Of a stretch of 64,000 bases of DNA, positions 1-64,000 are shown in pieces. How positions within the stretch are numbered: position 1 is the first letter of the stretch; every line of letters starts with the position of its first letter. The DNA is taken from assembly GCA_032161105.1 (NCBI GenBank), contig JAVHTD010000012.1, one strand, 5' to 3'. This DNA is from Candidatus Thermosaccharophagus tengchongensis. Its GTDB lineage: Bacteria; Armatimonadota; Fervidibacteria; Fervidibacterales; Thermosaccharophagaceae. Both the position numbers and the translations under genes were made by a program. The notes below the pieces were generated by a model. It was not told where the DNA came from. It ran no database searches and saw only the letters and a program-made list of their open reading frames with translations.

Positions 1-19
1 CAGTTTGGTGGCTGCACAA

Positions 20-2965
20 TCACGGTAAAATCTCCGCCCACCGTGGCATCCTCATGTGGATCAGCAATTGACCGTCACGCAGCGTTGGTGTGATGGGTTG
101 CCCGTTCACTTCAAATCGCTTTCGCTGCTCCACCTTGTTCAAGGCAATGGCAATGTGAACATCGTTTGTCTCTTCTCCCAACGGTGAGGTGATATAGAGT
201 CGCACTTCCGCGTCATTCCAACGCACCAGCAGATTTCCATGTCGGCTTAGCGAGATGCCAATTCCGTTTCCCTTCCATTGCGTTGCCCTTATGAGCATCA
301 GTGCACCCTCATTTTTGGCGGTGCGGATGGAGCACAATTCGGCATCCGTAGCAATGCCGCGAGTCGTAATAGTCCCTTCAGCGGTGCGGAGAAGGAGCAG
401 TTCCTCTGCGTTACCCCTCTTGAAGTTGATGGCAAATCCGTTTGCAAGCTGCTCAACGCCGATGCACGCTACTGGGTTTTCCCATTGCGGCGACATGTGC
501 GCAATGATGAAGCCGTCTAACCAACTCTCCCATCTTGCGAGCAGGCGCTTTTTCTTTTCGCCTCGCCCGCCATCTGGAACATGCTCTGCAACTTCAAATT
601 GCCCGCCATCAGGATACAAGATGGCTACGCGTAACTTGGCGTTGCCCTTTGTGATTTCATATGCTCCCTTCCCGACTTCTTTCCATTCGCCATCGCAATG
701 GTAGAGCCAATCAATGGTGCATGGCTTTACGGCAGAGATGCGGTCGCAGATGAGAATATGAGCATCGTCAAGGTAAACGAATGTGCGCTCAAATTGTTTT
801 AGCCCGTCATAAAAGCGCCCAGCATTGCCCCTCACCATGCCATATCCTGGAGCACCAAAAAATTCGGTGATGCGTGCCCTATCACCCATGCTTGATATTG
901 GTTGAGTCCATCCCAACCCTTCGCCAGCTTGTCCCTTCCCGTTGACGAGGATTGTGTTATGGTCGGCGGTTAGCTTGCGGTCATGCGCATAGCCAGCGTC
1001 CATCGCAAAAAATTCGCCACGCCAAAAAATCATGAAGTGACCTGCATCTGGATGGTCATGAGCGACATTGACATAGCGTGGTTTCTCAGCTGATTCACGA
1101 TAGCGGCAGAGTGTATGTCCGCCATAAGGACCGCACTTGAAAAACGCAGCAAGCGCATTTGCGTCGTCCCAACTGGAACGAAATGTTGCAACTTCCAAGT
1201 CTGGGAAGTAGCGCCATGTGGGATATGTTGATAACTCAGCGGGTTTAAGCGTCGGGTCGTAAAATAGGATGAGCCAGCACTGATAATCGTAACTCTCTGG
1301 GGCGGCTTCATAGTTCCTCAGGTGTAATGCCTGCGCATATGAGTCACGAAAAAGCGAGGCAATGAGGAAGTGATAATGGTTGAACCACCCAACGCCGCGC
1401 CCACCATCACCATAGTCCCAGACATGCTTCCTTGTGGGCAAAACCATGTGTGCGCGGAAGTGAGCCATCTGACGAATGCACTCTTGTCCAGTCAGCAAAT
1501 CCACATGCGTGCATCGTCGCAACGCCCACAGTGTAGGTATGAGGTATTGCGTCCCAAAGGCTTGATAACCGACGGACTCATGGTTTGAGCCGTCAGGTGG
1601 AAGCCATTTCACGACCTCTTGTGCCTTGCGTATGCCATAGTCCAAGTAGCCATCAATTTCAGCTATGTCGCCATAAAGCGCAAGCGAAGCAAGGAGCAAT
1701 CCAGCGAGGCGATGAAAGAGGTGATTGTTTTGCGGGTCTTGTTGCCAGTAATGTGGACCGCTGCCCTTTTGCATGAAGCCCAGTTCATACATTCGGTGGA
1801 CTTGAAGCCAAAGCTTGTCTTGGACGAGCTTCCTTTCTTGCTCGCTGAGCCAGTTATATGCAACATCATAACCGATGGCTACGCCAGCAAGTATGTTGGC
1901 AGCGCCCATGCCAGAATCGCGCTCCTGACCGATCTCAAAATGCCTTGAGCGGCAAAATGTTAAAAGCAACTGTTTTGTGGCTTCCTTGTAGCGCGGCTCA
2001 TCGGTAAGGGCAGCGACAAAGGCAACTGTTACCATTCGCCACCAACCCCAACGCTGCGCTTCCGTTCCATCTGTGAGCCATCTTTCATCCTTTGGTGGCG
2101 TTAGGGCTGTTTGCGCATATTTGAGGGCGCCATCAAAGAATCGCTTGTGCGTGCTTTTGATCCGCTCTCGCAACATTGGCAACTCCTCTTCCGTGAAGAA
2201 AAGGCGCGGATGTTTTCCGAGCAACTCCCTTCGGAATGGTATTTCAAACTTGCCAGGCAGTGGCTTGCGCTCTATGACACCCAACTTGACTTCGCCCTCA
2301 ATGATGACGGTGATGTCGTCAACAATCGCGGCATCTGGGAAATTCTCTCGGCTGCCATAAATGACAATGTGCGTAAAGCCATTCGGCATCTCAGCCATTT
2401 CGGCGTGCACTGCCCTGCCATCAAGCAACACTTGCATCTCACCGTCAGGCGCAACGCTAAATGTCCACTCATGCCACCCTTGCTTGACAGTGCCGCCCGC
2501 CCACATGCGGTCATACCAGCTGCGTGTCACCGTGTTGATGTAGCCATAGCCGCGATTGCCCGCCAAGTAAGGCGCATACAGGCGACCATAAACGACGACT
2601 TTCCCATCGGCATCCATAAGCCCAATTAGCGGTCCGATTGCATATTGCCTTTCGTTCTCCAAAGTTGTCCCGCTATCGTAAAACCAAATTCGCACAGTGC
2701 CATAAATTGGCTTTGAAGAAACCGATATTTTCGCCATCCCTTTGAAGCCCACTCGCAATGCGAACTGACCGCTGTGAGTTGGTTCTTTCACGAGTGTCGC
2801 ATCACCTTCAACGCCTGATGGTAACCCGCCTTCAAAATCAATGTGCAATTCACTCGTGCCCCTGCTTTCACCTCGGGTAAAATAAGCTATCACAGCGCCA
2901 CTTCCAAGCATGATGGTGACCATCACCGCAACACTTTGCAAAACCCTTTTCCAGGTCACGACCAT
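20..2965 (-). CDS. DUF4962/heparinase II/III-like polysaccharide lyase, N-terminally membrane anchored
   Basis: HPRLFF motif, NNH helical domain, HDHPDAGHF and HNTILVNG heparinase II/III motifs; GGAGG precedes ATG at 2965 (ORF track starts at 3010). Confidence 0.75.
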   Translation of the reverse strand: MVVTWKRVLQSVAVMVTIMLGSGAVIAYFTRGESRGTSELHIDFEGGLPSGVEGDATLVKEPTHSGQFALRVGFKGMAKISVSSKPIYGTVRIWFYDSGTTLENERQYAIGPLIGLMDADGKVVVYGRLYAPYLAGNRGYGYINTVTRSWYDRMWAGGTVKQGWHEWTFSVAPDGEMQVLLDGRAVHAEMAEMPNGFTHIVIYGSRENFPDAAIVDDITVIIEGEVKLGVIERKPLPGKFEIPFRRELLGKHPRLFFTEEELPMLRERIKSTHKRFFDGALKYAQTALTPPKDERWLTDGTEAQRWGWWRMVTVAFVAALTDEPRYKEATKQLLLTFCRSRHFEIGQERDSGMGAANILAGVAIGYDVAYNWLSEQERKLVQDKLWLQVHRMYELGFMQKGSGPHYWQQDPQNNHLFHRLAGLLLASLALYGDIAEIDGYLDYGIRKAQEVVKWLPPDGSNHESVGYQAFGTQYLIPTLWALRRCTHVDLLTGQECIRQMAHFRAHMVLPTRKHVWDYGDGGRGVGWFNHYHFLIASLFRDSYAQALHLRNYEAAPESYDYQCWLILFYDPTLKPAELSTYPTWRYFPDLEVATFRSSWDDANALAAFFKCGPYGGHTLCRYRESAEKPRYVNVAHDHPDAGHFMIFWRGEFFAMDAGYAHDRKLTADHNTILVNGKGQAGEGLGWTQPISSMGDRARITEFFGAPGYGMVRGNAGRFYDGLKQFERTFVYLDDAHILICDRISAVKPCTIDWLYHCDGEWKEVGKGAYEITKGNAKLRVAILYPDGGQFEVAEHVPDGGRGEKKKRLLARWESWLDGFIIAHMSPQWENPVACIGVEQLANGFAINFKRGNAEELLLLRTAEGTITTRGIATDAELCSIRTAKNEGALMLIRATQWKGNGIGISLSRHGNLLVRWNDAEVRLYITSPLGEETNDVHIAIALNKVEQRKRFEVNGQPITPTLRDGQLLIHMRMPRWAEILP

Positions 2966-3196
2966 CCACCTCCTCAGTTTGCAATCATGCGCACCAATCA
3001 TTGTGAACACAAACGCTCACAAATGCAACTTGGTTCCTTCAGCATGACCGAAGCCACCAACTTGCTTTATTTGGGATTGAAGCCCTCTCTTACTTCTGTG
3101 GCTAAAGTTGCACCCCTGCTGCAATGTTTGTTGCATCCAGATTGGGCGGATGGGGAGAGCCGCTTGCGGCAAACAATTTGTCAGCGCAAATAAATT

Positions 3197-3255
3197 GTAG
3201 GGGCAGATGGAATCTGCCCGCTTCTTTTCCGCTTCGTGGCTAAAGCCTCTCATAC
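3197..3255. repeat. GTAG-family REP element
   Basis: GTAGGGGCAGATGGAATCTGCCC...CTTCGTGGCTAAAGCCTCTCATAC; arms nearly identical to those at 15829-15906. Confidence 0.75.
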
Positions 3256-3266
3256 GATGGTTCAGG

Positions 3267-4205
3267 TCAAAACGAATTGGCAATTAGCTCAAGCAAATTT
3301 TTGTCAATACCGCCGACAACGAGCAAGGCTCGCTTGCCCAGCGGCTTTTGGACGATGGAGACGCGGGATGAACCGAGCGACGGTTTCAAGTTGGACGGTA
3401 AGACGAAAAGCGAAATTTTTGTCAATCCGTCGGAGTAAACGGCATGGAGCGTCCGCAAATTTTTCGGCAAATCCACCTCTTCAACCCTCTCCAGAACGAA
3501 ACCGAAGGGAAGGCTATCGGGCAACTTAAGAGACCATTTATTTTGAGCCTGAACTTTCGTCAACTGCTTCTGGCTTTTGGTCGCCGCTGCCTTAACAGGT
3601 GGGGTGAACAGAAGGCGTGGGACTTCCTTTTGGCTCAAAAACTTCAGGTCGGTCACCGACATGAAGGCAATGGGCACATCCCTCTCGTCAGATATTTCGC
3701 CCTTGAGGATAATGCCGTGTTCTGCATCCAACCAGAACTTGTGGTGGGGTTTGCCCTTGACTTTCGGCGAAATAGCAACTTGCCATGCTTTCCGACCGAG
3801 CACCGAAGTTGCCCCCAAAACTGTCAGGCGGTAATTTTTGCTCAGCAAATCAAGCCGTTCTGGCGTCAGCGTGTCAACTTCAAGTTCCCAAACCGCTTTC
3901 CCTTCCACAATCCGCCACCGCCTTTTGCCATCGGAAATTAGGACAGTCCCACGCAAGTTTTTGGGCGAAAGATATTCAATCCGATAGCGACCGTCTGGAA
4001 GACGCCACTCCCTCAGCAAAGCGGTATCGCCTTTGTGGCTGCCCCATGATGAAACAGCAATTCTGCAAGAATATGCCACTGGCGGGTTGAGAGCCTTCCG
4101 AAGCAAAGCAATTGGGTCAGGAAATTTTTCACCCGCTACTTCGGTGAGCATCGCCGTCAACATCAAAAACGCTTGAACGAACAGTTTCAAGCGGCGTTCA
4201 TTCAT
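3267..4205 (-). CDS. MucB/RseB-like periplasmic sigma-E regulatory protein
   Basis: Signal peptide, LolA-like RIEYLSP and WLDAEHGIILK segments, YSDGLTKISLF C-terminal motif; overlaps anti-sigma gene end. Confidence 0.8.
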   Translation of the reverse strand: MNERRLKLFVQAFLMLTAMLTEVAGEKFPDPIALLRKALNPPVAYSCRIAVSSWGSHKGDTALLREWRLPDGRYRIEYLSPKNLRGTVLISDGKRRWRIVEGKAVWELEVDTLTPERLDLLSKNYRLTVLGATSVLGRKAWQVAISPKVKGKPHHKFWLDAEHGIILKGEISDERDVPIAFMSVTDLKFLSQKEVPRLLFTPPVKAAATKSQKQLTKVQAQNKWSLKLPDSLPFGFVLERVEEVDLPKNLRTLHAVYSDGLTKISLFVLPSNLKPSLGSSRVSIVQKPLGKRALLVVGGIDKNLLELIANSF

Positions 4206-4662
4206 GGCTTTCAACCTCCGAAAATTCAGCAGTAGCGATGAGATGACAAAGCGGGTTATCGCTTAAAGCGAGCGAAACATTGTCAGCGTGGTAACTCACG
4301 ACGAGGTTGAGGGTCTGCTCTTTGGGATGACCGTCGGTTGGCTTCTGCCGCAATAGTGCGATTGCGCCAAACAGCAAAGCAATTGAGGCGACCGCTGCCA
4401 ACCAAACTGGAGATTTGACAACGGTGAACCTTTTCCTTCGGATGCGGTATCGGACATGTCTCATAACTCGGTTCCACATTCCCTGTTTCGGCGGAGGGAC
4501 GGGCATCGCTTGCAATTTTCGCTTTAGTTCCGACAATTCAAATGCGGTTTGACGACAGGTTTCGCAACTTTGCAAATGCGCTTCAAGGTTCTCACGCTCA
4601 TCCTCAGGCAGCATTCCGTCAACCCAAGCGGACAATTGTTCTGACCATCGTTCGCAACTCAA
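4198..4662 (-). CDS. Zinc-binding (ZAS/zf-HC2) transmembrane anti-sigma factor
   Basis: HxxxCxxC (HLQSCETC), one TM helix; TTG start with GAGGTGA RBS. Confidence 0.85.
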   Translation of the reverse strand: MSCERWSEQLSAWVDGMLPEDERENLEAHLQSCETCRQTAFELSELKRKLQAMPVPPPKQGMWNRVMRHVRYRIRRKRFTVVKSPVWLAAVASIALLFGAIALLRQKPTDGHPKEQTLNLVVSYHADNVSLALSDNPLCHLIATAEFSEVESHE

Positions 4663-4773
4663 AGTTTTTCACCTCGCTTGAAGGTGCGATATTTTCGCTC
4701 AGCCGCCATCTCAAAGTTCTCACCACGGCATCCTCAAGCCAATCGCTATCAAGAAAATGCCGAAAGATTTTCT

Positions 4774-5301
4774 TTAGAGCCAATCTTTCAACTTTTCGCG
4801 CAACAAAATTCTCGCCCGATGCAATCTTGAACGAATTGTTCCAATAGGGCAGTTTAGTGCCTTTGCCGCTTCCTCGTAACTCAAACCTTCCATGTCAATG
4901 AGCACAACGACGGTTTTAAACTCTGTTGGCAGTTCGTCCAAAGCTTCGTTTGCTGCCCTCCAAAATGCCCGCTTCATAGCAGCAGTCTCAGGGTCATCAG
5001 TGTCTTCGGGCAAATCTATTGGCTCATCGTCGTTTTCTTTCGGTTCATTCAGCGAGGCGAACTCGTAATGACTGTTTTTGCGTCGCCAGTCAAGGAAGGT
5101 ATGGGTCATGATTGTCGCAACCCAACGGACAAAATCCGTGCCCTGCTGAAAATTTCGGAAACTTTCCCATGCCTCGGTCAATGCTTCCATCAACAAATCT
5201 TCGGCGTCATCTCGGTTTCCCGCCAGTCGGTAGGCGATGCGATACAGGGCTTCTTGGTTCAGCTTAACTAACCTTTCAAACTCCGCTATTTTGTCGTCCA
5301 T
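4774..5301 (-). CDS. ECF RNA polymerase sigma-70 factor
   Basis: Region 2 DAEDL, region 4 GLSYEEAA..GTIRSRLHRAR; start may be TTG 5343 instead. Confidence 0.9.
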   Translation of the reverse strand: MDDKIAEFERLVKLNQEALYRIAYRLAGNRDDAEDLLMEALTEAWESFRNFQQGTDFVRWVATIMTHTFLDWRRKNSHYEFASLNEPKENDDEPIDLPEDTDDPETAAMKRAFWRAANEALDELPTEFKTVVVLIDMEGLSYEEAAKALNCPIGTIRSRLHRARILLREKLKDWL

Positions 5302-5349
5302 CGGTAGCCCAGCGCCCCCATTTTGAGACTTAAAAGCGCCCAAAGTAAG

Positions 5350-5377
5350 AAGCGCAATTACGCCGACAAAAGTTCCC
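5350..5377 (-). promoter_or_regulatory. Putative ECF promoter for the sigma operon
   Basis: GGGAACT-N16-CGCTT on the minus strand. Confidence 0.65.
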
Positions 5378-5388
5378 TCATCGCTTTC

Positions 5389-5416
5389 GGGAACTAAAGA
5401 CCAGTCCCATTCGCTT
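5389..5416 (+). promoter_or_regulatory. Putative ECF promoter for the Lys/Pro/Ala repeat gene
   Basis: GGGAACT-N16-CGCTT on the plus strand; same boxes and spacing as the divergent copy. Confidence 0.65.
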
Positions 5417-5482
5417 TAGACATTGGCGGTAGCTCCCGAGAGCGGGAGCCGAAACTCAACATCACAAGGAGGTGTGAATCAC

Positions 5483-6022
5483 ATGGTGAGGCAGCTGGTA
5501 GTAGCAGCGTTAGCGGCAGTGATGGCGCTGCCATTTGTTGGGATTGCCCAACAGCCACAAAAGAAGCAACCACCAGCAAAGCCCGAAGTTAAGGAGGCAA
5601 AACCTGCGCCACCTGCACCTGCGAAGAAGCCACCAGCGGCTAAGCCTGCACCACCTGTGCCTGCGAAGAAGCCGCCAGTGGCAAAGCCTGCACCACCTGT
5701 GCCTGCGAAGAAGCCGCCAGTGGCAAAGCCTGCACCACCTGCACCTGCGAAGAAGCCACCAGTGGCAAAGCCTGCGCCATCTAAGAAGCCGCCAGCGGCA
5801 AAGCCTGCGCCGTCTAAGAAGCCACCAGCGGCAAAGCCTGCACCGTCTAAGAAGCCGCCAGTGGCAAAGCCTGCGCCAACTAAGAAGCCACCAGCGGCAA
5901 AGCCTGCGCCGTCTAAGAAGCCGCCAGTGGCAAAGCCTGCGCCAACTAAGAAGCCACCAGCGGCAAAGCCTGCGCCAACTAAGAAGCCTGAATCAGAAAA
6001 GGCAGCGCCTAAGAAGCCGTAA
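5483..6022 (+). CDS. Exported Lys/Pro/Ala tandem-repeat protein (179 aa, predicted disordered and basic)
   Basis: AGGAGGTG RBS, Sec-type signal peptide MVRQLVVAALAAVMALPFVGIA, KKPP(A/V)AKPAP repeats, downstream hairpin. Confidence 0.8.
   Translation: MVRQLVVAALAAVMALPFVGIAQQPQKKQPPAKPEVKEAKPAPPAPAKKPPAAKPAPPVPAKKPPVAKPAPPVPAKKPPVAKPAPPAPAKKPPVAKPAPSKKPPAAKPAPSKKPPAAKPAPSKKPPVAKPAPTKKPPAAKPAPSKKPPVAKPAPTKKPPAAKPAPTKKPESEKAAPKKP
5624..5980 (+). repeat. Coding tandem repeat: three 42-bp units then seven 33-bp units
   Basis: KKPP(A/V)AKPAPP(V/A)PA x3 then KKPP(A/V)AKPAP(S/T) x7. Confidence 0.9.
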
Positions 6023-6046
6023 AGCCTGGCAGCCCCATCGCCTTAT

Positions 6047-6077
6047 CAGGGCAGGGTGCTATACGCACCCTGCCCTG
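6047..6077. terminator. Hairpin between convergent genes
   Basis: CAGGGCAGGGTGC-tatac-GCACCCTGCCCTG perfect 13-bp stem; no U-tract. Confidence 0.6.
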
Positions 6078-6150
6078 AACCTCGTAATTTTGCCCCTCTT
6101 GATTGGTGGACAAGCGTTGGAGTGCGATGCGAGTGTCGTTGGCTTATCAT

Positions 6151-7707
6151 TCAGATATTCACTCCTTGCCCCAAACTTTTCGCCCACTCCATAACAGCCC
6201 TGAATTTCGGTGTCGGTGGGTCATCATAGAACTGCACCAAGCCCCAAGAACCCCACTTGCTCCATCGTCCCACAGATGAGAAATGGCAGAACAGGTCACC
6301 GCCGACCCTCACCCACGCCTGCAGGTATTGCCGATAAATCTCGCCCATCCTCGGGTCAGCGTTAGCTTTCATAAGCAGTTGAGTTAGTTTCTCGTTATTC
6401 TCTGCACCGTGAACACCTACAAGGTGCTGACCGCCTTCGTAAGCGACAAGGAGCAACCCATACTTGTCAGCAACCTTTTTCTGCCCCTCCATCCAACGAA
6501 TGCAATTTGGCAGCGAAACTTTTTCAACATAGTCAAGCAATTGCTCAACACTCCAATTCGCAACTTCATCGGCGGGCGGATTTCCTTTCGGCGAGACATT
6601 GAATGAGATGTATGGTGCGATGGCTAAGGCGTCGGCATGTTTGTAGGCATCGCGGAACGAAAGGATTTGCTCAGAGACATACGGGTTCGCCGCTTGAGAC
6701 GGGAGCACCCTGATGAGCCGTTTTGTGCCACCGAAAACCTCTTCCCAGATTCGGAAGATTTGGACGGAGCGATAAGCGGTGTATCGCCACGCTGCTTCCC
6801 AAGGCTTTTCGCCGAACCCCAATTTTTGCCCTTGTTCCGCCGCATATCTGTGCTGCGCGAACATACCGTTCCAAACCTCGTTGGAGTATTCCACATAAAC
6901 CTTCAGCGACGGGTCAAGTTTCTCCTTGACAGTTTTTGCGAACCTGTAAATGTAGTCGTCATCTGCCATGTGTGGCATGCAAAACCATGCGTCGGCTTTG
7001 AGCCTGTTGCAAAGGTCAATCATCCATTCAAGGGCGACGCCTTTCGCCGAAAAAGTCGCATCCTCAACCTTCGGTCTGTCATCCCAACGGACAATTTGAG
7101 AGTTGTTCGTTTCCATCCAATCCATGAACCTGAAACAAGCGATGCCTCGCCATCGGTTCAGAAAAGTCGGATGCCAACATGGGGTCTTTCGGTCAGGCAC
7201 TTTGAAGTTAGGCATGATGACCTGAATGTTGCGGACATAGTTTTGCGGGTTAGTGTGAAGCAGGCGCAGGAAAATCGCGCCTTTTGACGAATCAACTTTG
7301 ATGACAACTTTGCCCCTTTCCCTCTTGACAACTTTTGCGGCGTTCCAAAAGTCAATTTCGCCATCGCCTTCGTAAAGCACTGTGTATTCGCCGCTTGGGT
7401 AATGTCCACCCTCAATTGTGCACATCAAGGTTTCTGCCCAACAGTCGGGTTCAAGCCTTTTGACCCAACCGTGTTCATCAAGTTCAAGTTTCGGACCTTG
7501 TCCCCAACCTGCTCCTTTGCGTTGGCTAATCCAACGCCGCGACATGCGAAAGACATCGGTGAAAGGGAGCTCGGTATTCCAGTCGGCTATGCCTGCAAGG
7601 TTCATGCCAAGCCTTGGCTTTCGTGCCACATTCTCGGCAGGATTTGCAAATCCAAAGGATGCGATGAGCAGTCCAATTGATGATTCCAAAAATTCCCTTC
7701 TTTTCAT
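6151..7707 (-). CDS. Tat-exported putative glycoside hydrolase / cellulose-binding protein
   Basis: MKRREFL twin-arginine signal; RFMDW, VEYSNEVWN and AYEGGQH motifs. Confidence 0.7.
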   Translation of the reverse strand: MKRREFLESSIGLLIASFGFANPAENVARKPRLGMNLAGIADWNTELPFTDVFRMSRRWISQRKGAGWGQGPKLELDEHGWVKRLEPDCWAETLMCTIEGGHYPSGEYTVLYEGDGEIDFWNAAKVVKRERGKVVIKVDSSKGAIFLRLLHTNPQNYVRNIQVIMPNFKVPDRKTPCWHPTFLNRWRGIACFRFMDWMETNNSQIVRWDDRPKVEDATFSAKGVALEWMIDLCNRLKADAWFCMPHMADDDYIYRFAKTVKEKLDPSLKVYVEYSNEVWNGMFAQHRYAAEQGQKLGFGEKPWEAAWRYTAYRSVQIFRIWEEVFGGTKRLIRVLPSQAANPYVSEQILSFRDAYKHADALAIAPYISFNVSPKGNPPADEVANWSVEQLLDYVEKVSLPNCIRWMEGQKKVADKYGLLLVAYEGGQHLVGVHGAENNEKLTQLLMKANADPRMGEIYRQYLQAWVRVGGDLFCHFSSVGRWSKWGSWGLVQFYDDPPTPKFRAVMEWAKSLGQGVNI

Positions 7708-7794
7708 CTGCCATCATCCCAACTCGCAAGTTTAGCGTTCAATTCCGCTCGTGGGCAGCTGCTGAGGCAGAACCCACCAGATTGCGAAAAAATT

Positions 7795-7819
7795 TAGCCA
7801 CAGCTGAAGCTGCTCCTAC
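7795..7819 (-). repeat. GTAG REP arm overlapping a stop codon
   Basis: Minus strand GTAGGAGCAGCTTCAGCTGTGGCTA resembles GTAGGAGCGGCTTCAGCCGC at 15709; its TAG is the stop of 7816-9432. Confidence 0.65.
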
Positions 7820-9432
7820 AAATCCTTATGCTTGCTGGCGATAAGGAGGACCCAATCGTTTGCGTCTGGAGTTTTGAAATCCATCACTGGCTCGGAGACG
7901 CCAGTCGCATTCAACCATTCACCGTTTCTCGGGTTGAACCACCTTGCGACTGCCGGTCGCTTGAGAAGCTCGCTCCTAAGTGATATCACACCACCTTCAG
8001 GTGTGTAGATGACAGCAAAGGTGTCATCCTCAGCCCTTGCAGCAGCAACAAATCTATGCGGCTGCCCCAAAAGGAGCAATCCATCCTTGTAGGCAATCTC
8101 AGTGGCAGGCTGGTTGATGAGCATCTCTTGAGCTGGTCGCAGCTTCCACCACTGCAGCGATGAGAAGAAGTTTTTCAAGTGCTTGACGCATTCTGCGCCC
8201 TCACTCCTCACCGCTTCGTGCCAGACGGGTGCTACACCGCTGTTAGGGTGGTCAGTTGGAACTTCTGGCTTTTCAGCCCAAAACCAAATTCCATGGTTCC
8301 CGTAAGTGACGCCAGCAGTTGGAGCAATTAGCAAACTCCAATAAAGTGCCCTGCGCACATGAAAGGCAGTGAAAGGCTTCCGTGATTGGTATGCAAGGTG
8401 AGCCTCATAGTTGGGCTCAAGGTTGATGATCGGTCTTGGCGGCTCTTTTAACCACTCCTGTGCTGGCGGACCGAAGACAAGCCAAAGTATGTTGTCAAAG
8501 GCATCGCCATGCCCACTTTGGTAGCCGATGAAGTCAAACCATTCTTCGTTGCGGAATTCATCTGCAACCCAATGCATGCCACCTGGATGCATCGTCACCA
8601 AGCGGTCGTGTCTGTCTCCAAATACAGCGCGCCCAATTCGCTTCCAGCGCTCTGACTTCTCACCGCGATAGTCACCATCGCCACCCAAAATCCAAATGAC
8701 TTGATAGGCACCCCAACGGGCAACAATGTAGCGTGCAAGCTTAATCAAGTCTTCTTCGGGCAAAACCGCAACAGGTGACGGTGGTCTTAAAGCCCACAGG
8801 ATGACTGGAGCTGCAACCAATCCGTGTCGGTTGATTGCAGCGACCTTGCCATCAAGCCGCCGAAAGAACTCAGGGGTGATTTGAATTCGCTGTGTGCCAG
8901 TGTATGCAGTCTCGCCAAATTCATCTTGTGGGAATGCACGCCAATGCGTGCTCACGAATTGAACGACAGTGAAACCTTGCTCACGGCGAGTTTGCAAGTA
9001 ACGCTCCCAATCGTTGGACTTTGCCTTCAACACGCCGTTCCATGCGGTGTCGGCAAGCCAGAAAAACGGTGTCCCATCTGCATGGACAAAGAAACGCCTA
9101 TTCGGAGATAACCTGATGGCACCGTGAAGGTAGAGGGGATTGTCGCCTTTGTAGGGGATACATTGGAAGGAGCCAGACTTGCCGTGCAAGCCATCATTTT
9201 CTCTGTCAGAGCATTCCGTGTGCCATTTCCATTCGCCAACCTCGTCAGGGCTGAAGCGCACACGCCAAATTTTACCGCCATCCCAAAACGCATCAATGGC
9301 GTGTTTCCTTCCCGATGGGGATGTGAAGATGACATTAACATCAACATCCCAAAGCGGATTTGCATACTCACGCCTGCTCTCAAACGCTAACTCTAACACC
9401 ATCCACATCATCACCGCTTCCATCATGACCAC
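7816..9432 (-). CDS. DUF5060 + DUF4038 (apiosidase/GH140-like) + putative collagen-binding domain protein
   Basis: AFWDGG..WRVRFSP, GTPFFWLADTAW, QSGH, EPNYE, GVTYG and WFNPRNG..DWVL motifs. Confidence 0.8.
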   Translation of the reverse strand: MVMMEAVMMWMVLELAFESRREYANPLWDVDVNVIFTSPSGRKHAIDAFWDGGKIWRVRFSPDEVGEWKWHTECSDRENDGLHGKSGSFQCIPYKGDNPLYLHGAIRLSPNRRFFVHADGTPFFWLADTAWNGVLKAKSNDWERYLQTRREQGFTVVQFVSTHWRAFPQDEFGETAYTGTQRIQITPEFFRRLDGKVAAINRHGLVAAPVILWALRPPSPVAVLPEEDLIKLARYIVARWGAYQVIWILGGDGDYRGEKSERWKRIGRAVFGDRHDRLVTMHPGGMHWVADEFRNEEWFDFIGYQSGHGDAFDNILWLVFGPPAQEWLKEPPRPIINLEPNYEAHLAYQSRKPFTAFHVRRALYWSLLIAPTAGVTYGNHGIWFWAEKPEVPTDHPNSGVAPVWHEAVRSEGAECVKHLKNFFSSLQWWKLRPAQEMLINQPATEIAYKDGLLLLGQPHRFVAAARAEDDTFAVIYTPEGGVISLRSELLKRPAVARWFNPRNGEWLNATGVSEPVMDFKTPDANDWVLLIASKHKDL

Positions 9433-9717
9433 CCTCCATCAACCCCTGCTTCATTTGTCAGCAACGCCACTTGAGCATTGTAGCAATAATGCGTAACAAT
9501 GATGCCTTGCTATGCATTTTGGACACCAACGGACATGAAAGGGTTGCCGAACAGCCTTTGGAATGGAGCCTTAACAATCGTAGAGGGACGGCATTCAGCG
9601 CTTTGGCAGGCATGCCCGATTTCAAGGTCTACCAAAACCGCGATCGGATTCATCGTCCGTTCCAAAAAGCGGTGCTAAAGCATTGTTCTCATCGTTCGCT
9701 TCGCGAACCCAGTGATG

Positions 9718-9726
9718 TGCTATAAT
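9718..9726 (+). promoter_or_regulatory. Extended -10 promoter
   Basis: TGcTATAAT about 55 bp upstream of the ATG at 9781. Confidence 0.55.
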
Positions 9727-9780
9727 TCCTGCTTGAGAAGCTCGCCATATAGGATGTAACTCGTGGCGGGGTGAATAGGT

Positions 9781-11499
9781 ATGATGAAGAAATTCGCCGG
9801 TGCACTTGCAGTTGCTTTGGTGACCTCAATGGCGATGCCGGAGCAAATTGAACATCGTGGCATTTGGCTTCATCCGGAACAATTCAAAATGCCGGAGATG
9901 TGTGAACTTTTTGTTGAGCGCATGGCGAAGGCTAATATCAATGTGGCGTATGCGCTTGTTTGGTATTGGGGTGGGACTGCTTACTATCGGTCAGATCTCT
10001 GCCCGATGCCTGCCGACATCCCGAAAGGTTATGACCCACTTGGTTACCTAATTGAAAAAGCGCATGCTTGCGGGATTCAAATTCACGCTTGGTTTGTCAA
10101 CGGCAGCTATGGTGTCAGCCATCTTGGGAATGTGTTTTCAAAGCATCCAGGCTGGCGCCTTCAACCTGCTCCGGGGCGCTTTGCTTGGTGGTATGACTTT
10201 GGGAAGCTTGAGGTCAGGGAGTTCCAAACCCAAGTAATGCTTGAGGTGTTAAGGCGGTATCCTGTTGATGGGCTTCACTTTGACTACATCCGCTATAATG
10301 GACCACAGTTGTGCTTTTGCGACCACTGCGTTAAAGAATTTCGTGGGCTTTATGGGCATGATTTAAGACCGCTTGCACGCGATGCCTTTCCGCTGGCGGC
10401 TCGCATAAGCGGAAACCCGCTTGATAAGCCAACTTCTGCCAGAATTTTGGCAAAGGTTTCGGGCGGGCCGGCTGCAATCGCAATAAACGAGTTTGGGAGA
10501 GGTCAAGTGCTCATTTTGAATTGGCATGCCCAAAGAGAGCCTCTACCAGCTGTTGAAACGGTCTTGGCGAGATTTTTGGAAAAGAATGGGATAAAACCTG
10601 GTTCAACGGTCTATCTCCACCAGCCACGAGCCACCACCGACAAGTATGGTCGCAGTTTGATTGAGGAAAACTTGAGATGGATGGTGAATTTGGGCTACAA
10701 ACCAAAAATCTTGTCAGACGAGGAGTTGACAAAATTGCCGAAGGAAGGGGCGTTAATTCTCGCAAATTCTTACATAATCCCGGGTGAAACAGTTGAAAGG
10801 CTTGCTCAATTTGTGGAAGATGGTGGTGCGCTCATTGTAGTGGATGGACCCGTGTTCAGTATCTCAAACCCGAAGCTTCAAAGGCTACTTGGCTTTGCAT
10901 CAACTGCGCCTTACTACAGTGGCTTTCACACTTTGGAAGCCGCAGCTGAGAACGCCTTGATACCAATCGGCGGTAAGCCAATTTCTTGGGAAGAAATGGA
11001 ACGGATTTTGTCAGATTGGGCGAGGTATCGCATGGACGGCGTAAGCGAGCTCGTCCGTCAGGTCTACACCAATGCCAAGAAAATCAGGCAGGATGTTGCC
11101 ATCAGTGCCGCAGTTTTTTATCGCATCGCCTCTGCCAGAAATGTCTTCCAAGATTGGGTTCGTTGGCTCAAGGAGGAGTTCATTGACTATGTGTTGCCAA
11201 TGGCTTATGTGATGACCGACAGGGAGTTGACGGACGCCTTAGACGAATACAGGACAATTGACCCAAATTTGTCGAGAATAATCCCCGGATTGAGCCTTTA
11301 CATGCGTGATGAAGGCGGTAAGGCAATTCCGAGACCGCCGGAACTCGTCCTGCGCCAAGTTGAAATTTGCCGAAAATATGGCGCAAGGGGTGTCAACTTC
11401 TTCTCGCTGGCTTACCTTTCCGACGATATTATCGGCTCGTTGGTAAATGAGCCATTCCGAGAACCTGCCAAGCCGTATGTGCCAGTCCGAGGAAGATGA
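9781..11499 (+). CDS. Glycosyl hydrolase-like 10 (GHL10) protein with a large internal insertion
   Basis: Signal peptide; RGIW, YDPL, IHAW, DGLHFDYIRY, QDW..W and PMAY motifs. Confidence 0.85.
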   Translation: MMKKFAGALAVALVTSMAMPEQIEHRGIWLHPEQFKMPEMCELFVERMAKANINVAYALVWYWGGTAYYRSDLCPMPADIPKGYDPLGYLIEKAHACGIQIHAWFVNGSYGVSHLGNVFSKHPGWRLQPAPGRFAWWYDFGKLEVREFQTQVMLEVLRRYPVDGLHFDYIRYNGPQLCFCDHCVKEFRGLYGHDLRPLARDAFPLAARISGNPLDKPTSARILAKVSGGPAAIAINEFGRGQVLILNWHAQREPLPAVETVLARFLEKNGIKPGSTVYLHQPRATTDKYGRSLIEENLRWMVNLGYKPKILSDEELTKLPKEGALILANSYIIPGETVERLAQFVEDGGALIVVDGPVFSISNPKLQRLLGFASTAPYYSGFHTLEAAAENALIPIGGKPISWEEMERILSDWARYRMDGVSELVRQVYTNAKKIRQDVAISAAVFYRIASARNVFQDWVRWLKEEFIDYVLPMAYVMTDRELTDALDEYRTIDPNLSRIIPGLSLYMRDEGGKAIPRPPELVLRQVEICRKYGARGVNFFSLAYLSDDIIGSLVNEPFREPAKPYVPVRGR

Positions 11500-11515
11500 T
11501 TGGGGGCGATAAATT

Positions 11516-11953
11516 TTGCTTGATGAAGCGGAATTTGAGCGCTGGTTCAAGCAAGCTGAGCAAACTCTGCGCTGTGCTGAGCATGATGCGGCAGGCGGTT
11601 TTTGGAATTGGGCATGTTTTAAGGCTGAGCAAGCTGCCCAATTTGCTGTCAAAGGTTTGTTGCGTGCAATGGGTGAACCCGCATTTGGTCATGCATTGAC
11701 TCGCTTGCTTGCAGATTTGGAAAGGCTCGGAGTAGCCATCCCTGAGAGTGTTAAGCTCGCCAGTCGGAATTTGGAGCGCCAATACATTCCGACACGCTAC
11801 GCTGATGCCTTCCCATCGGGAAGCCCTTACGAGTTTTATGGCGCTCAAGAGTCGCAGGAAGCCATTGATTCATGCCGGACAATTTTGGAATTTGTTCGGG
11901 AGGTTATCGCGCATGCAAGAGGTTTTAAAGCGCAGGAAGGCTCAGCAGGCTGA
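11516..11953 (+). CDS. HEPN domain protein
   Basis: WACFKAEQAAQFAVKG, GHAL and YIPTRY motifs. Confidence 0.85.
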   Translation: MLDEAEFERWFKQAEQTLRCAEHDAAGGFWNWACFKAEQAAQFAVKGLLRAMGEPAFGHALTRLLADLERLGVAIPESVKLASRNLERQYIPTRYADAFPSGSPYEFYGAQESQEAIDSCRTILEFVREVIAHARGFKAQEGSAG

Positions 11954-12338
11954 GCTGATCAAAGCCGCCGAAAAATTTGCCGAAAAATTGCGCCAAAATT
12001 TGGGCTCATTGACGGCGTGGATTTTCGGTTCGGTGGCAAAAGGCACTTTCAAAACATGGAGTGACATTGATGTGTTCATCGTGGCTGAAAATTTGCCCGA
12101 CCATCCCATGCAACGCCTCAAGTTGCTATACCGCTACGCATGTGAAGGGATTGAGCCAAAAGGATGGGCTTTATCGGAGTTTTTGACCCATTTGGGGGAG
12201 GGAAATAAGCAGCTTCTGGCAATGCTTAGGGAACGGATTTTGCTGATTGATGACTTAAATCTTGAACCACTCCTGCAGGCTAAAATTGCAGAAATGGAAA
12301 GGGCGAATGTAATCGGTGATGGCGGAGTCAAATTTTAA
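11913..12338 (+). CDS. Minimal nucleotidyltransferase (MNT)
   Basis: FGSVAKG..SDIDVF motif; GGAGG RBS before ATG 11913; overlaps the HEPN gene. Confidence 0.85.
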   Translation: MQEVLKRRKAQQAELIKAAEKFAEKLRQNLGSLTAWIFGSVAKGTFKTWSDIDVFIVAENLPDHPMQRLKLLYRYACEGIEPKGWALSEFLTHLGEGNKQLLAMLRERILLIDDLNLEPLLQAKIAEMERANVIGDGGVKF

Positions 12339-12380
12339 GCCGTCGTAAATGAAAAACTTGCCCCATGGTGGTGACCAAAG

Positions 12381-15300
12381 ATGAGGGCTTCAATCCCAAC
12401 TTCTGCCACAATTTTGGCGTTTTTGTGCTCGCTAAGCTGTGGGCAGTTGGAAGTTAGTTGGGACTTTACGCCGACAGGCGCGCTCAGCAGTGCCCACATT
12501 TCCGGGGCAATTCTCGCACAGAATTTGAGTGCAGTTATCATCAAGCCCGGTTGGCAAGGCAGTTACGCTGACCAACTTAATCCATCAACTGTCAAGGCAA
12601 CCCAACAGCGAAACGGGGATTTGATTTGGAAGGGCTCGCTTCACGGCAACGGCGTTTCGGTTGTTTTCATTCAAAGGGCAACGGTTAAAGGCAATGAACT
12701 TTCGCTGTCATACGAGTTCCGCTCGGAAACCGAGTTTAACTTGGAAACCCTGATGCTTCGCTGCCTTTTGCCGACGGAAGGAAACGCCGGCAAAGCAAAA
12801 TGGATTGCCGTTGATGAATTGTCAATGGAGGTTTTGAGCGGGACTTTCCCCGAAAAGTTGCCCGAACGCTACCATTTGCTGACAAGGGGCAATTTGTCTT
12901 GGCTCATGTGGGTTCTGCCGTCAGGTCATGCTCTGCTTTTTGACTTTCGGGAAGGCAACCTTGTCGGCGTCAATTTGCAAGATGACCGTCGCTTTGGCAT
13001 CAACGCTTTTGAGTTGCAACTTCATTTGCTTGGTGGCAAATGGCGTGTCAGCGAGAAAGTGACTTCAAAATTGCGGTTGCAAGTTTTGACCGAAAGCGAG
13101 GCAATTAGGTGGGAGAGGCAAATGCAAGAAGCGATTCAGCGCCAACGAACCATCGTGCTTCAAAAGCATGCGCCGTTAAAGTTGAACAGTGTAAAGCCGA
13201 GCACAAAATCGCTTCGCCGCTATGAAACCCTTGAGGTGAAGGTTGACCTTGACGCAACTTATGACAATCCATTTGACCCAGAGCAAATCAGCGTTGAGGC
13301 GGAGATTGTTTCGCCTTCCGGAAAGCAATTGCGAGTGCCCGGATTTTTCACGCAAGACTTTGAACGGGCGAAAAGGGACACGGGACAAGGTGCACGGGAA
13401 GTTTTGAGGAAAGTTGGTGAGCCTTATTTCGCCGTCAGGTTCACGCCAACGGAGGTCGGAATTTACCGATACCGCATTGTCGCAACTCAGTTTGTAGTGA
13501 GCCACGAAGCGAAAGCGGAGTGGCGTAATGGGACGAACCCAAAAGCAACGGCACTCCACTTCGTTTCGTGCCTTACTACGAACCAAGGGGAGGAAAAGCG
13601 AGTTTCATCCCGCATTATTGCAACTCAGTTTGTAGTGAGCCACGAAGCGAAAGCGGAGTGGCATAATGGGACGAACTCAAAAGCGACAGCACTCCACTTC
13701 GTTTCGTGCCTTACTACGAACCAAGGGGAGAAAAAGCAAGTTTCATCCGATTGGTTCACGCTGCGAGTTTTGCCCAACCCACAGGCGAAAGGTTTTGTTC
13801 GGCGAGGCAAGTTTTGGCACTTGCAATTTGATGACGGAACGCCTTTTGTGCCTGTCGGTTTGAATGTCTGCTGGTCGGGCAACAACTTGAGCGCTTATGA
13901 ACGATGGTTTTCGGCAATGCGTCAAAACGGTGCAAACTTCGCGCGAATTTGGCTCGTCCGTTGGAACATGGGTTTGGAGTGGATGCCCGGAGACGGAAGT
14001 GGGATGTATCTTGGCTTGGGCAAATATGCTCTTGACAATGCTTGGCGAATTGACGAACTGATTCGCATCGCTGAACGCAACGGCATTTACCTGATGCTTT
14101 GTTTGGGTTATCACGGCGAGTTGGCTGACAGGCAACTTTACTTCGGCGAACAGGCATGGGACAAAAACCCATACAACCGCAAAAACGGCGGTCCATGCGA
14201 TAAGCCTGCAGACTTTTGGACGAACCCCGAAGCGCGCCGATTTTACAAGCAACGACTTCGTTACATCATCGCCCGCTACGCCCACAGCCCAAATGTGCTC
14301 GCATTTGAGTTTTGGAACGAAGTTCACGCACCAGCGGATTGGGTTAAAGAGATGGCTCAATTTGCCCGCAGCATTGACATTTACGGTCACTTGCTAACGA
14401 CCACCTACGGCGATGATGCTGTTTGGCAGTTGCCCGAAATGGATTTTGCGCAGACACATTGGTATGGCGACGGAAGCCAACGGGATTGTGTGACAACAAT
14501 TGTCAATATCCATCGTTTCCACCTGCAGCGCTACCGCAAGCCCTTTTTGCTTGGCGAATTCGGAATTGACTGGCGAACGAGTGACTTGACATATGACCCG
14601 AAAGGCAATGCCCTGCATTGGCACAATGGCGTATGGGCATCATTAATGAGTGGCGGGATGGGAACCGCTTGCGTTTGGTATTGGGACAACTACATTGACC
14701 GATTGAACTTGTGGCATCACTTTCGCCCAATCGCAGATTTTGTCAAGTTAGTTGGCAAGGCTTGGCTTCAGAATTGGCGACCTTTGCAGCACACTGACCC
14801 GATACTTGAAACTTCGCCAGAACCACCTTTTGGCGATTTGTTCTTCACCCCAACTCTGGGTTGGCAGCGTCCGACGGGGGATACTTTCGTAGTGCACAGA
14901 AACGGCAAAGTTGAAAGCAACGGTGAAACGAGTGTTTTCCTGTTTTCGCCGAGCAAGCCAGACCTTTACCGCCCACCGAAATTCATCGTTGACTTCCCGC
15001 AAGATGGCGTGATGGCTTTGCATATCGGCACGGTTTCTTCAAATGCGGTGCTGATTGTCCGCATTGATGGCAGTGAAGTGTGGAGGCAAGTTTTGCCCGA
15101 AGGCGAAGAGCGAAAGGACGAACGAGGGCGAACTTACCGAGAAGGCAGTTACAAAAATCGGCGCTGGGATGAAACTTGGAAGAAGTGGGACTACATTTAT
15201 GAGCGCGAGTTCGTTGTGCCTATCCCAAAAGGCAAGCACACAATTGAACTTGACAATCAAGGCGCCGATTGGTGCACCATCCCGCATATTCGGTTTTCAC

Positions 15301-15611
15301 CCTACCGCGACCGCCGCTACGCTGAGGTTGACATTGTGGGCATCCAAACCGACACGATGGCGCTCATTTGGGTTCACAACCAACACAGCAATTTTCGTGT
15401 TGAAAAGGAACAAGGTGGGCTAAGGGAGGCGCTCAGGAACATCCAATTTGAGATTCTGGGGTTGAAGGATGGGAGTTGCCGAATTTTTCAGTGGGATACA
15501 TGGGAAGGCAAGATGCTACAAGAATGGAGGGCAATGAGCCAACAAGGGCGGTTGGGTTTAAAGCTGCCAGAATTGAGGAGAGACTTCGTTTTGATGATTC
15601 AAAGCGATTAA
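12381..15611 (+). CDS. Secreted DUF5060 + clan GH-A (GH5-like) glycoside hydrolase with in-frame REPIN insertions
   Basis: Signal peptide; YDNPFDP..RFTPTEVG; FEFWNEV acid/base and LGEFG nucleophile motifs. Confidence 0.8.
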   Translation: MRASIPTSATILAFLCSLSCGQLEVSWDFTPTGALSSAHISGAILAQNLSAVIIKPGWQGSYADQLNPSTVKATQQRNGDLIWKGSLHGNGVSVVFIQRATVKGNELSLSYEFRSETEFNLETLMLRCLLPTEGNAGKAKWIAVDELSMEVLSGTFPEKLPERYHLLTRGNLSWLMWVLPSGHALLFDFREGNLVGVNLQDDRRFGINAFELQLHLLGGKWRVSEKVTSKLRLQVLTESEAIRWERQMQEAIQRQRTIVLQKHAPLKLNSVKPSTKSLRRYETLEVKVDLDATYDNPFDPEQISVEAEIVSPSGKQLRVPGFFTQDFERAKRDTGQGAREVLRKVGEPYFAVRFTPTEVGIYRYRIVATQFVVSHEAKAEWRNGTNPKATALHFVSCLTTNQGEEKRVSSRIIATQFVVSHEAKAEWHNGTNSKATALHFVSCLTTNQGEKKQVSSDWFTLRVLPNPQAKGFVRRGKFWHLQFDDGTPFVPVGLNVCWSGNNLSAYERWFSAMRQNGANFARIWLVRWNMGLEWMPGDGSGMYLGLGKYALDNAWRIDELIRIAERNGIYLMLCLGYHGELADRQLYFGEQAWDKNPYNRKNGGPCDKPADFWTNPEARRFYKQRLRYIIARYAHSPNVLAFEFWNEVHAPADWVKEMAQFARSIDIYGHLLTTTYGDDAVWQLPEMDFAQTHWYGDGSQRDCVTTIVNIHRFHLQRYRKPFLLGEFGIDWRTSDLTYDPKGNALHWHNGVWASLMSGGMGTACVWYWDNYIDRLNLWHHFRPIADFVKLVGKAWLQNWRPLQHTDPILETSPEPPFGDLFFTPTLGWQRPTGDTFVVHRNGKVESNGETSVFLFSPSKPDLYRPPKFIVDFPQDGVMALHIGTVSSNAVLIVRIDGSEVWRQVLPEGEERKDERGRTYREGSYKNRRWDETWKKWDYIYEREFVVPIPKGKHTIELDNQGADWCTIPHIRFSPYRDRRYAEVDIVGIQTDTMALIWVHNQHSNFRVEKEQGGLREALRNIQFEILGLKDGSCRIFQWDTWEGKMLQEWRAMSQQGRLGLKLPELRRDFVLMIQSD
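13473..13748 (+). repeat. 138-bp tandem duplication, each unit containing a 94-bp REPIN
   Basis: Units 13473-13610 and 13611-13748; elements 13490-13583 and 13628-13721 match the reverse complement of the arms at 24528-24617. Confidence 0.9.
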
Positions 15612-15657
15612 GGCGATGCATGGGCAGGCAAAGCCTGCCCGAAAACTATTGGATGGG

Positions 15658-15690
15658 GGTGAGTCGGATGAATGGCTCGCTCAAATGGGT
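15658..15690 (+). repeat. 33-bp direct repeat of the oxidoreductase start region (17091-17123)
   Basis: GGTGAGTCGGATGA(A/G)TGGCTCGCTCAAATGGGT, 32/33 identical. Confidence 0.85.
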
Positions 15691-15708
15691 AAGCGATTGA
15701 GGCGACTT

Positions 15709-16010
15709 GTAGGAGCGGCTTCAGCCGCAAACGAAATGGTCGTCGTGGCTAAAGCCCCTCTTGACAAGTCGGTCTTTTCGTGCTACCACAATGCAGGGGC
15801 GGCTTTAGCTGCGAAAAAATCCCATGTTGTAGGGGCAGATGAAATCTGCCCGTTTTTGGTGCATTTCATGCGCCCTGAAAATCTTCGTGGCTAAAGCCCC
15901 TCCTACAGACGATGACCCATTATGGTCGGATTGTAGAGGCGTGTGAAACACGCCCGCCTTTTCGGGCGCATTTCATGCGCCCCTACGGGTGGCTTAACAG
16001 CCATCCCTAC
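15709..16010. repeat. Cluster of GTAG-family REP/REPIN palindromes
   Basis: GTAG arms at 15709, 15829 and 15933; CTAC ends at 15906, 15986 and 16010; internal GC hairpins. Confidence 0.8.
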
Positions 16011-16106
16011 GCTCAAGGTGGTAAAGTTGCATCAAGAGAGTTGTGGATGCAATTGGTTTGTCAGTGGAAATGGAGATGAAATTCACCAAAAAGGAGGCAA
16101 GGAAGG

Positions 16107-16988
16107 ATGAAGAAACTGGTGATAAAGGAGACTTCCCGTGGTAAGATACATCCCGGCATCGTTGCTGAAACCCTTACCATCAGTCCGGATAGCAAAAGGT
16201 TCGCTTATGTGGCATTTCGTGGTGGAAAGCAGTTTGTAGTGTTGGACGGAGTCAAAGGGAAGGAATATGACGGAATTGGTGCAGGCAGTCTTGTTTTCAG
16301 TCCAGATAGCAAAAGGTTCGCATATGTGGCAAGGCGTGGTGGAAAGGTATTTATGGTGTTTAAAGTGTTTAAGGTGTTTGTAGTCTTGGACGGAGAAGAA
16401 GGGAAGGAATATGACGGAATTGTTGAAGGCAGTCTTGTTTTCAGTCCAGATAGCAAAAGGTTCGCATATGGGGCAGGGCGTGGTGGAAAGTGGTTTGTAG
16501 TCTTGGACGGAAAAGAAGGGAAGGAATATGACGGAATTGTTGAAGGCACTCTTGTTTTCAGTCCAGATAGCAAAAGGTTCGCATATGGGGCAGGGCGTGG
16601 TGGAAAGCAGTTTGTAGTCTTGGACGGAAAAGAAGGGAAGGAATATGACGGAATTGGTGCAGGCAGTCTTGTTTTCAGTCCAGATAGCAAAAGGTTCGCA
16701 TATGTGGCAAGGCGTGGTGGAAAGCGGTTTGTAGTCTTGGACGGAGAAGAAGGGAAGGAATATGACGGAATTGGTGCAGGCAGTCTTGTTTTCAGTCCAG
16801 ATAGCAAAAGGCTCGCTTATGTGGCATTTCGTGGTGGAAAGCGGTTTGTAGTCTTGGACGGAGAAGAAGGGAAGGAATATGACGGTTTCCTGCGTGGTAG
16901 CAAATTGGTCTTTGATAGCCCAAGAGAACTTCACGCATTGGCTTTTCGTGGCGACGAAATTTTCCTTGTGACGGTGGAAATTCAATAG
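16107..16988 (+). CDS. Highly repetitive beta-propeller (PD40/WD40-like, 39-aa repeats)
   Basis: SPDSKR units begin at 16182, 16299, 16443, 16560, 16677 and 16794; AAGGAGG RBS; no signal peptide. Confidence 0.8.
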   Translation: MKKLVIKETSRGKIHPGIVAETLTISPDSKRFAYVAFRGGKQFVVLDGVKGKEYDGIGAGSLVFSPDSKRFAYVARRGGKVFMVFKVFKVFVVLDGEEGKEYDGIVEGSLVFSPDSKRFAYGAGRGGKWFVVLDGKEGKEYDGIVEGTLVFSPDSKRFAYGAGRGGKQFVVLDGKEGKEYDGIGAGSLVFSPDSKRFAYVARRGGKRFVVLDGEEGKEYDGIGAGSLVFSPDSKRLAYVAFRGGKRFVVLDGEEGKEYDGFLRGSKLVFDSPRELHALAFRGDEIFLVTVEIQ

Positions 16989-17012
16989 GGGTTTTTGCCT
17001 TGCAATGCTGCG

Positions 17013-17042
17013 TTGAGTAACCTGTGGCTATGGTGCTACAAT
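17013..17042 (+). promoter_or_regulatory. Putative sigma70 promoter
   Basis: TTGAGT-N18-TACAAT with TG extension. Confidence 0.45.
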
Positions 17043-17100
17043 GAAGGCAAGGGATAGGTGATGACTGAAGAGGTGCATCTTAATTGAGGAGGTGAGTCGG

Positions 17101-18570
17101 ATGAGTGGCTCGCTCAAATGGGTTAAGGATGTGCCAGTTAGGGAGAAGGTGGATGTTTTGGTTGTCGGTGGTGGTCCTGCAGGGGTGGCTGCGGCAATTG
17201 CTTCGGCAAGAAATGGCATGAATACACTGCTCATTGAGGGTCAATTTGCACTTGGCGGATTGGTAACCCTTGGCTATGTGTGCTATTTGGCTGGTTATCC
17301 TGAGGGTATCGGGAATGAGTTGCTTGGGAGATTAGCAGAAGTAGGTGCCGTTAGCCCGAGGCGAATTGCGGACCCGGAAAAAACGAAGCATGTCCTTGAG
17401 GAAATGCTCATAGAATCTGGCGCTCGCGTCCTATACGGCACAATCGCGATTGATAGCATAGTTGAGGATGGGGCTATAAAGGGCGTAATTGCCCACAACA
17501 AATCCGGGACACAGGCTATTTTAGCGGAAAGAGTCATAGATTGCTCAGGGGACGGTGATGTGGCAGCGTATGCTGGAGCACCGTATGAAGTGGGTTGGGA
17601 TGAAGCAGGTGGCTATAATCAAGCTGTTTCGTTGGATTTCATCCTTGCCAATGTTGACTGGCAAAGGTTCCAGAGCTCCGTCAAGCGCTGGTATAACTAC
17701 TTGCAGGAAATTGCCTATAAGGCTGTGGAAGAGGGCGTTTTATCAAAGCTTGTAGAGACTGGCTACCTTGGACCTTTTCCGGGCAGGCAGCCCGAAGGGT
17801 GCGAAATCTATGTTTGCACAGCGCATAGCCGAAATTGCCGCACTGTGGATGCCGATGACTTGACGAGGATTGCGATAGAGCAGAGGAGGCAAATCCGTGA
17901 AATGGTGGAATTTTACAGGAAATATGTGCCCGGCTTTGAAGGCAGTTGGCTCGTATACAGCGCGCCGCTGCTTGGAATTCGTGACTCAAGGCGCATCATC
18001 GGGGAATATGTTTTGACTGGTGAAGATATTGTGCTTGCGAGGAAATTTGATGATGCAATTGCCCGTGACACTCACGGATTTGACATCCACAATCCGACAG
18101 ATTTGCCGCATATTAAGCACATTCACCTGAAGGAGCCGAAAGAGCCAGCTGTATGCTTTCCGAGTGAGGACAAGCCCGGAATGTATGATGCTTATCTAAA
18201 GCCGGGCGAATACTACGAAATTCCATACCGATGCTTAGTTCCATTGAATGTGGAGAATTTGCTTGTGGCTGGGAGGTGTCTTTCTGCGACATTTGAGGCT
18301 CAATCTGGGGCAAGATTGATTTTCACATGTATGACTATGGGGCAAGCTGCTGGGACAGCTGCAGCGCTTTCAATCCAGAAAAATGTGACGCCAAGGCAGC
18401 TTGATGCCAAAGTTTTGCGGGCAAGGTTAATTGAGCAAGGCGTGCGTCTGGATGTTGAGCCACCAGTTTATGTCAAGGGTGGACCGCACCCGCCAATACC
18501 AAAGGATGCCAAGTTTGCAGTGGAAAGAGCCGGAGGAATCGGGGATGAAATCGTGATTGTGAAGGAGTAG
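17101..18570 (+). CDS. FAD-dependent oxidoreductase (PF12831-like)
   Basis: DVLVVGGGPAG, IDCSGDGD and YEIPYRCL..NLLVAGRC motifs; GAGGAGGTG RBS. Confidence 0.9.
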   Translation: MSGSLKWVKDVPVREKVDVLVVGGGPAGVAAAIASARNGMNTLLIEGQFALGGLVTLGYVCYLAGYPEGIGNELLGRLAEVGAVSPRRIADPEKTKHVLEEMLIESGARVLYGTIAIDSIVEDGAIKGVIAHNKSGTQAILAERVIDCSGDGDVAAYAGAPYEVGWDEAGGYNQAVSLDFILANVDWQRFQSSVKRWYNYLQEIAYKAVEEGVLSKLVETGYLGPFPGRQPEGCEIYVCTAHSRNCRTVDADDLTRIAIEQRRQIREMVEFYRKYVPGFEGSWLVYSAPLLGIRDSRRIIGEYVLTGEDIVLARKFDDAIARDTHGFDIHNPTDLPHIKHIHLKEPKEPAVCFPSEDKPGMYDAYLKPGEYYEIPYRCLVPLNVENLLVAGRCLSATFEAQSGARLIFTCMTMGQAAGTAAALSIQKNVTPRQLDAKVLRARLIEQGVRLDVEPPVYVKGGPHPPIPKDAKFAVERAGGIGDEIVIVKE

Positions 18571-18579
18571 GGATTTCAT

Positions 18580-19869
18580 GTGCCGAATGGGCAAATGGGA
18601 AACATATGGCACGAGCCGACATTGAGGGCGCTGCTTGGAGCCACACTTTGGTGGCTGCCATTCAACATTTTTTGGGGAATTTTGCTCATTCATGGGCTGC
18701 AAATGCGGATTGAGGGGCTGGTTGAGCAAGCGGTTGCAGGGAGAGCGCTTGGGTGGTTGAACTTTGTTGGCGCATTCGTCTCAACTGTGACGCAGCTTGT
18801 AGTCGGTCCGATAAGCGATGCGTTGTGGTGGACTGGTTTCCGAAGGCGATTGCCACTGGTGATTGGGACTTCGTTAGCCTTCTTTCCGGTCCATTTCTTT
18901 CTCCACACCAAAAGGTTTGATGCATTGGTGCTAAACTTTGCACTCTTGCAGTTTCTGATAAACTGCGCTGCCGCATCTTTTCAAGCATTGATCCCCGATA
19001 CCTTACCCGATGGCAAGCATGGAATTGCATCGGCATATATGGCGATGTGGGCATTGATTGGCAACCTTGCTGGGATGGCTATTTGCATTGCTGTTCTTGG
19101 CAGGGTCCCAAAGCCAGCTGTGGAGATAGCATTATCAGCCACAGTTTTTGGCTCGTGGCTGTTTTTGTTCATTGTGGCAATTTTGACGGCAGTTTTGATC
19201 AAGGAGCCACCGCCGTCAGCTGGCTCAATGATGGCAAAATCACCTTGGCAAATCCTCTCAGCGATGAACTTCAAGGATGTGGTTGAGCATTGCAGCTTTA
19301 TGTGGCTATTTGCTTCCCGCTTCGCAATTCAAATGGGGGTTTATGGCTCAATACCCTTCCTCAGGTGGTATGTTCGTGACACGCTCCGAAGCGATAAAGT
19401 TGTCGTTGATACTGCTACAGTCGGCATTTGTGCCATAATCGGGAGCGCCATCTCAATCTTGCCAGCCGGAAAACTCGCCGATAGATACAGCAAGAGGCTG
19501 ATCATATTCGCTGCATGCTCAGTGGCGATGCTTGGCGGGGTAATCTTCATTTGCGCAAATTCAAAGTTTACAGCGATGGCTGCGGCAATCATCCTCGGGA
19601 TGGGCTTTGGTGCATTTAGTGCTGTTGATTGGGCACTCGCATGCAACTTGGTGCCAAAGGAATGGGCTGCAAAGTTTATGGCTGTGTTTCACATTGCTTT
19701 CACTTTGCCGCAGGCTGTGTCCAGCTTCATTGGCGGCTTTGTTGGGGATCTTGGCAATCAGTTCTTTGGCAGGGGAATTGGCTGGAGGCTCGTCTTTGCA
19801 ATGTGCGTTGTCTACTTCTTTGTCGGGACATGGATGATACGAAATGTCACGGAGAGAAGAGTAGGTTAG
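18580..19869 (+). CDS. MFS transporter
   Basis: About 12 TM segments; GPISD..RRR and GKLADRYSKR motif A; start uncertain (GTG 18580 or ATG 18595). Confidence 0.85.
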   Translation: MPNGQMGNIWHEPTLRALLGATLWWLPFNIFWGILLIHGLQMRIEGLVEQAVAGRALGWLNFVGAFVSTVTQLVVGPISDALWWTGFRRRLPLVIGTSLAFFPVHFFLHTKRFDALVLNFALLQFLINCAAASFQALIPDTLPDGKHGIASAYMAMWALIGNLAGMAICIAVLGRVPKPAVEIALSATVFGSWLFLFIVAILTAVLIKEPPPSAGSMMAKSPWQILSAMNFKDVVEHCSFMWLFASRFAIQMGVYGSIPFLRWYVRDTLRSDKVVVDTATVGICAIIGSAISILPAGKLADRYSKRLIIFAACSVAMLGGVIFICANSKFTAMAAAIILGMGFGAFSAVDWALACNLVPKEWAAKFMAVFHIAFTLPQAVSSFIGGFVGDLGNQFFGRGIGWRLVFAMCVVYFFVGTWMIRNVTERRVG

Positions 19870-19933
19870 CGCCACAGGCATAACTGTCCCGAGGCATAAT
19901 AGCCCAAAGGCTTCAAGGCGCTTTCAGTTGCAA

Positions 19934-19972
19934 TTGCCTTTTCGTTCTCAAAAGCGCTACAATCGTTTTGAG
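19934..19972 (+). promoter_or_regulatory. Putative promoter with overlapping inverted repeat
   Basis: TTGCCT-N18-TACAAT; CTCAAAA-N12-TTTTGAG straddles the -10. Confidence 0.35.
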
Positions 19973-20061
19973 CACTCAGATGCATCGGTGAAGTGAAGCA
20001 TTTTCGCCATAGTGGCACGCCGAAGTTGTCTCTCAAAACGCCTGCAGAGGAGGGGATGCAC

Positions 20062-21312
20062 ATGAGGCAGACGAGAAGGCAATTCCTGAGCGATGCGGCT
20101 GCATTCGCTTCTTTGACGATACTCAGCAAATCCGTCTATGGCGCAAATGAAAAGATCGGTGTCGGCATTATCGGTTGTGGTGGTATGGGTGGCGGTCACA
20201 TTGGCACGGTGAGGAGGCTAAAAGAAAAGGGTGAGGCAGTTGAGCTTGTTGCCGTTTGCGATGTATGGCGCAAGCGCCTTGATGGTGTGGCGAAGGCGAC
20301 TGGCGCAACGCCATACATGGACTATCGTAAGCTGCTTGAGGACAAGGCAGTGGATGCGGTTTGCATTGCGACCCCGGATCACTGGCATGCCAAGATAGCC
20401 ATTGATGCAATGGAGGCTGGTAAGGATGTTTACTGCGAGAAGCCAATGACATACTGGAAAAGATTTGATGAGCCAAAGCGCATCGTTGAGACGCTGCAGA
20501 AGACAAAGCGAGTCCTTCAAGTTGGAACTCAAGGCATGTCCGACAGCATTTGGGAGCAGGTTGCTGAAGCGATAAGCGCCGGAGAGATTGGAACACTCAT
20601 TCATGCACAAGCCGCTGATATGCGCACCGGGCATTGGAGTGTCCTTTGCGGATGTGAGAAGGACATTGACCCGGATGCAAAGCCCGGTGAAAATCTTGAT
20701 TGGGACATGTGGCTTGGTTGGCAATTTGGGCTTGCTCCAAAGCGCCCATGGGAGCCAAGCAGGTTCTTTGCATTTCGCATCTTCTGGGACTACTCGGGCG
20801 GTTTGGCTACCGATTGGTTTCCGCACATACTTACGCCACTTGTTAGGGCAATGGGATTGAAGTTCCCAAAGCGCGTAACAGCTTCCGGTGGCTTGTATGT
20901 GCCTGAGCACAAGGGCAGGTGGGAGGTGCCCGACATATTTCAAATGCTCGTTGAATACCCAAATGGTCCTTCCGTCTTGCTCGTTGCGTGCTTGGGTAAC
21001 AACTTTGGCATGCCGATGCTCATTCGTGGTAGCAAGGCGACGCTCACCTTTGAAGGTCCGGGGGCTGTGATACATCCGCAGCGCGAAGTCGTAGGTGACC
21101 AGCCAAGGAAGGAGATTGCGCGCACTCGTGGTGCATCCCTTGAGGAGCATTGGCGTGATTTCTTGAATTGCATACGAACGCGCCAGCAGCCAAGGAGCAA
21201 TGCCTTGTTGGGTTACTATGTCATGACCGCAATTCACATGGGCATACGCTCATACCTTGAGGGGCGCACAATGGAGTTTGACGAGGCAACAGAGACAGTC
21301 AAGCCGGTGTGA
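20062..21312 (+). CDS. Tat-exported Gfo/Idh/MocA oxidoreductase
   Basis: TRRQFL signal; GIIGCGGMG, IATPDHWH and YCEKP motifs. Confidence 0.9.
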   Translation: MRQTRRQFLSDAAAFASLTILSKSVYGANEKIGVGIIGCGGMGGGHIGTVRRLKEKGEAVELVAVCDVWRKRLDGVAKATGATPYMDYRKLLEDKAVDAVCIATPDHWHAKIAIDAMEAGKDVYCEKPMTYWKRFDEPKRIVETLQKTKRVLQVGTQGMSDSIWEQVAEAISAGEIGTLIHAQAADMRTGHWSVLCGCEKDIDPDAKPGENLDWDMWLGWQFGLAPKRPWEPSRFFAFRIFWDYSGGLATDWFPHILTPLVRAMGLKFPKRVTASGGLYVPEHKGRWEVPDIFQMLVEYPNGPSVLLVACLGNNFGMPMLIRGSKATLTFEGPGAVIHPQREVVGDQPRKEIARTRGASLEEHWRDFLNCIRTRQQPRSNALLGYYVMTAIHMGIRSYLEGRTMEFDEATETVKPV

Positions 21313-21355
21313 AAAGCCTTGGCGCTCGCTTGAATGCCATGCGGAGGTGCGATGG

Positions 21356-22270
21356 GTGGCGAGGGCATGGATTGATGGCTCATTAGTGCGCATTGAAACA
21401 GAGCGCTATTGTGCAGCCGTTCAAACGAAGGGCTATGTCACCGGGGTTATGGGTGGCAGTTTCATTGACAAGGCGACAGGTGCAAGGGATGTTGGGTTTG
21501 GTTTGGTCATCGTTGATTTCCTACTTGAGCCCGGCGCTGACACTGAAGAGACGCCAAAGGAGTTGCGCTACCACTGGGGTGATGCAATTCATGGCAATAT
21601 ACCAAAGCGCTATGTTGAGCTGCCGCAGATATGCACGCAAGCAAAAGAGCTCCCGTTTGAGATTGTTGAGGGTGACGGCTTTGTTGCAGTGCATCAATGG
21701 TTCACTTGGAGCGTTGCGCGCCCACCGTATAAGCCGGGCTCAAGATGGGAGCAGTGGCTTGTCTTCCCGGAAGGCGTTCGTTGGTTTGTCTCGTATGATG
21801 TCGTAAGGAGCGCAAACGATGTTGATTGTCTCCTCTTGCGCATGGACATGCCATGCCACATAAGGCACAATCGCGGAGATACATTCAGGCAAATCTACCT
21901 CAGCTATCACGGCTTCATACCGGCTGAGGTATTCTTTGAGGACTTCCCACCGCATGAACGATACCTCTATCGGCGTGAGGATGGGAAGGTGCCAAGGCGT
22001 TTCATTCGCGGCGCGCAGTTGAGAGACGACATTTGGCTGCTTGGGATGTGCTTAAAGCCATCAATGGTTTATGAGGCATGGTGCCATCAGCGTGGCTATG
22101 TGTGCATGATTCAAGAAATTGGCGGCTTGAAGGTGAAGGCAGGCGATGCCTTTGGTGCGGTGCACATCGTCGGCTTCTTTGAGGATGTCGCCGAAGCCGA
22201 AAAAACTTTTGATGAGCATGAAGGGAAAGAGGCGCTCATAATCAAGGGACGAAGTTGGGAACTTGTGTAG
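21356..22270 (+). CDS. Hypothetical protein
   Basis: Long ORF, GGAGG RBS before GTG 21356, lies in an apparent operon. Confidence 0.65.
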   Translation: MARAWIDGSLVRIETERYCAAVQTKGYVTGVMGGSFIDKATGARDVGFGLVIVDFLLEPGADTEETPKELRYHWGDAIHGNIPKRYVELPQICTQAKELPFEIVEGDGFVAVHQWFTWSVARPPYKPGSRWEQWLVFPEGVRWFVSYDVVRSANDVDCLLLRMDMPCHIRHNRGDTFRQIYLSYHGFIPAEVFFEDFPPHERYLYRREDGKVPRRFIRGAQLRDDIWLLGMCLKPSMVYEAWCHQRGYVCMIQEIGGLKVKAGDAFGAVHIVGFFEDVAEAEKTFDEHEGKEALIIKGRSWELV

Positions 22271-22283
22271 AGTGGTGATTAGC

Positions 22284-22868
22284 ATGGCAGGACAGCTCCC
22301 CGAATACATCATCAGCGTGATGGCTCGTGATAGACCGGGGATAATCGCCGGCATCGGGAAGGCAATCTATGAGCTTGGTGGCAACATAGAGGAATTGAGC
22401 CAAACAGTCGTGAGAGGTTACTTCACCGTCATTGTGTGTGTCACCTTCCCAGAGCCGCAGCCGCCGCTTGAAGAAGTTGTGAGGGCGATTGAGTCAACAG
22501 GTATTCCAGGTGAGTTGCATGTCACGGCAGCATTGCGCCACCCAAGTGAGCCATTAAGCGCGACACCGGAAAACTATGACCGCTTCATACTCACGGTGTA
22601 TGGTAACGACCAGCCCGGCATAATTTATCGCATGGCTTCATATCTCGCATCAAGGGGCATCAATATCACTGACCTCTATGGAAGGACCAGTGATGGCGGT
22701 TTTATGATGGTGCTTGAACTCTCAGTCCCGCCGGAACTTGACCCAAGGGAGCTAAAACATGACCTTGAAGAGCTTGGACGCTCAATTGGGCTGTCGGCGC
22801 ATTTTCAGCACGAGAACTTGTTTAAGGTGACGCACGACTTGCGCTCGCTGGCAGCGCCAACGCTTTAA
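22284..22868 (+). CDS. Tandem ACT-domain protein (GcvR-like)
   Basis: Two ACT units: DRPGIIA and DQPGIIY. Confidence 0.85.
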   Translation: MAGQLPEYIISVMARDRPGIIAGIGKAIYELGGNIEELSQTVVRGYFTVIVCVTFPEPQPPLEEVVRAIESTGIPGELHVTAALRHPSEPLSATPENYDRFILTVYGNDQPGIIYRMASYLASRGINITDLYGRTSDGGFMMVLELSVPPELDPRELKHDLEELGRSIGLSAHFQHENLFKVTHDLRSLAAPTL

Positions 22869-22888
22869 TTGCATCTTCTGCATCTTCT

Positions 22889-22951
22889 TTCGGAGGGCGC
22901 TTCTCCCGAAGCGCCGTTCTCTTCGGCGGCTCCGGAGAGCCGCCCTCTGAA
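22889..22951. repeat. Double-hairpin palindrome between convergent genes (terminator or REPIN-like)
   Basis: TTCGGAGGGCG...CGCCCTCTGAA termini with inner hairpins GGCGCTTC/GAAGCGCC and GGCGGCTC/GAGCCGCC. Confidence 0.55.
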
Positions 22952-22984
22952 TGATTACAGCTAAAGCCACCAACAGGCTCATGG

Positions 22985-24358
22985 TCAGTTCCTCAGGCTT
23001 GTTAATGGTGCTGGTATTCGCCCACCCATTCTGACGAATTCGCTGCTGCAGCCGACATTTCGTATTTCCATGACAACGGTCTCGCCAAACAGCCCGCCAA
23101 ATTTGACTTTCTCACCGGCGCGCTTTCCCGGGACCGGAATAACCCTCACAGCGGTTGTCTTGTGATTGAACACACCAATGGCAAGCTCATCCGCTATCAA
23201 TGAGGCGATTGTCTCAGTATCAACATCCCCCGGTATCGCAATCATATCAAGCCCGACAGAACATACGCTCGTCATCGCTTCAAGTTTTTCAATCGTCAAA
23301 TAGCCCATCTCTGCAGCGTGCGACAATCCGCTGTCCTCCGCAACTGGTATGAATGCCCCAGATAAACCTCCGACCGCTGATGAGGCAAATAAACCGCCCT
23401 TCTTAACGGCATCATTTAGCAGCGCTAATGCTGCTGTTGAACCAGGCGCACCAACATGCTTAATCCCCATAGCCTGAAGTATCTCGCCAACGCTGTCCCC
23501 AACTCTCGGTGTTGGTGCAAGCGACAAGTCAACTATGCCGAACTTGGCGCCAATTGCCTGCGCAATCTCCCTGCCGATTAGCTCGCCGATGCGAGTCAGC
23601 CTGAATGCCGTCGTCTTTATCACCTCGGCGACATCGTTCAATGTCAACTTCGGCTTCATCTCCTTTGCGCGCTCAATTGCTCCTTTAACCACGCCCGGAC
23701 CGCTAACGCCCACATTGACAGCGCAATCTGCTTCCCCAATTCCGTTGAATGCGCCAGCCATGAATGGGTTGTCTTCAGGAGCATTCGCAAACACAACGAA
23801 CTTCGCACACCCAAAACCGTTAAGGTGAGCAGTGCGTTGCGCAACTTGAAGCAGCATCTCGCTGATGAGCAAAACTGCATCCATGTTTATCCCGGTGTTC
23901 GTAGAGGCTGCATTTACAGATGCGCATAAGCGCTCAGTTGTGCTTAGGGCTTCTGGGAGTGAGCGTATGAGCGTTTCATCATCTTCGGTCATGCCTTTGT
24001 GAACAAGAGCCGTGTAGCCGCCAATCAAATCAACGCCAAGTTCACGCGCTGTTTCATCAAGCGTCTTTGCCACCTTGATGAAGCCGTCAAGACCATGCCC
24101 GGAGGCTATGATGCTTATTGGAGTGACAGCTATTCTCCGATGCACAATTGGCACACCATACTTGACCTCAAGCGCTTCACATGCCGAGTGCAGCTTACTT
24201 GCGCGCTCAAGCAACCTTGACCGTATGCGCTTGCACAAGATATTGATGTCGTCGGAGTAGCAGCCAAGCAAGCTTATTCCAACTGTGACAGTGCGCACAT
24301 CAAAATTCTCCTCATGTATCATCCGTATCGTGCTGAGTATGTCTTCAGTGCGGACCAT
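22985..24358 (-). CDS. PFL-like family protein (DUF711/UPF0210)
   Basis: DVRTVTVGISL, EDNPFMAGAF, VGVSGPGVV and EAMTSVCSVGLDM motifs. Confidence 0.9.
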   Translation of the reverse strand: MVRTEDILSTIRMIHEENFDVRTVTVGISLLGCYSDDINILCKRIRSRLLERASKLHSACEALEVKYGVPIVHRRIAVTPISIIASGHGLDGFIKVAKTLDETARELGVDLIGGYTALVHKGMTEDDETLIRSLPEALSTTERLCASVNAASTNTGINMDAVLLISEMLLQVAQRTAHLNGFGCAKFVVFANAPEDNPFMAGAFNGIGEADCAVNVGVSGPGVVKGAIERAKEMKPKLTLNDVAEVIKTTAFRLTRIGELIGREIAQAIGAKFGIVDLSLAPTPRVGDSVGEILQAMGIKHVGAPGSTAALALLNDAVKKGGLFASSAVGGLSGAFIPVAEDSGLSHAAEMGYLTIEKLEAMTSVCSVGLDMIAIPGDVDTETIASLIADELAIGVFNHKTTAVRVIPVPGKRAGEKVKFGGLFGETVVMEIRNVGCSSEFVRMGGRIPAPLTSLRN

Positions 24359-24484
24359 GCAATCACCCCCTTGATTGCATTATGGATCGCGCTACATAAC
24401 GCCATCAGTGAGAGTAGCTTCAATTTAGCGGCGTGCGCCGAAGTGGCAAAGGAGGTGTGAATGGGGTGATGAACGCTACCAGAA

Positions 24485-24740
24485 GTTCGTAGTAAGACAC
24501 CAAACGAAGTGTAGCGCCACCAACGAGGTTCGTAGTAAGGCACGAAACGAAGTGAAGTGCCGTCAACGATGCCATGATGAACGCCACTTCGCTAACGCTT
24601 CGTGGCTTACTACGAACAATGCCATGATGGACGCCACTTCGCTTACGCTTCGTGGCTTACTACGAACGATGTCATGATGAACGCCACTCCGCTATTGCTT
24701 CATGGCTTACTACGAACAATGCCCGTGGCTTACTACGAAC
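24485..24740. repeat. REPIN array: two left arms, three full right arms at 50-bp period, one partial arm
   Basis: GTTCGTAGTAAG.. at 24485 and 24528; ..TGGCTTACTACGAAC ending 24617, 24667, 24717 and 24740. Confidence 0.9.
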
Positions 24741-24991
24741 AATGCATTGCTCAATTGATGTCGTTTGACGAGATTGCAATGTGAGACTTTACAATCAAAT
24801 TGCGCCGTGCCAAAGTTGGGTTGTGGGAGTTGGGTTTTCTGAATGGGGTCAATCTCACACCGAAGGAGGTGATGCAGTGAAAGTTCACAGGGGCAGTTTC
24901 CGAGTTCACGACTGAGGAACGATGTGAGGCGGACTATCGTCCGCCCTACAATCTCCACACGATGTTTTTAAACTCAAAGGAGGGGTGCGAA

Positions 24992-25738
24992 ATGAAGCGA
25001 GCAGCTGGAATGCTTAGGTTGAGGTGGAGAGGTTTTACGCTGATAGAGCTGCTGGTGGTGATAGCGATAATCGCCATCTTGGCAGCGATACTGTTCCCCG
25101 TGTTTGCGAGGGCGAGGGAAAAAGCGAGAAGCGCATCATGCCAAAGCAACTTGAAGCAAATCGGGCTGGGCATTTTGCAGTATTGTCAGGACTACGATGA
25201 GTTCTTTCCGGTTGTGCGCGGATATGACCCGACTATTGGCAAGCTCTGGACATGGAAGTCGGAGATAATGCCCTATGTGAAGAATGACAAAATCTTCACA
25301 TGTCCATCAAGCCCCTACATTAACAATCCCTATTGCGGTGATTGCATAACTTGCGCCACCCAAAGTATTGAATCGCCATACCTTGACAGGTCTTATGCAT
25401 GGGCAACTGCGAGTGGCGATAACCCTGCAACCGACAACTTCTCATACGGATGGGGAGCTCGTCCACCGCACCAGTCAATGATAAAGTCGCCGGCGAATGT
25501 TTTGATGATCGTAGAGACACATACAACCTGCATAGACCACTGTGCATGGTGTAGCGGCAATGCGCGCTGTGACCACAATGGCTACGGCAACTTCCTCTTC
25601 GCTGATGGGCATGTGAAGATCATGAAATGGACACATACCTACCAGCCAGTATGCATGTGGGAGTTCAGCAGGGCTGCTGCGGGAACAATTTGTAGGGATC
25701 CCAATTGGGTGAACAATGTGCGTGCTGAATGCCGTTGA
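24992..25738 (+). CDS. Prepilin-type N-terminal cleavage/methylation protein, DUF1559 with H-X9-DG motif
   Basis: [40 protein letters not shown] and [13 protein letters not shown]; Cys-rich. Confidence 0.9.
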
Positions 25739-26127
25739 GGGCGCTGGCGATAAATGCCTCGCTGCCACTCACAAACTCAGAACTGAAGAAGAGCTTTCAT
25801 CGCCTGTGATAACTTGATGTGCGTGTTCAAGTTTTCTTGAGCATTCAAAATGCCGTCTTCTGTGATGCTCGTGCAAAGTGGCATTCGGATTTGAAGCACA
25901 GGAGGCGAAGTTTGTCCCGGCACTGCAGTGGAGGCGCTAACCCGAAAGGATCACGAATGACGGCGTGTTTTTCGCACCGATTGCGCATTGCGGCATTGAG
26001 CCATTCGCTTTAACGCTCTCTTCATCCTCATGAAATACTCCCTGCGCCATACTAAGGGTTGAGTGTGTATGCCCTTCAACCTTTGCGTTTAATCAAGCGC
26101 TCATGCGATGAAGGGAGATAGGACCGT

Positions 26128-26769
26128 ATGCATGAGGGTAAGCGTGAGACGAACTCAATGTTTGACAGTGATAGCCTTACATGTGCCATTGGCTGTCCTG
26201 GTGTGGGAGGGAAAATTGATATTCTCACAACTCGCCTCAACGCGTTCAAGGAGTGGCTTGAGGATTTCCTAAGGGGTGTTGGCGTTGCGAGGCTGATTGA
26301 TGTGGCTCGCAAGAATTCGCTCTGGTATATGACATTCGGATTGGCATGCTGTGCTATTGAGATGATGCACACGATCGGACCGAGATACGACTTTGACAGG
26401 TATGGCATGATGCCGAGGGCGACTCCGAGGCAATCGGATTTGATGATAATTGCCGGAACGGTCACATACAAGATGGCTCCGAGAATAAGGGTGCTCTATG
26501 AGCAGATGGCGGAGCCAAGGTGGGTAATAGCGATGGGCGCTTGCGCAATTGGCGGCGGTCCATTCTACGATTCGTATAGCGTGTTAAATGGTGTGGACAA
26601 AATCATCCCGGTGGATGTGTATGTTCCGGGTTGTCCACCAACGCCCGAGCAATTGCTTTGGGGAGTGAAGATGCTTCAGGATAAGATACTTCGTGGCGAA
26701 GTCAGACGCATGCCAAAGGAACAAAAGGAGAAGCTCATGTCACTCATAGCGAAGCACACGGACAAGTGA
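26128..26769 (+). CDS. nuoB: NADH-quinone oxidoreductase subunit B
   Basis: [29 protein letters not shown] and [10 protein letters not shown] motifs. Confidence 0.95.
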
Positions 26770-26778
26770 TGGTGATTT

Positions 26779-27363
26779 TTGATGGCGCTCGCCAGCAACT
26801 TCGTGAGGACAACTGCTGGGCTTATGAAGGGGCTTAAGGTGACCGCCAAAAATTTCCTTAGCACAGTCATCATGAGGCGGGCAATGACGATAACCGAAAA
26901 GTGGGGCGCAAGGAAAATAGCCGACAGGTATCGTGGGATAATCGTGCTCACCACGGACCTTCAAACTGGTGAGGAGAATTGCATCGGATGCATGGGGTGC
27001 GTGCGCGCTTGTCCGGACCATTGCATCTACATTGAAGTTGAAAGGCGAGAAGGGCACCGTGGGCGCTACCCGATTAAGTTCATCGTTGATTTGAGCCTGT
27101 GCAGCTTCTGCGGGCTCTGCGTTGAAGCCTGTCCAACGCCATCGCTAATCCACAGTCACATTTGGCAGTTTGGCGGTTACTCGCGCTCCGACCTTTTGCT
27201 CGGCAAGGAAAAGCTTTTGAAATGGGGCGACGAGGAGCAAGCGAGAAGGGGCGATGCCGAGTTGATCACCGGAAAACGCTCACAGCAACGCCGCATAAAG
27301 GAAAGGGAGGGCGAGTCAACCGAGGCTAAGGATGAAAGCGCTGGTGAAGGTGAACAAGCATGA
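26779..27363 (+). CDS. nuoI: NADH-quinone oxidoreductase subunit I
   Basis: RYRG and two CxxCxxCxxxCP motifs; follows nuoB. Confidence 0.85.
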   Translation: MMALASNFVRTTAGLMKGLKVTAKNFLSTVIMRRAMTITEKWGARKIADRYRGIIVLTTDLQTGEENCIGCMGCVRACPDHCIYIEVERREGHRGRYPIKFIVDLSLCSFCGLCVEACPTPSLIHSHIWQFGGYSRSDLLLGKEKLLKWGDEEQARRGDAELITGKRSQQRRIKEREGESTEAKDESAGEGEQA

Positions 27364-28706
27364 CTCAGATGGAAGCAGCAAGGAAAGGCATTATCACGGA
27401 GCAGATGAAAAAAGTGGCTGAGGATGAATGTGTAGATGTTGAGTGGCTGCGTGAGCAGGTTGCCAATGGCAGGGTGGTGATACCGTGCAACAAAGTTCAC
27501 ATGCCTGAGCCGATCGGCATAGGCGAGGGCTTGCGCGTGAAGGTGAATGCCAACATTGGGACATCACCGATGCACGCTGATTTAAATGAGGAACTTGCGA
27601 AGCTTGAGATGTGCATTCGCTATGGCGCTGACACAGTTATGGATTTGAGCACTGGCGGGAACTTGAATGAGATACGGATGGAAATTCTCAAGCGCTGGCG
27701 TAAGCCACTTGGCACAGTCCCAATATATCAAGTCGCACAGGAGTTGCTCAACGAGCGCAAGCCGATAAGCGCAATGGAGAGGGAGCATCTTTTTGAAGTT
27801 ATTGAACGGCAGGCGAAACAGGGCGTTGACTTCATGACAGTCCACTGCGGTGTCACAAGGCATGCACTTGAGCTGTTTAAGCGCTCAAGGCGCATCGGTG
27901 GAATCGTGAGCAGGGGCGGCAGTTTGCTCGCGATGTGGATGGTGGCTAACAACGCGGAGAATCCGCTGTATGAGCACTTTGACAGGCTGCTTGAGATAGC
28001 GAGCCGGTATGATGTGACTTTGAGCTTGGGAGATGGGATGCGCCCCGGAGCAATAGCCGATGCCGGTGACTCCGCCCAATGGTATGAGACATCAGTGCTC
28101 GGTGAATTGACGCGGCGCGCGTGGGAGGCAAATGTGCAAGTCATGATTGAGGGTCCGGGGCATGTCCCGATGCACCATGTTGAAGCTCATGTGAAGATGA
28201 TGAAGGCGCTCTGTCACGGCGCGCCAATTTACTTGCTCGGTCCGTTGACATGCGATGTGGCAGCCGGCTATGACCACATTGCTGCTGCAATTGGTGGTGC
28301 CATTGCAGCGATGGCTGGTGCTGACTTCCTTTGCTATGTCACGCCTGCGGAGCATTTGAGGTTGCCATCACCTGAGGATGTGCGCATTGGCATAATAGCG
28401 AGCCGAATTGCAGCTCACTCCGCTGACATAGCAAGGGGCATTAAAGGGGCGCTCCAATGGGATAAGCAAATGTCAAGGGCGAGGAAGGAGCTTGATTGGG
28501 AGAGGATGTATGAGTTAGCGGTGGATGGCGATAGGGCGAGGGAATACAGAGCCGACATGAGCGATGCCATCAGGGGCGTATGCAGCATGTGCGGTCAGTT
28601 CTGCGCAGTGGCTACCTCTTCAGCGGTTGAGCGCATTTTGATTGAGGGCGCAAAGGGCGATGTGATTTCCGGGCTACCAGTGGAATGCCCACTTATACAG
28701 CAGTAG
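27360..28706 (+). CDS. thiC: Phosphomethylpyrimidine synthase
   Basis: KVNANIGTS, MDLSTGG, EGPGH and CSMCGQFC motifs. Confidence 0.95.
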   Translation: MTQMEAARKGIITEQMKKVAEDECVDVEWLREQVANGRVVIPCNKVHMPEPIGIGEGLRVKVNANIGTSPMHADLNEELAKLEMCIRYGADTVMDLSTGGNLNEIRMEILKRWRKPLGTVPIYQVAQELLNERKPISAMEREHLFEVIERQAKQGVDFMTVHCGVTRHALELFKRSRRIGGIVSRGGSLLAMWMVANNAENPLYEHFDRLLEIASRYDVTLSLGDGMRPGAIADAGDSAQWYETSVLGELTRRAWEANVQVMIEGPGHVPMHHVEAHVKMMKALCHGAPIYLLGPLTCDVAAGYDHIAAAIGGAIAAMAGADFLCYVTPAEHLRLPSPEDVRIGIIASRIAAHSADIARGIKGALQWDKQMSRARKELDWERMYELAVDGDRAREYRADMSDAIRGVCSMCGQFCAVATSSAVERILIEGAKGDVISGLPVECPLIQQ

Positions 28707-28790
28707 CAGATAAGCGGTGCTGCTCAAGCTATCAACTCAAGTTTAACCCAAGTCCTCAGCAACCGAGGGCTGGGCAGTGGGTGATTTGCG

Positions 28791-29792
28791 TTGAGTGAGC
28801 CTATGTTGACCTTGAAAGAGGTTGAACCACTGCTAAGGCGATTCCATGAGGCGAAAATACTCGTTGTGGGCGACTTGATGCTTGACGAATACATCATCGG
28901 TGATGCCGAGCGCTTGTCTCCTGAGGCGCCTGTGCCGGTCCTATTGCGCCGTGAGCGCAAGGTGGGACCCGGCGGGGCTGGGAATGTAGTTTGCAATCTG
29001 CGCTCATTAGGGGCACATGTTTTTGTGTCAGGCGTTGTCGGTGAGGATCTCGCAGGGCAGGAGTTGATTTGCGTCCTTGAGTCAATTGGTGCGGATACAC
29101 AAGCCATCGTGGTGGATAGCTCTCGCCCGACAACACTCAAGACGCGCATCATCGCTCACAAACAGCAGCTTGTTCGGATTGATCATGAGGTCAGAACACC
29201 AATAGGTGAATCAACCTGTGACACGCTTGTTGAGCGCATTGCCCCTCTGATTACGAGCGTGGATGCCGTCATAGTCTCCGATTATGCAAAAGGCGTGGTG
29301 ACGGAGAGATTGATGAGCGCTCTTAAGGCGATTTCAAGGAGGGATGCAGTTTTGCTGTGTGGCGGTCCAAAGCCACGCAACATAGCTTCGTTTGCTGGGT
29401 TTGATCTTCTGAGCTTCAACAGGGCTGAGGCAAGGGAGTCAGCCATGCTCAACGGTGAGCCAATTGATGACTATAAGCGCATTGGGAGTTTGCTTGTGAG
29501 CAGGCTCAATGTCAAGTGGCTTGTGATAACGCGTGGCGAGGAGGGCGCAAGCTTATTTGATGACGGTGGGTGGATTTGCGATATACCTTCACATCGCGTA
29601 ACGGTCTACGATGTTGCCGGAGCCGGCGATACCTACCTTGCTGCGATAGTGCTGGCTTTGGTTTGCGGCGCCGATTTTGTGGCGGCAGCGAAATTGGCAA
29701 ATGCTGCTGCAGCTGCTGCAGTCTGCAAAGTCGGGGTCGCTCCTGTGACGGCGGAGGAGATACGGCGTATTTTGAGCGGCAGATTAATTTGA
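28791..29792 (+). CDS. rfaE1: D-glycero-beta-D-manno-heptose-7-phosphate kinase (HldE kinase domain, PfkB family)
   Basis: [24 protein letters not shown] and DVAGAGDT motifs. Confidence 0.85.
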
Positions 29793-29800
29793 GAGGGCTC

Positions 29801-30643
29801 ATGCAAAGGCGGCATGACGCCACTTCAACCAACGCTTCATCTCCAACCGAGCTGATGCGGATGGGAACGCTCCCTTGCGCATTGACCATAGCTGGTTCGG
29901 ATTCAAGCGGCGGCGCAGGTGTGCAGGCTGACTTGAAAACATTCTCGGCGTTGGGTGTCTTTGGGACATGTGCCATAACGGCGCTGACGGCACAAAACAC
30001 GCTCGGCGTAATAGCTATCCACAATGTCCCGCCCGAGTTCGTTGCCGCTCAAATTGAAGCGGTGGTGAGTGACTTAAAGGTTAACGCAGTTAAAACTGGC
30101 ATGTTGGCAAATGCGAGCACCGTTGAAGTTGTGTCGGAGAAGGTCAAAGAATACAACCTCCAACCGCTCGTCGTTGACCCCGTCATCGTTGCTGGAACTG
30201 GTGCAAGGTTGCTAACTGAGGATGGTGTTGAGGTGCTGAAGCGCAAGCTGCTGCCGCTGGCTACCATAGTCACGCCGAACGCCCGTGAAGCGGAGGCGTT
30301 AACTGGCATCGCAGTGACATCACTTCAAAGCGCAAAGGATGCCGCAATGGCATTGCGCGAACTCGGCGCATCAATATCTGTGATCAAGGGCGGGCACTTG
30401 GGATTGAGCGAAGCTGTTGACCTGGTTTACGATGGCGCTACTTTCATTGAGCTTCGTTCAGAGCGCGCCTTTAAGGGCAGGCTGCATGGCGCTGGATGCG
30501 TCTTTTCGGCAGCGATAACTGCTTACCTTGCCGCTGGCGCTCCACCGCTTCAGGCAATCGCAAACGCCAAGCAGTTCATACAGCGCTCAATTGAAAGAGC
30601 CATCCCTATCGGGGCTGGCGCCGTGCCCGTCAACCCAATGTGA
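29801..30643 (+). CDS. thiD: Hydroxymethylpyrimidine/phosphomethylpyrimidine kinase
   Basis: [23 protein letters not shown] and HGAGC motifs; start approximate. Confidence 0.92.
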
Positions 30644-30666
30644 CTTTGCAAGCTCAGCAATGGCGC

Positions 30667-30942
30667 TTACTTCGGCTTGCCATACTTTGATTCAAACTCC
30701 TCGTCGGAGAGTTCAAAGAAGTCTCGGTTCATTTGGATGTAGTGCCTCATGTCATCTGGCACATCATCCTCATGTTGCGGCACTCGTGGGTCTTGTGGGC
30801 AAACTTCATTGCATGTGCCGCACTCCGTGCATTCATCCGGATTGATGTAAACCATATCGGTTCCTTCATGGATGCAGTTTACAGGGCACTCCTCAACGCA
30901 TGTCAAGCATTTTGTGCAGCCATCAGTTATGACATAAGGCAT
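30667..30942 (-). CDS. 2[4Fe-4S] ferredoxin
   Basis: MPYVI..CTKCLTCVEECP..CTECGTCNEVCP; GGAGG RBS. Confidence 0.9.
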   Translation of the reverse strand: MPYVITDGCTKCLTCVEECPVNCIHEGTDMVYINPDECTECGTCNEVCPQDPRVPQHEDDVPDDMRHYIQMNRDFFELSDEEFESKYGKPK

Positions 30943-31157
30943 CCTAATCTCCCCCCTCCTGCTATTTGCAACCTCTCCTATGCAGGTATAACCTCACGCA
31001 AGTATAGCGCACTTCTGCGGTGGGCAAATGATGTATGCAAGGCAGTAGCCTGCCCGTGTGTTGTGCTCCATTTTCTCAATTGTTTTTTCAGGCTATAATT
31101 CGTGCAGCAGATGTGTAGGGAGTGCATTACAGCATGCGCGAGGAGGAGCAGTCAGCA

Positions 31158-32165
31158 ATGTATCGCAGCGCATCGTCATACCCGCGTGGAAGGCGCAAGC
31201 GCCCATCAAAGTTTGTGTGTGCATTGGTTGCAGCAGTCATTGCGTCAGCGATTCTTGCGCTTGCGATTATCAACTATCGCAAGGCAGCACTTTTGAGTCA
31301 TCGGGTGGGGGTTCAGCAGGAAAGCATCCCAACGCCGATTGCTCCCACAAAGCCAAGCATCCCAAAAAAGGTGTCATTGCCGAGTGACTACGCCATCCCT
31401 ATCCTTTGCTACCACGATTTTCGTGATAGCGGAAAGCACAGGTGGTGGGCAACCCCGCCAAAACGATTTGAGGCACAGCTGCAAATGTTGAATGCGCTCG
31501 GATTCACATTCCTGACTATGAGCGAAGCTGTAGACCTTATCCAAGGTCGTTGGAATAAACCAATCCCAAAGCGCCCAGTTGTCATAACGATAGACGATGG
31601 GTTTCGCTCGGCATACAAGGTTGCATATCCACTGCTCTCAAAGTATGGTGCGAAGGCGACGCTTTTCGTTTACACAAATGCCATTGGCAGTTTTGGTCTT
31701 TCATGGGAGCAGTTGCGCGAGATGACCCAATCGGGTAGAATTGAAGTCGCATCGCACACTGTCACACACCCACATCCAGATCACCTCAAGCGGCTCAAGA
31801 AACAATACGGTGTGAATGGTTATCGTGAGCGCTTGGTATACGAGTTCGCCACCTCAAAGCGCTTGCTTGAGCAAAACCTTGGCGTGAGAGTGAATGGGCT
31901 TGCCTACACAGGTGGCGTAGTTGATGCTGTTGCAATGGAAATAGCTCGTGCTGTTGGGTATAAATGGGCGGTTAAAATTGATCCACAGCCATTTAAGCCC
32001 ACGACGGATGTATACTGCATACCACGCTATGCTGTGAACAATGGCACAACAGTTATGGCGCTCAGGGCTTGGCTTATGGGTGGAGGTTTGCACAAGCAAT
32101 TTGGCAAGTTAAATCGGAGGGGAGTTGCAAGCCAACGGAGGATGTTGAAGATGAGAGGTGGGTGA
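31158..32165 (+). CDS. Membrane-anchored polysaccharide deacetylase (CE4)
   Basis: PILCYH, ITIDDG and ASHTVTH motifs; N-terminal TM; TATAAT at 31094. Confidence 0.9.
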   Translation: MYRSASSYPRGRRKRPSKFVCALVAAVIASAILALAIINYRKAALLSHRVGVQQESIPTPIAPTKPSIPKKVSLPSDYAIPILCYHDFRDSGKHRWWATPPKRFEAQLQMLNALGFTFLTMSEAVDLIQGRWNKPIPKRPVVITIDDGFRSAYKVAYPLLSKYGAKATLFVYTNAIGSFGLSWEQLREMTQSGRIEVASHTVTHPHPDHLKRLKKQYGVNGYRERLVYEFATSKRLLEQNLGVRVNGLAYTGGVVDAVAMEIARAVGYKWAVKIDPQPFKPTTDVYCIPRYAVNNGTTVMALRAWLMGGGLHKQFGKLNRRGVASQRRMLKMRGG

Positions 32166-32203
32166 GGGAAAAGTTGCAATTGCACCATTAGCGGGGTTGA
32201 AAA

Positions 32204-34231
32204 TTAGTGGGATTGAAAGTGGGTCGGTTTGGATGGACATTTGCCCAACTTGCACCATATGAGCTTTTCATCAACTTGCCAATGGGTGTCAAAGAAGCCG
32301 GCGCACAAAATCTCGTTTGCGCCATCTGTCTCTTGCTCCTCGGTGAAGATGGCGAAATCCGGCAGGGTGTCAAACTTGTGATTTATTGGTAGCCCTTTCC
32401 CCCACAACACACCGTCGTAGATGAGAATGTATCGCCTTTGATTTAGCGGGTTGGGATATGCGAGGACAAGTCCCAGTCTCTTACCGATCGTTTTTGTTGT
32501 GAGTTCGTGAGCGCCTATGTGATAGCCATTCTCAAGGAAGCGCACCGGCAACTTGTCGGCAACGAGTTTGACGACGCGGTTTTCGTCCGGTCCGCCAACG
32601 GCGATAATGTTGTATTGCTCAATGTGTTTCTCTGTGACCTCGGTATCTTTGAGCACGGTTGCAACACCATCAGAGAACTCAATCCACTCGTCCGAAAGCT
32701 GCTTTGCCATCTCTTTGCTGTTGGCTATATCACCAAGCAAGGTGCCATACGCTATGATGAACCTGTGCATGTATGAATGCCAGACAGGTCCGCACAGGCT
32801 GTTGACCTTCGCCAATCCATCCCTGCATTTGTGAAGCCTGATGGATAGCTTCATCGGCTTTGTCAACTCACCCCGCGTGAGGGAATCTCCGTTCAAGACG
32901 AGATTGAATTTCTTCGCCGGCGAAATGAGTTGCGGATGAAGTTCAAGTGACAGCGCTGCGACATTCCTCGTGTTCACATATATCGTCCCGTTTGGGAGCG
33001 CTGAAACGCGCACGGTGGCGCGCTTGCACCACTCCTCAAGCTCATCAATGGTCGCCCAATATGCCCTGTTATACGCCGTTGTGAAGGTGTGGTAGATGAT
33101 GCGTTTTGGCATCGCCTGCCTGCGCTTCTCCTTGAACCAGTCAAACACCTTTTCAAAAAGCGAGCTGTCAAAGTAGATCCAATGCGATTCGCCGTGAAGT
33201 ATATTGACCGTTGTCGGGCAGCCAAAGCTTGAAAGGCGTTTAGCCATGAGAATGGCGTTTGCCACCGGGACGAGCAAGTCATTCTCACCGTGAATGATGA
33301 GCATCGGTAGGTTGATGGCATTCTCAGCGAGCATGTATGGGTTCTCAGCCATTAACACAAATGCCCTCGGTGGCGGGAGCGTTGTCTGGTCAAGCTCTCC
33401 CCAAAGGAAGTGGTAGCGCCTTGCAGCCACAACTGCGACAGCGGCAAACAAATGTGGGTTGTGCAATGCGATCGCATATGCACCATAGCCGCCCATTGAG
33501 ACGCCCAAAAGATAAACCCTGTCCTCGTCAACACTGTATTGTGAGAGCACCCTTTTGAGCGCCTCCAGAACATCCTGTTCGCCGATGTGTATGAAGTCGG
33601 TGTTCTTCCTGCCGTGTGGTTGAAGGATGATCAAGTTGCGTTTGTCGGCTATGCGATACACCTCGTCGCTGAGCAACCACGGATTGGCTTTGTTTATTGA
33701 TGGATCGTAGCCGTGAAGGAAAACGACGAGGGCATGCTTTGATGACGGACTGTAACCCTCTGGAACATAAACCCAATAGGGTTGCGCGGAACCATCAGAC
33801 GGAGAAAAGTAAGCCCGCTCAACCAATCCGGTTGTGCCTTTGAGCGCATCCTCATTTCTCAACCAAGCATTCATAGCCTCTTCGGCTTCTGTGAGTGCCT
33901 TCGCCACATCCCTCTCGCTCCACCACCAGCTCCCCCCGCTGAGCATAATCTTTGCCTTGTCAAGTTTTAGGCGAGCCAGTGCGCCAAGTTCGTAATGCTC
34001 TTTGTTTACGAGCTCATTTGCAAGTTGGTTATATCTCGCCTCCAACCTCTCATACAGTTCGTGGAGCGTCTCTCGCCTTGTTGGTAGCCTCCAAAACTGC
34101 GGTGCAGCAAAGATGCAACTTGCAAGCAGCATTAGCTCAGCCATAAGGAGCCATCTTAAAAACTTGCGCTGGCAACTGCGCGCTGGCGCCTGTCGCATCC
34201 TCAGCATTTGCATCCTCATCCACCCTCTCAC
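32204..34231 (-). CDS. Secreted alpha/beta hydrolase (prolyl oligopeptidase-like esterase/peptidase)
   Basis: VFLHG, GVSMGG nucleophile elbow and HGENDLLVP motifs. Confidence 0.8.
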   Translation of the reverse strand: MRGWMRMQMLRMRQAPARSCQRKFLRWLLMAELMLLASCIFAAPQFWRLPTRRETLHELYERLEARYNQLANELVNKEHYELGALARLKLDKAKIMLSGGSWWWSERDVAKALTEAEEAMNAWLRNEDALKGTTGLVERAYFSPSDGSAQPYWVYVPEGYSPSSKHALVVFLHGYDPSINKANPWLLSDEVYRIADKRNLIILQPHGRKNTDFIHIGEQDVLEALKRVLSQYSVDEDRVYLLGVSMGGYGAYAIALHNPHLFAAVAVVAARRYHFLWGELDQTTLPPPRAFVLMAENPYMLAENAINLPMLIIHGENDLLVPVANAILMAKRLSSFGCPTTVNILHGESHWIYFDSSLFEKVFDWFKEKRRQAMPKRIIYHTFTTAYNRAYWATIDELEEWCKRATVRVSALPNGTIYVNTRNVAALSLELHPQLISPAKKFNLVLNGDSLTRGELTKPMKLSIRLHKCRDGLAKVNSLCGPVWHSYMHRFIIAYGTLLGDIANSKEMAKQLSDEWIEFSDGVATVLKDTEVTEKHIEQYNIIAVGGPDENRVVKLVADKLPVRFLENGYHIGAHELTTKTIGKRLGLVLAYPNPLNQRRYILIYDGVLWGKGLPINHKFDTLPDFAIFTEEQETDGANEILCAGFFDTHWQVDEKLIWCKLGKCPSKPTHFQSH

Positions 34232-34989
34232 ATGTTCAACCCGCCATCAATTACGAAGACCTGTCCGGTGATGTAACCAGCAAGTTCGGTGCAGAGGAAA
34301 GCGACAAGGTGGGCAACTTCTTCCGGGCGCGCAAACCGTTGCATCGGGATGAGCTCAAGCATTGCCTTCCTTTTGGTTTCCGGCAAAGAGGCTATCATGT
34401 CGGTTTCAACCACTCCGGGCGCAATCGCATTGACAGTAATTCCTGATCTCGCTACTTCCCTTGCGACAGCTTTCGTGAAGCCAATTAGGCCGGCTTTCGC
34501 CGCGCAGTAGTGGGCTCTCATCACATCACCCATCAATCCCGCGTCTGAGGAGATATTGATGATGCGCCCCCACCTGTTCCTCGTCATGCTCCTCAGAGCC
34601 ATCTTAGTGCACAGGAAAGCGCCTTTGAGGGAGGTGTCCACGACCTCGTTCCATTCGGACTCGCTCATCAGCATGAGGAAGCTCTCCCTCAAGATGCCCG
34701 CATTGTTTACGAGTATATCCACCTTGCCCCATCGCTTAAGCACCTGCGAGAACATTTCGCTAACTTGCGATGCATCACGCACATCCGCTCGGATGGGAAA
34801 TGCCTTGCCACCTTGCGATTGAATTGCCTCAACGACCTTCATTGCGCCTTCTTCATCCTGCCTGTAGTTGACAGCTACAAGTGCTCCATCGCTTGCAAGG
34901 CGAATAGCAATTGCAGCACCAATGCCCCTTGAAGCACCAGTGACTAAGGCAACTCTTTCAGACAGCTCCTTACCCATCCCGACCACCAT
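34228..34989 (-). CDS. fabG: 3-oxoacyl-ACP reductase
   Basis: TGASRGIG, NNAG, YCAAK and YITGQVFVIDGG motifs. Confidence 0.85.
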   Translation of the reverse strand: MVVGMGKELSERVALVTGASRGIGAAIAIRLASDGALVAVNYRQDEEGAMKVVEAIQSQGGKAFPIRADVRDASQVSEMFSQVLKRWGKVDILVNNAGILRESFLMLMSESEWNEVVDTSLKGAFLCTKMALRSMTRNRWGRIINISSDAGLMGDVMRAHYCAAKAGLIGFTKAVAREVARSGITVNAIAPGVVETDMIASLPETKRKAMLELIPMQRFARPEEVAHLVAFLCTELAGYITGQVFVIDGGLNM

Positions 34990-35028
34990 CCAATAGCGAA
35001 GCCGAATTGGGTGATTAAGTGCGTGTCG

Positions 35029-35406
35029 CTACCCCTCAAGCACAGCCACTGCGATTGCCAATGTGTGCGTGTGCGTTAGCGAGAGCCAAATCCGCTTTAC
35101 GCCCATGCTTGAAGCCATTCTTTCAGCAGCCCCGCTAAGGTAAACTTTTGGAGCACCATTTGCATCCCTTATGACGGCTATCTCACGCAAGCTTATGCCC
35201 GCCAAACCAGTCCCGAGCGCCTTGGCGACTGCCTCCCTTGCGGCATAGCGAGCTGCGAAGTGCTTTGCCGGTTCAGCCTGCGACATGCAATATGCTGCTT
35301 CTTCAGGTTGGAAAACTTTGCTGATGAAACGGTTGCCGTAGCGCTCAAGCATCGCCCTTATGCGTTCCACCTCAACCGCATCAATTCCTATGCCGATGAT
35401 GGGCAT
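35029..35406 (-). CDS. acpS: Holo-ACP synthase
   Basis: IIGIGID, FAARYAAREAVAKALGTG and LSLTH motifs. Confidence 0.92.
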   Translation of the reverse strand: MPIIGIGIDAVEVERIRAMLERYGNRFISKVFQPEEAAYCMSQAEPAKHFAARYAAREAVAKALGTGLAGISLREIAVIRDANGAPKVYLSGAAERMASSMGVKRIWLSLTHTHTLAIAVAVLEG

Positions 35407-35505
35407 CCTTAGCTTCACCCCCGTTATGCGCCCAAGCGGTGTTTGCCCAGCTCATGCGGCTCACGATAGATTTGGCTCTGCATCGGGGGAGCGTGTCCAA
35501 GGGGT

Positions 35506-36783
35506 TTAAATCTCGGTCAGTGTTTGCACCACCTTTTCTGCGCTTTGCGCATCAAGCGTGCTGACGATGCTGACTGCCAACTTGCCATGCCCAAATAGCT
35601 TGAAAGCCGTCTCCATCACATCCTCAATGGTTATGCTGTTCAGGCTTGCGAGAACCTCTTCATTTGGGATGAGCTTGTCAAAGTATACAAGTTGCCTGCC
35701 CATTTGGAGCATCTGCCCCATCACGCTCTCAAGCGACATGATCATTGATGAACGCAGCTGCATCTTAGCCCTTTCAAGTTCGCTCTGCTTCACCCCACCT
35801 CGCAATAGCTTTTGGAGTTCACGCTTGAGCATGACCGCCACTTTCCCAACATTCTCAGGCAGGCAGCTGAAGGAGATTGCAAGGAAACCGGCATCCCTCA
35901 TCCCGACACTCATGCTGCCGATGGAATATGCCAAGCCCAGCCTCTCACGAATTGTTTGAAAGAGCCTTGAGCTTGCATTTCCACCGAGTATGAGGTCAAG
36001 CAGTATCATGCAAAGGAACTGTTTCCTTTGGCGCTGCGAGAAGCCATGAGAGCCGATGCACACATGTGCTTGTGCCGCTTTCTTTTCAACGACTTTGGGA
36101 TGCGGCTTCGGAATCGGTGGTGTAATCCTTAGGGTTTGTGCTTTGCCATTGAACGACCCAAACGCCTCCTGCAGTTCCTCAACGAAGCGCTCGTGTTCCA
36201 GACATCCGGAGGCGGTGACGACGGCATTATCGGGCGTGTAAAAGCGCTTGAGAAATGATTTGACGGACTTCGCTGTGAAAGATTTGACAGTCTCTGGCTT
36301 GCCAAGGACCGGTCTTGCAAGCGGGTGTGCGTCCCAAAGCGCCTCCAAGAGCAACTCTTGGACGAGTTCCTCAGGATCATCATTCACCTCCGTGATCTCT
36401 GAGAGGACGACATCCTGCTCAATCTTTATGTCCCTTGCGCATATTGCGGGCTCGGTCACAAGCTCGGCCATCAACTTAAGCATCTTGCTCACGCCTTCCG
36501 GGAGGACACGGGCATAGTAGCATGTAAGCTCCCTCTCTGTGAATGCCTCAAGATACGCGCCGAGCTCGTCCACAACCTGCGCTATCTTTTTCCCGGTGTG
36601 CCTCTTGGTGCCCTTGAACAACAGGTGCTCAACGAAATGCGCCATGCCAAGTTCATTCTCACCATCGTGTGCTGAACCGACCTTGAACCACACCCCGATG
36701 CAAACGCTTTTCGCCCATGGCAATTTCATCGTCGTCACTCTCATCCCGTTGCTGAGCCATGACGAGTTTACTTCGGCTCGCAT
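35506..36783 (-). CDS. M16 family zinc peptidase
   Basis: HFVEHLLFKGT inverted zinc motif; SSRLFQTIRERLGLAYS. Confidence 0.92.
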   Translation of the reverse strand: MRAEVNSSWLSNGMRVTTMKLPWAKSVCIGVWFKVGSAHDGENELGMAHFVEHLLFKGTKRHTGKKIAQVVDELGAYLEAFTERELTCYYARVLPEGVSKMLKLMAELVTEPAICARDIKIEQDVVLSEITEVNDDPEELVQELLLEALWDAHPLARPVLGKPETVKSFTAKSVKSFLKRFYTPDNAVVTASGCLEHERFVEELQEAFGSFNGKAQTLRITPPIPKPHPKVVEKKAAQAHVCIGSHGFSQRQRKQFLCMILLDLILGGNASSRLFQTIRERLGLAYSIGSMSVGMRDAGFLAISFSCLPENVGKVAVMLKRELQKLLRGGVKQSELERAKMQLRSSMIMSLESVMGQMLQMGRQLVYFDKLIPNEEVLASLNSITIEDVMETAFKLFGHGKLAVSIVSTLDAQSAEKVVQTLTEI

Positions 36784-36994
36784 GTTCTGAGCATTCACCC
36801 CTCGCACTGCACTTAAAGCATTTCCGAGCCGCACATCGCAAAGGTTATTATATCAGCTAACGCCAATTGCAATACTGCAACCGTGTGCCACAAGGCGCGC
36901 GTTAAAATGCGGATGCAAAGGGACATCCCTCATTAGGCATGTCCAAGTCAGCCCTTCAATTCGCGATTCAATTGGCTTAAGGGGTGCATGAGCG

Positions 36995-38440
36995 ATGGAG
37001 GAATATGCAAAGAGGGTGCTTGAATGGTGTATGGCTGATAGGATCAGTTATGCGGATGTGCGTGTTGTTGAAACCCGCTTTGAAGAGCTGGTCGTCAAGA
37101 ATGGGCAGCCCGAGGTTATAAGGTCAAGCTGCACGGTTGGATTTGGCGTGCGCCTGATTTGCGATGGCGCATGGGGATTCGCAAGCAGCTCAAGGTTGAG
37201 TGATGATGAAGGTAAGAGCGTAGCCAAGTTAGCAATTGAGGTAGCCAAAGCAAGCGCCGTTCAAAAGAAGCGCGATGTCATCCTTGCCCCCGTGAAGCCT
37301 GTAAGGGCAAAACACAAAACGCCCATTGAGATTGACCCCTTTGAGGTGCCATTGGAAGAGCGCCTTTCGCTGCTCATGCGCGCTGACGAGTTAATGCGCT
37401 CAGTTGAAGGCATACAAGTCAGCGAGGCATGCATGTCCCTTTGGCGCCAGAAGAAGTTGTTTGTGAGCACCGAAGGCAGCGTGATTGAGCAGGAGAGGGT
37501 CGAAGTCGGTGCTGGAATAACGGCAACCGCAGTGAGAGGGAGCGATGTGCAGCGCCGTTCATATCCGGCGGCACATGGCGGAAACTTCGCAGCGAGGGGA
37601 TACGAATTCATCCTATCGCTGAATTTGGAGGAACATGCCCGGCGCATCGCCATGGAGGCAGTCCGGCTGCTTGATGCCGAGCCGTGTCCGTCAACAGTCA
37701 CGACAGTTATACTTGGCTCAAACCAAATGGCATTGCAAGTTCACGAATCATGTGGTCATCCAACGGAACTTGATAGGGTGCTCGGAACGGAGGCGAGCTT
37801 CGCTGGCACGAGCTTCCTCACTCCGGACAAGCTCGGCAAGTTTGAATATGGCTCTCCCATAGTCAACATTGTCGCCGACGCCACAATCGAGGGTTCTCTC
37901 GGTGGTTTTGCACACGATGATGAGGGAGTCCCCGGGCAGCGCTTCCACCTCGTCAAGGATGGCATATTCGTTGGATACCTGACCTCGCGCGAGACCGCCC
38001 CTTTGATAGGGTTGAGCGAGAGCAATGGCACTATGCGTGCCGAAAACTACAACGCCATACCGCTCATCAGAATGACGAACATCAACTTGGAGCCGGGTGA
38101 CTGCACGCTTGAAGAAATGATAAGCGATGTGAGTGAGGGCATCTTCATGGACACGAACAAGAGCTGGAGCATTGATGACAAGCGCCTCAACTTCCAATTC
38201 GGGTGCGAGATAGGGTGGCTAATACGAAACGGCAAGCTGACAAAGATGATTAAGAACCCGACATACACCGGCATCACATATGAGTTTTGGAGGAGTTGTG
38301 ATGCCATTGGGAATGAGAGCGAATGGCAGCTTTGGGGATTGCCGAATTGTGGCAAGGGTGAGCCGATGCAGACGATGCATGTTGGGCATGGAGTTCCGCC
38401 GGCGCGCTTCAGAAATGTTCGCGTCGGTGTGGTGAAGTGA
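36995..38440 (+). CDS. tldD: TldD metalloprotease
   Basis: HESCGH, DDEG, RMTN and CGKG motifs. Confidence 0.9.
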   Translation: MEEYAKRVLEWCMADRISYADVRVVETRFEELVVKNGQPEVIRSSCTVGFGVRLICDGAWGFASSSRLSDDEGKSVAKLAIEVAKASAVQKKRDVILAPVKPVRAKHKTPIEIDPFEVPLEERLSLLMRADELMRSVEGIQVSEACMSLWRQKKLFVSTEGSVIEQERVEVGAGITATAVRGSDVQRRSYPAAHGGNFAARGYEFILSLNLEEHARRIAMEAVRLLDAEPCPSTVTTVILGSNQMALQVHESCGHPTELDRVLGTEASFAGTSFLTPDKLGKFEYGSPIVNIVADATIEGSLGGFAHDDEGVPGQRFHLVKDGIFVGYLTSRETAPLIGLSESNGTMRAENYNAIPLIRMTNINLEPGDCTLEEMISDVSEGIFMDTNKSWSIDDKRLNFQFGCEIGWLIRNGKLTKMIKNPTYTGITYEFWRSCDAIGNESEWQLWGLPNCGKGEPMQTMHVGHGVPPARFRNVRVGVVK

Positions 38441-38452
38441 ACCCCAAGTCAG

Positions 38453-39841
38453 GTGGTAGGAATGCATCCCATTTCGGCTTCATCCGCTCACAAGTTGAGC
38501 CATGTTGGCGATCGCAGCCGTTCAAACACTCTGCGCCGCAGCATATCCATGAGTGAGGACGAGTTTGAGCTGCTGCTTGACTGTGTTCGCTGTGGCTTTT
38601 GCTTGGCGACTTGCCCCATGTTTATGCAGACGCTTGATGAGGCTGATTCACCGCGGGGCAGGTTGCACCTTTTGCGGGCGCTTGCCGAAAATAGAGCAAG
38701 CCCAACTGATGCCCTGCTAAGGCACCTTGATACATGCTTAGCCTGCAGGGCTTGCCAGAGCGCATGCCCATCGGGAGTGCGTTACGGCTCCCTTATTGAG
38801 CTTGCGAGGGCAAGGCTTGAGGAGATGGGGCTCGGTGTGACCAGACGCAACCTATTGCTCAAGGTGCTCATCAGGCATGTTTTCCCTTACAGGCATCGTT
38901 TCAATGCGCTCATTCTATTCGTGGAGATGGCGAGGGTATTGGGGCTTGTGAAGCTGGCAAGATGGCTCTCCGGATGCACCGGCGATGCTCATTGGCTTCA
39001 CGGATGGTTGCAGATTGAAGGCATGTTGCCCGACCGCCGTCAAAGGAGCGCGTGCTATGATGGTAAGACCGTCATACCACCGAAAGGGAAGCGCAGGATG
39101 AGGGTGGGATTCCTTCTGGGGTGCGCCTCAGATGTGCTGCTAAGGGGGGTCAATGAGGCAACAGTCAAGGTCCTTTCGCATCTTGGCTGCGAAGTGATCA
39201 TACCGAGGGGGCAAACTTGCTGTGGTGCGATAGCAATCCATGCCGGCTTTGGGGAGGATGCCAAACGCTTTGCGAGGCGCAACATTGAGGCGTTTGAAGG
39301 GCATGGGCTTGATGCCATAGTTACAAATGCAGCTGGCTGCGGTGCAGCAATGAAGGAGTATGCGCAATGGCTAAGCGATGATGAGTTGTTCGGCGAACGG
39401 GCAAAGGCGTTCTCATCCCTCGTGCGCGATTTCAACGAACTCATTTTTGAGCTTCCGTTTGCAGACGACTTGAAGCCCATCCACATGCGAGTCACTTACG
39501 ATGACCCATGCCACTTGTTGCATGCTCAGGGTATAAGGGAGCAACCGAGGAGGCTCATCACGGCTATACCCTCAATTGAGTTTGTTGAGCTTGAGGAATC
39601 GGATGTGTGCTGCGGAAGCGCCGGAATCTACGGGCTGATGTTCCACGAGAATTCAATGTGGCTGCTTGAGCGCAAGTTGGAGCGGATAAGGCAATCAGGA
39701 GCTGATGCCATAGTGACTGCAAACACCGGTTGCCAACTGCAGCTGCAGTATGGCGTTAAGCGCTATGGTTTAAATGTGAAGGTGATGCACATTGCTGAGT
39801 TGCTCGCATTGTCGTATGGGCTTGATGGAGTGATGAGATGA
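38453..39841 (+). CDS. GlcF-like Fe-S oxidoreductase (two 4Fe-4S motifs, two CCG domains)
   Basis: CVRCGFCLATCP, DSPRGR, CLACRACQSACPSG, CCGA and CCGSAG; start uncertain. Confidence 0.85.
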   Translation: MVGMHPISASSAHKLSHVGDRSRSNTLRRSISMSEDEFELLLDCVRCGFCLATCPMFMQTLDEADSPRGRLHLLRALAENRASPTDALLRHLDTCLACRACQSACPSGVRYGSLIELARARLEEMGLGVTRRNLLLKVLIRHVFPYRHRFNALILFVEMARVLGLVKLARWLSGCTGDAHWLHGWLQIEGMLPDRRQRSACYDGKTVIPPKGKRRMRVGFLLGCASDVLLRGVNEATVKVLSHLGCEVIIPRGQTCCGAIAIHAGFGEDAKRFARRNIEAFEGHGLDAIVTNAAGCGAAMKEYAQWLSDDELFGERAKAFSSLVRDFNELIFELPFADDLKPIHMRVTYDDPCHLLHAQGIREQPRRLITAIPSIEFVELEESDVCCGSAGIYGLMFHENSMWLLERKLERIRQSGADAIVTANTGCQLQLQYGVKRYGLNVKVMHIAELLALSYGLDGVMR

Positions 39842-41529
39842 TGAGCTGCGAGCATTATGACGGGAAAGTTTGGCTCAAACGCTATCCGAAGGGTGTCCCG
39901 CCATCGCTTCAATATCCCGAAGTGCCGCTTGATGCCATTTTGAGTGAAGCGTCAATGCGCCATCGCGGCAATGCAGCCACAGTCTTCTACGGTGCACGCA
40001 TGAACTACGGCGAGCTTGATGAGCTCGCCTCAAAGTTTGCGTGTGCCATTCAAAGGCTCGGATTGGACTTCGGGGATAGGGTTGCGTTAATGCTGCCGAA
40101 TTGCCCGCAGTTCATAATCGCGTATTACGGGGCTATAAGGGCTGGCTGCACAGTCGTCCCTTTAAACCCGCTGATGAGTTGGTATGAGCTTAACGCCCTG
40201 ATGAGGGATTGCGGCGCAAGAGCCATCGTTGCTTTGGACGCGCTTATGGACAAGGTCAGCGCAGCGCTGCACGGCACTGCAGTTGAGCACATTGTTGTAT
40301 CATCGCTTGCAGGGTATGTGCCGGCATGGTTGAGCTTGCCCATATGGCTCAAGACTCGTCCCAAAGGAAAAGTTGAGCTTCCGAGCAATGTTAGCTTGCA
40401 CCAGTTTGAGCAGCTTCTGCGAACGCAGGGTAAGCCAGCATCGCGCAGCGTTAATCCGCGCGATGATGTAGCCGTTTTCCAATACACTGGCGGGACGACC
40501 GGGCTGCCAAAGGCTGCCATGTTAACCCACTACAACCTTGTGGCTAATGCTTACCAGTGCAGTGCTTGGGCGACGGAGTTGAAGGACGGCGAGGAGAGGT
40601 TCATCTGTGTCCTTCCCTTCTTCCATTCCTACGGGATGACAACCTGCTTGAACTTTGGCGTGCTTAAGTGCGCTGCGCTTATCCTGACGCCGAGGTTTGA
40701 CATTGCGGAGACGGTGAAGCTCATCTCAAGGTATCGTGTCACCGTCTTCATGGGTGTCCCGAGCATGTATGGCGCAGTTAGCCATCACGCACAGCGCGGC
40801 AGGGTTGACATCACATCAATCAAGGCATGCATCAGCGGCGGCGCACCCCTGCCGATGCAAGTTGCGGTTGAGTTTGAGCGCCTGACTGGTGGCAGGCTCG
40901 TTGAGGGCTACGGCTTGACCGAGGCTTCTCCGGTGACACACATCAACCCGATTTGGGGTGGAGAGGTGAGGATGGGCAGCATAGGCTTGCCCGTTCCGGA
41001 CACCGAATGCAGGGTGATGGATTTGGAGACCGGCACAAGGTGCGTTCCAGTCGGTGAGGTGGGTGAGCTCTCCATAAAAGGTCCGCAGGTGATGAAGGGC
41101 TATTGGAACAGACCCGAGGAGACAGCGCAAACGCTTCGCGAGGGCTGGCTATACACTGGCGATATCGCAAAGATGGACAGCGATGGCTACTTCTACATCG
41201 TTGACCGAAAGAAGGATTTGATCATCGTCGGCGGGTTCAACATCTATCCGAGGGAAGTTGAGGAAGTGCTTTACAGTCACCCGAAGGTTAAAGAGGCTGC
41301 TGTGGTGGGGGAAAGGCATCCGGTGCGTGGCGAGATCGTCAAAGCTTATGTTGTGCTGCGTGAGGGGCAGGAGGCATCCGAGGTTGAGCTAATTGAGTTC
41401 TGCCGCGAGAGGTTATCGCCGTATAAGGTTCCGAGGGCGATTGAGTTTGTAAGCGAGTTGCCAAAGTCAGCCATCGGGAAGGTGCTCCGCAGGGTGCTCA
41501 GGGAAAAGGAGGAGCACAAGAGCCATTAG
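39838..41529 (+). CDS. Long-chain fatty acid-CoA ligase
   Basis: QYTGGTTGLPK, EGYGLTE and LPKSAIGK motifs. Confidence 0.92.
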   Translation: MMSCEHYDGKVWLKRYPKGVPPSLQYPEVPLDAILSEASMRHRGNAATVFYGARMNYGELDELASKFACAIQRLGLDFGDRVALMLPNCPQFIIAYYGAIRAGCTVVPLNPLMSWYELNALMRDCGARAIVALDALMDKVSAALHGTAVEHIVVSSLAGYVPAWLSLPIWLKTRPKGKVELPSNVSLHQFEQLLRTQGKPASRSVNPRDDVAVFQYTGGTTGLPKAAMLTHYNLVANAYQCSAWATELKDGEERFICVLPFFHSYGMTTCLNFGVLKCAALILTPRFDIAETVKLISRYRVTVFMGVPSMYGAVSHHAQRGRVDITSIKACISGGAPLPMQVAVEFERLTGGRLVEGYGLTEASPVTHINPIWGGEVRMGSIGLPVPDTECRVMDLETGTRCVPVGEVGELSIKGPQVMKGYWNRPEETAQTLREGWLYTGDIAKMDSDGYFYIVDRKKDLIIVGGFNIYPREVEEVLYSHPKVKEAAVVGERHPVRGEIVKAYVVLREGQEASEVELIEFCRERLSPYKVPRAIEFVSELPKSAIGKVLRRVLREKEEHKSH

Positions 41530-41624
41530 ACAATTGTGCTTTAGATGGCGAGTTGGCAGCGGATGCAGAGCGGGCATGAATAGTGCGAACAATTGCCCCA
41601 TTGAAGCCCCGATGAGGGTGATGG

Positions 41625-42512
41625 GTGACAACGGACATGAGCGTGTTGAGGGTCCTTGTGACGGGCGCTTCTGGACAGCTCGGCAGTGACCTCATTGGTA
41701 AGCTCATTGAGCGCTCACATGATGTTGTGGCGCTATCGCGCTCCGAGCTTGATATCACAAACCGCGAAGCGATGACCGCAGCCATTGAGCGACATCGTCC
41801 GGATGTGTTGATCAATTGTGCGGCTATGGTGAATGTGGATGCCTGTGAGCGTGATGTGGAGAGCGCCATCAAAGTCAACGCGCTTGCAGTTTGGCACATT
41901 GCCATTCAATGCTCAAGGGCTAAAGCCAAGCTTGTGCAAATAAGCACTGACTTTGTGTTTGATGGCGAGAAGGGTTCGCCATACACTGAGCATGATCCGC
42001 CTAACCCAATCAACATCTATGGGCTTACAAAGCTGGTTGGTGAGATGTTTGCGCGCAACTACTGCGATGACCATCTCATAGTGCGCACTGCTGGGCTTTA
42101 TGGGACTCGCGGCAGCCGATCCAAAGGTGGCAACTTCGTTGACTTCGTCGTCGGTGCAGCGATGAGGAAAGAACCGTTGCGACTTGTCACCGACATAGTG
42201 ACAAGCCCAACATTCACACACGACTTGGCTTTGAAGCTATGTGAGCTCATTGATGCTGGCGCTCGTGGGGTTGTTCATGTGGCGAATTCCGGGCAATGCA
42301 GTTGGCATGAATTTGCGACATTCGCTTTAAGCCTTTTGGGTCTGGATGCCGATGTCGTTCCAATTTCATCCGGTGAACTTTCCCTCCATGCGCGCCGCCC
42401 AAAGTGCACACCGCTGATCAGCGTTCGTCTAAGCGAGTTTGGGATTGAGCCGTTGAGGGATTGGCGTGAGGCGCTTGCCGATTACCTCATCGCTAAGGGC
42501 TTGCTAAGGTGA
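41625..42512 (+). CDS. rfbD: dTDP-4-dehydrorhamnose reductase
   Basis: VTGASGQLG, ISTDFVFDG and YGLTK motifs. Confidence 0.92.
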   Translation: MTTDMSVLRVLVTGASGQLGSDLIGKLIERSHDVVALSRSELDITNREAMTAAIERHRPDVLINCAAMVNVDACERDVESAIKVNALAVWHIAIQCSRAKAKLVQISTDFVFDGEKGSPYTEHDPPNPINIYGLTKLVGEMFARNYCDDHLIVRTAGLYGTRGSRSKGGNFVDFVVGAAMRKEPLRLVTDIVTSPTFTHDLALKLCELIDAGARGVVHVANSGQCSWHEFATFALSLLGLDADVVPISSGELSLHARRPKCTPLISVRLSEFGIEPLRDWREALADYLIAKGLLR

Positions 42513-42534
42513 CAGCTTGTGTGAGGTGAGATAG

Positions 42535-43323
42535 ATGAGGGGGAGTTTGCTATGTTTGCAGTTTGCGCTCATGCTTGCGTGTGCACAAGCATTTGCTCAG
42601 CCGAAGGGCTATGTCATCCACGCGGAGGTTTCTGGTGGTTCTGATGGCAGCAAGGAAGTCAAACCGATGTCGGAAGTGACTTACATAAGTGGCGAGAGGT
42701 TGCGCTATGAGCTCAGAGATGTGATTGTAATCGCCAACACGAAGAGCGGTGAGGTCGTGATCATTTCACAATCTCGCCGTGAGTATACCGTTGTCAATCT
42801 TGAGCGCCTGCTACAGCTTTCCGAGAATATGCGCAAGGCGCTTGATGAGCAGCTAAAGAAGCTGGAGGAACGCATGAAGGAAGCCAAACCCGAGGAGAAG
42901 CAAAAGCTGATGCAAGCGCTTGCCATGCTTGCCTTCATGAATCAGATGTTTAAGTCGGTCGTAGTTAAGGACGGTGGTATGGATAGGATTGCTGGGTATG
43001 TATGCAAGCGGCTTCAAGTGTTTGGAGATGGCAGTTTGGTTGCCGAGCTCTGGTTTTGTGAAGCTCTGAAAGTTGCTGTGGATGTCAACAAGCTCATGAG
43101 CATAGCGTTTGCGTTAACGCCTGTCCCGGCGATGGTGCGCCAAATTTACGAAGCCGTTGTGGGGAGAGCTGTTGGGCTGCCGATGAGACAGGAGCTGTAT
43201 AAGCCTGTGCGCATGAGGCGCATCGTCAAAAAAGTTGAGGTCAAGCCCCTCAAGGAAAGCCTATTTGCTCCGCCAAAGTATTACACGAAGGTGGATTTTG
43301 AGAAAGTGATACCGAGCCGTTGA
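42535..43323 (+). CDS. Secreted DUF4412-like protein
   Basis: Signal peptide (AFA), IAGYVCK..ELW and FAPPKYY. Confidence 0.65.
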   Translation: MRGSLLCLQFALMLACAQAFAQPKGYVIHAEVSGGSDGSKEVKPMSEVTYISGERLRYELRDVIVIANTKSGEVVIISQSRREYTVVNLERLLQLSENMRKALDEQLKKLEERMKEAKPEEKQKLMQALAMLAFMNQMFKSVVVKDGGMDRIAGYVCKRLQVFGDGSLVAELWFCEALKVAVDVNKLMSIAFALTPVPAMVRQIYEAVVGRAVGLPMRQELYKPVRMRRIVKKVEVKPLKESLFAPPKYYTKVDFEKVIPSR

Positions 43324-43400
43324 TCTGGGAAGCCTGCGGTGGCTTTGCTACGGTGCTTTACGATGTAGCTGCTTGATGTTAAAATGAAAGGTAGCACGGT

Positions 43401-43495
43401 GGAGGGATGCGCCGAGTGGCTAAGGCGGCGGCCTGCTAAGCCGTAGGGGGGTTGTGAAGCCTCCCTCCCGGGTTCGAATCCCGGTCCCTCCGCCA
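43401..43495 (+). tRNA. tRNA-Ser(GCT)
   Basis: GGAGGGA/TCCCTCC acceptor stem, CT-GCT-AA loop, long variable arm, GGTTCGAATCC, encoded CCA. Confidence 0.93.
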
Positions 43496-43501
43496 TTTGG
43501 C

Positions 43502-43579
43502 GCGCCCGTAGCTCAGCTGGAATAGAGCACGGGACTACGGATCCCGGGGTCGGGGGTTCGAATCCCTCCGGGCGCGCCA
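43502..43579 (+). tRNA. tRNA-Arg(ACG)
   Basis: GCGCCCG/CGGGCGC acceptor stem, CGGGA-CTACGGA-TCCCG, encoded CCA. Confidence 0.95.
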
Positions 43580-43602
43580 ATATGCTTTAGCTGTTGTGGT
43601 AT

Positions 43603-43676
43603 GCGCCCGTAGCTCAGTCGGACAGAGCGCTGGCCTCCGGAGCCAGAGGTCGCGCGTTCGAATCGCGCCGGGCGCA
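43603..43676 (+). tRNA. tRNA-Arg(CCG)
   Basis: CTGGC-CTCCGGA-GCCAG anticodon arm; CCA not encoded. Confidence 0.95.
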
Positions 43677-43721
43677 TGTGATTGCGTAAAATTTGGGCGC
43701 GCTCATTTTTGGAGTAACGAT

Positions 43722-43794
43722 GCCCCTGTAGCTCAAGAGGATAGAGTGGCGGCCTCCTAAGCCGCAGATCCCGGTTCGAGTCCGGGCAGGGGCA
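43722..43794 (+). tRNA. tRNA-Arg(CCT)
   Basis: GCGGC-CTCCTAA-GCCGC anticodon arm; CCA not encoded. Confidence 0.93.
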
Positions 43795-43843
43795 CTTAGA
43801 TTTTAAAGCCCTGCCGAATCGCTTGCGCCGGTGTCGGTGAAGT

Positions 43844-44344
43844 GTGATGACTCCCCAAGCATCAAGCGGTGTGATAAGCTTTAAGGCATTCGCCTCAAGT
43901 GAGGATGTAGCGTTTATGCGCCTCGCAATTGAGGAGGCGATGAAAGCCTTTGAGTGCGGTGAAGTCCCCGTCGGCGCCATCGTCGTGTGCGATGGCAAGG
44001 TGATAGCCAAAGCGCATAACATGCGCGAGAGGTTAAAGTCACCACTGGCGCACGCCGAGATGCTTGCTATGGAAGCCGCAGCCAGTGCACTTGGCGATTG
44101 GCGTCTCAACGGGGCAACACTTTATGTCACGCTTGAGCCATGCCCAATGTGTGCTGGGGCGATGATTCAAGCGAGGCTTGGGAGGTTGGTATTTGGGGCA
44201 TATGATGAGAGAGCCGGTGCGGCTGGGTCGGTTATCAACCTGTTTGGCTTGAGCGCCTACGATGGCATTGTCGCAGTCGTTGGCGGTGTGCTGAGCGAGG
44301 AGTGCGCCAACTTGCTTCGGCGCTTCTTTGAGCAGCGCCGATGA
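43844..44344 (+). CDS. tadA: tRNA adenosine(34) deaminase
   Basis: EVPVGA, HAE, TLEPCPMC and FFEQRR; start approximate. Confidence 0.92.
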   Translation: MMTPQASSGVISFKAFASSEDVAFMRLAIEEAMKAFECGEVPVGAIVVCDGKVIAKAHNMRERLKSPLAHAEMLAMEAAASALGDWRLNGATLYVTLEPCPMCAGAMIQARLGRLVFGAYDERAGAAGSVINLFGLSAYDGIVAVVGGVLSEECANLLRRFFEQRR

Positions 44345-44391
44345 GCCGTTGGGAAAAGCAGCTCTGATAACGCATCGTAAGAGGGTTTATC

Positions 44392-45456
44392 ATGCGGATG
44401 ACTTCTCGTGAGCGTCTCCTGTGCGCCTTTTCGTGTGGCACGCCTGATAGGGTTCCGGTTTCGCCTCAGGGGTTCGGGAGGATTGACCCAAACAGCGAGC
44501 TTGCAGGGATGCTCATTGAGCGCACTGACATCATCATTTACTCGGGCAGCGCTTGCAATTGCCTCATTGGGAGTGCATTGAAGTTTGATGTTGAGACTGA
44601 TGGCGATTTGACCATCATCACCTATCACACACCAAAGGGCGATTTGAGGCGCGTTGTGAAGTCAACAGCTGCGACGAGGGCTACAATTGAGTTCCCGTGC
44701 AAGTCACCCGATGATGTGGAGAAGCTGCTCTCAGTGCCATATGTTCCGCCATCCGATGAGGAGCTCAATGCTGCACTTGCAAAATTCAACTCGTGGAAGG
44801 ATAGGCTTGGGGAGGAGGGTATAGTTTTGTGGGATTTGCCAAACGCCGTTTGCCTACCGGCTGAGTGGTTCTCCCCGGAGGATTTCTGTCTCCTTTGGGC
44901 GGATGCGCCGGATGTGATGATTGAGCTTGTGAGGGTGGCGAATGAGCGCCTGATGATGTTTGTTGAGAGGGTTTGCAGAGCCGGCGTTGATGGCTTTAGG
45001 ATAGTCGGCGGTGAATATGTTTCCGTTCAGCTCGGTCCGAGTGCATTTGATGTCCTCGTGCGCCAAGTTGATAAGCATCTTGTGGCGCTGATGCACGAAT
45101 ACGGTGCAATCGCATACTACCACAATCACGGTCCAATCATGCGCTACCTTGAGATGATTGCCGACATCGGTGTTGATGCCCTTGACCCACTTGAAGCGCC
45201 ACCTTGGGGCGATTGCGATATGGCGGAAGCGAAGAAGTTGCTTCGTGGGAAGGTGTGCATCGTCGGGAATATGGATGACATGAATGTGCTAAATCGTGAG
45301 CCGCCAGAGGTTGTCCTCCGCATCGGGAAGCAATTGATTGAAGTTGCAGGTCCGGATGGCTTCGTGCTAAGTGGGACGGCATCCGGCACTTATGGTGAGA
45401 GAGCTGCATTGAACTTTATTGAGCTCACCAAACTCGCGGAGCAAATGGCTGCCTGA
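44392..45456 (+). CDS. Uroporphyrinogen decarboxylase (URO-D/MtaA) family protein
   Basis: MTSRER..PDRVP N-terminus; HNHG, GNMD and GFVLS motifs. Confidence 0.75.
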   Translation: MRMTSRERLLCAFSCGTPDRVPVSPQGFGRIDPNSELAGMLIERTDIIIYSGSACNCLIGSALKFDVETDGDLTIITYHTPKGDLRRVVKSTAATRATIEFPCKSPDDVEKLLSVPYVPPSDEELNAALAKFNSWKDRLGEEGIVLWDLPNAVCLPAEWFSPEDFCLLWADAPDVMIELVRVANERLMMFVERVCRAGVDGFRIVGGEYVSVQLGPSAFDVLVRQVDKHLVALMHEYGAIAYYHNHGPIMRYLEMIADIGVDALDPLEAPPWGDCDMAEAKKLLRGKVCIVGNMDDMNVLNREPPEVVLRIGKQLIEVAGPDGFVLSGTASGTYGERAALNFIELTKLAEQMAA

Positions 45457-45681
45457 GCAATTCAGTTCAACCCCTTTGGCACTGTTTGACGATTGGCTAT
45501 CTGCCCTGTCGCCGTTGCATGTTGAGCACCGTCCATATTGTTGAGGCATCAATGCATGGGCGCAATACGATGCTTCGTATGTGCCTCCTCCAAGCCCCGG
45601 ATGACAATCGGTGTAGCGATGGCAGCGCCTTTCTCAGCAGCTCCCACCTATAGCGCTCAACCTGTGTTCGCATGCGCTTCT

Positions 45682-46464
45682 TCAAGATGACCGAGTGCCT
45701 GTAACCGCTGCGCATTCCTTCACCTTCCTGCGCCAGTAAAGCCAAATCAGAATTGCCATCCCTATAGCACACGCAATTTGTGCCTGCGTCAGCCCGATGG
45801 CTGTCACCTTCGCGGAGACGCCCCGCCGGAAAATTTCGTTTGCGAACCTGATGAGCAGGTGAATCATTAAGGCTGCGATCATCTCCTGACCGAGAAAACT
45901 CCTCACTCTGTGGATTCGCCTCAGGATGGCGAATGTGAGCAACGCGCCCACAGCCTCATACAATGGCACTGGGTGCGATGGCGGTGTCATAGTTCCTTCC
46001 TCAGTCAGGAAACGCATTGCCCAAGGTAAGTTAGTTGGATACCCAATGCAGCATCCGTTGAAGAAGCAACCGACCCTCCCAAGCGCGTAAGCCAGCATAT
46101 AGCCCTGTGAAAGTGCATCGCCGACTTCCCAAAAGTTGACATTGCTCGCCCTGCAGAGCAGCGCAAGGCTGGCTATACCGCCGATGAGTGCTCCAAAGAG
46201 TGACAAGCCGCCAGCGCGCAGGTTGAGAACGCTCAGCAGGTCATCAGCATACTCCTCCCAATTGAGCGCAACATATAAGAGGCGTGCGCAAATAATTCCT
46301 GAGGGGATGACAGCGAGGGCTGCCGTGCTGACGAACTCAGACGGCAAATTGCGCCTTTGAAACTCGCGCCTTGACCATGCCAAACCGACAATCAAGCCGA
46401 GCGCAATTGCTACGCCGTATGTGCGTATTTCAAATGAGCCGATGCGAATCAGAGTCGGATGCAT
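45682..46464 (-). CDS. lgt: Prolipoprotein diacylglyceryl transferase
   Basis: MHPTLIRIG..YG, GGLSLFG, GRVGCFFNGCC and HPVPLYE. Confidence 0.92.
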   Translation of the reverse strand: MHPTLIRIGSFEIRTYGVAIALGLIVGLAWSRREFQRRNLPSEFVSTAALAVIPSGIICARLLYVALNWEEYADDLLSVLNLRAGGLSLFGALIGGIASLALLCRASNVNFWEVGDALSQGYMLAYALGRVGCFFNGCCIGYPTNLPWAMRFLTEEGTMTPPSHPVPLYEAVGALLTFAILRRIHRVRSFLGQEMIAALMIHLLIRFANEIFRRGVSAKVTAIGLTQAQIACAIGMAILIWLYWRRKVKECAAVTGTRSS

Positions 46465-46574
46465 TGGGCACAATGCATCTCCTCTCGGATTAAGCCAAGT
46501 GGCGAAACATGGCATCGTCATTGCATTGTATCACTTCCGCATGGCATTGGAGAGCGTGTGCCAGAGGTGAGGAG

Positions 46575-47939
46575 ATGATGCGAGATGGAGGCGATGTTAA
46601 CCTGCATGAGTTGCTTGGCGCAAGCTTTGAGTGCGCTTGTGGAAGGAGACATTACATCCCGACAAAGGAGGTCGTCATTGAAAGTGAAGCAATTGCTTTG
46701 CTCGGCGAGTTGTGTGAGCGCAATGGTATGGTCGGGCTGTGCAATCTTTTGGCGGACGAAATAACTTACGAGGTGTGCGGCAGGGAAGCCGCAAGGCGGC
46801 TTCGCTCGTGTGGCATTCGCGTGCATGAAGTGGTGCTTGACAGCCCGAAAGCCGATGACAAAACTTACGACAGGGCTAATTCGCTCGCGAGCCCTCACGG
46901 TGACTTTTGGCTTGCCGTTGGCTCAGGCACGATTAACGACATAGCGAAGTATGTGAGCACAAATGCAGGTCAGCCTTATGCCATCGTCGCCACTGCACCA
47001 TCAATGAATGGCTACACATCATCAATTGCTGCAATCACTGTCGGCGGACTCAAGATGACGCTCCCAGCCAACCCGCCAGTTTTCGTTCTGGCAGATTTGC
47101 ATGTGTTATGCCATGCACCGTATGAGTTGATAGCTGCTGGTCTCGGTGATGCGCTATCAAAGCCGGTCTCAAATGCCGATTGGATGCTCGCACATATCCT
47201 CTTCGGGGACTACCTGTGCGAATTCTGCCTCCAATTGCTATCCCGCACTGAGCTGCTATACATGTCCAGTGCATCAAGGTTGAAGAGCCGAGAGCCGCAT
47301 GCCGTCAAAGCGCTTATGGAAGCGCTATGCCTTTCCGGGGTGGCGATGACCATAGCTGGAAGCTCAAGCCCCGTATCCGGCGGTGAGCATTTGATATCAC
47401 ATGCCCTTGATATGCGTGCAAATGTCACGGGGCGTAGGGTGAACCTTCATGGAGCTCAGGTCGGTGTTGCGACGATTTTTTCGGCGACGCTATACGGACG
47501 ACTGCTTGAAATTGAGGCGCTTCAACTTGACTGTGAGAGGTTGGCGCAGCGCTATGTGAGCATCAATGAGTGGCTTCCGAGGGTGCGAGATTTCTTCGGC
47601 GAAGCATGCGGGCGCATCATTGAGCAACTCTCATTGAAGCACCCCAAGTCACAGGATGAACTTAAGCGCAAACTGGAACGGGTAATCGCCATGTGGGATG
47701 ACACGAAGGCAAGGCTGAGCGGAGTGGTGCGGAGCCACGACAGCTTGCGGCAGATGTTGCTTGATGCCGGTGCTCCGACAACGATTCACGAGTTGAACTT
47801 GCATCGCGGTGAATTTCGTGAAGCTGTAATGCTGGCTCATACGATACGCTCAAGGTATACTGTGCTGGACTTGGCGAATGAACTCGGCATATTGCCGGAT
47901 GAGCTTGATGAGCTAATGGAGCGTTCACAAATCGTGTAG
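46575..47939 (+). CDS. sn-glycerol-1-phosphate dehydrogenase (AraM/EgsA family)
   Basis: CACGRRH, GSGTINDIAK, TAPSMNGYTS, SGGEHLISH and HGAQVG. Confidence 0.88.
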   Translation: MMRDGGDVNLHELLGASFECACGRRHYIPTKEVVIESEAIALLGELCERNGMVGLCNLLADEITYEVCGREAARRLRSCGIRVHEVVLDSPKADDKTYDRANSLASPHGDFWLAVGSGTINDIAKYVSTNAGQPYAIVATAPSMNGYTSSIAAITVGGLKMTLPANPPVFVLADLHVLCHAPYELIAAGLGDALSKPVSNADWMLAHILFGDYLCEFCLQLLSRTELLYMSSASRLKSREPHAVKALMEALCLSGVAMTIAGSSSPVSGGEHLISHALDMRANVTGRRVNLHGAQVGVATIFSATLYGRLLEIEALQLDCERLAQRYVSINEWLPRVRDFFGEACGRIIEQLSLKHPKSQDELKRKLERVIAMWDDTKARLSGVVRSHDSLRQMLLDAGAPTTIHELNLHRGEFREAVMLAHTIRSRYTVLDLANELGILPDELDELMERSQIV

Positions 47940-47967
47940 CAAAAGCGCAAAGGGTGGTGATGGGACA

Positions 47968-48237
47968 TTGCACATTGAGCACAGGAAGCAGCGCATCGTG
48001 AGGTTGCTACAGGCAGTTGAGAATGAGGCGAAGCACATGGGTAAGAAAGTTGAGGAAGACGACTTCATCGGGCAGCTTGAGAGCCTGCTCAAGTTGAGCG
48101 AGCACATTGAGACGATAAAGAGGTTGTGTGTGCGAACTTACGCCGAGACGCTCCTTTCGCTTGCGGCTCGCACTGAGGAGGTTGAAGACGCCGTTGAACA
48201 GCTCATGAGCTGGCTCATCAGGTTGAAAGAGTTGTGA
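47968..48237 (+). CDS. Small helical protein, possibly degenerate CsoR/RcnR family
   Basis: 89-aa ORF filling an operon gap; helix pattern resembles CsoR by eye. Confidence 0.55.
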   Translation: MHIEHRKQRIVRLLQAVENEAKHMGKKVEEDDFIGQLESLLKLSEHIETIKRLCVRTYAETLLSLAARTEEVEDAVEQLMSWLIRLKEL

Positions 48238-48241
48238 TGCC

Positions 48242-51226
48242 ATGGAGGGGTGCAAGTTGCTCTTTAAGTTGTGCACGACGGGGTTCGCACAGCGGTTGAT
48301 CGCATTCATCGCTGTTTGGTTGCACCTTCTTGTGAGCGCGCAGTTTTGTTGGCTTACTGCAAAGCCGAGCAAGTGGACGGTCATGGTTTACATGTGCGGC
48401 GACAACGACCTTGAAAGTGCCCTGATTAAGGATTTGAACGAGATGGAGAAGGTGGGTTCAACAGGCGATGTGAACATCGTTGTGCAGCTCTCACGCTCGC
48501 CATTCTACGACACATCAAATGGGAATTGGGTTGGGACAAGGCGATACTTCGTCACGAGAGACCCGTATGAGGATCCGTCACCGGATGTGCCGCCCAACAA
48601 CACCATACGATCGCAGATGCTTGCCGACCTCGGCACGCTCAACATGGGCACAAAGGGTGCGCTTGTTGACTTCGTCGCATGGGCTGTGAGAAGTTATCCG
48701 GCGGAGCGATACTTCCTCATCCTGTCGGATCATGGTTCTGGTGTGCGCCCGTTTGAGCGCAGGTTGTTGCACAGGGCGATAATCTTCTCCGACAGCTTCA
48801 ATGATTACCTCTCCAACCGAGAGCTCAAAGAGGCATTTTGGGAGCTGCGCCAGGGTGTCCTTGGCGGGAAGCCGCTCGAAATACTCGGCTATGATGCGTC
48901 GGAGATGAGCATGATTGAGAATGCCTATCAAGTCAGGCACGCAGCAAAGTATCTCATCGCGTCGCAGCTCTCGGAGCCAAATGATGGCTATCCATATGAC
49001 CGCTTCCTTGGCGAGCTCACATCAAACCCAAGCATACCCACCGAGGAATTCTTGCAAAGGTTTGTCAAGCACTATGTCGCATCGTATGAGCCGGGCAAGC
49101 CAACAAATGGTGCTGGAAGCTCCGTCACCATTGCCGTATACCGGCTTGATGCGCTTCAACCGCTTGTGAGCGCCATTAGTGAGCTCGCTGTTGCGTTAAG
49201 GCAAAGGCTTTCAGCTCATGCCGAGCTCATTGAGGGGTTGAGGCGTGTAACGCAATCGTTTTCGGAGCACATCTATCGCGACCTTTATCACTTTTGCGAG
49301 TTGCTCATACAGCGTTTTCCAGATGAGGCAGTAAAGGGTGCAGCGCACAAGGTCATTGAAGCTCACGGTCCGAGTGACTCAGGGGCGCTGTTCGCTGAGG
49401 CTCACAGGACTGGCTTTGATATCAATGTGGACAACGCTCACGGGATTGCAATCTACTTCCCGCCGCCGGAAGGGTTTGACAGCGCTTACTTGAGCGACCT
49501 TGATTTCGGAAGGGATTGCGAATGGGGAAGGTTCCTTGCAGCTCGCTCGGGGGCGGATTCGCTTCCGCCAATCATTCGCTTCCTCATGCCGAGTGCCGAT
49601 GGGATGAAGCTGCCTTTGACTCGTCCGATGTTAATTGTTGAGGTGAGGGACGATGGGTATGCCGGCTTGGACGATGCCTCAATCTCACTCTGGATTGATG
49701 GAAGCAAGCTGGATCCCAAGGAATTCCGCTACGATGCGCAAACGATGCTGCTCAAGGTGAAGCCGAATGTGCCGCTCAGTCCCGGAAGGCACACCCTCAC
49801 AGTCTCGGCAAAGGATAATTTCGGCAATAGCGCTTCATCATCAATCTCGTTTGAGGTTGCACCGCACACTTTGCGGAAAGGTGTGCGCATGTTCACACTC
49901 CCAATGGCGACAACATCTTCAGATCCAAGGGTTGTGCTCAATGATAGCTCCGCGATGTTAGCCCGTTGGGATAACAAAGCATCGGCATATCGCATGTTCC
50001 CGGCGCCGGATCCGGAAGGTTATGCCTCATTCAGACCGAGGGGGGTTAAAGTCGCATCGCCTCCGGCTGGTGTTGGCTATTTTGTTCGTTTGAAGAACGA
50101 TTCGGTAGTGCTCCATGCAGGTGAGCCAATTGACCCATCATTGCCCTACGATGTCTCGCTCCCGGCGGATGGCGCTTCTGTGTCATGGCACATGCTTGGC
50201 AATCCGTTCCCAGTGCCAATCAAATTGGGTTCCATCTTGGTGATTCGTAATGGTGAGGCAATGACGCTTGATGACGCATTGGCTAAAGGCATCGTCCTAT
50301 CGCCGCCTTTCATCTACTTGCCGCCAAGCGACCCATTCGCTCCCGGAAAGTATGCGGTCGTGGGATGCGAATTTGAATTGCAGCCGTTTGCCGCTTTCTG
50401 GATCGCCATTTCAGAGGATGTCACTGTGCGCTTCATGCCACCAGCCAGCAATTCCAGATCTACCGCCGCTTCAGCGGCTCACTCAAAGAGCTGCATATCG
50501 CGCCGCAGCTGGGTTGGCGAGCTGGATTGGCAAATCAAGCTGGTGGCAAGTTCTGCTGGTGAGAGTGATTCCGCCATCATCGCAGTGTCATCGCGAGGGT
50601 GTATCTCTCATGATGCACTTGATGTGCTTAAGCCGCCATCTCCGCCGGGTGCAAAGGTGCGTTGCTTCGCGCTGCAAAAGCTGTTTGGCAATCGTTTAGC
50701 CGAGTATGAGGTTGCTGTTCAACCGCGCAGCGCGCTTACCTCTTGGGATGTCATTGTGGATGCAAGCTTCGGCGATGTCGCCCTCTCTTGGGAGGGCATA
50801 TCCAATGTGCCTTCGTCCTATCGCCTCACATTGGTTGATGCTGCTTCTGGGAGGGCTTTATGCATGCGCCGCCACGCTCGGCTGACCTTGCAGAGGCGCA
50901 ATGAGCCATACAGATTGCGAGTCATCGCGCAGTTGAGGGGGAGTTCGGGGGCTAACATACTCGGTCTTTCGGCAACGCCATACCGAGGTGGTTTAGGCAT
51001 ACGGTTTACGCTTCTCACCGATATGGCTGTGTCAATTCGCCTGCGGGCATTGACTGGCAGGGTCATCGCAACTGTTCTCCAAAGGACGGAGATGGGTAGG
51101 GGCACACGAACCGTTTTCTGCCGCCTCCCGGAGGGTGTGACGGCACAAGTTGCCTTAGTTGAAGTTGTTGGAGAGGACGATGCCGGTAGGGTGAGCGTAG
51201 CTACATGCCTCGGAAGGTTAAGGTGA
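48242..51226 (+). CDS. Secreted clostripain (C11)-like protein with Ig-like and C-terminal beta domains
   Basis: WTVMVYMCGDNDLE, DLNEME, DHGSG and DASEM. Confidence 0.85.
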   Translation: MEGCKLLFKLCTTGFAQRLIAFIAVWLHLLVSAQFCWLTAKPSKWTVMVYMCGDNDLESALIKDLNEMEKVGSTGDVNIVVQLSRSPFYDTSNGNWVGTRRYFVTRDPYEDPSPDVPPNNTIRSQMLADLGTLNMGTKGALVDFVAWAVRSYPAERYFLILSDHGSGVRPFERRLLHRAIIFSDSFNDYLSNRELKEAFWELRQGVLGGKPLEILGYDASEMSMIENAYQVRHAAKYLIASQLSEPNDGYPYDRFLGELTSNPSIPTEEFLQRFVKHYVASYEPGKPTNGAGSSVTIAVYRLDALQPLVSAISELAVALRQRLSAHAELIEGLRRVTQSFSEHIYRDLYHFCELLIQRFPDEAVKGAAHKVIEAHGPSDSGALFAEAHRTGFDINVDNAHGIAIYFPPPEGFDSAYLSDLDFGRDCEWGRFLAARSGADSLPPIIRFLMPSADGMKLPLTRPMLIVEVRDDGYAGLDDASISLWIDGSKLDPKEFRYDAQTMLLKVKPNVPLSPGRHTLTVSAKDNFGNSASSSISFEVAPHTLRKGVRMFTLPMATTSSDPRVVLNDSSAMLARWDNKASAYRMFPAPDPEGYASFRPRGVKVASPPAGVGYFVRLKNDSVVLHAGEPIDPSLPYDVSLPADGASVSWHMLGNPFPVPIKLGSILVIRNGEAMTLDDALAKGIVLSPPFIYLPPSDPFAPGKYAVVGCEFELQPFAAFWIAISEDVTVRFMPPASNSRSTAASAAHSKSCISRRSWVGELDWQIKLVASSAGESDSAIIAVSSRGCISHDALDVLKPPSPPGAKVRCFALQKLFGNRLAEYEVAVQPRSALTSWDVIVDASFGDVALSWEGISNVPSSYRLTLVDAASGRALCMRRHARLTLQRRNEPYRLRVIAQLRGSSGANILGLSATPYRGGLGIRFTLLTDMAVSIRLRALTGRVIATVLQRTEMGRGTRTVFCRLPEGVTAQVALVEVVGEDDAGRVSVATCLGRLR

Positions 51227-51445
51227 TATGCTGCAGTTAGCACATTGCTATTGCGCTTGCGGCGCTAAAATTCTGCTTAGGCGTGCTCAAACCGGGAAGC
51301 GCAATAAGCTGACGGATTGTTTTTGAGGCTCTGCAAGCGCTTGCGTTGCGCAAAGTCTCCATAGGAGCAAGACAGCCTTTGTGGCAGCAATAAAAATGGC
51401 AAAGCAGTTATCAATGCAACGCATGCAGCAGGAGATGAGGCAGTG

Positions 51446-54400
51446 ATGTATCTCAAGCGGCTTGAGATTTATGGCTTCAAGAGCTTCGCCACAAAGACGG
51501 AGATTGAATTTTTGCCCGGCATAAGCGCCATAGTTGGACCAAATGGCTCCGGCAAGAGCAACATAGCTGAAGCAATCCAATGGGTTCTCGGTGAACGCAG
51601 CTACAGGGCATTGAGGAGCACTCGCTCTACGGACATCATTTTCGCCGGCAGCCAGAAGCGCAAGCCGATGAACATAGCCGAAGTGACGCTCACATTTGAT
51701 AACAGCGATGGCGCTCTCCCTATCGGCTTTAGCGAAGTCTCAATAACAAGGCGGATATACCGCTCGGGAGAATGCGACTATTTCATAAACAAGACGCCAT
51801 GCAGGCTCCGCGACATTCAGAACTTGCTTCTCAGCGTTGGGCTTTCCGCCGACGCATTCACGCTCATCGGTCAAAACGAAGTTGACGCCATACTCGCAGC
51901 TCGCCCTGAGGATAGGCGTGTCTTGTTTGAGCAAGTTGCCGGCACGGAATGTTATCAAGCGCGCCGTTTGGAAGCCCTGCGCAAGCTTGAGAGGACGGAG
52001 AGAAACATCGTTAGGTTGAGGGACTTGAGACACGAGCTTGAAGCGCAGCTTGAATCAATCGCCGAACAGGTGGAGTTGGCAAAGCAGTATAAGGGACTGG
52101 TGGAGCGCTACAGAAATTTGCAAATGAGCTTGCTCGGGTGGGAATGGGGTGTTAGGCAGAGGCGGCTGCAGAAGTTCTCTGAAGAGGCGGAGCAGTGGCG
52201 AGAACGCCTCTCGCAAGTTGAGGCTGGCATAAGCGAGCTTGAGAAAAGGCGCTCCGAAATTGAGGCTGAGCTGCACGAACTTGAAGGACAACTGGAGCAG
52301 CTTCGTGAGCGCTCTGTGCGTGCGGTTGAGACGGCAAAAAGCATTGAAGGGGAAATTGAGCTGGCAAAGCAACGGCAGCATCTCTTGCTGGAGCGAATTG
52401 AGGTTGAAAGGGGAGAGATGCAGCGGGCTCTTGAAAGGAAGCGCTCACTCCTCAAGGAGCTTGAGGACGCGCGCCAGAGGATAGCGGAGCTATCCAAGTT
52501 GGTGAGCGAGTGCGAGCGTGAACAAAACGGGCTTTTGGATGAGCTTAGGCAGGTTGAGGATAGGATAGCAGCTGAGGAAGTTGAAGCTGATTCGCTCCGT
52601 TCACAGCATGTTGAGACCATGAGGCTCGTCACCAAGCTGCGCAACAGGCTTGTTGATTGCTCTCATGCGGAGAGCGTTTTACGCCTGCGCGCTTCCGAGC
52701 TTGAGCGAGAGCGCACAGAGCTCACCGAGCAAGTTCAAGCGCTTGAAGCCAAGTTGAGCGAACTTGATGCCGAGTCAAACTCCGTAAAGCTTAGGAAGGC
52801 AGACATCCAAGAGAAGCTGCGCATGAAGCGCTTGGAGCTCTCGGAACTTGAACTCACCAACGATGAGTTGCGCTACAGGATTGCCACGCTGCGTGAGCTG
52901 CTCAGCGGCTTAAGGGCGCGCTTGAGCGCGCTTGAGGAGAGCGAGGCTGCATTGCACGGTATCAGAGAGGGACCAAAGAGCGTGCTAATGGCTTCGCGCT
53001 CCGGGCAGATACCAGGCAGCTATCAACTTGTTGCACACTTGCTTCGTGTCCCGAGCGAACTTGAAATTGCCGTAGCTGCGGCGCTCGGCAGCGCAATTGA
53101 ATACATCGTCACCGAAACAACAAAAGATGCGGAGGTCGCCATTGGCTACTTGAAGCGTAACCGCTCTGGGAGGGCTACATTCCTGACGCTTGACTTCATA
53201 CGACCCCGCCGAAGGCATGGTGGCGAGATTGATGAGGTTCTTGAACGCGCGGATGGCGTCATTGGATGGGCAAATGAGCTTGTCGGAGTAGCCGACGGTT
53301 ATGAGGCTGTGCGTGATTACTTGCTTGGCAATGTGCTCATCGTGAGAGACATGACTGTCGCTTCGGGCTTGGGGAGGAAAGTGAGTTCGGGTTTGCGCAT
53401 AGTCACCCTTGATGGCGAACTCATCATTCCGGGTGGTCCGATATCCGGCGGGTATGAGGTTCATTCGCTTCACATGCTCTTTGCGCGCAGGCGTGAAATT
53501 GATGAGCTGCGCAATCGGATACGGGATGCCGAGGTGAAGCTGCAGCGCTATGAGGTTGAGTTGAGGGAGAGATTGGCGCAGGTTGAGCGCCGCAGGGACG
53601 CCATTGAAGCGTTGGGCAATGAGTTGTCAGAGCTGAGCGAGCTTGAGGCGAGGTTGGACGCTGAGCGTGAAGCGACATTTAGGCGCATTGAACAGCTCAA
53701 TGAGCGCATTGAATTAATCGGCGTGGAGAGAGGGCAGCTTGAAGCGGAGCGTCAACAACTTGCAGCCGAAACCGATTCGCTCAAGTCGGAGTTAAGTAAA
53801 GCTGAGGCTCTCGCAGGCGAGCTTGAAAGCAGCATCTCTGAAGCCGTGGCTCGTATGGAGAGCCTGCTCAAGATGAGGGATGAGTTGGGCAAGCGCTTAT
53901 CAAATGTCCGCATGAGATTTGCTCAGCTCTCTGAGAAGCTCACCTCGGCTCAGTCAGAGGAGGCAAAGCTTTGTGAGATGCTCTCCGAGGTGGAGCAAAG
54001 GGCTTCGCGCTCCGAGCAGGCGCTCCTTTCACTTGAAGCCCAGCTGAATGAGCTATCGCAGTGCCTTCCAAAGCTTGAGGAGGAACGCAAGCGTCTAAGG
54101 CAATCCTGCGCTGAAGCCGAGGCTGCCTTTGAGCAATGGCGCCAGTATCGCTATGGGTTGCTTTCGGAGATTGATTCAATCGGCGCGCAGCTGCGCAGCC
54201 TCTCCAATGAGAAGGATGAAATTGAATCTGAGCTCAACAGGATTGAGGTGCGCATGGCGGAAGCACGCTATGAAAGCGATGAAATTGCGAGGCGGCTTGC
54301 CGAGGAATTCTCCACTTCACCACAAGAGGCATTGCGGCATGCCGAGGGGCTGCGGCAAAAGCAAGCGGCAATTGAGGAGCTGAATGAACTGAAGTCCAAG

Positions 54401-55027
54401 ATTGAGCAGATGGGTTTAGTCAATGTCGGCATCATTGAGGAGCACGAGCGGCTCAAAGCTCGCATTGAGCACCTTAAGGAGCAGGAGATGGATCTGGAGG
54501 CGGCGAGGGAGGACTTGCTCGCAATCATCCGGCAGATTGATGAGGAGACGAAGTCTCATCTCCTGAAAACGGTTGCGGCAGTTGAGCGCCAGTTTCAAGA
54601 GATATTCTCAAGGGTGTTCGGTGGAGGTGAAGTGCAGCTTGTGCTTACCGACTCAGAGGATGTCACTCATGCCGGGATTGAAGTGAGAGTGCGTCCGCCT
54701 GGTAAGGCAGTGCATGATTTGCTTGCGCTCTCCGGCGGTGAGCGCGCTATGACTGCCATATGCCTATTGTTTGCCATGCTCGGCGTTCGCCCAGTGCCTT
54801 TCTGCGTGCTTGATGAAGTTGACGCAGCCCTTGATGATACCAATGTGAGCAAGTTCGTTGGGCTGTTGAGGGATTTCAATGGGCGTTCGCAGTTCATCGT
54901 CATCACGCACAATCAGGGCACGCTTGAGGTCTCCGATAGGCTCTACGGAGTGACCATGGGTGATGATGGTGCTTCAAGGGTGTTCTCGTTATCGTTTGAG
55001 GAGGCAACCTCAACTGTCTCCGGATGA
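51446..55027 (+). CDS. smc: Chromosome segregation protein SMC
   Basis: GFKSF, GPNGSGKSN, hinge GRATFL, LSGGE and LDEVDAALD. Confidence 0.97.
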   Translation: MYLKRLEIYGFKSFATKTEIEFLPGISAIVGPNGSGKSNIAEAIQWVLGERSYRALRSTRSTDIIFAGSQKRKPMNIAEVTLTFDNSDGALPIGFSEVSITRRIYRSGECDYFINKTPCRLRDIQNLLLSVGLSADAFTLIGQNEVDAILAARPEDRRVLFEQVAGTECYQARRLEALRKLERTERNIVRLRDLRHELEAQLESIAEQVELAKQYKGLVERYRNLQMSLLGWEWGVRQRRLQKFSEEAEQWRERLSQVEAGISELEKRRSEIEAELHELEGQLEQLRERSVRAVETAKSIEGEIELAKQRQHLLLERIEVERGEMQRALERKRSLLKELEDARQRIAELSKLVSECEREQNGLLDELRQVEDRIAAEEVEADSLRSQHVETMRLVTKLRNRLVDCSHAESVLRLRASELERERTELTEQVQALEAKLSELDAESNSVKLRKADIQEKLRMKRLELSELELTNDELRYRIATLRELLSGLRARLSALEESEAALHGIREGPKSVLMASRSGQIPGSYQLVAHLLRVPSELEIAVAAALGSAIEYIVTETTKDAEVAIGYLKRNRSGRATFLTLDFIRPRRRHGGEIDEVLERADGVIGWANELVGVADGYEAVRDYLLGNVLIVRDMTVASGLGRKVSSGLRIVTLDGELIIPGGPISGGYEVHSLHMLFARRREIDELRNRIRDAEVKLQRYEVELRERLAQVERRRDAIEALGNELSELSELEARLDAEREATFRRIEQLNERIELIGVERGQLEAERQQLAAETDSLKSELSKAEALAGELESSISEAVARMESLLKMRDELGKRLSNVRMRFAQLSEKLTSAQSEEAKLCEMLSEVEQRASRSEQALLSLEAQLNELSQCLPKLEEERKRLRQSCAEAEAAFEQWRQYRYGLLSEIDSIGAQLRSLSNEKDEIESELNRIEVRMAEARYESDEIARRLAEEFSTSPQEALRHAEGLRQKQAAIEELNELKSKIEQMGLVNVGIIEEHERLKARIEHLKEQEMDLEAAREDLLAIIRQIDEETKSHLLKTVAAVERQFQEIFSRVFGGGEVQLVLTDSEDVTHAGIEVRVRPPGKAVHDLLALSGGERAMTAICLLFAMLGVRPVPFCVLDEVDAALDDTNVSKFVGLLRDFNGRSQFIVITHNQGTLEVSDRLYGVTMGDDGASRVFSLSFEEATSTVSG

Positions 55028-55057
55028 TACTGCGGTTTGCTATTGGAGTGGTGCTTC

Positions 55058-56230
55058 GTGGTCAATGTGACGAGGCTTTACTGCGGCGTGACCTGCAAAA
55101 GCGATGAACTGCGGTATGAGGGCAAAGGGCGCACGGCGAAAACTGGCATCCATCCACTGGTGGTTGTTTGGAATATCACGCGTGCATGCAATTTGAAGTG
55201 TGCACATTGCTATAGCGACTCAAGACCACACCGAAGTGAGGACGAGCTCACCACAGAAGAAGCCAAGGCGTTAATTGGCGAGCTTGCCCGGCTGCGCATA
55301 GCGCGCCTTTTGGTTTCTGGCGGTGAACCGCTTATGCGGGCAGATTTGCTTGAGCTCCTCAAGCATGCGAGTTCAAGCGGGCTGGATGTAGCCCTTTCAA
55401 CGAATGGCACATTGATAGACAACGATATCGCTGTTGAGCTAAAAGCAAGCGGTGTCCGTTATGTCGGGATAAGCTTGGATGGCATTGGGGAAGTGAACGA
55501 TAAGTTTCGCGGTGTGCGCGGCGCTTTTGAGATGGCGCTTAATGGGATTGAGAACTGCAAGCGTGTTGGGCTGCGCGTCGGCATCCGCATGACGCTCACA
55601 AGCTACACCGTTTCGCAAATTGAACCTGTGTTTGAATTTGCTTTGAGCAATGGCATTGACAGGCTTTGCTTTTATCATTTCATCCCATCGGGGCGAGGCG
55701 CTCTTGCCAGCGGGCTGGAATTAAGCCCGCTTCAAACGAGGCAAGCGGTTGAGCGCATAATGTGCAGCACGATAAAAGCCATAAGGCATGGTGCATTCAT
55801 TGAAGTGCTCACTGTGGGCAATCCAGTGGACGGCGCTTTTATCTACCTCAAGTTGCTCAGTGAGGATGGCGAGCGAGCTAACGATGCCTATAAGCTGTTG
55901 CGCTATACCGGTGGTGCGGCCAGCGGCTCTGGTGTTGGAGTGGCGTGCATTGATCATGTTGGCAATGTCCATCCGGATCAATTTTGGTGGCATTACAACC
56001 TCGGCAATGTGCGCTCAAATTCATTTTACAGGGTGTGGTTTGAGAGCGAGGACGAACTGTTGCATAAGCTGAGAGAAAGGCAAAAGCACATTTACGGAAG
56101 GTGTGCTCGGTGCCGTCTCTTTGAGATTTGTGGCGGCGGCATGAGGGTGCGTGCCGACATTGTGCTTGGGGATGCATTTGCTTCCGATCCGGGATGCTAT
56201 CTAAGTGACGAGGAGATAGGGTTAGGATAA
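55058..56230 (+). CDS. Radical SAM/SPASM protein, AhbC/NirJ-like
   Basis: VNVTRLYCG N-terminus, WNITRACNLKCAHCY, VHPDQFW and DPGCYL. Confidence 0.8.
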   Translation: MVNVTRLYCGVTCKSDELRYEGKGRTAKTGIHPLVVVWNITRACNLKCAHCYSDSRPHRSEDELTTEEAKALIGELARLRIARLLVSGGEPLMRADLLELLKHASSSGLDVALSTNGTLIDNDIAVELKASGVRYVGISLDGIGEVNDKFRGVRGAFEMALNGIENCKRVGLRVGIRMTLTSYTVSQIEPVFEFALSNGIDRLCFYHFIPSGRGALASGLELSPLQTRQAVERIMCSTIKAIRHGAFIEVLTVGNPVDGAFIYLKLLSEDGERANDAYKLLRYTGGAASGSGVGVACIDHVGNVHPDQFWWHYNLGNVRSNSFYRVWFESEDELLHKLRERQKHIYGRCARCRLFEICGGGMRVRADIVLGDAFASDPGCYLSDEEIGLG

Positions 56231-56325
56231 ACCGCAGTCCATCGCCGCGATTGACGCACTCGCAATTGGAGATAAAATTGCGAAATGATGGCGTGCGGCG
56301 AGCTTCAGCCACAGGGGTGATGCCG

Positions 56326-57351
56326 ATGATGAGATGGCTCTCAGATGGGAAAGTGAGGTTGTTAGCGCTATGCACATTGCTCTGGGTGTTTGCATCGGCT
56401 GCAGTCATTAAGTCATTTAGCGCGTTCTGTTATGCCCAAGGGGAAAAGAAGCCCCGTTTGCCAGAGGTGCAACTTGCTGGTATAAGGCTTGGTTCACTTG
56501 CTATTGAGCGTGATGAGGATGGTCACCTGTCACCATCTTGTTTGCTCCGTGTGTGGGGAGTGCCAGATTATGTTATCGCTCAAGTGCCACCGATGTTTGC
56601 ACCGACTGCGGCACCTGCAGCTCCAGTTCCCGGTGCAGAAGGGGCAGCTCCCGGTGCAATGCCTGGTGCAATGCCAGGCGCTATGCCGGGTATGCCTTAT
56701 GCTCCCGGTGCACCTGGAATGATGGGTGGAGCGCCTGCCGGTCCAATACAACCATTTGCTGGTGGCACTACAGTGATTCAGGCTCCGGGAGTGCTTGCGC
56801 AAACGATGCCGCCGTTGATGACAAGCGTCACTGCACCAGGCGCTGCCGGTGTTTTTGGCGGTCCGCCTGAAGGCGCAGCTATACCGGGTGCTGCTCCCGG
56901 CATACCCGGTGCACCTGGCGCTCCTGGCGCACCTGCTCCGGGTGCACCCGCAGCCCCTGCAATAGCTCCCGAGCTTTCTTGGGCGTTACCGGTTATTGTC
57001 CCACTGCGTGGCAATCAATGTTTGTGGGTATACAGGCGCGGCGACGCGACTCTCGGTTTCATCATAGACGGTGATGGAGCTGTTGTCGGAATAATCGTGG
57101 CCGGGGAGAAATTTGACGCTGCAAGGACAGCTCTTGGAAACCCGTTTAAGACGATCATGCTTGGCGATTCACTCCAACGAGTCTTGTCGCGCTATGGCTG
57201 GCCGGACGAGATTCGTTCGGCGAGCGGAAATATGCTCAGCAGGGATGTTGAACTGCGCTACCATCGGAGCAGCAACATTGTCTTCACGCTTCACGATTAT
57301 CGCGTCACGCGCATCTTCATCTTCATCCCGGAGCGAGCCGGATTGGATTAA
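56326..57351 (+). CDS. Exported protein with Pro/Gly/Ala-rich insert
   Basis: Hydrophobic N-terminus; PGAM and PGA repeats; start approximate. Confidence 0.7.
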   Translation: MMRWLSDGKVRLLALCTLLWVFASAAVIKSFSAFCYAQGEKKPRLPEVQLAGIRLGSLAIERDEDGHLSPSCLLRVWGVPDYVIAQVPPMFAPTAAPAAPVPGAEGAAPGAMPGAMPGAMPGMPYAPGAPGMMGGAPAGPIQPFAGGTTVIQAPGVLAQTMPPLMTSVTAPGAAGVFGGPPEGAAIPGAAPGIPGAPGAPGAPAPGAPAAPAIAPELSWALPVIVPLRGNQCLWVYRRGDATLGFIIDGDGAVVGIIVAGEKFDAARTALGNPFKTIMLGDSLQRVLSRYGWPDEIRSASGNMLSRDVELRYHRSSNIVFTLHDYRVTRIFIFIPERAGLD

Positions 57352-57380
57352 ACTCCTCGTGCAACGGGGAGATAAGGATA

Positions 57381-59186
57381 ATGGACGTAGAGCTGATCAG
57401 AGAGGTAAGGGAGAAAAACGACATTGTTGAAGTGGTTTCGTCGTATGTGTCATTAAAGCGCGTCGGAAAAAACTATGTAGCACTCTGCCCCTTCCATCAG
57501 GAGAAGACCCCCTCGTTCACGGTCAGCCCGGATAAGCAACTATGGCATTGCTTTGGTTGTGGGCTTGGTGGCGATGTGTTTAGTTTTGTGCAGCGCATTG
57601 AGGGCATCTCGTTTGGTGAGGCGTTGAAGAAACTCGCTGAGCGTGTCGGGATAAGAGTTGAGAGGGTGAGCAGGCAGGAGGCTTCACTTCGGGCAAGGTT
57701 GATTGAGATAAACAAGCTCGCAATGGATTTCTATGAGCGCACCTTATGGTCGGATGCGGGGAAGGTTGCGAGGGATTACTTGAAGCGTAGGGGAGTAAGC
57801 GAAGAGATTGCAAGGCGCTTCCACTTAGGTTATGCTCCAGGGGAGTGGGAGGCGCTGGCAAGTTATCTGAGGGCTCGTTCTGTATCGCTGGAGGAAGCTG
57901 TTGGAGCTGGTTTGCTTGTTCGTGCTGAGACTGGAGATAGGTATTATGACCGCTTCCGCGACAGGCTCATGTTTCCCATCATATCGGTGAGTGGCGATGT
58001 TGTAGGGTTTGGTGGGAGAGCTTTGGGTGACAACCCCGCAAAGTATATCAACACACCTGAGACTGCGGTATTTCGGAAGCGCGACACGCTTTATGGTTTG
58101 AACTTCGCCAGGGTTGCCATTCAGCAGAGCAATGCAGCCATCGTTGTTGAGGGTTACATGGATGTGATAGCGCTGCATCAGTTTGGTTTTCAAAATGCGG
58201 TTGCGACGATGGGGACTGCCCTGACACCGCAAATGCTCTCACAGCTGCGCAGGTATGCCCGCCGCATCCATCTCGCCTTTGATGCCGATTCAGCCGGCAT
58301 GAATGCGATGCTTCGCTCATCGGCTCTCTTCCGCCAAGAGGGGGTTGAAGTGACAGTGGTGGCGATGCCGGAGGGGATGGATCCCGATGAGTATGTGAGG
58401 CGGAAGGGAGCCGAAGCTTTTAAAGCGTTGGTTGAGAGGAGCTTGAAGATGTTAGACTACAAGATTGAGCGTTTCCTTTCATCGGACGAGGGCTCAAAGC
58501 CGACCTCTCAGGCATTGCGCCATCTTATCGCAATCCTGAGGGAGGTGGATGACCCGCTCGAGAGAGAGGGGGCAATGCAGCGTGTGGCAAGGTTCTGGTC
58601 AAGAGGGGATGGTGAGCGGGTCATCCATTTCCTTGAAGCCATAAGGAGTGCGTGGAGGAAACACGAGGTGGCATCATCAGCGCCGTCAGCCCGTCCCCGT
58701 GTGGACGATACGATTGAGCGCTCGTTGCTTGAGAGCTCAAGGGCACCGTTGCCAAAAGGTGTGGAGCAGGCTGAGAGGGAACTCATTTCAGCAATGCTCC
58801 AGGATGAGTTTGCGGCTCGCAGGATAATTGAGCTGTTGCCCCCGGATGAGTTCATCCTTCCATCGCACAATCAAATTGCGCGCATTGTTGCAGCGTGCAT
58901 TGAGGGTGACGAATTCCACAAGCTCCCGCAATACATATCTGAGCTGCTGGATGAACAGCTTCGTTCCGAAGCCTGCGGTCTGATGATGGCCGATTTGAGC
59001 TTTATGAGTGTTGAGGGCGCGATTGAATCGCGAGTTGAGACTATAAGGCGCTACAAGATCAAGCAGCAATCAAAGCGGATGCGCGAGCGGCTGTTGAAGA
59101 TGGCGGAAAGCGGTGTCATTAACAGTTCGTCACCCGAGGTTGCGCAGTTGCTTGAGCTTGAAAGGCAGTTGCGCGGGAAACGCTGA
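57381..59186 (+). CDS. dnaG: DNA primase
   Basis: CPFH..CFGC zinc finger, KYINTPET, VEGYMD and FDADSAG. Confidence 0.97.
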   Translation: MDVELIREVREKNDIVEVVSSYVSLKRVGKNYVALCPFHQEKTPSFTVSPDKQLWHCFGCGLGGDVFSFVQRIEGISFGEALKKLAERVGIRVERVSRQEASLRARLIEINKLAMDFYERTLWSDAGKVARDYLKRRGVSEEIARRFHLGYAPGEWEALASYLRARSVSLEEAVGAGLLVRAETGDRYYDRFRDRLMFPIISVSGDVVGFGGRALGDNPAKYINTPETAVFRKRDTLYGLNFARVAIQQSNAAIVVEGYMDVIALHQFGFQNAVATMGTALTPQMLSQLRRYARRIHLAFDADSAGMNAMLRSSALFRQEGVEVTVVAMPEGMDPDEYVRRKGAEAFKALVERSLKMLDYKIERFLSSDEGSKPTSQALRHLIAILREVDDPLEREGAMQRVARFWSRGDGERVIHFLEAIRSAWRKHEVASSAPSARPRVDDTIERSLLESSRAPLPKGVEQAERELISAMLQDEFAARRIIELLPPDEFILPSHNQIARIVAACIEGDEFHKLPQYISELLDEQLRSEACGLMMADLSFMSVEGAIESRVETIRRYKIKQQSKRMRERLLKMAESGVINSSSPEVAQLLELERQLRGKR

Positions 59187-59292
59187 TGATAAATGAACAG
59201 CTCACAAAACCTTGAAGCCCGGATAAAAGGTCTACACATTGATTTGACAAGGTGCACAAGGAAGCCCTTCTCGCTCCTCTTGGGGCAAAGGG

Positions 59293-60285
59293 GTGAGCTG
59301 CATGGATTGGGACGAGCAAGTTGAGAAGCATCGCGAACTTGATGAACATCCGGGGGAGCTTCTTGATGGCGACGGGGCTGCGCTCGGCGATGTTGCATGT
59401 GATGACGATATGGAGTTTCAAGATGGCGAAGGCATTATGGATGCTGACGAGGCTGTGAGTGACCCGTTGGAGGCATACATGCGCGTTGTTTCGCAAACAC
59501 CTCTTCTGACTCCTGAGGAGGAAGTGGAGTTATCAAAGCGCTTGAGCAAGGGCGACTTGGAAGCGCGCCAAAAGATGGTGGAAGCCAACCTGCGTTTGGT
59601 AGTCCACATAGCGAAGCAATTTGCCTCTCAAACTTCGCTCCCGCTTGCGGACATAATCCAAGAGGGTAACTTGGGATTGATGCGAGCAGTTGATAAGTTT
59701 GATTGGAGGCGTGGATACCGATTTGCAACATATGCCACTTGGTGGATAAGGCAGTCCATTAAGCGCGCCATAGCGGAACAAAGTAGGAGCGTCAAGTTGC
59801 CATTGAGCATCATCAACTTAGTCAGCAGGATAACGGCTGTGGCTCGCAGGTTGACGCAGAAGTTGGGGCGTCAGCCAACAATTGAAGAGTTGGCTGAGGC
59901 GTGTAGGATCCCGAGCAAGAGGCTTATGGATGTGATGTGCTTGATTCTGCGACCACTCTCACTTGACACGCAAGTTGAAGATAACGCCGAGATGACATTG
60001 GGCGAGTTGATAAGCGATGATGCACCTTCACCTGAGGAAGTGGCATATCAAAATGCCATGAGGGAGCACCTTAGGGATTTGCTCTCCATACTCAGCGAGC
60101 GGGAAAGGGACATCCTCAGCCTGCGCTACGGTCTTCTTGACGGCAAGGAGAGGTCGTTGGGCGAGGTTAGCAGAGTGCTCAAGATGTCAAGGGAAGCGGT
60201 GCGTCAGACGGAGCGAAAAATATTTGAGAAGCTGAGGAGCTCACTGCTGAGCAAATACCTTCGCGACTACTTGGAGGCATCTTGA
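59293..60285 (+). CDS. RpoD/RpoS-type sigma-70 factor (diverged, short N-terminus)
   Basis: ANLRLVV, IQEGNLGLMRAVDKFD and FATYATWWIRQ. Confidence 0.9.
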   Translation: MSCMDWDEQVEKHRELDEHPGELLDGDGAALGDVACDDDMEFQDGEGIMDADEAVSDPLEAYMRVVSQTPLLTPEEEVELSKRLSKGDLEARQKMVEANLRLVVHIAKQFASQTSLPLADIIQEGNLGLMRAVDKFDWRRGYRFATYATWWIRQSIKRAIAEQSRSVKLPLSIINLVSRITAVARRLTQKLGRQPTIEELAEACRIPSKRLMDVMCLILRPLSLDTQVEDNAEMTLGELISDDAPSPEEVAYQNAMREHLRDLLSILSERERDILSLRYGLLDGKERSLGEVSRVLKMSREAVRQTERKIFEKLRSSLLSKYLRDYLEAS

Positions 60286-60305
60286 TGAGGTTGAACGGGT
60301 GTGAG

Positions 60306-60346
60306 GGGAGGGGTGCTGTAACCCGAAGCTATAACGCACCCCTCCC
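60306..60346. terminator. Hairpin between convergent sigma and groL genes
   Basis: GGGAGGGGTGC...GCACCCCTCCC 11-bp stem. Confidence 0.55.
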
Positions 60347-60361
60347 GGTGCGGTGTCTCAG

Positions 60362-61996
<1,635 letters not shown>

Positions 61997-62051
61997 TTAG
62001 GATCACCTCCGAGCGATTGTGTTGTTCATCTGAGCCTTTGTTTGGTGTTTT

Positions 62052-62345
62052 TCATTCTCCCTCTTTGATGGCGAGGATGGAGTCTTCGTCAACGATGATG
62101 TAATCCTCGCCACCGATCCGTATTTCGGTGCCAGCATATTTTGAGAAGATAACGACATCGTTGACTTTGACGCCCACAGGGCGGCGTTCACCGTTGTCAA
62201 GCAGCTTCCCCTCACCGACGGCTACAACTATGCCCTCCTGCGGCTTCTCCTTAGCGGTATCCGGAAGGATAATTCCTCCCGCCGTCTTCTCCTCCTGCTC
62301 AAGCGGCTTGATCAGGACTTTATCACCAAGCGGACGCACCTTCAT
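62052..62345 (-). CDS. groES: Co-chaperonin GroES
   Basis: [24 protein letters not shown]. Confidence 0.97.
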
Positions 62346-62438
62346 CGCCCACACCCCGCTTCCCTGGATTTCCCGCAAGGCTATCCTCCCACCACATGGA
62401 GGTTGTGATTTTAGAGAGCGCATCTCCCACTGACGGTA

Positions 62439-62465
62439 TTAGCACTCGAAGGGAAGGAGTGCTAA
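62439..62465. promoter_or_regulatory. CIRCE element (HrcA operator)
   Basis: Perfect TTAGCACTC-N9-GAGTGCTAA upstream of groES; minus-strand TATAAT at 62478-62483. Confidence 0.97.
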
Positions 62466-62516
62466 TACCACTTCATCATTATAACGCGCTCCCGATGGCG
62501 AAATGCGGATTTCAAA

Positions 62517-62831
62517 TCATCCCCGCATCGGACACATGCACGGTGAGCTGCCGCATTTCGGACAACCGTTGAGATAGCGCTTGGCGGCTTTTTCCATATC
62601 CACATTTACCAAGGTTGCCAAGCTCACAAGCCATGCAAGCACATCTGCAAATTCCTCCTCCAACTCCATCAGCTCACCACGCTTTATCGCCCGCGCTAAC
62701 TCTCCAACCTCTTCAACGAACCAGAGGAATGTTCCCTCAACCCCCCTTTGTCTATCCCTCGCAACATATGCATCCGCTATAAGCCTCTGGAACTCGCCTA
62801 TGCTCAATTCCTCTTTGTCCTCCTTCCGCAT
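62517..62831 (-). CDS. MazG-like nucleotide pyrophosphohydrolase
   Basis: EEVGELA..EEEFADV; C-terminal CPKC..CMC. Confidence 0.88.
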   Translation of the reverse strand: MRKEDKEELSIGEFQRLIADAYVARDRQRGVEGTFLWFVEEVGELARAIKRGELMELEEEFADVLAWLVSLATLVNVDMEKAAKRYLNGCPKCGSSPCMCPMRG

Positions 62832-63295
62832 CCCCTTTGACCCCCTTGGAACGCCTTTGCGAGCTCCTCAGAGCGCCTCTTTATCGCGGCGACTTCGCTT
62901 CTCATCCTCGCTTCAGCTTCACCGCTTTGCAGCATTAGCATCCCAAACATCTTCACCATCCCTGTGGCACGAATGATTGCGCCGTGCCTGAGCAATGTCC
63001 CATCACCCTGCGGTTCAAGTTCAAACCAACCGATGGCTGATTTGAACGGACCCGAAAGCTGTTTAACCTCCATGTATGATGGCGGTTCAAATGTAAACTT
63101 TGACCGAACCCACTTCAGGAAGCCAAACATGTCCTCAAGTATGTCAGCAATGAGCTCATTGCCATCGTCTGAGCGCTGCACAACATGCAGCTCCTTCACA
63201 TATGCAAACATGTTCGGGTAGTTCTCCACATCCCTGAGCACACCGAAGACAACCTCAATTGGCGCCTCAATGAATGTGCTCACAATCAGTTCCAT
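62804..63295 (-). CDS. SRPBCC/polyketide cyclase family protein
   Basis: IEAPIEVVF..DVENYP and GPFK..GW. Confidence 0.8.
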   Translation of the reverse strand: MELIVSTFIEAPIEVVFGVLRDVENYPNMFAYVKELHVVQRSDDGNELIADILEDMFGFLKWVRSKFTFEPPSYMEVKQLSGPFKSAIGWFELEPQGDGTLLRHGAIIRATGMVKMFGMLMLQSGEAEARMRSEVAAIKRRSEELAKAFQGGQRGCGRRTKRN

Positions 63296-63485
63296 GAGAT
63301 CCTACTCCCCACCTTCAAGGGATATGTTCAGTTGCATTAAGTGCCATGAGCGATGAGCACAATAGCACATCACCTTCCACGCAAACTGCAGGGCGATATT
63401 CCTTTGCGTCAAACCGGAGAGAGTGCTTCCTCTAACGCCCGTCTTTCACTGCTCAATTTGCCAACCTCAGTAGTTGCTACGCGTG

Positions 63486-64000
63486 CTAAATTCGCCCCGC
63501 CTCTTTGTCCCAAGCTATCAGTATGCGCAGACCTGCAATTGCGACTTTGATGAGGGTGCTCACATCCTCAATGATCTTGAACTCGCCCGTCCGTTTTGAA
63601 TGCTCAACATTGGCAGCTGCAAGGAGCACACATCCAGCCCTCGCACCGAGAATGGACGAGACGATAAACAGAGCTGCTGCTTCCATCTCCGATGCAACGG
63701 CACCGCCTTTCACCCACGCTTCCCAGCGCTTCATCAACCTCTCATGAACTGGCATGCGCTCTGGCTCAACCTCACCATAGAATGAGTCCTTGGAGTGGAC
63801 TATGCCAACATGGTAGTGCACACCACACCTCTTTGCACCCTCAATCAAAGCCTGTGTTACAGTTATGTCCGCCACTGCCGGAAACTCAATTGGCATGTAA
63901 TGCAATGTTGTGCCCTCGTCTCTTATCGCTGCAGTGCCGATGATTATATCGCCGGGCGCAATATGTTCTTGCATGGCGCCGGAAGTCCCAACTCGTATGA
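63486..64000 (-). CDS. udp: Uridine phosphorylase (5' part lies outside the window)
   Basis: RVGTSG, AIRDEGT, SKDSFYG and EMEAA. Confidence 0.88.
   Translation of the reverse strand, partial: IRVGTSGAMQEHIAPGDIIIGTAAIRDEGTTLHYMPIEFPAVADITVTQALIEGAKRCGVHYHVGIVHSKDSFYGEVEPERMPVHERLMKRWEAWVKGGAVASEMEAAALFIVSSILGARAGCVLLAAANVEHSKRTGEFKIIEDVSTLIKVAIAGLRILIAWDKEAGRI

What the first reader, a model, noticed from the sequence alone, without database searches (positions are those of the whole stretch)
13473..13748. REPIN element inserted in frame, then duplicated, inside a glycoside hydrolase gene
Seen: the CDS contains two 138-bp units, each holding a 94-bp palindromic element (GTTTGTAGTGAGCCACGAAGC...GTTTCGTGCCTTACTACGAAC). 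Its reverse complement matches both arms of the intergenic element at 24528-24617, with a different spacer (24 vs 20 bp). It is read as FVVSHEAKAEW..LHFVSCLTTN (31 aa). Removing it and the duplicate leaves YRIVATQQGEEKRVSSDWF, so about 77 aa were added near the end of the DUF5060 domain with the frame intact. Known: REPINs are normally extragenic, and Rickettsia palindromic elements are the precedent for in-frame coding insertions. Inference: a mobile palindrome is creating new protein sequence in this lineage.
Basis: partly seen in the sequence, partly recalled or inferred. Interest (0 to 1): 0.78.

Follow-up and report, generated by a model that had tools for sequence, protein, structure and literature searches.

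The report
Palindromic repeat inserted inside enzyme gene
A small mobile palindromic DNA repeat sits in frame inside a sugar-cleaving enzyme gene of a hot-spring bacterium and was then doubled, adding about 77 apparently floppy amino acids to a surface loop; this kind of event is already known from other bacteria.

Summary
Window 13473-13748 holds two 138-bp tandem units. Each unit carries a 94-bp head-to-head REP dimer, in frame, in a 1076-aa DUF5060+GH5 gene (12381-15611).

The element belongs to a GTAG-tagged REP family: 68 arms at 21 loci in this 2.74-Mb genome, and up to 428 arms in relatives.

Orthologue alignment shows a true insertion. Three of 11 orthologues carry one copy at the same site. 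Eight have only a short loop, as does a solved homologue (9gmj). Only this genome has the duplication, which copied the element plus 17+27 bp of host flanks. Public run contigs could not bridge it.

AlphaFold2 places residues 375-448 as a low-confidence loop between two confident strands.

Six more in-frame insertions lie in four other hydrolase-like genes. Each is absent from orthologues.

No cognate RAYT was found, so "REPIN" holds by structure only.

In-frame GTAG REP dimers inside genes, including glycoside hydrolases, were catalogued in 2013 (PMC3733652). This is therefore a new member of a known kind. The same 21-nt REP core also occurs in Anaerolineae MAGs, which is unexplained.

The parts
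12381..15611 (+). Host gene: 1076-aa putative secreted glycoside hydrolase (N-terminal beta-rich region, DUF5060 domain, GH5-like catalytic barrel, C-terminal beta domains)
   Evidence: ORF. Pfam DUF5060 aa 278-367 (E 1.1e-10) and Cellulase/GH5 aa 485-730 (E 6.1e-9). AF2 model has mean pLDDT 84.7 and pTM 0.76. Solved homologue 9gmj, E 1.3e-86. Alignment A1 of 26 sequences has invariant E643/N646/E647/E726 downstream of the insert.
13473..13610 (+). Tandem unit 1 (138 bp = 46 codons): 17 bp host flank + 94-bp REP dimer + 27 bp host flank
   Evidence: Its left flank and element are identical to the single unit of the G004 orthologue. Its right flank has 2 derived changes.
13611..13748 (+). Tandem unit 2 (138 bp), found only in this genome
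   Evidence: It differs from unit 1 at 8 internal positions, all transitions, plus one further difference at the unit boundary in the register, which starts 4 nt upstream of these coordinates. Both breakpoints share the microhomology CCG (..ATAC|CGCATTG.. and ..CATC|CGATTGG..), read.
13490..13583 (+). REP dimer copy 1: A arm (GTTTGTAGTGAGCCAC...GTGGCG), 23-nt spacer, inverted B arm (...GTGCCTTACTACGAAC)
   Evidence: As RNA it folds into a long hairpin.
13628..13721 (+). REP dimer copy 2
24485..24717 (.).
   Evidence: No open frame spans the cluster.

Best explanation
A non-autonomous palindromic repeat of the GTAG-tagged REP class inserted into the loop between the last two beta-strands of the DUF5060 domain of a GH5-type glycosidase. 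It is a head-to-head dimer of two REP hairpins, that is, REPIN-like.

The copy survived because it was stop-free and kept the frame. It is read through as about 31 residues of a surface loop.

The insertion predates the split from a same-genus relative (about 82% DNA identity, syntenic). The element-bearing allele is also found, 94-95% identical, in two genomes of another genus, probably by gene transfer.

Later, in this lineage only, a 138-bp tandem duplication copied the element together with 17 and 27 bp of host sequence. It most likely arose by slippage or unequal recombination at a CCG microhomology, not by a second transposition. The loop thereby grew to about 77 extra residues, and the new copy has since drifted.

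What is shown: the repeat family, the insertion, the reading frame and the loop position. What is inferred: the mobilising enzyme, translation of the insert, its neutrality and the duplication mechanism.
For: Family. There are 68 arms at 21 loci and 25 dimers of 79-94 bp with sharp ends. Of the 68 arms, 56 fit one hairpin template, with the outer stem paired in 55 of 56 and the inner pairs in 56 of 56. Two compensated stem variants occur, GCCAC/GTGGC and GGCAC/GTGCC. All arms carry a GTAG tag.

Relatives. The core is present in 11 of 41 genomes, from 1 to 428 arms each, and the reversed-pattern control gives 0 everywhere.

Insertion. Between the two anchors the gene has 375 bp here, 237/237/264 bp in the three single-copy orthologues and 141-195 bp in the eight empty ones. 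PDB 9gmj has 8 residues where this protein has 86.

Loop. AF2 gives pLDDT below 50 for residues 375-448, flanked by strands 360-371 and 451-455 in 10-residue blocks whose mean pLDDT is 96-98.

Gene integrity. The catalytic-domain invariants lie downstream in the same frame.

Duplication. The unit includes host flanks. The units differ at 8 internal positions, all transitions. These amount to 5 amino-acid changes and 3 silent base changes, which fits drift.

Generality. Six further in-frame insertions are absent from orthologues: a GH42-like protein (present in G000 and G003, absent in 6 orthologues); three sites in one 745+ aa protein (present in G000 and G004, absent in 9); a BNR/sortilin-like protein and an NlpC/P60 protein (each absent in the G003 orthologue). 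Different genes read the element in different frames, so the repeat is a DNA element and not a protein module.

Survivorship. Intergenic dimers have on average only 1.7 of 6 frames open.
Against: - No cognate transposase was found. PF01797 and NF047646 give nothing in this 97.4%-complete genome.
- The RAYT genes of G003, G004, G006 and G015 are flanked by other REP families. No Y1 gene in the five REP-rich genomes (four Anaerolineae MAGs and one Armatimonadota MAG whose single hit lies at the same place as G003's) has this core nearby.
- No target-site duplication or conserved target could be read.
- The duplication is seen only in this assembly. Logan contigs of four runs stop inside the REP arms and none bridges it.
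- There is no evidence at the RNA or protein level that the insert is translated.
- Sharing with G004 and G006 probably reflects gene transfer, so only G003 is independent evidence for age.
- Low pLDDT does not prove disorder.
Confidence: 0.8

Rival explanations
1. The element is a MITE derived from an ordinary insertion sequence that is not RAYT-dependent. Its arms would be terminal inverted repeats of an undetected or lost transposon.
For: No RAYT is linked to this REP in any genome examined. The arms are inverted and the ends are sharp.
Against: Each arm is itself a conserved hairpin with compensatory stem variants and a GTAG tag, which is the REP signature and not a plain TIR. Arms also occur singly and in same-orientation arrays. 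No longer element with these ends enclosing a transposase was seen in six G004 loci with spaced REP pairs. No target-site duplication was evident.
Confidence: 0.12
2. The second 138-bp unit is an assembly artefact, for example two strain variants chained in tandem. The real gene would have one element.
For: The genome is a 44-contig metagenome-style assembly. All three other element-bearing orthologues have one unit. No public contig bridges the repeat.
Against: The junction ...TTTCATCC|CGCATTATTGC... does not exist in a single-copy allele, so a graph assembler needs reads that contain it (inference). The units differ at 8 positions and the frame is kept at 46 codons. The depth bins over the junction are covered in two runs, but ambiguously.
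Confidence: 0.1
3. The insert has been co-opted. Either the peptide loop (for example a flexible or binding loop of a secreted glycosidase) or the two strong mRNA hairpins (translation pausing or mRNA stability) would be under selection.
For: The frame has been kept across about 82% DNA-identity divergence. The left arm is unchanged in G003. The RNA fold is -117.6 kcal/mol with z -8.4. All five host proteins appear from Pfam hits and N-termini to be hydrolases or carbohydrate-active, probably exported, proteins; export was not tested.
Against: Between the two units there are 5 replacement and 3 silent changes. The spacer and right arm of the G003 copy have diverged about as much as the gene. 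Eight orthologues and the solved homologue do without the insert. The insert has low model confidence.
Confidence: 0.1
4. The repeated segment is a protein-level repeat module shared by several proteins, not a DNA element.
For: Similar peptides ending in ..LTTN recur in several proteins.
Against: The same DNA is read in different frames in different genes (FVVSHEAKAEW vs VCSKARSEAEC vs VRSESQSSSG). Most copies are intergenic with no open frame.
Confidence: 0.01

Closest known systems
GTAG-tagged REPs inside ORFs (Di Nocera et al. 2013, PMC3733652; passages and Additional file 3 seen)
   Same: Short hairpin repeats with a GTAG tag, mostly as head-to-head dimers or clusters and mostly intergenic. 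A minority lie in frame inside genes, where dimers encode 20-30 aa. Several insertions can occur in one gene. Clusters encoding 43-82 aa are reported. Hosts in Opitutus terrae include glycoside hydrolases of families 2, 8, 20, 28, 31 and 43.
   Different: The phylum differs (an Armatimonadota-like hot-spring lineage) and so does the REP sequence: none of my four strings occurred in the four supplementary files held. The family consensus figure is not held and one supplement (a .doc) was unreadable, so identity with one of the paper's 24 GTAG families is not excluded. Here the long insert arose by tandem duplication of element plus host flanks, and each event is dated by orthologue comparison.
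REPIN/RAYT systems (Bertels and Rainey 2011, PMC3116915; search listing and abstract only)
   Same: Two inverted REPs separated by a short spacer, tens to hundreds of copies, patchy distribution among relatives, clusters.
   Different: No RAYT flanked by this REP was found. The two arms are consistently two different compensated variants. The 21-nt core is shared across phyla, whereas REPIN populations are described as lineage-specific and vertically inherited (abstracts seen).
Rickettsia palindromic elements (as summarised in the review PMC10969869; passages seen)
   Same: Palindromic mobile elements frequently inserted in frame into unrelated genes, adding peptide segments that appear compatible with the fold.
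   Different: RPEs are about 150 bp, unrelated in sequence and found in obligate intracellular alphaproteobacteria. Here the element is 79-94 bp and of the REP-dimer type.
Small dispersed repeats and MITEs of cyanobacteria
   Same: Very small palindromic mobile repeats that are tolerated inside coding regions. I recall similar ...ACTACGAAC-type termini.
   Different: Not checked here. This is a lead only.

Membership tests
REPIN (RAYT-mobilised REP doublet) | [quoted passage not shown] | tested here: met
   25 head-to-head doublets of 79-94 bp in the genome, including both copies in the gene
REPIN (RAYT-mobilised REP doublet) | Each REP is an imperfect palindrome able to form its own hairpin | tested here: met
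   56 of 68 arms fit a template of 5-bp stem, 3x3 purine loop, 2 bp and a 3-4-nt loop. The outer stem pairs in 55 of 56 and the inner in 56 of 56. Two compensated stem variants occur.
REPIN (RAYT-mobilised REP doublet) | A RAYT (Y1 HUH transposase) gene flanked by REPs of the same family in the genome | tested here: not met
   There is no PF01797 or NF047646 match in this genome at 97.4% completeness. The RAYTs of G003, G004, G006 and G015 are flanked by other REP families. None of the 10 Y1 hits in the five REP-rich genomes has the core nearby. One 573-bp G016 contig has the core abutting a truncated RAYT of another family. All genomes are fragmented assemblies that break at REPs, so absence is not proven.
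REPIN (RAYT-mobilised REP doublet) | Multi-copy, predominantly extragenic population | tested here: met
   66 arms here and 428 in G003. None of the 29 cluster rows sampled in G003 lay deep inside a long ORF. Here 6 of 21 loci are intragenic.
GTAG-tagged REP superfamily (PMC3733652) | Short stem-loop with an unpaired GTAG motif at one end | tested here: met
   The arm consensus is GTTCGTAGTAAG followed by the hairpin. The definition was taken from passages of the paper.
GTAG-tagged REP superfamily (PMC3733652) | Assignment to one of the 24 published GTAG families by consensus sequence | not testable with these tools
   The consensus sequences are in a figure that is not held. My four strings were absent from the four supplementary files held.
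MITE (IS-derived) | Target-site duplication and a parent IS with the same terminal inverted repeats | tested here: inconclusive
   No duplication can be read at the filled versus empty sites because the loop is too diverged. The flanks of the 25 dimers share no clear motif beyond a frequent C/T-T after the 3' end. No transposase lies between spaced REP pairs in six G004 loci.
Rickettsia palindromic elements | Sequence membership in the RPE families of Rickettsia | not tested
   No RPE sequence was compared. The organism, length and structure differ. The resemblance is functional only.

The most novel reading that the evidence does not exclude
The GTTCGTAGTAAG-type REP is a cross-phylum mobile element. 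It would move between hot-spring Armatimonadota, Anaerolineae and other phyla, propagated by a mobilising enzyme that is not the locally detectable RAYTs. In the Fervidibacter-like lineage it would act as a recurrent source of new loop sequence in hydrolases that are probably exported. These loops can then grow by tandem duplication and travel with the host gene by horizontal transfer.
Probability: 0.12. Interest if true: 0.65.

Novelty: new member of a known kind. Interest (0 to 1): 0.4.

Why it matters
The locus is a clean case of a mobile palindrome adding protein sequence, dated by orthologue comparison. It records an empty site, a single insertion kept in frame through speciation (and probably through gene transfer), and then a tandem duplication that more than doubles the loop. 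All of this occurs in an enzyme class of biotechnological interest from a hot-spring lineage.

It extends in-frame REP insertions to what appears to be Armatimonadota. It also gives at least seven events in five genes with which to test how large unstructured loops are tolerated.

Two points go beyond the known pattern and could be followed up: the absence of a cognate RAYT, and the near-identical REP core in MAGs labelled as other phyla.

Tried and rejected
- Reads. The four best-suited public runs (three DNA, one metatranscriptome) are held only as Logan contigs. The flanking contigs end at 13523 and restart at 13693. No contig bridges the duplication, so it is neither confirmed nor refuted. 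The RNA run shows only a 282-nt contig over 13689-13967 with 5 differences, which does not show expression of this gene.
- RAYT hunt. I searched PF01797 in the own genome, in 40 relatives and in five further REP-rich genomes, and NF047646 in five genomes. I also ran tblastn of the G004 and G003 RAYTs against the own genome, which gave one weak hit, C3:107961-108107, E 0.004. No RAYT is linked to this REP.
- Parent-element search. No transposase lies between spaced REP pairs in G004.
- Rfam. The gathering search of the window gave only four tRNAs and nothing at the element.
- Earlier notes of this scan gave nothing, by place or by sequence.
- Literature. No paper was found for PDB entries 9gmj, 9gpc or 9gpa. 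The top ten listed papers of the Fervidibacter-plus-repeat-terms search contain no occurrence of 'Fervidibacter'. The main text of the F. sacchari paper has no occurrence of palindrom, repetitive, transpos or mobile.
- Rejected reading. The two close elements in the C33 protein are not a duplication: the 39 residues between them are host sequence present in all orthologues, so they are separate insertions.
- Explained repeat. The repeat at window ~25026-25210 is the conserved N-terminus of prepilin-type proteins (a gene family), not a mobile element.
Full report
1. THE OBSERVATION

Window 13469-13744 is a two-copy tandem repeat of 138 nt at 93% identity. TRF reports 13472-13748, period 138, 2.0 copies, no indels, score 498.

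Each unit contains a 94-bp palindromic element, at 13490-13583 and 13628-13721. Its arms are GTTTGTAGTGAGCCACGAAGC... and ...GTTTCGTGCCTTACTACGAAC.

The 21-nt arm core occurs 7 times in the window at up to 3 mismatches, against 0.00 expected from 100 shuffles. The other five copies form an intergenic cluster at 24485-24717. The reverse complement of the dimer 24528-24617 matches the genic element at 31/36 bases (left arm) and 34/35 (right arm), with a different spacer.

The whole region lies in one open frame, 12381..15611 + (1076 aa). Pfam finds DUF5060 at aa 278-367 and GH5 Cellulase at aa 485-730.

2. THE ELEMENT

The window is contig C12 of a 2.74-Mb, 44-contig genome that is 97.4% complete.

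Genome-wide the arm core has 68 matches (up to 4 mismatches) at 21 loci. Twenty-five pairs are head-to-head dimers of 79-94 bp with sharply defined ends, GTTCGTAG...CTACGAAC. Ten of the 25 are exactly 90 bp.

Every dimer joins an 'A' arm (GCCAC...GTGGC) to a 'B' arm (GGCAC...GTGCC). Of the 68 arms, 56 fit one hairpin template: a GTAG-containing leader, a 5-bp stem, a 3x3 purine internal loop (GAA/GRA), 2 bp and a 3-4-nt loop. The outer stem is paired in 55 of 56 and the inner pairs in 56 of 56.

The A/B differences are compensatory within each arm. What is conserved is therefore the small REP hairpin, not only the long palindrome.

This is the anatomy of GTAG-tagged REPs and of REP doublets (REPINs), as described in PMC3733652 (passages) and PMC3116915 (abstract).

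As RNA, the 276-nt genic stretch folds into two long hairpins: -117.6 kcal/mol, z -8.4, with 0 of 200 shuffles folding as well.

3. IT IS AN INSERTION

A search of 40 relatives found orthologues of the gene. I aligned the 11 whose loci were returned.

- Three carry one copy of the element at exactly this site and in frame: G004 and G006 (another genus) and G003 (same genus).
- Eight have only a short, variable loop (G013, G007, G012, G017, G005, G018, G011, G008).

Between the conserved anchors FA[VI]RFTP and [ND]P[QKS]AKGFVR the gene has 375 bp here, 237/237/264 bp in the single-copy orthologues and 141-195 bp in the empty ones.

The nearest solved structure, 9gmj ('DUF5060 domain-containing protein', E 1.3e-86), has 8 residues where this protein has 86.

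An AlphaFold2 model built on a 26-sequence alignment has mean pLDDT 84.7 and pTM 0.76. It places residues 375-448 at pLDDT below 50, between strands 360-371 and 451-455, which lie in 10-residue blocks whose mean pLDDT is 96-98. The insert therefore sits in the hairpin loop between the last two strands of the DUF5060 domain.

The catalytic domain follows in the same frame with its invariant residues intact. The gene does not look broken.

4. THE DUPLICATION

Only this genome has two units. The duplicated unit is not the element alone: it comprises 17 bp of host sequence, the 94-bp element and 27 bp of host sequence. A second transposition is therefore excluded.

Both breakpoints share CCG (...ATAC|CGCATTG... 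and ...CATC|CGATTGG...). This fits slippage or unequal recombination at a microhomology, which is my inference.

The units differ at 8 internal positions, all transitions. With the G004 unit as reference, six changes are derived in unit 2 (left flank and element) and two in the right flank of unit 1. They amount to five amino-acid changes and three silent base changes, which is what drift would give.

Independent support was sought in public runs and not obtained. Seventeen runs from hot-spring and sediment metagenomes hold half or more of the stretch's words. The four runs I laid are Logan contigs that break inside the REP arms, so none bridges the repeat.

The junction sequence cannot exist in a single-copy allele, so I rate an assembly artefact as unlikely (about 0.1). 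It remains unverified.

5. AGE AND TRANSFER

G003 is syntenic with window ~12429-25734 at 77-85% DNA identity and carries the element. The insertion is therefore older than that split.

G004 and G006 match only the gene itself, at 94-95% DNA identity. Their flanks are not syntenic and other genes match at 71-73%. The element-bearing allele was probably exchanged between genera, so these two genomes are not independent evidence for age.

6. NOT A ONE-OFF

Scanning all 21 REP loci for open frames gave five more intragenic loci. I tested each against orthologues.

(i) A 1053-aa GH42-like protein with CBM4_9 carries VCSKARSEAECR...WLTTN in G000 and G003. Six orthologues have AIAPDL or similar instead.

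(ii) A 745+ aa protein cut by a contig end carries three separate insertions, in G000 and in its 97%-identical G004 orthologue. All three are absent from nine orthologues.

(iii) A BNR/sortilin-like protein has a 26-aa insert absent from the only orthologue found, in G003.

(iv) A LysM-SH3-NlpC/P60 protein has an insert in its linker that is absent from the G003 orthologue.

That makes seven insertion events in five genes. They are read in at least three different frames of the element, which rules out a protein-level module.

Intergenic dimers have on average only 1.7 of 6 frames free of stops, and 11 of 25 have a length divisible by three. The in-frame copies are therefore the survivors of selection against disruptive insertions.

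In G003, a sample of the perfect-core (youngest) arms gave 29 cluster rows (26 distinct places). None lay deep inside a long open frame. Intragenic copies are a minority of the family.

Several further REPs inside long open frames were seen in G004 loci, but I did not check them against orthologues.

7. WHAT MOVES IT

Not resolved.

- The own genome has no match to PF01797 or to NCBIfam NF047646. tblastn with relatives' RAYTs gave one weak hit.
- Bona fide RAYTs exist in G003, G004 and G015 (over cut-off), and a similar 207-aa protein exists in G006 (PF01797 E 1.9e-10). They are flanked by two other REP families (TGTAGGGGCGG... and GGGAGGGTGAGGCTCC...), not by this one.
- None of the 10 Y1 hits in the five REP-rich genomes (four Anaerolineae MAGs and one Armatimonadota MAG whose single hit lies at the same place as G003's) has the core in its locus.
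- One 573-bp contig of G016 shows this REP abutting, and apparently truncating, a RAYT of the other family.
- Many G003 arms sit at contig ends. A RAYT embedded in REPs could therefore simply be unassembled.

The element is REPIN-like by structure, but the defining RAYT link was tested and not met.

8. DISTRIBUTION

Among 41 related genomes the core (up to 2 mismatches) occurs in 11. Counts are 66 here, 428 in G003, 89 in G004, and 64, 34, 27, 23, 12, 7, 2 and 1 elsewhere. It is absent from the two other same-genus genomes. The reversed-pattern control gives 0 everywhere.

The titled records are:

- six Armatimonadota MAGs, including one named Candidatus Fervidibacter sinensis;
- thirteen Anaerolineae or Anaerolineales MAGs;
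- single records of Thermoflexia, Rhodothermus, Planctomycetia, Planctomycetota, Verrucomicrobia and Proteobacteria.

The Anaerolineae copies are true REP arrays with the same hairpin. By my own estimate about one chance hit is expected in such a scan, and the Proteobacteria hit looks like it.

A near-identical 21-nt REP core across phyla is unusual for REPs. I cannot exclude mis-binning.

9. COMPARISON WITH WHAT IS KNOWN

In-frame REPs are documented. [quoted passage not shown] It also reports that some ORFs are hit twice and that clusters encode 43-82 aa. Its Additional file 3 has 250 rows. Seventy mention O. terrae, and they include glycoside hydrolase families 2, 8, 20, 28, 31 and 43.

RPEs are the classical high-frequency case (review passages).

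The present case is therefore a new member of a known kind. Its particular points are:

- the orthologue-dated series from empty site to insertion to tandem duplication;
- the hot-spring Armatimonadota-like host;
- the concentration in hydrolase-like, probably exported proteins;
- the missing RAYT;
- the cross-phylum core.

The main text of the Fervidibacter sacchari paper contains none of the terms palindrom, repetitive, transpos or mobile. A library search for Fervidibacter with repeat terms listed no paper that contains 'Fervidibacter' among its top ten. The consensus figure of PMC3733652 and one of its supplements (a .doc) could not be read, so identity with a published GTAG family is open.

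10. VERDICT

The novelty is modest and the interest is 0.4.

Noticed in passing
window 12523-15601 vs G004:C11:61679-64631 and G006:C171:519-3570: The glycosidase gene is 94-95% identical in DNA to genes in two genomes of another genus, while neighbouring genes are not syntenic and match at only 71-73%. The same-genus G003 is syntenic at 77-85%. This looks like recent horizontal exchange of the element-bearing allele.
   Followed up: partly
window ~15920-15990, about 300 bp downstream of the gene's stop at 15611: A dimer of a second GTAG REP family (TTGTAGAGGCGTGTGAAACACGCCCGCC ... GGGCGCATTTCATGCGCCCCTAC). It resembles the REPs that flank the RAYT of G004, and copies occur in G004 and G006, including an array with 120-bp spacing in G006:C161.
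   Followed up: partly
window ~25026-25210: A stretch with dozens of 75-91% matches in all five compared genomes. It is the conserved N-terminus of prepilin-type ([17 protein letters not shown]...) proteins, a multi-copy gene family rather than a mobile repeat.
   Followed up: yes
L234 (G016:C301:1-573): A 573-bp contig on which the GTTCGTAGTAAG REP core abuts, and seems to replace, the C-terminal end of a RAYT gene of another REP family. It may be a REP inserted into a foreign RAYT, but the contig ends there.
   Followed up: partly
Orthologue loci L005-L012 and L046-L055, and window ~13380-13410: The loops where REPs inserted are, in element-free orthologues, variable low-complexity runs such as GTRDKGHGT, GQGTQDKGQG and ERGQGAGGKGQVGEKRRSGEWEKRGNGEAEKNGEAGKG, encoded by GGGACAAGGGAC-like DNA. 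These loops seem generally prone to expansion.
   Followed up: no
Loci L056-L135, e.g. L101, L089, L076, L085: The same 21-nt REP core and hairpin form arrays in 13 Anaerolineae/Anaerolineales MAGs with much higher G+C flanks, and occur singly in MAGs labelled Thermoflexia, Rhodothermus, Planctomycetota and Verrucomicrobia. Such cross-phylum sharing of a REP core is unusual.
   Followed up: partly
window 16244-16885: A 117-bp period tandem repeat (4.4 copies, 95% matches) in the region after the glycosidase gene, probably coding repeats. Not examined.
   Followed up: no
window 5596-5990: Tandem repeats of period 42 and 33 (GCAAAGCCTGCACCACC-like; 4.4 and 7.2 copies). Not examined.
   Followed up: no
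window 43401-43794: A cluster of four tRNA genes on the + strand.
   Followed up: no
G004 loci L226, L227, L229: Further REP arms of this family lie inside long open frames of G004 (883-aa, 738-aa and 534+-aa frames). These are candidates for more in-frame insertions and were not checked against orthologues.
   Followed up: no
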